From: a virus
Taxonomy: Duplodnaviria; Heunggongvirae; Uroviricota; Caudoviricetes
Length of the DNA: 5,582 nt
Strand: one strand, 5' to 3'
IMG/VR virus record: IMGVR_UViG_2695420430_000001
Part shown: piece after piece, positions 1 through 5,582 of the stretch
Layout: every line of letters starts with the position of its first letter
How positions within the stretch are numbered: the first letter of the stretch is position 1
The notes under the pieces: generated by a model
Told to the model about the DNA's origin: nothing
What the model saw: the letters and a program-made list of their open reading frames with translations, nothing else
Databases searched by the model: none
Translations under genes and position numbers: made by a program

Positions 1-45
1 CGCCCGCTGACGGACTTCGGGGGAAAAACGAGTATTTTTAGTCAT
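1..45 (-). CDS. IS3-family transposase OrfA, N-terminal 15 codons only (partial, continues off-window)
   Basis: ATG at 45..43 on the minus strand, preceded by AGAGG (SD-like); the reading frame is open to position 1. Identity is by recollection of IS629 OrfA. Confidence 0.55.
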   Translation of the reverse strand, partial: MTKNTRFSPEVRQRA

Positions 46-99
46 CCTGTTTACCTCTTTCTCAGGGAGTTTAGTCTCCAGGATTTCCGGGGCGGTTCA
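1..99 (-). mobile_element. Terminus of an IS3-family insertion sequence (IS629/IS1203-like), including the terminal inverted repeat and the start of orfA; the element continues beyond the window start
   Basis: Seen in sequence: the minus strand from 99 downward reads TGAACCGCCCCGGAAATCCTGGAGACTAAACTCCCTGAGAAAGAGGTAAACAGG then ATG ACT AAA AAT ACT CGT TTT TCC CCC GAA GTC CGT CAG CGG GCG (MTKNTRFSPEVRQRA). From memory this matches the left end and OrfA N-terminus of IS629-type elements; the TG start is typical of IS3-family ends. Not verified against ISfinder. Confidence 0.6.
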
Positions 100-230
100 G
101 TACTGTAAAAGCGGTGCCAGTCGGCATACTCCGTGGATGACATCCCGGCAAGCATGGCACGCCAGTCGGGTCGCCCCATCTCACGCGCCAGTTTCAGGGC
201 AAAACTCAGCTCACCGTCGAACACTTTCCC
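100..230 (-). pseudogene. T: 5' portion of the T frame of the G-T tail assembly chaperone fusion, reached by -1 frameshift and truncated by the IS insertion
   Basis: After a -1 slip at GGGAAAG (224-230) the -1 frame reads GKVFDGELSFALKLAREMGRPDWRAMLAGMSSTEYADWHRFYST. It then runs straight into IS sequence at the 99/100 boundary and stops at a TAA at 53..51 inside the IS. The expected lambda T frame is about 140 codons; here only 44 phage-derived codons remain in the window. Confidence 0.6.
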
Positions 231-628
231 GCAGAAACAGGCTCTGCAGGCCCGGCGTCCTCTGTCTGTTCAGGGGCATTATTCACCACAAACTCATACA
301 TACCGGACAGCCGGTACACCACGTTTTCAGCATGAGAAATTGCCTCCGTGGGCCAGGTGGTAAGCACTTCCTGCTCAATTTGTTTAACGGCTTCATTCAT
401 GGACGGCATCTGCGTCTTCTGCGGATGGTTATGCCACAGGGACATCGCCACCAGAAACGCGCCGGTTCTGATGGCGTCTTCCACAGTAAACTTCCGATTG
501 CTGTCTGACTCCGCCTGTTCTGCCTGCCGTTTCATCAGGGCGAGATGCTCAATACGCTGCAGGGCTGACAGTTCAGAAAGCGTGACGGTCACACCGTTAT
601 GTTCAAATGATTCGGTTTTCAGGAACAT
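206..628 (-). CDS. G: Tail assembly chaperone gpG
   Basis: 140-aa ORF with ATG at 628..626 and a GGAGAG SD 8 nt upstream; TGA at 208..206. Position immediately after V and the internal slippery site match lambda G; the sequence resembles lambda gpG by recollection. Confidence 0.85.
   Translation of the reverse strand: MFLKTESFEHNGVTVTLSELSALQRIEHLALMKRQAEQAESDSNRKFTVEDAIRTGAFLVAMSLWHNHPQKTQMPSMNEAVKQIEQEVLTTWPTEAISHAENVVYRLSGMYEFVVNNAPEQTEDAGPAEPVSAGKCSTVS
224..230 (-). promoter_or_regulatory. Programmed -1 ribosomal frameshift slippery heptamer G GGA AAG (G to G-T)
   Basis: Minus strand reads GCG GGA AAG TGT TCG ACG GTG AGC TGA; the heptamer sits 6 codons before the G stop, and the -1 frame stays open beyond it. 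The G-T frameshift is established for lambda and for tail assembly chaperones generally. Confidence 0.7.
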
Positions 629-643
629 CTCTGACTCTCCGGA

Positions 644-1384
644 TTAACTGGCGGTGACGGTGATTTCTGCAACCGCAGCAAACTCACCATTACCGGATAC
701 GACCGGAATGTTGACCTTACCTGCAGCAACGCCATTCACGGTGATGGTCATACCACTGACCGACACGGTGGCTTTTGTTTTATCCGCTGACACCGCACGG
801 AAGCTCTTGTCGGTTGCGCCTTCCGGCTGGAAGGCCACGGTCAGCGTGGTGCTCTTCCCTTTCACTACGGAAGCGCTGGCTGGCGTCACGGTCATGCCGG
901 TTGCCGCTGTTACCGTGCTGCGATCTTCTGCCATCGACGGACGTCCCACATTGGTGACTTTCACCGTGCGGGTGATCACTTCCTTCGCCGTCACCGCCTT
1001 ACCGATACTGCTGACCCAGCCACGGAACACATCGACCGTGCCGTTCGGGAAGCGGATTTTATAGGCACGGGTATCGCCTTCATTAAACCACGCCAGCAGC
1101 GCCTGCTGCCCCTGCTCTCCGGGCATCCACGCCAGCGTGAAGCTGGTATCTCCGGCAGATTTCTGCCCCTGCCCGGTCGCGGTCCAGTCTGCATCTTCAT
1201 CATCGAGATAGCTGTCGTCATAGGACTCAGCGGTCATCTCGCCCGGCGTCAGATCCTTCACCTTAGCCAGTCGCTGCCAGTCATCGTCTGACAACGGGTT
1301 TGCATAAGCATCACCCTTGCCGTTGTAAACCCACAGAGTGGTACCGGCACCTTTTACCGGCTCAAGGGGATTTGGTGTTGCCAT
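644..1384 (-). CDS. V: Major tail tube protein gpV with C-terminal Ig-like (Big_2-type) domain
   Basis: 246-aa ORF with ATG at 1384..1382 and a GAGGA SD; the translation (..[24 protein letters not shown]..; C-terminal ..[29 protein letters not shown]) matches lambda gpV in length and motifs by recollection. Synteny is U-V-G. Confidence 0.92.
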
Positions 1385-1391
1385 ATCGTCC

Positions 1392-1787
1392 TCACATCTC
1401 GTATGTAATGGAATAAGTCAGATCTGCAGAACTCCATAACGCCATATCGTCATCACGACGATACTCATAGCCCTGCGTAACCATCGTGGTAATCAGTCCT
1501 GCCAGTGCCGGGATCGCGGTCATCGCCGGGTAAATCCGGCTTTCCATCCACTGATCGAGCTCTGAATCCGGTACCTGTGCCGGTAAAAACACCTCAATAT
1601 GCAGTGTGGCCCGCCAGGTATCTGCATCCAGCTCTTCACCGGTATACTCTGCATCCGTCAGATAAACCGCGATCGCAGGAAAATCCTCTTCGTCAAAAAC
1701 AACGGGGCGACCATCAAACAGCGTCGCCCCGTGTTCATGCTGCTCGAGTGCATCCAGCACTGCGGCACGAATGTCAGTGTGTTTCAT
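1392..1787 (-). CDS. U: Tail tube terminator protein gpU
   Basis: 131-aa ORF ([41 protein letters not shown]), the same length and motifs as lambda gpU by recollection. Its ATG (1787..1785) overlaps the Z stop (1786..1784) as ATGA, indicating translational coupling. Confidence 0.9.
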
Positions 1788-2359
1788 CGTTTTATCGCAA
1801 TCCTCAGTTGTTGTTTCAGCGCGTATGCCAGTTCTTTAGGCAGGCGTTCACGCCGGATACGGTCAACATTCTCATCAAATGCCTGTTTCAGTGGGGCCGC
1901 CATCGGGATTTTCACCACCTGAATGGGAAGGCGATTACGCTTTTTCCTTCCCTTGTCGTCATTGCCCTCCTTATATCTGGCCTGGGGAAGACGTTGCATA
2001 ACATGCCAGCGCCCATTATTTAATCGCTGGATAAATGCCCGCTGATAACGATGCTGACCGGCTTTGAGTATGCTGTTCGGACGACGCCCCAGCATTCTGA
2101 TCCCCAGCTTAATCACAGGGAGATCACCGCGGTTAACGATAATTCTGGCATTCGGATTTCTGACCGTCGCCCGTTTCAGTCTGGACCGTTCCTTTACCAG
2201 TTTCCGTCTCACCCTGGTTTCCCGGGCAACCTGTGACGAAGACTGATTAATCGCCGTTGTGGCCACGCGGTTAATGGTCATTGCAGAAGCAGCCGGAATG
2301 GCGTTTTTACGAACCCGGCTCAGATTGTCAATCGCCTGATCAAGCCCTTTTATCGCCAT
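1784..2359 (-). CDS. Z: Tail completion protein gpZ
   Basis: 191-aa ORF ([38 protein letters not shown]) resembling lambda gpZ by recollection; ATG at 2359..2357; located between FII and U as in lambda. Confidence 0.9.
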   Translation of the reverse strand: MAIKGLDQAIDNLSRVRKNAIPAASAMTINRVATTAINQSSSQVARETRVRRKLVKERSRLKRATVRNPNARIIVNRGDLPVIKLGIRMLGRRPNSILKAGQHRYQRAFIQRLNNGRWHVMQRLPQARYKEGNDDKGRKKRNRLPIQVVKIPMAAPLKQAFDENVDRIRRERLPKELAYALKQQLRIAIKR

Positions 2360-2373
2360 AATTCACCCTGCGT

Positions 2374-2727
2374 TTATCGTCGCCGGTTAACTGCGGGTGG
2401 TTGCCCACGGTTGAGCCAGAGATAACAGCTACCCCCGTCATCCGGAGAAACACGATCCACCCAGAATGTCTCACCATTAATGGTCAGCGTGTCACCACGC
2501 CGCACGGCACGAACCGTATCCGTCCGCACAAATAATGACGGGCTGCTTCCTTCAATACGGACCCCGCTACCGGCAAACCCCAGCGACTCCGGATCGTCAA
2601 AAACCCCCTGAACTTCGCTGCCACACTGTGCCCCCGAGGTGAACTGCGCACAGAGCCCCATCACTTCAACAATCGTTCTGTCCACCCCGGCAAGGGCAGC
2701 ATCAAAGGAATTCTCAAAATCACGCAT
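2374..2727 (-). CDS. FII: Head-tail joining (head completion) protein gpFII
   Basis: 117-aa ORF (..GVFDDPESLGFAGSGVRIEGSSPSLFVRTD..WVDRVSPDDGGSCYLWLNRGQPPAVNRRR) with the same length and conserved C-terminus as lambda gpFII by recollection. Its start ATG (2727..2725) lies 8 nt inside the 3' end of FI. Confidence 0.9.
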   Translation of the reverse strand: MRDFENSFDAALAGVDRTIVEVMGLCAQFTSGAQCGSEVQGVFDDPESLGFAGSGVRIEGSSPSLFVRTDTVRAVRRGDTLTINGETFWVDRVSPDDGGSCYLWLNRGQPPAVNRRR

Positions 2728-3088
2728 AAACGGCCATTCCGCTCCTGACCATGTCTTTTGCCACTGAGGGGGGCATCAGAATTACTCTGCCAGCATCAAC
2801 ATGCTCAACAGGCTCACCTGTTTCATCGTCAACACCGCACAGGTAAAAACACTTCAGAAGCCTGATACGTTCCAGAATACCAACGTCATCCTCACCGGTG
2901 TGCCTGCATGCCTGCTCATGAACGGTATCATCAACATCTGCGATTTCATTTTCCGAGGCGCAAACCTCCTCTTCCCACTCTGCCACACGCTGTGCGATAT
3001 CCGCAGCACTCCCCGACATATCCGCCTCGCGCCCCAGCAGACCAGCCAGTTCACGAAGACGTTTCTGATTTTCTTCTTTTGTTGCCAT
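2720..3088 (-). CDS. FI: DNA packaging / head assembly protein gpFI-like
   Basis: The track ORF 2720..3136 begins at a GTG inside the upstream hairpin. The first ATG with a good SD (AGGGAG, 6-nt spacer) is at 3088..3086, giving 122 aa starting MATKEENQKRLRELAGLLGREADMSG..; the helical N-terminus, acidic linker and position between E and FII match lambda FI. Sequence similarity to lambda FI is weak and judged from memory. Confidence 0.7.
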   Translation of the reverse strand: MATKEENQKRLRELAGLLGREADMSGSAADIAQRVAEWEEEVCASENEIADVDDTVHEQACRHTGEDDVGILERIRLLKCFYLCGVDDETGEPVEHVDAGRVILMPPSVAKDMVRSGMAVYA

Positions 3089-3103
3089 ATCCAGCTCCCT
3101 GTG

Positions 3104-3132
3104 AAAAAAACACGGGGGCATTTCGCCCCCGC
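3104..3132 (-). terminator. Intrinsic-terminator-like stem-loop plus U7 tract between E and FI
   Basis: Minus strand reads CGGGGGC GAAAT GCCCCCG TG TTTTTTT: a 7-bp G/C stem (3131-3125 pairing with 3119-3113), a 5-nt loop, then seven T residues at 3110-3104. It starts 8 nt after the E stop and ends 15 nt before the FI start. Confidence 0.65.
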
Positions 3133-3139
3133 TCACGGA

Positions 3140-4168
3140 TTATTTCACCTGTACCACCACAAACTCATCCGGATCCGGCAGCACCATCAGCGGCGCGGAC
3201 TGCGTCATGGTGAATTCACAGGACGGATCGCCCACGGTCAGCCAGTGTTTCGGGTAACGGGAAGAAGCCACCACTCCTTCAGACAACGCCTGTGCATCCT
3301 TAATGGCTCCATAGCAACGAATCCCCTCTGCTGCCGTATTCCCCAGCACCAGCGTGCCCTCCGGCAGATAACGTTTTTCGGTACCGTCCTCTGCCACATA
3401 AGACGTTTTCGCTACCACAATGGCCAGATCGCCGTAATACCCCTTGAAGGATACCACTGCGCCCAGATCTTTCACTGCCGTTTCGAGTTGTGAATTTGAG
3501 CCGCGACGGGTATCCATTTTTTCGCGGAAAAGCTTAAAGCCATTCAGCAGACGCCAGACGGTACCGTCCATAATGGCAATATTCACAAGACCACTGGCCT
3601 GATCACAGAAAAGGTCGATATCATATGTCGGGTCGAACGTGTCACGATCCTGTTTTGACCACTCCTTACCGCTACCTTGTATGATGTTATTCTTCGTCGA
3701 TCGGCCAAAATCGACTTCAATTTTCTCGAACTGGTCTCCTTCCATCGTATATTTGCCATACAGCACGGCATTCACCGCCTGCATTTCTTCCACCTGCACA
3801 ATAGCGTGCTCTTCCTGTTTGAGGTTATCAGTGATGATACGCAGACGACGGTAGGCCGGGTCGTTCAGCTGAGCCGGATCTTCACCGGGAAGGCGCTCAA
3901 CCGCCTGCTGGTAATTAAATTCGTGTTTCGGCTTGACGTAGCCCGGACGCAACACGCGGGTTTCACCACCACGATGGCGCAGCACTTTTCCTTCAACGAT
4001 CGGGGAGACATAGGCCGCCACCGGCGTTTTTCCGGTAATTTTGTCCAGCATCACCTCTTCGGTGTGGAAATTCACCGTACGGCGGAAAAACAGCTCCAGA
4101 AATAGCGCACGGAATTTAACTTTTTGTTCGGTATAACCGAGTAACTGGCGGGTCGTAAACAATCCCAT
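3140..4168 (-). CDS. E: Major capsid protein gpE (lambda E family)
   Basis: 342-aa ORF with ATG at 4168..4166 and an AGGA SD; the translation shares long motifs with lambda gpE by recollection (..YVSPIV.G.V...GG....PGYVKPKHE..; ..AIVQVEEMQAVNAVLYGKYTM..; ..TRRGSNSQLETAVKDLG..; ..MTQSAPLMVLPDPDEFVVVQ..) and the same length. Confidence 0.95.
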   Translation of the reverse strand: MGLFTTRQLLGYTEQKVKFRALFLELFFRRTVNFHTEEVMLDKITGKTPVAAYVSPIVEGKVLRHRGGETRVLRPGYVKPKHEFNYQQAVERLPGEDPAQLNDPAYRRLRIITDNLKQEEHAIVQVEEMQAVNAVLYGKYTMEGDQFEKIEVDFGRSTKNNIIQGSGKEWSKQDRDTFDPTYDIDLFCDQASGLVNIAIMDGTVWRLLNGFKLFREKMDTRRGSNSQLETAVKDLGAVVSFKGYYGDLAIVVAKTSYVAEDGTEKRYLPEGTLVLGNTAAEGIRCYGAIKDAQALSEGVVASSRYPKHWLTVGDPSCEFTMTQSAPLMVLPDPDEFVVVQVK

Positions 4169-4196
4169 AAATCAGTTCCTTTCATTCAGAAATCAG

Positions 4197-4218
4197 TCAG
4201 GCCACCATGGTGGCCTGA
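4197..4218. repeat. Perfect 22-bp palindrome TCAGGCCACCATGGTGGCCTGA in the D-E intergenic region
   Basis: Seen in sequence: the 22-mer equals its own reverse complement, centred on CCATGG. It lies 7 nt after the D stop and 28 nt before the E start. No U-tract follows on the transcribed strand. Confidence 0.8.
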
Positions 4219-4225
4219 TAACGTG

Positions 4226-4573
4226 TTACGGCAGAGCCGCGTGACTCAGGGCTGTGCCGGCAAAGGCATTTGCCTTTTTGTGTTCATCCACACTGTCAGG
4301 CCAGCGGATTGCCTCCGTCGCAAAGGTCCCCGACTTGTAATAGGTCAGCACCGTCTCTGTGCCTTCAAGCGGCAGTACCAGTATGCCAACCGCACTACCG
4401 GCTTTCTGTCCATCCCAGACCACCAGTTTCCCGGTGGCTTCATCCAGCATCAGGGGCGTCAGAGCCGGTGTTGCAGAAGAAATCCCGCTGCTGCCTGTGG
4501 CGGTATGAGCCGGATCACTACCAGCAAAAATACGTACTTCCGCACGCTGTTCAGTGATGGTTTTCGTCACCAT
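4226..4573 (-). CDS. D: Head decoration protein gpD family
   Basis: 115-aa ORF with ATG at 4573..4571 and a GAGG SD; shares motifs with lambda gpD by recollection (SDPAHTAT, TPLMLD, KLVxWDG, AVGIL, YKSGTF, AFAGTA). Located between C and E as in lambda. Confidence 0.85.
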   Translation of the reverse strand: MVTKTITEQRAEVRIFAGSDPAHTATGSSGISSATPALTPLMLDEATGKLVVWDGQKAGSAVGILVLPLEGTETVLTYYKSGTFATEAIRWPDSVDEHKKANAFAGTALSHAALP

Positions 4574-4609
4574 TTTGTTAAAACCTCATATTGATGGTCA
4601 GCACTGACT

Positions 4610-5212
4610 TCATGGCATGGCCATGAGCATTTTCACGTCCGCATCACCGTCTGCTGACGTCTGTGACACGCCACCCCGCACCGCTGCCGGTGAATGATTC
4701 GCCATGAAATGTTCAAACAGGGCGGTTGTGGATGCAGAGACCGGTTCGGCCTTACCTGATCCCGCAGCCAGCACAGCCCGGGCGTTCTCCACGGTCATTC
4801 CCGGGCAGGCCGCCAGTTTTTCAGCCTGCGCTTCTGCCCCTTTTGCCTCATCCAGGGCCATGATCTGATCACGAAGTGAGGGCCCGGCATCCGCCAGTGG
4901 TGCAGCCGCCAGGATCGGGCGGGCTTTTTCCACCGTCATCTCCGGCATCGCCGCCAGCGTTGCCGCCAGTTGTTCACGACCGTTCGCTTCTTCACACGCC
5001 ATAATGCGATCGGCTTCACTCTGCGCGGATGCCACCGGCTGCTGCGGTGCCGCCGCGGCCAGAATCGCCCGGGCCTGTTCAATGCTCATGCCCTGTTGTC
5101 CTGCCAGCATCGTGGCAAGCTGTTCACGTCCTTTCGCTTCCTGACACGTCAGGATCCCCATCACTCGCTGGTTCTCCTGCGCGGCAGCTTCCGTTGCAGT
5201 TAATTGCGGCAT
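4610..5212 (-). CDS. Candidate nested in-frame scaffold protein (Nu3-like) initiated inside C
   Basis: In-frame ATG at 5212..5210 (residue M116 of the track ORF) is preceded by AGAGGAGG with a 4-nt spacer, a strong SD for a site inside a coding region. It would yield a 200-aa product coextensive with the repeat-containing C-terminus of C. In lambda, Nu3 is made from an in-frame internal start in C (established knowledge); applying that here is inference. Confidence 0.4.
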   Translation of the reverse strand: MPQLTATEAAAQENQRVMGILTCQEAKGREQLATMLAGQQGMSIEQARAILAAAAPQQPVASAQSEADRIMACEEANGREQLAATLAAMPEMTVEKARPILAAAPLADAGPSLRDQIMALDEAKGAEAQAEKLAACPGMTVENARAVLAAGSGKAEPVSASTTALFEHFMANHSPAAVRGGVSQTSADGDADVKMLMAMP

Positions 5213-5582
5213 AGTGCCTCCTCTGACATTACTGTTCAGCGCCGTGGCCATCACACTGATGGCATCCGACGCATTGATTAATTCATCCGCCAGCCCGGCC
5301 TCAATGCCGGACTGACCTTCAAAAACGGCGGCCTCTGTTCCCGTGACCGCATCCACAGACAACCCGGTATACATCGCCACTTTTTCGGCAAACATCCGGT
5401 GCGCCGCATCAATCCGCTGCTGCATATCCTGGCGAACCTCTGCCGGCAACGCTTCAAACTGATTGCCATCCACCTTGTGCGCCCCGGCATAAATCAGCGT
5501 GATATCCACACCGGCCTGCGCCAGATGACCGGCATAGCTGACATGGCTCATCATCACGCCAATGGAGCCGATACGGGATGTC
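4610..5582 (-). CDS. C: Prohead protease / scaffold gpC-like (S49 SppA-like peptidase C-terminal part plus scaffold region); 5' end lies outside the window
   Basis: The reading frame is open from the window edge (5582) to TGA at 4612..4610, with no stop in the 8 codons upstream of the track start; the track start at 5557 is a GTG and not the true start. The N-terminal part in the window (..GSIGVMMSHVSYAGHLAQAGVDITLIYAGAHKVDGN..EAAVFEGQSGIEAGLADEL..) resembles the lambda C / SppA protease family by recollection. Confidence 0.85.
   Translation of the reverse strand, partial: TSRIGSIGVMMSHVSYAGHLAQAGVDITLIYAGAHKVDGNQFEALPAEVRQDMQQRIDAAHRMFAEKVAMYTGLSVDAVTGTEAAVFEGQSGIEAGLADELINASDAISVMATALNSNVRGGTMPQLTATEAAAQENQRVMGILTCQEAKGREQLATMLAGQQGMSIEQARAILAAAAPQQPVASAQSEADRIMACEEANGREQLAATLAAMPEMTVEKARPILAAAPLADAGPSLRDQIMALDEAKGAEAQAEKLAACPGMTVENARAVLAAGSGKAEPVSASTTALFEHFMANHSPAAVRGGVSQTSADGDADVKMLMAMP
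4742..5167 (-). repeat. Three tandem degenerate copies of a ~42-codon module within the scaffold region of C
   Basis: Protein copies: RVMGILTCQEAKGREQLATMLAGQQGMSIEQARAILAAAAP / RIMACEEANGREQLAATLAAMPEMTVEKARPILAAAPL / QIMALDEAKGAEAQAEKLAACPGMTVENARAVLAAGSG. Copies 1 and 2 are also similar at the DNA level (for example 5113-5150 versus 4958-5000, about 75% identity by eye). Confidence 0.7.

What the first reader, a model, noticed from the sequence alone, without database searches (positions are those of the whole stretch)
1..230. IS629-like insertion sequence interrupts the T frame of the G-T tail assembly chaperone
The -1 frame downstream of the GGGAAAG slippery site encodes 44 T-like codons and then runs directly into an IS3-family terminus at 99/100 (TGAACCGCCCC... 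followed by MTKNTRFSPEVRQRA). The frameshift product would be a truncated fusion ending at a stop inside the IS. In lambda, gpGT is required for tail tube assembly around the tape measure protein, so this prophage is probably tail-defective or cryptic unless the fragment still works. The IS is co-oriented with the late operon.
Basis: partly seen in the sequence, partly recalled or inferred. Interest (0 to 1): 0.7.

Follow-up and report, generated by a model that had tools for sequence, protein, structure and literature searches.

The report
IS629/IS1203 insertion truncating lambda-type gene T
A common E. coli jumping gene (IS629/IS1203) has landed inside the tail-assembly chaperone gene of a lambda-like prophage, cutting off most of the T part of the G-T frameshift protein; this is a real but ordinary kind of prophage damage.

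Summary
Window 628-206 encodes a gpG 140/140 identical to lambda gpG. The only GGGAAAG heptamer on that strand is at 230-224. The -1 frame gives 42 T residues identical to lambda gpT. At window 100|99 the sequence switches to the first 99 nt of IS1203/IS629, which are 99/99 identical to annotated copies. The IS orfA ATG is at window 45, which is IS position 55 as in a full 1,310-bp copy. The frameshift product would be 192 aa (135 G + 42 T + 15 IS-coded residues, stop TAA at 53-51) instead of 279 aa. It keeps only 14 of the 76 residues of the Pfam T domain. Window 100-5582 is 100% identical to intact prophages in three complete E. coli genomes, where T continues and H-M-L-K-I-J follow. None of 5,426 complete genomes has this junction, so the event is recent and private. 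The window ends inside the IS, so the far IS end, the target duplication and the rest of the tail genes cannot be seen. A simple insertion is most likely, but an IS-bounded deletion or rearrangement is not excluded. Loss of tail assembly is inferred, and co-resident prophages could complement it. This is a known phenomenon of low interest.

The parts
206..628 (-). Gene G (tail assembly chaperone gpG, 140 aa), intact
   Evidence: 140/140 aa identical to lambda gpG. Pfam PF06894 Phage_TAC_2, E = 2.4e-61.
224..230 (-). GGGAAAG slippery heptamer for the -1 programmed frameshift G->G-T
   Evidence: The only GGGAAAG on the minus strand. It sits in the G GGA AAG register of the G frame, identical to lambda in sequence and position. 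The lambda slippery sequence is listed in PMC3296357.
100..225 (-). Remnant of the T frame: 42 T-specific codons (VFDG...HRFYST) after the frameshift
   Evidence: The fusion prefix of 177 aa is 177/177 identical to lambda gpGT and to the intact relative L003. Intact T is 144 codons.
99..100 (-). Junction between phage DNA (window 100) and the first base of the IS (window 99)
   Evidence: All alignments to lambda and to intact prophages end at window 100. IS identity begins at window 99. The sequence is CAGTAC|TGAACCG against intact CAGTACCCATT.
1..99 (-). First 99 nt of IS1203/IS629 (left inverted repeat, leader, and the first 15 codons of orfA from the ATG at window 45-43)
   Evidence: 99/99 identity to annotated IS1203 copies. 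Identical to L002 1601-1699, the start of a 1,310-bp copy whose transposase CDS starts at IS position 55. Translation is MTKNTRFSPEVRQRA.
51..53 (-). TAA stop that ends the truncated G-T'-IS fusion (192 aa); 5 nt upstream of the orfA ATG
644..1384 (-). Gene V (major tail protein), upstream neighbour that fixes the G-T context
   Evidence: 233/246 aa identical to lambda gpV. Annotated as a phage tail protein in intact relatives.

Best explanation
A copy of IS1203/IS629 (IS3 family) transposed into the T reading frame of a lambda-type prophage, between T codons 42 and 43, in the same orientation as the late operon. Gene G and the GGGAAAG frameshift site are untouched, so gpG is still made. Ribosomes that shift to -1 now make a 192-aa product: 135 G-frame residues, 42 T residues and 15 residues read from the IS left end. 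This product lacks 102 of the 144 T codons, including nearly all of the conserved T domain. In lambda that domain is the part of gpGT reported to recruit the major tail protein gpV to the gpH/gpG complex. The prophage on its own is therefore expected to make heads but no functional tails. Shown: the IS identity, the exact junction, the truncated frame, and intact relatives without the IS. Inferred: that the rest of the IS, a 3-4 bp target duplication (TAC or GTAC), the rest of T and genes H-J follow beyond the window; and the tail-less phenotype.
For: The IS piece is 99/99 identical to annotated IS1203 copies and to the first 99 nt of a full 1,310-bp copy that has its own 3-bp duplication. The orfA ATG is at the same offset, position 55. 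The break falls exactly at the first base of the terminal inverted repeat TGAACCGCCCC, as expected for transposition and not for a random assembly error. G is 140/140 identical to lambda, and the first 177 fusion residues are 177/177 identical. Window 100-5582 is 100% identical to prophages in three complete genomes with an intact 144-codon T followed by H, M, L, K, I, J. Lambda and related phages in the phage collection also continue past the break. Pfam PF06223 Phage_tail_T maps to gpGT 164-239 in the intact protein and is no longer detected in the truncated product. Both gpG and gpGT are needed for lambda growth (PMC3296357). The T domain recruits the major tail protein, and a T knockout in TP901-1 gives capsids without tails (PMC4493119). 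IS629 splitting prophage genes is a documented, common event (PMC4587872; PMC2669165).
Against: The window ends 99 nt into the IS, so the far end of the IS, the target duplication and the downstream tail genes are not seen. Neither junction was found in any public collection searched, and the 57-aa truncated T ORF is not on record. The structure therefore cannot be completed from related sequences. No experiment shows that the 42-residue T stub is inactive. Lambda-type G-T modules occur in 3,700 of 5,426 complete E. coli genomes, with a median of 2 per genome that has any, so a co-resident prophage could supply gpGT in trans or repair the gene by recombination (PMC2669165).
Confidence: 0.8

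Rival explanations
1. The IS marks the edge of a larger rearrangement and not a simple insertion. After an IS629 insertion in T, either an adjacent deletion or homologous recombination between two IS629 copies removed or relocated the rest of T and the distal tail genes. Under this reading the prophage is a truncated remnant that ends at the IS.
For: The window shows only one IS end. IS1203/IS629 is multicopy in many E. coli genomes, up to the 40-piece reporting limit per record, which gives substrates for recombination. The predicted far junction was not found in viral, genome or metagenome collections. From general knowledge, not read here (Ooka et al. 2009 was not held), IS629-associated deletions are described in O157.
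Against: The far-junction searches would also be negative for a private simple insertion, because the near junction is absent from the same collections. The phage part is 100% identical over 5,483 bp to intact prophages, which points to a very recent event with little time for secondary decay. In published surveys, simple insertions are the commonly reported outcome (PMC4587872).
Confidence: 0.15
2. The junction is an assembly artefact: a chimeric join of a phage contig to a repeat fragment at a contig end. In that case no IS sits in T in the real genome.
For: The IS piece is exactly 99 nt long and sits at the very edge of the window. That equals a commonly used de Bruijn k-mer length (inference), so the window start is probably an assembly break in a repeat.
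Against: The switch occurs at precisely the first nucleotide of the IS terminal inverted repeat. That is what true transposition produces, and a random misjoin would rarely do so. A k-length overhang into a repeat is the normal signature of a genuine unique-to-repeat adjacency in graph assemblers, not of a chimera.
Confidence: 0.03
3. The insertion is real but functionally silent for the phage. The truncated G-T' product retains enough activity, or gpGT is supplied by a co-resident lambdoid prophage, so tailed particles still form.
For: Near-identical G-T modules are frequent and often multiple per genome. Defective O157 prophages are released and transferred through inter-prophage interactions (PMC2669165).
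Against: Only 14 of the 76 residues of the conserved T domain remain, and the domain is no longer detectable. T knockouts abolish tails in TP901-1, and gpGT is required in lambda. Complementation in trans does not make the prophage itself competent. A 1.3-kb insert may also affect expression of the downstream genes H-J (inference).
Confidence: 0.1

Closest known systems
IS629 / IS1203 (IS3 family) insertions in lambdoid prophages of E. coli, e.g. in Stx2a phages and Sakai prophages
   Same: The same element: 99/99 nt identical to annotated IS1203 copies, the same left terminus TGAACCGCCCC, and orfA starting at position 55. It is the same kind of event, an IS splitting a phage gene (PMC4587872; PMC2669165).
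   Different: This target site, T codon 42/43 of a lambda-type G-T module, was not found in any of 5,426 complete E. coli genomes or in the other collections. Only the left end of the element is visible here.
Phage lambda G / G-T tail assembly chaperone with -1 programmed frameshift
   Same: gpG is 140/140 identical. The slippery site GGGAAAG is identical in sequence and register. The first 42 T codons are identical. V lies immediately upstream.
   Different: The T frame is cut after codon 42 and ends 15 codons later inside the IS. The product is 192 aa against 279 aa and lacks the Pfam Phage_tail_T domain.
Intact lambda-like prophages next to the bio operon (ybhB-bioA) in E. coli S1-IND-01-A, B19374 and Z1323HEC0108
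   Same: 100% nucleotide identity over window 100-5582, with the same gene order from the S49 peptidase to G-T.
   Different: They carry an uninterrupted T (144 codons) followed by H, M, L, K, I, J, lom and tail-fibre genes. There is no IS at this site.

Membership tests
IS1203/IS629 (IS3 family insertion sequence) | Nucleotide identity to reference copies of the element | tested here: met
   99/99 nt identical to many copies annotated 'IS3-like element IS1203 family transposase'. Identical to positions 1-99 of a full 1,310-bp copy.
IS1203/IS629 (IS3 family insertion sequence) | Terminal inverted repeat beginning 5'-TG...; the junction with host DNA falls exactly at the IR tip | tested here: met
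   The left end TGAACCGCCCC starts at window 99, and phage homology stops at window 100. In the reference copy, IRL and IRR match at 13 of the first 13 bases. The right end is outside the window.
IS1203/IS629 (IS3 family insertion sequence) | orfA/orfB transposase with a programmed -1 frameshift and a DDE catalytic domain | not testable with these tools
   Only the first 15 codons of orfA (MTKNTRFSPEVRQRA) are in the window. The reference copy is annotated with a programmed frameshift.
IS1203/IS629 (IS3 family insertion sequence) | Short (3-4 bp) target site duplication flanking the element | not testable with these tools
   The far end is not in the window. The predicted far junction was not found in viral, genome or metagenome collections. 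The reference copy shows a 3-bp AAG duplication.
Lambda-type tail assembly chaperone G/G-T | G ORF of the Phage_TAC_2 family located just downstream of the major tail gene V | tested here: met
   PF06894, E = 2.4e-61. 140/140 aa identical to lambda gpG. V lies upstream at 644-1384.
Lambda-type tail assembly chaperone G/G-T | Slippery heptamer near the 3' end of G with an open -1 frame | tested here: met
   GGGAAAG at 230-224 in the G GGA AAG register. The -1 frame stays open for 57 codons.
Lambda-type tail assembly chaperone G/G-T | The -1 frame encodes a complete T domain (Pfam PF06223) and ends at the start of the tape measure gene H | tested here: not met
   PF06223 is found at residues 164-239 of intact gpGT but not in the window's 192-aa product, which diverges after residue 177. 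H is not in the window. The locus is therefore a disrupted member, not an intact one.

The most novel reading that the evidence does not exclude
The insertion puts a sense-oriented IS629 inside the very strongly transcribed, antiterminated late operon, and the truncated G-T' frame stops only 5 nt before the orfA ATG. Prophage induction could then drive a burst of IS629 transposase synthesis by read-through transcription and termination-reinitiation, coupling transposition to the SOS/lytic switch. Alternatively, the G-T'-IS fusion could act as a dominant-negative chaperone that poisons tail assembly of co-resident lambdoid phages. Neither idea is supported by any direct evidence here. The junction RNA shows no special structure (z = 0.46).
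Probability: 0.04. Interest if true: 0.45.

Novelty: already known. Interest (0 to 1): 0.1.

Why it matters
The finding matters mainly for annotation. It explains why a gene caller would report a short, odd 'T' ORF and a contig break at this point. It marks this prophage copy as probably unable to build tails on its own. It also gives a strain-specific IS629 insertion site that could serve as a typing or lineage marker. It adds one more example to the well-documented role of IS629 in inactivating and diversifying lambdoid prophages. It does not open a new biological question.

Tried and rejected
(1) I looked for the same junction elsewhere. A 200-bp junction query against 5,426 complete E. coli genomes gave 0 places with >=80% coverage. 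Exact-pattern scans of viral, genome and metagenome contigs gave 0 hits.

(2) I looked for the predicted far junction (IS right end + 2-5 nt + CCATTATTTTCATG...). It gave 0 hits in viral, genome and metagenome contigs. Note that genome contigs holds one genome per species, so it has little power for a strain-level E. coli allele.

(3) An exact look-up of the 57-aa truncated T ORF found nothing on record, so the source assembly could not be traced.

(4) I tried to read the primary papers on gpGT domain function (PMC3907469, PMC3762263) and on IS629 polymorphisms (PMC2765283). None is held, so I relied on citing papers.

(5) I searched for a solved structure of gpT. Only spurious low-complexity matches to designed WD40 proteins came back.

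(6) I folded the junction RNA to look for a structure sequestering or exposing the orfA start. The result was not different from shuffles.

(7) I considered that T might naturally end near window 100 in some relatives. This is rejected, because lambda and all close relatives continue for 102 more codons.

(8) I considered a random chimeric assembly. This is judged unlikely, because the break coincides with the first base of the IS inverted repeat.

Full report
Orientation. All genes in the window are on the minus strand. Read that way, the window holds the late operon of a lambda-like prophage. It runs from the 3' two-thirds of the S49 peptidase/scaffold gene (cut by the window end at 5582) through D, E, FI, FII, Z, U, V and G to the start of T. 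It ends at window position 1. The finding concerns the last 230 bases of that strand.

Observation check. Gene G is window 628-206, and its product is 140/140 identical to lambda gpG. The only GGGAAAG on the minus strand is at 230-224, in the same G GGA AAG register as in lambda. Translating the -1 frame from there gives GK, then 42 residues (VFDGELSFALKLAREMGRPDWRAMLAGMSSTEYADWHRFYST), then EPPRKSWRLNSLRKR and a TAA stop at window 53-51. From window 99 downwards the strand reads TGAACCGCCCCGGAAATCC..., and window 45-1 translates to MTKNTRFSPEVRQRA.

Identity of the 99-base piece. Against 5,426 complete E. coli genomes, the piece is 99/99 identical (E = 8e-44) to many loci annotated 'IS3-like element IS1203 family transposase'; 1,338 records have a match at >=99%. 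In one full copy (O157:H7 PV15-279, locus L002) the element is 1,310 bp, splits espY2 and carries a 3-bp AAG duplication. Its transposase CDS, annotated with a programmed frameshift, starts at IS position 55. The window's piece equals positions 1-99 of that copy, and its ATG is at the same offset. So the piece is the left inverted repeat, the leader and the first 15 codons of orfA of IS1203. To my knowledge IS1203 is treated as the same element as IS629. It is co-oriented with G/T.

The junction. Alignments of window 1-700 to E. coli genomes and to the phage collection, lambda itself included, all stop at window 100. The G-T' segment is 98.8% identical to lambda at the DNA level, with seven silent differences. 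In lambda and in intact relatives the sequence continues CAGTAC-CCATTATTTTCATG (S T H Y F H D V ...), whereas the window continues CAGTAC-TGAACCGCC. The boundary is therefore unambiguous and coincides with the first base of the IS terminal repeat. That is what transposition produces, and it argues against a random misassembly.

Intact relatives. Window 100-5582 is 100% identical over all 5,483 bases to prophages in three complete genomes: S1-IND-01-A, B19374 and Z1323HEC0108. In S1-IND-01-A the prophage sits next to ybhB-bioA. It has a complete set of lambda-type genes, including a 144-codon T followed by H, M, L, K, I, J, lom and tail-fibre genes. No complete genome has the IS at this site; a 200-bp junction query gave zero places covering >=80%. 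The junction is also absent from the viral, species-representative genome and metagenome collections. The insertion is thus a recent, private event on an otherwise unaltered prophage.

Consequence for the protein. The intact frameshift product is 279 aa (135 + 144). The window's product is 192 aa: 135 G-frame residues, 42 T residues and 15 residues read from the IS end. In intact gpGT, Pfam places Phage_TAC_2 at residues 1-125 and Phage_tail_T at residues 164-239. The truncated product scores only for Phage_TAC_2, because it keeps 14 of the 76 T-domain residues. Published work states that lambda needs both gpG and gpGT (PMC3296357). It also states that gpGT binds the tape measure protein through its G part and recruits the major tail protein through its T part, and that a T knockout in phage TP901-1 yields capsids without tails (PMC4493119, summarising Xu, Hendrix and Duda). 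I could not read the Xu papers directly. The inference that this prophage cannot assemble tails by itself is therefore well grounded, but it remains an inference. A 1.3-kb insert could also disturb expression of H-J. I have no data on that.

What cannot be seen. The window ends 99 nt into the IS. The far IS end, the expected TAC or GTAC duplication, the rest of T and the distal tail genes are outside it. Scans for the predicted far junction found nothing, and the truncated 57-aa ORF is not on record. These negatives carry little weight, because the near junction is equally absent from those collections. The IS piece is exactly 99 nt long, which equals a k-mer size commonly used by de Bruijn graph assemblers. 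This suggests (inference) that the window start is a contig break in a multicopy repeat. That would explain why the far side is missing without implying that it is absent from the genome. I rate a simple insertion as most likely (about 0.8), an IS-bounded deletion or rearrangement at about 0.15, and an assembly chimera at a few per cent.

Qualification of 'defective'. Lambda-type G-T modules at megablast-level similarity occur in 3,700 of 5,426 complete E. coli genomes, with a median of two per genome that has any. Asadulghani et al. showed that IS-damaged and otherwise defective O157 prophages can still be induced, packaged and transferred through interactions with co-resident prophages (PMC2669165). 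A tail defect in cis therefore does not mean that the element is inert.

Comparison with what is known, and novelty. IS629 insertions that split genes of lambdoid prophages are well documented and are described as a main driver of within-type phage diversity (PMC4587872; PMC2669165). The IS, the target gene and the type of event are all known. Only the particular insertion site appears unreported in the collections searched. I classify the finding as already known in kind and of low interest (0.1). Its value lies in annotation and strain typing.

The most novel reading not excluded is that the sense-oriented IS inside the antiterminated late operon, with the fusion stop 5 nt before the orfA ATG, couples transposase expression to prophage induction. 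A second such reading is that the fusion is a dominant-negative chaperone. Nothing here supports either one. The junction RNA fold is no different from shuffles.

Passing observations. The window is mosaic relative to lambda: the tail genes are near-identical while the head genes are only 66-75% identical at the DNA level, and FI is unrelated. The S49 peptidase/scaffold protein has three internal protein repeats of about 45 aa, with no DNA-level tandem repeat. Terminator-like hairpins follow D and E, and lambda has equivalents.

Noticed in passing
window 100-5582 (minus strand): The window is mosaic relative to lambda. The Z'-U-V-G-T' part (window 1927-100) is about 90% identical at the DNA level (G 140/140 aa, V 233/246 aa). 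The head genes are only 66-75% identical at the DNA level (E 60% aa, D 53% aa), and FI shows no detectable similarity to lambda FI.
   Followed up: partly
window 4610-5250 (minus strand; S49 peptidase/scaffold gene, cut by the window end at 5582): The C-terminal (Nu3-like scaffold) part contains three protein-level repeats of about 45 aa, each with the pattern ...IM..(C/D)EA.G.E.LA..LA....M..E.AR..LAA... Tandem Repeats Finder reports no DNA-level repeat. The intact homologue is 501 aa against 439 aa in lambda, so the repeats may account for the extra length.
   Followed up: partly
window 3132-3112 and 4218-4197 (minus strand): Strong GC-rich hairpins followed by T-runs (terminator-like) lie immediately after the major capsid gene E and after the decoration gene D. 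Lambda has equivalent hairpins at the same intergenic positions, so this is a conserved, ordinary feature of such late operons, possibly for mRNA stability.
   Followed up: partly
window 1-99: The IS fragment at the window edge is exactly 99 nt long, which equals a de Bruijn k-mer size commonly used in short-read assemblers. The window start is therefore probably a contig break in a multicopy repeat and not a biological end.
   Followed up: no
window 43-53 (minus strand): The stop codon of the truncated G-T'-IS fusion (TAA, 53-51) lies 5 nt upstream of the IS orfA ATG (45-43), with the orfA Shine-Dalgarno-like AAGAGG inside the fusion frame. This could allow termination-reinitiation on late-operon read-through transcripts. 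The RNA fold of the junction is unremarkable (z = 0.46).
   Followed up: partly
window 2720-3136 (minus strand): The mechanical ORF list starts FI at a GTG (138 aa). The identical gene in the intact relative is annotated as 369 nt (122 aa), starting at MATKEENQ... (window about 3088). The longer ORF overlaps the terminator-like hairpin after E and is probably not the real start.
   Followed up: no

What the first reader, a model, noticed from the sequence alone, without database searches (positions are those of the whole stretch)
3104..3132. Rho-independent terminator-like hairpin immediately downstream of the major capsid gene
A 7-bp pure G/C stem with a GAAAT loop followed by TG and seven T residues on the transcribed strand lies in the 47-nt E-FI spacer. 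Within a late operon this could act as a partial terminator or 3' stabiliser that raises capsid mRNA relative to downstream genes, or as a readthrough point requiring antitermination. The FI ribosome-binding site (AGGGAG) lies just beyond the U-tract, so termination and FI initiation may be linked. The six-frame track ORF for FI starts at a GTG inside this hairpin, which is almost certainly an artefact.
Basis: seen in the sequence. Interest (0 to 1): 0.45.

Follow-up and report, generated by a model that had tools for sequence, protein, structure and literature searches.

The report
Terminator-like hairpin after capsid gene
A strong G/C stem-loop followed by seven U residues sits just after the major capsid gene of this E. 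coli lambda-like prophage; it is real and evolutionarily maintained, but it is an ordinary kind of element already annotated at the same spot in related phages, and its role is still untested.

Summary
On the minus strand, C3131-G3113 form 7 consecutive G/C pairs, or 8 pairs with G3132·U3112. The loop is GAAAT and a run of T7 follows at 3110-3104. The hairpin folds at -14.8 to -16.8 kcal/mol. A motif this strict is expected about 0.001 times per shuffled window.

Two details are wrong. The E-FI spacer is 51 nt, not 47. The GTG of the ORF lies 2 nt upstream of the stem, not inside it.

The window is the late operon of an E. coli lambdoid prophage with phage-21-type head genes and lambda-type tail genes. 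A hairpin lies at this position, 0-14 nt after the capsid stop codon, in about a dozen lineages of E-type capsid genes. Their stem sequences are unrelated, and the closest group shows one compensatory G-C to A-U change. The U tract, in contrast, ranges from strong to poor.

GenBank records of N15 and HK225 already annotate the syntenic hairpin as a rho-independent terminator. A 2020 paper calls such intra-late-operon terminators known but of unknown role.

The most likely reading is an intrinsic-terminator-type element that antiterminated polymerase reads through. Its net effect would be leaky termination and/or 3' protection of capsid mRNA. No transcript data could be reached. It is a new member of a known kind, of low interest.

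The parts
3140..4168 (-). Major capsid gene (lambda E / phage 21 gene 7 homologue), 342 aa, stop TAA at 3142-3140
   Evidence: ORF list. About 92-94% DNA identity to the phage 21 head operon. PGAP names it 'major capsid protein' in an E. coli prophage whose E-FI junction is identical to the window's.
3112..3132 (-). Hairpin: 7 G/C pairs (3131-3125 with 3119-3113) plus G3132·U3112; loop GAAAT (3124-3120)
   Evidence: Sequence; scan. dG -14.8 / -16.8 kcal/mol, with 0.0013 expected per shuffled window. All pairs are kept in 17 variants, with one compensatory change.
3104..3110 (-). U tract: seven T, starting 2 nt after the last G/C pair
   Evidence: Sequence. Most close relatives have C+T6 instead.
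3095..3100 (-). Ribosome-binding site of FI (AGGGAG), 6 nt before the ATG
   Evidence: Sequence. The phage 21 record annotates the RBS at the equivalent place.
2720..3088 (-). FI (DNA-packaging protein) gene, true start ATG 3088-3086, 122 aa
   Evidence: The PGAP gpFI start leaves a 51-nt spacer. Phage 21 ORF1 starts at the same ATG. Spacer-length variation breaks the frame of the upstream GTG/ATG.
4197..4218 (-). Companion hairpin in the shp(D)-E spacer: 22-nt perfect palindrome TCAGGCCACCATGGTGGCCTGA, beginning 7 nt after the shp stop codon, with a poor U tract
   Evidence: dG about -16 to -18 kcal/mol. Together with the E-FI hairpin it brackets the capsid gene.

Best explanation
The element is an intrinsic (factor-independent) terminator-type RNA element inside the late operon of a lambdoid prophage.

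**Shown**
- The transcript of the minus strand can form a very stable 8-pair (7 G/C pairs plus a G·U) hairpin 7-8 nt after the capsid stop codon, followed by seven U.
- That is the full anatomy that makes unmodified E. coli RNA polymerase release its transcript, about 7-9 nt past the stem (around 3105-3103).
- The hairpin at this position is maintained by selection across lambdoid phages.

**Inferred**
- During lytic growth the operon is transcribed by polymerase modified by the phage's Q-type antiterminator. That polymerase passes the site, because FI, FII and all tail genes lie downstream and no promoter was found.
- The element therefore cannot be an efficient stop. Its effect is most likely quantitative. 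A minority of polymerases terminate, and transcripts that end or are trimmed back to the hairpin are protected from 3' exonucleases. Both effects favour capsid mRNA over the downstream message.
- The same element would stop any polymerase that enters the head genes without Q, for example in the lysogen.
- In this window the U tract is the best of its lineage (T7 versus C+T6). This copy is therefore predicted to be a stronger terminator than the phage 21 copy.
For: - **Anatomy and rarity:**
- **Stability:**. The core hairpin persists in every folding context tried.
- **Position:** this is one of only two spacers longer than 40 nt in the window, and both hold strong hairpins.
- **Whole-prophage view:** in an E. 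coli prophage whose E-FI junction is identical, the only strong sense-strand terminator-like sites (at least 6 G/C pairs) between terminase and J are the two that flank the capsid gene. Other such sites lie after the antiterminator gene, the tRNAs, the lysozyme gene, J and lom.
- **Conservation:** about a dozen different hairpin sequences lie 0-14 nt after the stop codon of E-type capsid genes sharing 53-100% protein identity.
- **Local rank:** the hairpin is the single most stable local structure in 5 of 15 representative loci, and has 1-4 equals in 7 more.
- **Covariation in the close group:** 100% of hairpin cells are paired, with one compensatory G-C to A-U change, three G·U substitutions and a one-base shortening of both arms.
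- **Prior annotation:** the syntenic hairpin is annotated as a rho-independent terminator in N15 and HK225.
- **Read-through requirement:** an antitermination gene lies upstream and essential genes downstream on the same strand, and no promoter-like site was found in the window.
- **Literature:** the same two roles (partial termination, or stopping non-antiterminated transcription) are proposed for intra-late-operon terminators of P22-like phages (PMC8022706). T7's terminator directly after its capsid gene does lower downstream transcript abundance (PMC6938266).
Against: - No transcript 3'-end, RNA-seq or half-life data for this element or its homologues could be reached, so termination and stabilisation are both untested.
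- The U tract is poor in many lineages that keep the hairpin, such as lambda (TGTTTCTCTG), N15/HK225 (CTTTCTGG), Gifsy-1 and Serratia. Termination may therefore not be the selected property.
- Lambda's strongest terminator-like site lies upstream of E. A 'reduce downstream expression' logic cannot explain that.
- From my own memory, not checked here: Sampson et al. 1988 (PNAS 85:5439) attributed differences in lambda late-gene expression mainly to translation initiation rather than to mRNA level.
- Covariation within the close group is too sparse to be significant alone (58 of 500 shuffles reach it).
Confidence: 0.6

Rival explanations
1. It is a pure RNA 3'-end protector or processing barrier. 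The hairpin is selected only because it blocks 3'-to-5' exonucleases after the long late transcript is cut downstream, lengthening the life of the capsid message. The U run in this copy would be incidental and termination negligible.
For: The hairpin is nearly universal across lineages, while the U tract varies from 7 of 8 to 2-4 of 8 T. A second stable hairpin with no usable U tract follows the shp gene. Antiterminated polymerase would ignore a terminator anyway (established knowledge of Q proteins).
Against: Several independent lineages do pair the hairpin with a good U run: this window, Providencia, E. whittamii-type, L120, and the lambda D-E site. Tails are pyrimidine-rich nearly everywhere. 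No decay data exist.
Confidence: 0.25
2. It is a lysogen-state insulator. Its selected role is to stop polymerases that start spuriously, or read in, without the Q modification, keeping tail genes silent in the prophage. It would have no effect on lytic gene dosage.
For: It has a full terminator anatomy that only unmodified polymerase would obey. The phage L genome paper proposes this role for such sites. Similar sites punctuate the whole late region of an E. coli prophage with the same junction.
Against: Weak U tracts in many lineages would insulate poorly. Why insulation would be placed specifically on both sides of the capsid gene is unexplained.
Confidence: 0.1
3. It is a translational coupling device. 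Bases just after the E stop codon (UCCGUGA) pair with UCAC-GGA around the FI ribosome-binding site, enclosing the hairpin. Ribosomes finishing E would open the outer helix and license FI translation.
For: The minimum-energy fold of the bare spacer shows this outer helix. Analogous pairings of post-stop pyrimidines with the FI Shine-Dalgarno appear in the N15, HK225 and Gifsy-1 spacer folds.
Against: When the first FI codons are included, the helix disappears in the window: the U run pairs instead with the A-rich start of FI. The mean unpaired probability of the ribosome-binding site is 0.3-0.7 across lineages. The outer helix has no compensatory change and several broken cells. It is absent in lambda, Providencia, Serratia and E. 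whittamii types. Short pyrimidine matches to a purine-rich site are expected by chance.
Confidence: 0.04
4. It is a chance inverted repeat or a DNA-level site (protein-binding palindrome, recombination linker) with no RNA function.
For: None specific. The sequence is invariant in most close relatives, which DNA-level conservation could also explain.
Against: About 0.001 are expected by chance. The sequence turns over while the structure is kept across lineages, with a compensatory pair, and that pattern points to RNA structure rather than a sequence-specific DNA site. The tail is strand-asymmetric, with a U run only on the sense strand.
Confidence: 0.02

Closest known systems
Stem-loop between N15 gene 8 (major capsid) and gene 9 (FI), annotated 'putative rho-indep. 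transcription terminator' (NC_001901 7053-7073); and the 'rho-independent terminator' of HK225 (NC_019717 7009-7028)
   Same: It holds the same position, between the E-type capsid gene and FI, 9-12 nt after the stop codon. It has a 7-bp G/C-rich stem and a 4-5-nt loop, lies on the same strand, and is followed by a pyrimidine-rich tail and then the FI ribosome-binding site.
   Different: The stem sequence is unrelated (GTGGCCC/GGGCCAC versus CGGGGGC/GCCCCCG). Their tail is weak (CTTTCTGG), whereas this window has seven consecutive T. Neither has been tested experimentally as far as I could find.
Unannotated hairpins flanking gene E of phage lambda (E-FI spacer ATGGCCC-TTCG-GGGCCAT; D-E spacer GGCCGC-CTGT-GCGGC + T7)
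   Same: The layout is the same: the two long spacers on either side of the capsid gene each hold a stable hairpin.
   Different: U-tract strength is swapped. In lambda the canonical terminator is upstream of E and the E-FI tail is weak. In this phage-21-type head module the E-FI site has the strong U run and the shp-E site does not.
Intra-late-operon terminators of P22-like phages (phage L, at the end of the procapsid gene module)
   Same: It is a predicted rho-independent terminator inside a single-promoter, antiterminated late operon, just after the capsid-building genes. Proposed roles are partial termination or blocking non-antiterminated transcription (PMC8022706).
   Different: The capsid gene family and genome are different. 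The paper itself says the roles are unknown.
T7 terminator T-phi, immediately after major capsid gene 10
   Same: It is a terminator placed directly after the major capsid gene that is incompletely efficient. Transcript abundance drops downstream of it (PMC6938266; T7's use of inefficient terminators to balance expression is noted in PMC9163698).
   Different: It acts on T7 RNA polymerase rather than host polymerase. No antitermination factor is involved, and there is no homology. It is a functional analogue only.

Membership tests
Canonical intrinsic (Rho-independent) terminator of E. coli RNA polymerase | G/C-rich stem of about 5-14 bp with a short loop (3-8 nt) | tested here: met
   There are 7 G/C pairs plus a G·U pair and a 5-nt loop; dG is -14.8 to -16.8 kcal/mol.
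Canonical intrinsic (Rho-independent) terminator of E. coli RNA polymerase | U-rich tract immediately (0-2 nt) after the stem | tested here: met
   G/UG and then 7 consecutive U (3110-3104); 7 of the first 8 tail bases are T.
Canonical intrinsic (Rho-independent) terminator of E. coli RNA polymerase | Lies on the transcribed strand in a non-coding spacer downstream of a stop codon | tested here: met
   It lies in the 51-nt E-FI spacer on the minus (coding) strand, with the stem starting 7-8 nt after TAA. The upstream in-frame GTG/ATG extension of FI is not conserved as coding.
Canonical intrinsic (Rho-independent) terminator of E. coli RNA polymerase | Produces released transcripts with 3' ends in the U tract, in vitro or in vivo | not testable with these tools
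   No Term-seq, RNA-seq or in vitro data were accessible. The EHEC Term-seq paper has no supplementary files held.
Syntenic capsid-FI hairpin of lambdoid phages (as annotated in N15 and HK225) | Stable hairpin within about 15 nt after the stop codon of an E-type major capsid gene, before FI | tested here: met
   The position is shared with lambda, N15, phi80/HK225, Gifsy-1 and the Providencia, Serratia, L108, L117, L120 and E. whittamii types. It is weak or absent in L107 and L116.
Syntenic capsid-FI hairpin of lambdoid phages (as annotated in N15 and HK225) | Structure kept through sequence change (compensatory substitutions) | tested here: met
   One G-C to A-U double change, three G·U single changes, a one-base shortening of both arms (L025) and no broken hairpin pair in 17 variants. 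The stem sequences differ entirely between lineages. The shuffle control within the close group is not significant on its own (58/500).
Syntenic capsid-FI hairpin of lambdoid phages (as annotated in N15 and HK225) | Sequence homology of the hairpin itself to the annotated N15/HK225 elements | tested here: not met
   The stems are unrelated in sequence, and BLAST similarity to lambda, N15 and phi80 stops inside the E gene. Membership is positional and structural, not by descent of the sequence.
Any curated RNA family (Rfam 15) | Match to a covariance model | tested here: not met
   The only hit in the window is a chance snoRNA match elsewhere (E = 0.4, below gathering score); nothing matches at 3089-3139.
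Terminator subject to Q-type processive antitermination | Located downstream of a late promoter and antiterminator gene, in one co-directional operon with essential genes beyond it | tested here: met
   An E. coli prophage with an identical E-FI junction has an 'antitermination protein' gene 14 kb upstream, and lysis, head and tail genes all lie on one strand. No promoter-like site was found in the window.
Terminator subject to Q-type processive antitermination | Read-through depends on the antiterminator | not testable with these tools
   This needs transcription assays with and without Q.

The most novel reading that the evidence does not exclude
The two hairpins that bracket the capsid gene, after shp/D and after E, would be a conserved 'punctuation' system of lambdoid late operons. 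It would carve out a discrete, long-lived capsid mRNA segment. Terminator strength (the U tract) would be free to move between the two sites: strong upstream of E in lambda, strong downstream of E here. Because the stem starts only 7-8 nt after the stop codon, inside the footprint of a terminating ribosome, the E-FI site might stop only transcripts that are not being translated or not Q-modified. That would make it a quality gate rather than a dosage device.
Probability: 0.12. Interest if true: 0.45.

Novelty: new member of a known kind. Interest (0 to 1): 0.2.

Why it matters
Homologues of this junction are present in 1562 of 5426 complete E. coli genomes, so the element is widespread. Why single-promoter, antiterminated late operons keep terminator-like hairpins around the capsid gene is an acknowledged loose end in lambdoid phage biology (PMC8022706). 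The natural variants found here would allow a clean comparative test of termination versus mRNA stabilisation: T7 versus C+T6 tails on an identical stem, and a lambda layout with the strong site on the other side of E. The expected answer, though, is a modest quantitative effect of a familiar mechanism, not a new principle.

Tried and rejected
- **Rfam:** a scan of the whole window at permissive E-value matched no family at the site.
- **Sequestering of the FI ribosome-binding site by an outer helix (translational coupling):** the bare spacer predicts it, with look-alikes in N15, HK225 and Gifsy-1. It vanishes when the FI codons are added, the ribosome-binding site stays 30-70% unpaired, and the helix has no covariation. 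I dropped it to a low-probability rival.
- **A d'Aubenton-Carafa-style terminator score, formula recalled from memory:** it ranks this copy positive (+11.6) and the phage 21 copy slightly negative (-5). It mis-scored one of my own calibrators (rrnB T1) and depends on where the stem/tail boundary is drawn. I do not rely on it beyond 'T7 is better than C+T6'.
- **Within-group covariation statistics:** there is too little variation for significance (58/500 shuffles). The argument rests on structure kept across lineages with unrelated sequences.
- **Literature on 3' ends or mRNA steps at lambda E-FI:** Term-seq, ribosome-profiling, gpFI and late-operon queries found nothing relevant. Liu et al. 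2013, Sampson et al. 1988 and the Casjens & Hendrix review were not held. The EHEC Term-seq paper has no supplementary tables held.
- **RNase III site:** rejected by inspection because the 8-9-bp stem is too short.
- **Bidirectional terminator:** rejected because the plus-strand tail is not T-rich.
- **FI starting at the upstream GTG (3136) or the in-frame ATG (3121):** rejected because of annotation in relatives and frame-breaking spacer-length variation.

Full report
**What is there.**
- The window is the late (virion) operon of a lambdoid prophage, read on the minus strand.
- Gene order is protease/scaffold (4610-5557), decoration protein shp/D (4226-4573), major capsid E (3140-4168), FI (ATG 3088 to 2720), FII, Z, U, V and G.
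- The head genes are of the phage 21 type (about 92-94% DNA identity). The tail genes are about 90% identical to lambda.
- A 251-nt stretch across the E-FI junction is 100% identical in many E. coli chromosomes. Homologues occur in 1562 of 5426 complete E. coli genomes.

- The minus strand reads TAA(3142-3140) TCCGTGA G CGGGGGC GAAAT GCCCCCG T G TTTTTTT CAC AGGGAG CTGGAT ATG(3088).
- The stem has seven uninterrupted G/C pairs (3131-3125 with 3119-3113), and G3132·U3112 can extend it.
- The loop is GAAAT, and seven T follow at 3110-3104.
- The hairpin folds at -14.8 kcal/mol (7 bp) or -16.8 (with the G·U pair).
- The 51-nt spacer folds at -22.1 kcal/mol, z = -2.5.
- A motif this strict was found 0.0013 times per window in 3000 dinucleotide-preserving shuffles, against once in the real sequence.
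- It is the best terminator-like site in the consensus scan.

**Two details in the finding are off.**
- The spacer is 51 nt, not 47. Both PGAP and the phage 21 record start FI at this ATG.
- The GTG that opens the mechanical ORF (3136-3134) lies 2 nt upstream of the stem, not inside it.
It and an in-frame ATG in the loop (3121-3119) are put out of frame in close relatives, whose spacers are 49-52 nt long.

**Comparison with relatives.** I collected about 190 loci encoding E-type capsid proteins from IMG/VR, GTDB genomes and GenBank phages. I then read the 100 nt after each stop codon.
- In the phage-21-type group (17 distinct spacer variants), every hairpin pair is kept.
  - One pair shows a compensatory G-C to A-U change (L091/L092, E. 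coli and Shigella).
  - Three pairs show G·U substitutions.
  - One variant has lost one base from each arm.
  - This is too little variation to be significant alone (58 of 500 shuffles reach it).
- Across lineages the picture is clear. Hairpins with unrelated stem sequences sit 0-14 nt after the stop codon in many types:
  - lambda (ATGGCCC/GGGCCAT)
  - N15 and phi80/HK225 (GTGGCCC/GGGCCAC, with different loops)
  - Gifsy-1 (AAAGGCCTGA/TCAGGCCTTT)
  - Providencia (CGGCGGG/CCCGCCG)
  - Serratia (AGGGGC/GCCCCT)
  - three further IMG/VR types
  - an E. whittamii type (GAGCC/GGCTC + T7)
- Only two sampled lineages (L107, L116) lack a convincing hairpin.
- In 5 of 15 representative loci this hairpin is the single most stable 32-nt fold of the locus. 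In 7 more it has one to four equals.
- The U tract is not conserved in quality. It is 7 of 8 T here, C+T6 in phage 21 and most close relatives, good in the Providencia, E. whittamii and L120 types, and poor in lambda, N15/HK225, Gifsy-1 and Serratia.

**Context in the operon.**
- The window has only two spacers longer than 40 nt, shp-E (57 nt) and E-FI (51 nt). Both hold strong hairpins.
- The shp-E one is a 22-nt perfect palindrome with no useful U run.
- Lambda has the same layout with the strengths swapped. Its D-E spacer carries a textbook terminator (GGCCGC-CTGT-GCGGC followed by T7), and its E-FI tail is weak.
- In an E. coli prophage whose E-FI junction (251 nt) is identical to the window's, an antitermination protein gene lies 14 kb upstream. 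Lysis, head and tail genes all follow on one strand.
- Between terminase and J in that prophage, the only strong sense-strand terminator-like sites are the two flanking the capsid gene. Others follow the antiterminator gene, the tRNAs, the lysozyme gene, J and lom.
- No sigma-70-like promoter was found in the window.

**How it most likely works.**
- Shown: full intrinsic-terminator anatomy on the transcribed strand, and selection for a hairpin at this place.
- Inferred from established knowledge of lambdoid late transcription: polymerase modified by the Q antiterminator reads through. FI, FII and all tail genes depend on passing the site.
- The element can therefore only act quantitatively. 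It may terminate a fraction of polymerases, and/or act as a 3' structure that protects the upstream capsid message from exonucleases. It may also stop polymerases that lack the modification.
- The genome paper on phage L lists exactly these possibilities for intra-late-operon terminators and states that their roles are unknown (PMC8022706).
- The best experimentally grounded analogue is T7's T-phi. It lies directly after the capsid gene, and transcript abundance drops beyond it (PMC6938266).
- Two observations argue against 'termination to lower downstream genes' as the conserved function. The U tract varies widely, and lambda has a strong site upstream of E.
- Both observations favour the hairpin itself, meaning RNA stability or processing, as the selected feature.
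- From memory, not verified here: Sampson et al. 1988 attributed lambda late-gene expression differences mainly to translation initiation.
- I put 0.6 on the composite reading (terminator-type element, read through under antitermination, with a modest effect on capsid mRNA). I put 0.25 on a pure stabiliser, 0.1 on a lysogen-state insulator only, and little on translational coupling or chance.

**What did not hold up.**
- The suggestion that termination and FI initiation are linked has no robust support.
- An outer helix pairing the bases after the stop codon with the FI ribosome-binding site appears in the fold of the bare spacer. Look-alikes occur in N15, HK225 and Gifsy-1.
- That helix disappears when the first FI codons are included, shows no covariation, and is absent from other lineages.
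- Rfam has no family at the site.

**Is it new?**
- It is not new as a kind. The GenBank records of N15 (stem_loop 7053-7073, 'putative rho-indep. transcription terminator') and HK225 ('rho-independent terminator', 7009-7028) annotate the syntenic hairpin.
- The phage 21 head-operon record, the lambda records and the RefSeq E. coli annotation do not mark it. This copy is therefore an unannotated new member of a known kind.
- No experimental test of any of these hairpins was found in the held literature.

**Verdict.** The element is real, selected and ordinary. Interest is 0.2.

Noticed in passing
window 4197-4218 (minus strand), shp(D)-E spacer: A perfect 22-nt palindrome, TCAGGCCACCATGGTGGCCTGA, begins 7 nt after the shp stop codon (dG about -16 to -18 kcal/mol) and has a poor U tract. 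Lambda's D-E spacer instead has a canonical terminator (GGCCGC-CTGT-GCGGC + T7). The capsid gene is thus bracketed by hairpins in both lineages, with the strong U run on opposite sides.
   Followed up: partly
window 1702-1733 (minus strand), inside gene U: A very stable hairpin, ACGGGGCGAC-loop-GTCGCCCCGT (dG -20.8 kcal/mol), is followed by TGTTTTTGAC. It lies within the coding sequence of the tail-terminator protein U (codons for [13 protein letters not shown]). The same stem and T-rich tail are present in lambda gene U. Whether it is a coding coincidence or an internal attenuator is not known.
   Followed up: partly
window 3119-3136 (minus strand): An in-frame GTG (3136-3134) and an in-frame ATG in the hairpin loop (3121-3119) lie upstream of the FI start. 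Spacer lengths of 49-52 nt in close relatives break these frames, so FI starts at ATG 3088.
   Followed up: yes
L205 (E. coli FDAARGOS_536 prophage) 8524, 10379, 14498, 34919, 35594: Other strong sense-strand terminator-like hairpins punctuate the late region: just after the antitermination gene (probably the Q-controlled terminator), after the tRNA genes, after the lysozyme gene, after J and after lom.
   Followed up: no
window 3104-3110 versus relatives (alignment A1): The U tract is a small indel hotspot: T7 here, T6 in L017, C+T6 in phage 21 and most relatives, and C+T7 in L066. This gives natural variants of predicted terminator strength on an identical stem.
   Followed up: partly
window 5285-5316 (minus strand), inside the protease/scaffold gene: The most stable 32-nt local fold of the window (GUCAGUCCGGC...GCCGGGCUGGC, dG -22.3 kcal/mol) lies within coding sequence and has no U tract.
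   Followed up: no

Follow-up and report, generated by a model that had tools for sequence, protein, structure and literature searches.

An in-frame ATG at position 5212 of the window (the whole stretch of DNA that was analysed, 5,582 nt) very probably serves as the start codon of a nested gene that encodes a scaffolding protein, is homologous to phage 21 gene 6 and to lambda Nu3, and lies in frame within the 3' part of a gene for an S49 protease. Judged by the sequence comparisons given below, the nested gene is the orthologue of phage 21 gene 6 and as such it is already known: it is annotated in the phage 21 records M81255 and OL657228, so that the feature that was offered as a prediction in the initial annotation of this DNA had in fact been described before. 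No new biology is implied. The window belongs to a common E. coli prophage, and its gene arrangement is the one known from phage 21 (gene 5/6) and lambda (C/Nu3). The significance is mainly one of annotation, in that genome records lack the scaffold of a head module that is very common among E. coli prophages. As a by-product, the comparative data make it more likely that lambda Nu3 starts at codon 309 than at codon 239, where GenBank places it.

The head module and the S49 protease

The DNA of the window belongs to a lambdoid prophage of E. coli. Bases 100-5582 match several E. coli chromosomes at 100% identity, and matches with a coverage of at least 80% of the window were recovered from more than 1,380 of the 5,426 complete E. 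coli genomes. All long open reading frames (ORFs) in the ORF list of the window are located on the minus strand and together they make up a lambda-type head/tail module. On basis of the PGAP and phage 21 annotations and Pfam, the gene order is portal - protease/scaffold - decoration - major capsid, as it is in lambda, and homologues of FI, FII, Z, U, V and G are found further along the same strand. The features that are relevant to the nested gene are listed in Table 1.

Table 1. Features of the head module and of the predicted nested scaffold gene (positions in the window)
Feature	Position	Strand	Basis and remarks
S49-family head maturation protease gene, 3' two-thirds (homologue of lambda C and phage 21 gene 5)	4610..5582	-	Pfam, PGAP
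Predicted nested scaffold CDS, 200 aa + TGA (4612-4610)	4610..5212	-	Translation; phage 21 gene 6 / lambda Nu3 homologue
Shine-Dalgarno sequence AGAGGAGG (core AGGAGG 5222-5217)	5217..5224	-	Sequence; within Arg-Gly-Gly codons AGA GGA GGC of the protease frame
In-frame internal ATG, 4 nt after the Shine-Dalgarno sequence	5210..5212	-	Codon 302 of the 501-aa protease/scaffold protein
Scaffold repeat 1	5048..5188	-	Residues 9-55 of the nested product; the 'Tri1 box' of phage 21 corresponds to 5145-5042
Scaffold repeat 2	4898..5029	-	Residues 62-105 of the nested product; the 'Tri box' of phage 21 corresponds to 5005-4895
Scaffold repeat 3	4757..4888	-	Residues 109-152 of the nested product; the 'Tri3 box' of phage 21 corresponds to 4864-4751
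Head decoration gene (homologue of lambda D and phage 21 shp)	4226..4573	-	Pfam HDPD
Major capsid gene E	4168-3140	-	Pfam Phage_cap_E; downstream of the decoration gene

The long product of the protease gene was read at full length (501 aa) in an E. coli chromosome that is 100% identical to the window, from which the N-terminal 178 residues, including S162, were taken as these lie outside the window. Residues 2-115 of the fragment encoded by the window match the Pfam family Peptidase_S49 (E=6e-25), and for the full 501 aa the match is to phrog_53 ('head maturation protease'; E=7e-228). The residues S162, S184, H191 and K214, which occupy conserved Ser/Lys/His columns, are invariant in six divergent homologues. 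The internal methionine had been numbered M116 in the initial annotation, which is correct for the ORF as it is truncated by the window; in the complete protein the same residue is M302. The full-length gene starts with a GTG outside the window (at about the window-equivalent position 6115), which is preceded by GAGGAG 9 nt upstream, and it shares 11 nt with the end of the portal gene, an arrangement that points to weak or coupled initiation at the GTG as compared with the internal ATG. PGAP recognized only one gene between the portal and decoration genes of the identical chromosome, a 501-aa 'S49 family peptidase'. The nested gene is absent from this annotation because automatic gene finders are unable to predict two genes that share one frame (PMC9041506), and in this respect the prophage copy in the E. 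coli chromosome differs from the phage 21 records.

The internal Shine-Dalgarno sequence and the probable start codon

Read on the minus strand, the site has the form AATGTC AGAGGAGG CACT ATG CCG CAA, in which CACT (5216-5213) is the spacer. The strong Shine-Dalgarno (SD) sequence that the initial annotation had placed 4 nt before an in-frame ATG of the C frame was recovered as described: the calculated pairing with the anti-SD (-12.0 kcal/mol) is stronger here than at any other of the 348 ATG/GTG/TTG triplets of the coding strand, and the window's eight other gene starts score between -3.9 and -7.4 kcal/mol. With 4 nt, the spacer is among the shorter ones usually found, and the spacing in lambda is identical. 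The hexamer AGGAGG occurs three times on the minus strand of the window and is absent from the plus strand. At the internal site it is written in minority codons, as AGA represents 9% of the Arg codons and GGA 17% of the Gly codons, and when the six upstream codons (NVRGGT) were replaced by synonymous ones, weighted by codon usage, an equally strong SD arose in 2.2% of the cases (P=0.022). No promoter-like site was found upstream of the internal start, and local mRNA structure that could sequester or expose the ribosome-binding site (RBS) was not significant (z=-0.65).

The position of the site within the protein likewise agrees with what had been claimed, namely a location at the junction between a protease part and a repeat-rich part: the S49 Pfam match stops 9 residues short of the internal Met and the three repeats are all found downstream of it. 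The same location, exactly at a domain boundary, could be taken to mean that the SD merely causes an elongation pause that aids the folding of the protease, and that no separate protein is made. Pausing at SD-like sequences within ORFs has been proposed, and is disputed. For a pause, an ATG at the distance of a start codon would be superfluous, yet in all lineages examined the ATG is conserved along with the SD, and in lambda Nu3 is genetically defined as a cistron of its own that overlaps C. We consider a mere pause site to be extremely improbable.

Two features of the same kind of sequence analysis may be mentioned here. The second-best SD/start pair in the window is TAAGGAGGGCA ATG (1962-1973, minus strand; -11.6 kcal/mol), which is located out of frame within the Z-like tail gene and opens only the 16-codon ORF MTTREGKSVIAFPFRW. 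Furthermore, two matches to the pattern TTGY-N6-TTGY are found antisense to the scaffold gene (plus strand, 5194-5207 and 4960-4973), the sequences being TTGCAGTTAATTGC, which overlaps nested codons 2-6, and TTGCCGCCAGTTGT. Such matches are annotated by pattern as CII-binding sites in OL657228; two were observed against around 0.5 expected. The matches are not accompanied by a plausible -10 element and a counterpart in lambda is absent, so that they are probably due to chance.

Phage 21 as one of the closest known systems

The record M81255 ('Bacteriophage 21 head gene operon') describes gene 5 (501 aa) and, nested within it, the CDS of gene 6 (5475-6077; 603 nt, 200 aa), with an RBS that is marked 'putative' at 7-11 nt upstream and with three repeat regions, the Tri1, Tri and Tri3 boxes. 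Independently of that record, OL657228, the complete genome of phage 21, lists a 'capsid protease/scaffolding protein' and a nested 'scaffolding protein' with an RBS. The corresponding region of phage 21 is 96% identical to the window at the DNA level, and the SD, the spacer and the ATG are the same in both. The start of gene 6 maps exactly to 5212 and its product has the same length as the predicted nested product, the two being identical at 190 of the 200 residues (95%; ten substitutions, no gaps). The three Tri-box repeats are shared as well, as are the flanking genes for the portal, the shp/decoration protein and the major capsid protein. The gp6 protein of phage 21 is recorded under its name in public protein collections, which contain no separate entry for the exact nested sequence of the window. 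Searches for literature on phage 21 in connection with Nu3, and on ribosome profiling of Nu3, provided nothing useful.

Comparison with lambda C/Nu3

In phage lambda, Nu3 constitutes the scaffold and C the protease (PMC3224144; Medina 2010 and 2011, as cited, are given for the same roles), and the two genes overlap (Shaw & Murialdo 1980, cited in PMC8508860). The lambda C protein and the window protein are 53-56% identical and both carry the S49 protease domain at the N-terminus. The arrangement of lambda, an internal in-frame start within C, had been invoked as a parallel in the initial annotation, and the parallel extends to the signals themselves: the homologous junction in lambda reads TCAGGAGGGCGAATG, thus AGGAGG-GCGA-ATG, at codon M309 of C (nt 5342) and in the same register as in the window. 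The DNA around the junction has otherwise diverged, with 34 out of 81 columns invariant among the three sequences that were aligned. The SD of M309 is the strongest among the 76 internal start triplets of lambda C, and the P-value for synonymous recoding is 0.008. The two proteins also have a C-terminal scaffold motif in common (ENxRIMGILxCEEAxGRE...MTVxxARxILAAAP), and a BLASTP search with the nested product against lambda yielded a match to the Nu3 region with 52% identity over 65 aa (E=1e-16), where all three repeats matched a single lambda segment. The difference resides in the layout of the scaffold part: lambda has one repeat of around 45 aa and a low-complexity insert of around 40 aa after the start, whereas the window protein has three repeats and lacks the insert. 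With an S49 domain, an internal start preceded by an RBS, a Nu3-like C-terminus and a location within the head module, the pair encoded in the window is, on these sequence characteristics, a lambda C/Nu3-type pair.

GenBank places the start of lambda Nu3 at nt 5132 (codon 239 of C), 70 codons upstream of M309, to give a product of 201 aa. However, M239 is devoid of an SD (-2.7 kcal/mol, P=0.64) and the window protein has an Ile at the corresponding position. Given the conservation of SD and ATG, the GenBank start is probably misplaced and lambda Nu3 probably starts at codon 309, which would yield a protein of 131 aa. Medina et al. reportedly took lambda Nu3 in 2011 to comprise residues 309-439 (131 aa), and presumably the UniProt entry for lambda Nu3 represents the same form, residues 309-439. 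The nested product of the window is longer than the 131-aa lambda product because it contains three repeats instead of one. The size parallel that was implicit in the initial annotation, 200 aa against the 201 aa of GenBank Nu3, falls away as a coincidence, as the lambda start at 5132 lacks an SD and corresponds to an Ile in the window protein.

The same data bear on the idea that translation of the nested product begins from a different codon of the same frame, either M319 (ATG 5161, ...QENQRVMGIL...) or the equivalent of the GenBank Nu3 start. The ATG at 5161 is conserved and has a moderate SD score (-7.4), and the upstream alternative has the GenBank annotation of lambda, with Nu3 starting from M239, in its favor. 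Nevertheless, the AGGAGA that precedes ATG 5161 ends around 12 nt upstream, which is a poor spacing, and the conservation of this ATG is explained at the protein level because the Met is part of a conserved repeat motif; for the upstream codon the absence of an SD in lambda and of a Met in the window protein argue to the contrary. Hence, there is hardly any likelihood that either of these codons is the start, and the ATG at 5212 is the preferred one.

Conservation in other phages

A scan of viral contigs recovered 80 related loci (52-99% identity), which represent 29 distinct junction contexts. The junction Met is kept in all 29, as well as in lambda, PhAER-2, Sano, 3HA14 and Siskin. A GGAG-type motif is found around 4-9 nt upstream in every context but one, the exception being the RKEDK context, with the weaker purine-rich sequence AAAGAGGA (-5.8 kcal/mol). 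The peptide that is encoded upstream of the Met varies considerably (RGGT, TGGT, KGGN, TQENT, TKENA, PGERN, RKEDK, TQEDR and SGGR). In a set of 15 representative lineages the junction Met ranked first for SD strength among the in-frame Mets in nine and within the top four in all. The more distant phages with an S49 protease (28-45% identity), namely Aeromonas PhAER-2, Xylella Sano, Mooglevirus 3HA14 and Chivirus Siskin, have the junction ATG behind the purine-rich, SD-like sequences AGGAAG, AGGAG, AGGTGAAG and AGGAG, although the motif is weak in PhAER-2 (-4.3 kcal/mol) and 3HA14 (-3.8 kcal/mol).

The recoding P-value was 0.002 for Sano and unremarkable (0.1-0.6) for several other lineages, because the amino acids that are present there (GG, QE, KE) already favor purine-rich codons. 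The nucleotide-level argument thus rests on the ensemble and not on single cases, while the lineages are related and therefore do not represent independent samples. The main weight of the evidence, as we read the alignments, is carried by the persistence of the SD motif through changes in amino acid sequence. This persistence is also what speaks most directly to the proposition that the SD is a coding by-product, in other words that Arg-Gly-Gly-Thr-Met happens to be spelled AGA GGA GGC ACT ATG without any role in initiation. The unremarkable P-values in these relatives are compatible with such a by-product, and so are the two further AGGAGG copies on the same strand, both intragenic (2970 in FI and 1971 in Z), one of which precedes an out-of-frame ATG with an ORF of 16 codons, showing that strong SD-like strings can arise without an obvious function. 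Yet a by-product would not be expected to retain the Met and a GGAG-type or purine-rich motif in 29 contexts and four distant phages despite the change in peptide, nor to rank first or near first in SD strength in every lineage. In addition, the SD of the window is written in minority codons, and the homologous region of lambda is the genetically defined C/Nu3 overlap. Chance spelling is therefore a very improbable explanation, and an initiation function of the internal site is preferred.

A nested CDS has been annotated in the record of one of the distant phages. In Sano, gp63 and gp64 represent the protease and the scaffold in one frame with a shared C-terminus, an internal start being assigned to the scaffold; the Sano protein is around 31% identical to the window protein and has one repeat. 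An analogous layout, with an N-terminal protease, a C-terminal scaffold and a scaffold that is also expressed alone, is known for UL26/UL26.5 of the herpesviruses. The herpesvirus system differs in that the protease fold is unrelated and in that UL26.5 is produced from its own promoter and transcript and not from an internal RBS.

The predicted nested product and its repeats

Translation from the internal ATG would result in a protein that begins MPQLTATEAAAQ and has a mass of 20.5 kDa, a pI of 4.7 and an Ala content of 24%. The 200 aa, the approximate mass of 21 kDa and the inclusion of all three repeats were thus foreseen correctly in the initial annotation. The identification of the product as a Nu3-like scaffold is equally borne out, by the coincidence of the start with that of phage 21 gene 6, by the match to lambda Nu3 and by the scaffold families in PHROGs. 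The nested product matches phrog_8399, 'head scaffolding protein', in three stretches (E=1.5e-33), and the PHROG families matched include Nu3-type scaffolds, with two Nu3 families, of 131 and 201 positions, present in that database.

The three repeats are clear at the protein level but were not detected by Tandem Repeats Finder at the DNA level, because they have diverged too far in DNA sequence. A sequence search of the PDB returned only insignificant matches to LacI (E>0.1). In the AlphaFold2 model of the nested product, which was obtained with a shallow alignment of 14 sequences and has a low confidence (mean pLDDT 50.9, pTM 0.22), each repeat consists of a long and a short helix and thus resembles a helix-loop-helix, and given this low confidence the helical-repeat architecture should be considered as indicative only.

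The copy number of the repeat of around 45 aa (the 'Tri box') varies among homologues. Lambda, Sano, Siskin and PhAER-2 have a single copy, a group of 451-aa proteins from E. coli has two, the 551/554-aa proteins have four and one protein of 657 aa has six; three copies, the phage 21 type, is the most common state (148 of 205 sequences). It is possible, though on balance doubtful as a combined proposal, that the helical module of around 45 aa acts as an expandable cassette whose copy number tunes the coat/portal contacts per scaffold, and that the GenBank start of lambda Nu3 is 70 codons off, with a real product of 131 aa.

Proposed expression and function

In the arrangement that we propose, one late polycistronic mRNA would give rise to both the protease and the scaffold. 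Initiation at the upstream GTG would yield the 501-aa protease-scaffold fusion and independent binding of ribosomes at the internal AGGAGG-N4-ATG would yield the C-terminal 200 aa only. Internal initiation on the late mRNA is put forward as the source of the short product because a promoter-like site and significant mRNA structure were both absent from the region analyzed. Considering that a near-perfect SD is paired with an ATG, the internal site would be expected to provide a large excess of scaffold over the rarer protease. The whole C-terminal region with its three helical repeats is common to both proteins and the protease would therefore co-assemble, so that a few protease molecules might join the scaffold in a procapsid that the major capsid protein forms around the portal. 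At a later stage the scaffold would be degraded by the protease, by which the packaging of DNA could become possible. For initiation, stoichiometry, co-assembly and degradation alike, we infer from the published genetics and biochemistry of lambda (PMC3224144; PMC8508860). The prophage may also be defective, in which case nothing would be expressed.

A scaffold-only polypeptide could in principle also result mainly from (auto)proteolysis of gpC near the junction, given that gpC is a protease, that the lambda head proteins are extensively processed and that the junction is a linker and thus likely to be accessible. Proteolysis would be expected to lead to a 1:1 stoichiometry, however, and it leaves the conserved, strong SD and the ATG unexplained. 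As the main source of the short polypeptide we deem it very unlikely; still, proteolysis and internal initiation are not mutually exclusive and may coexist.

The tail end of the module

At the other end of the window, the best E. coli chromosome matches, which are 100% identical over 100-5582, stop short of the first 99 bases. This break in the match points to a mosaic junction within the region of the G/T tail chaperone. A slippery heptamer, GGGAAAG, is located at 224-230 (minus strand), near the end of the G-like gene, and an ORF in the T frame continues downstream of it; the position of the heptamer in the G-like gene parallels that of the -1 programmed frameshift site of lambda G/GT.
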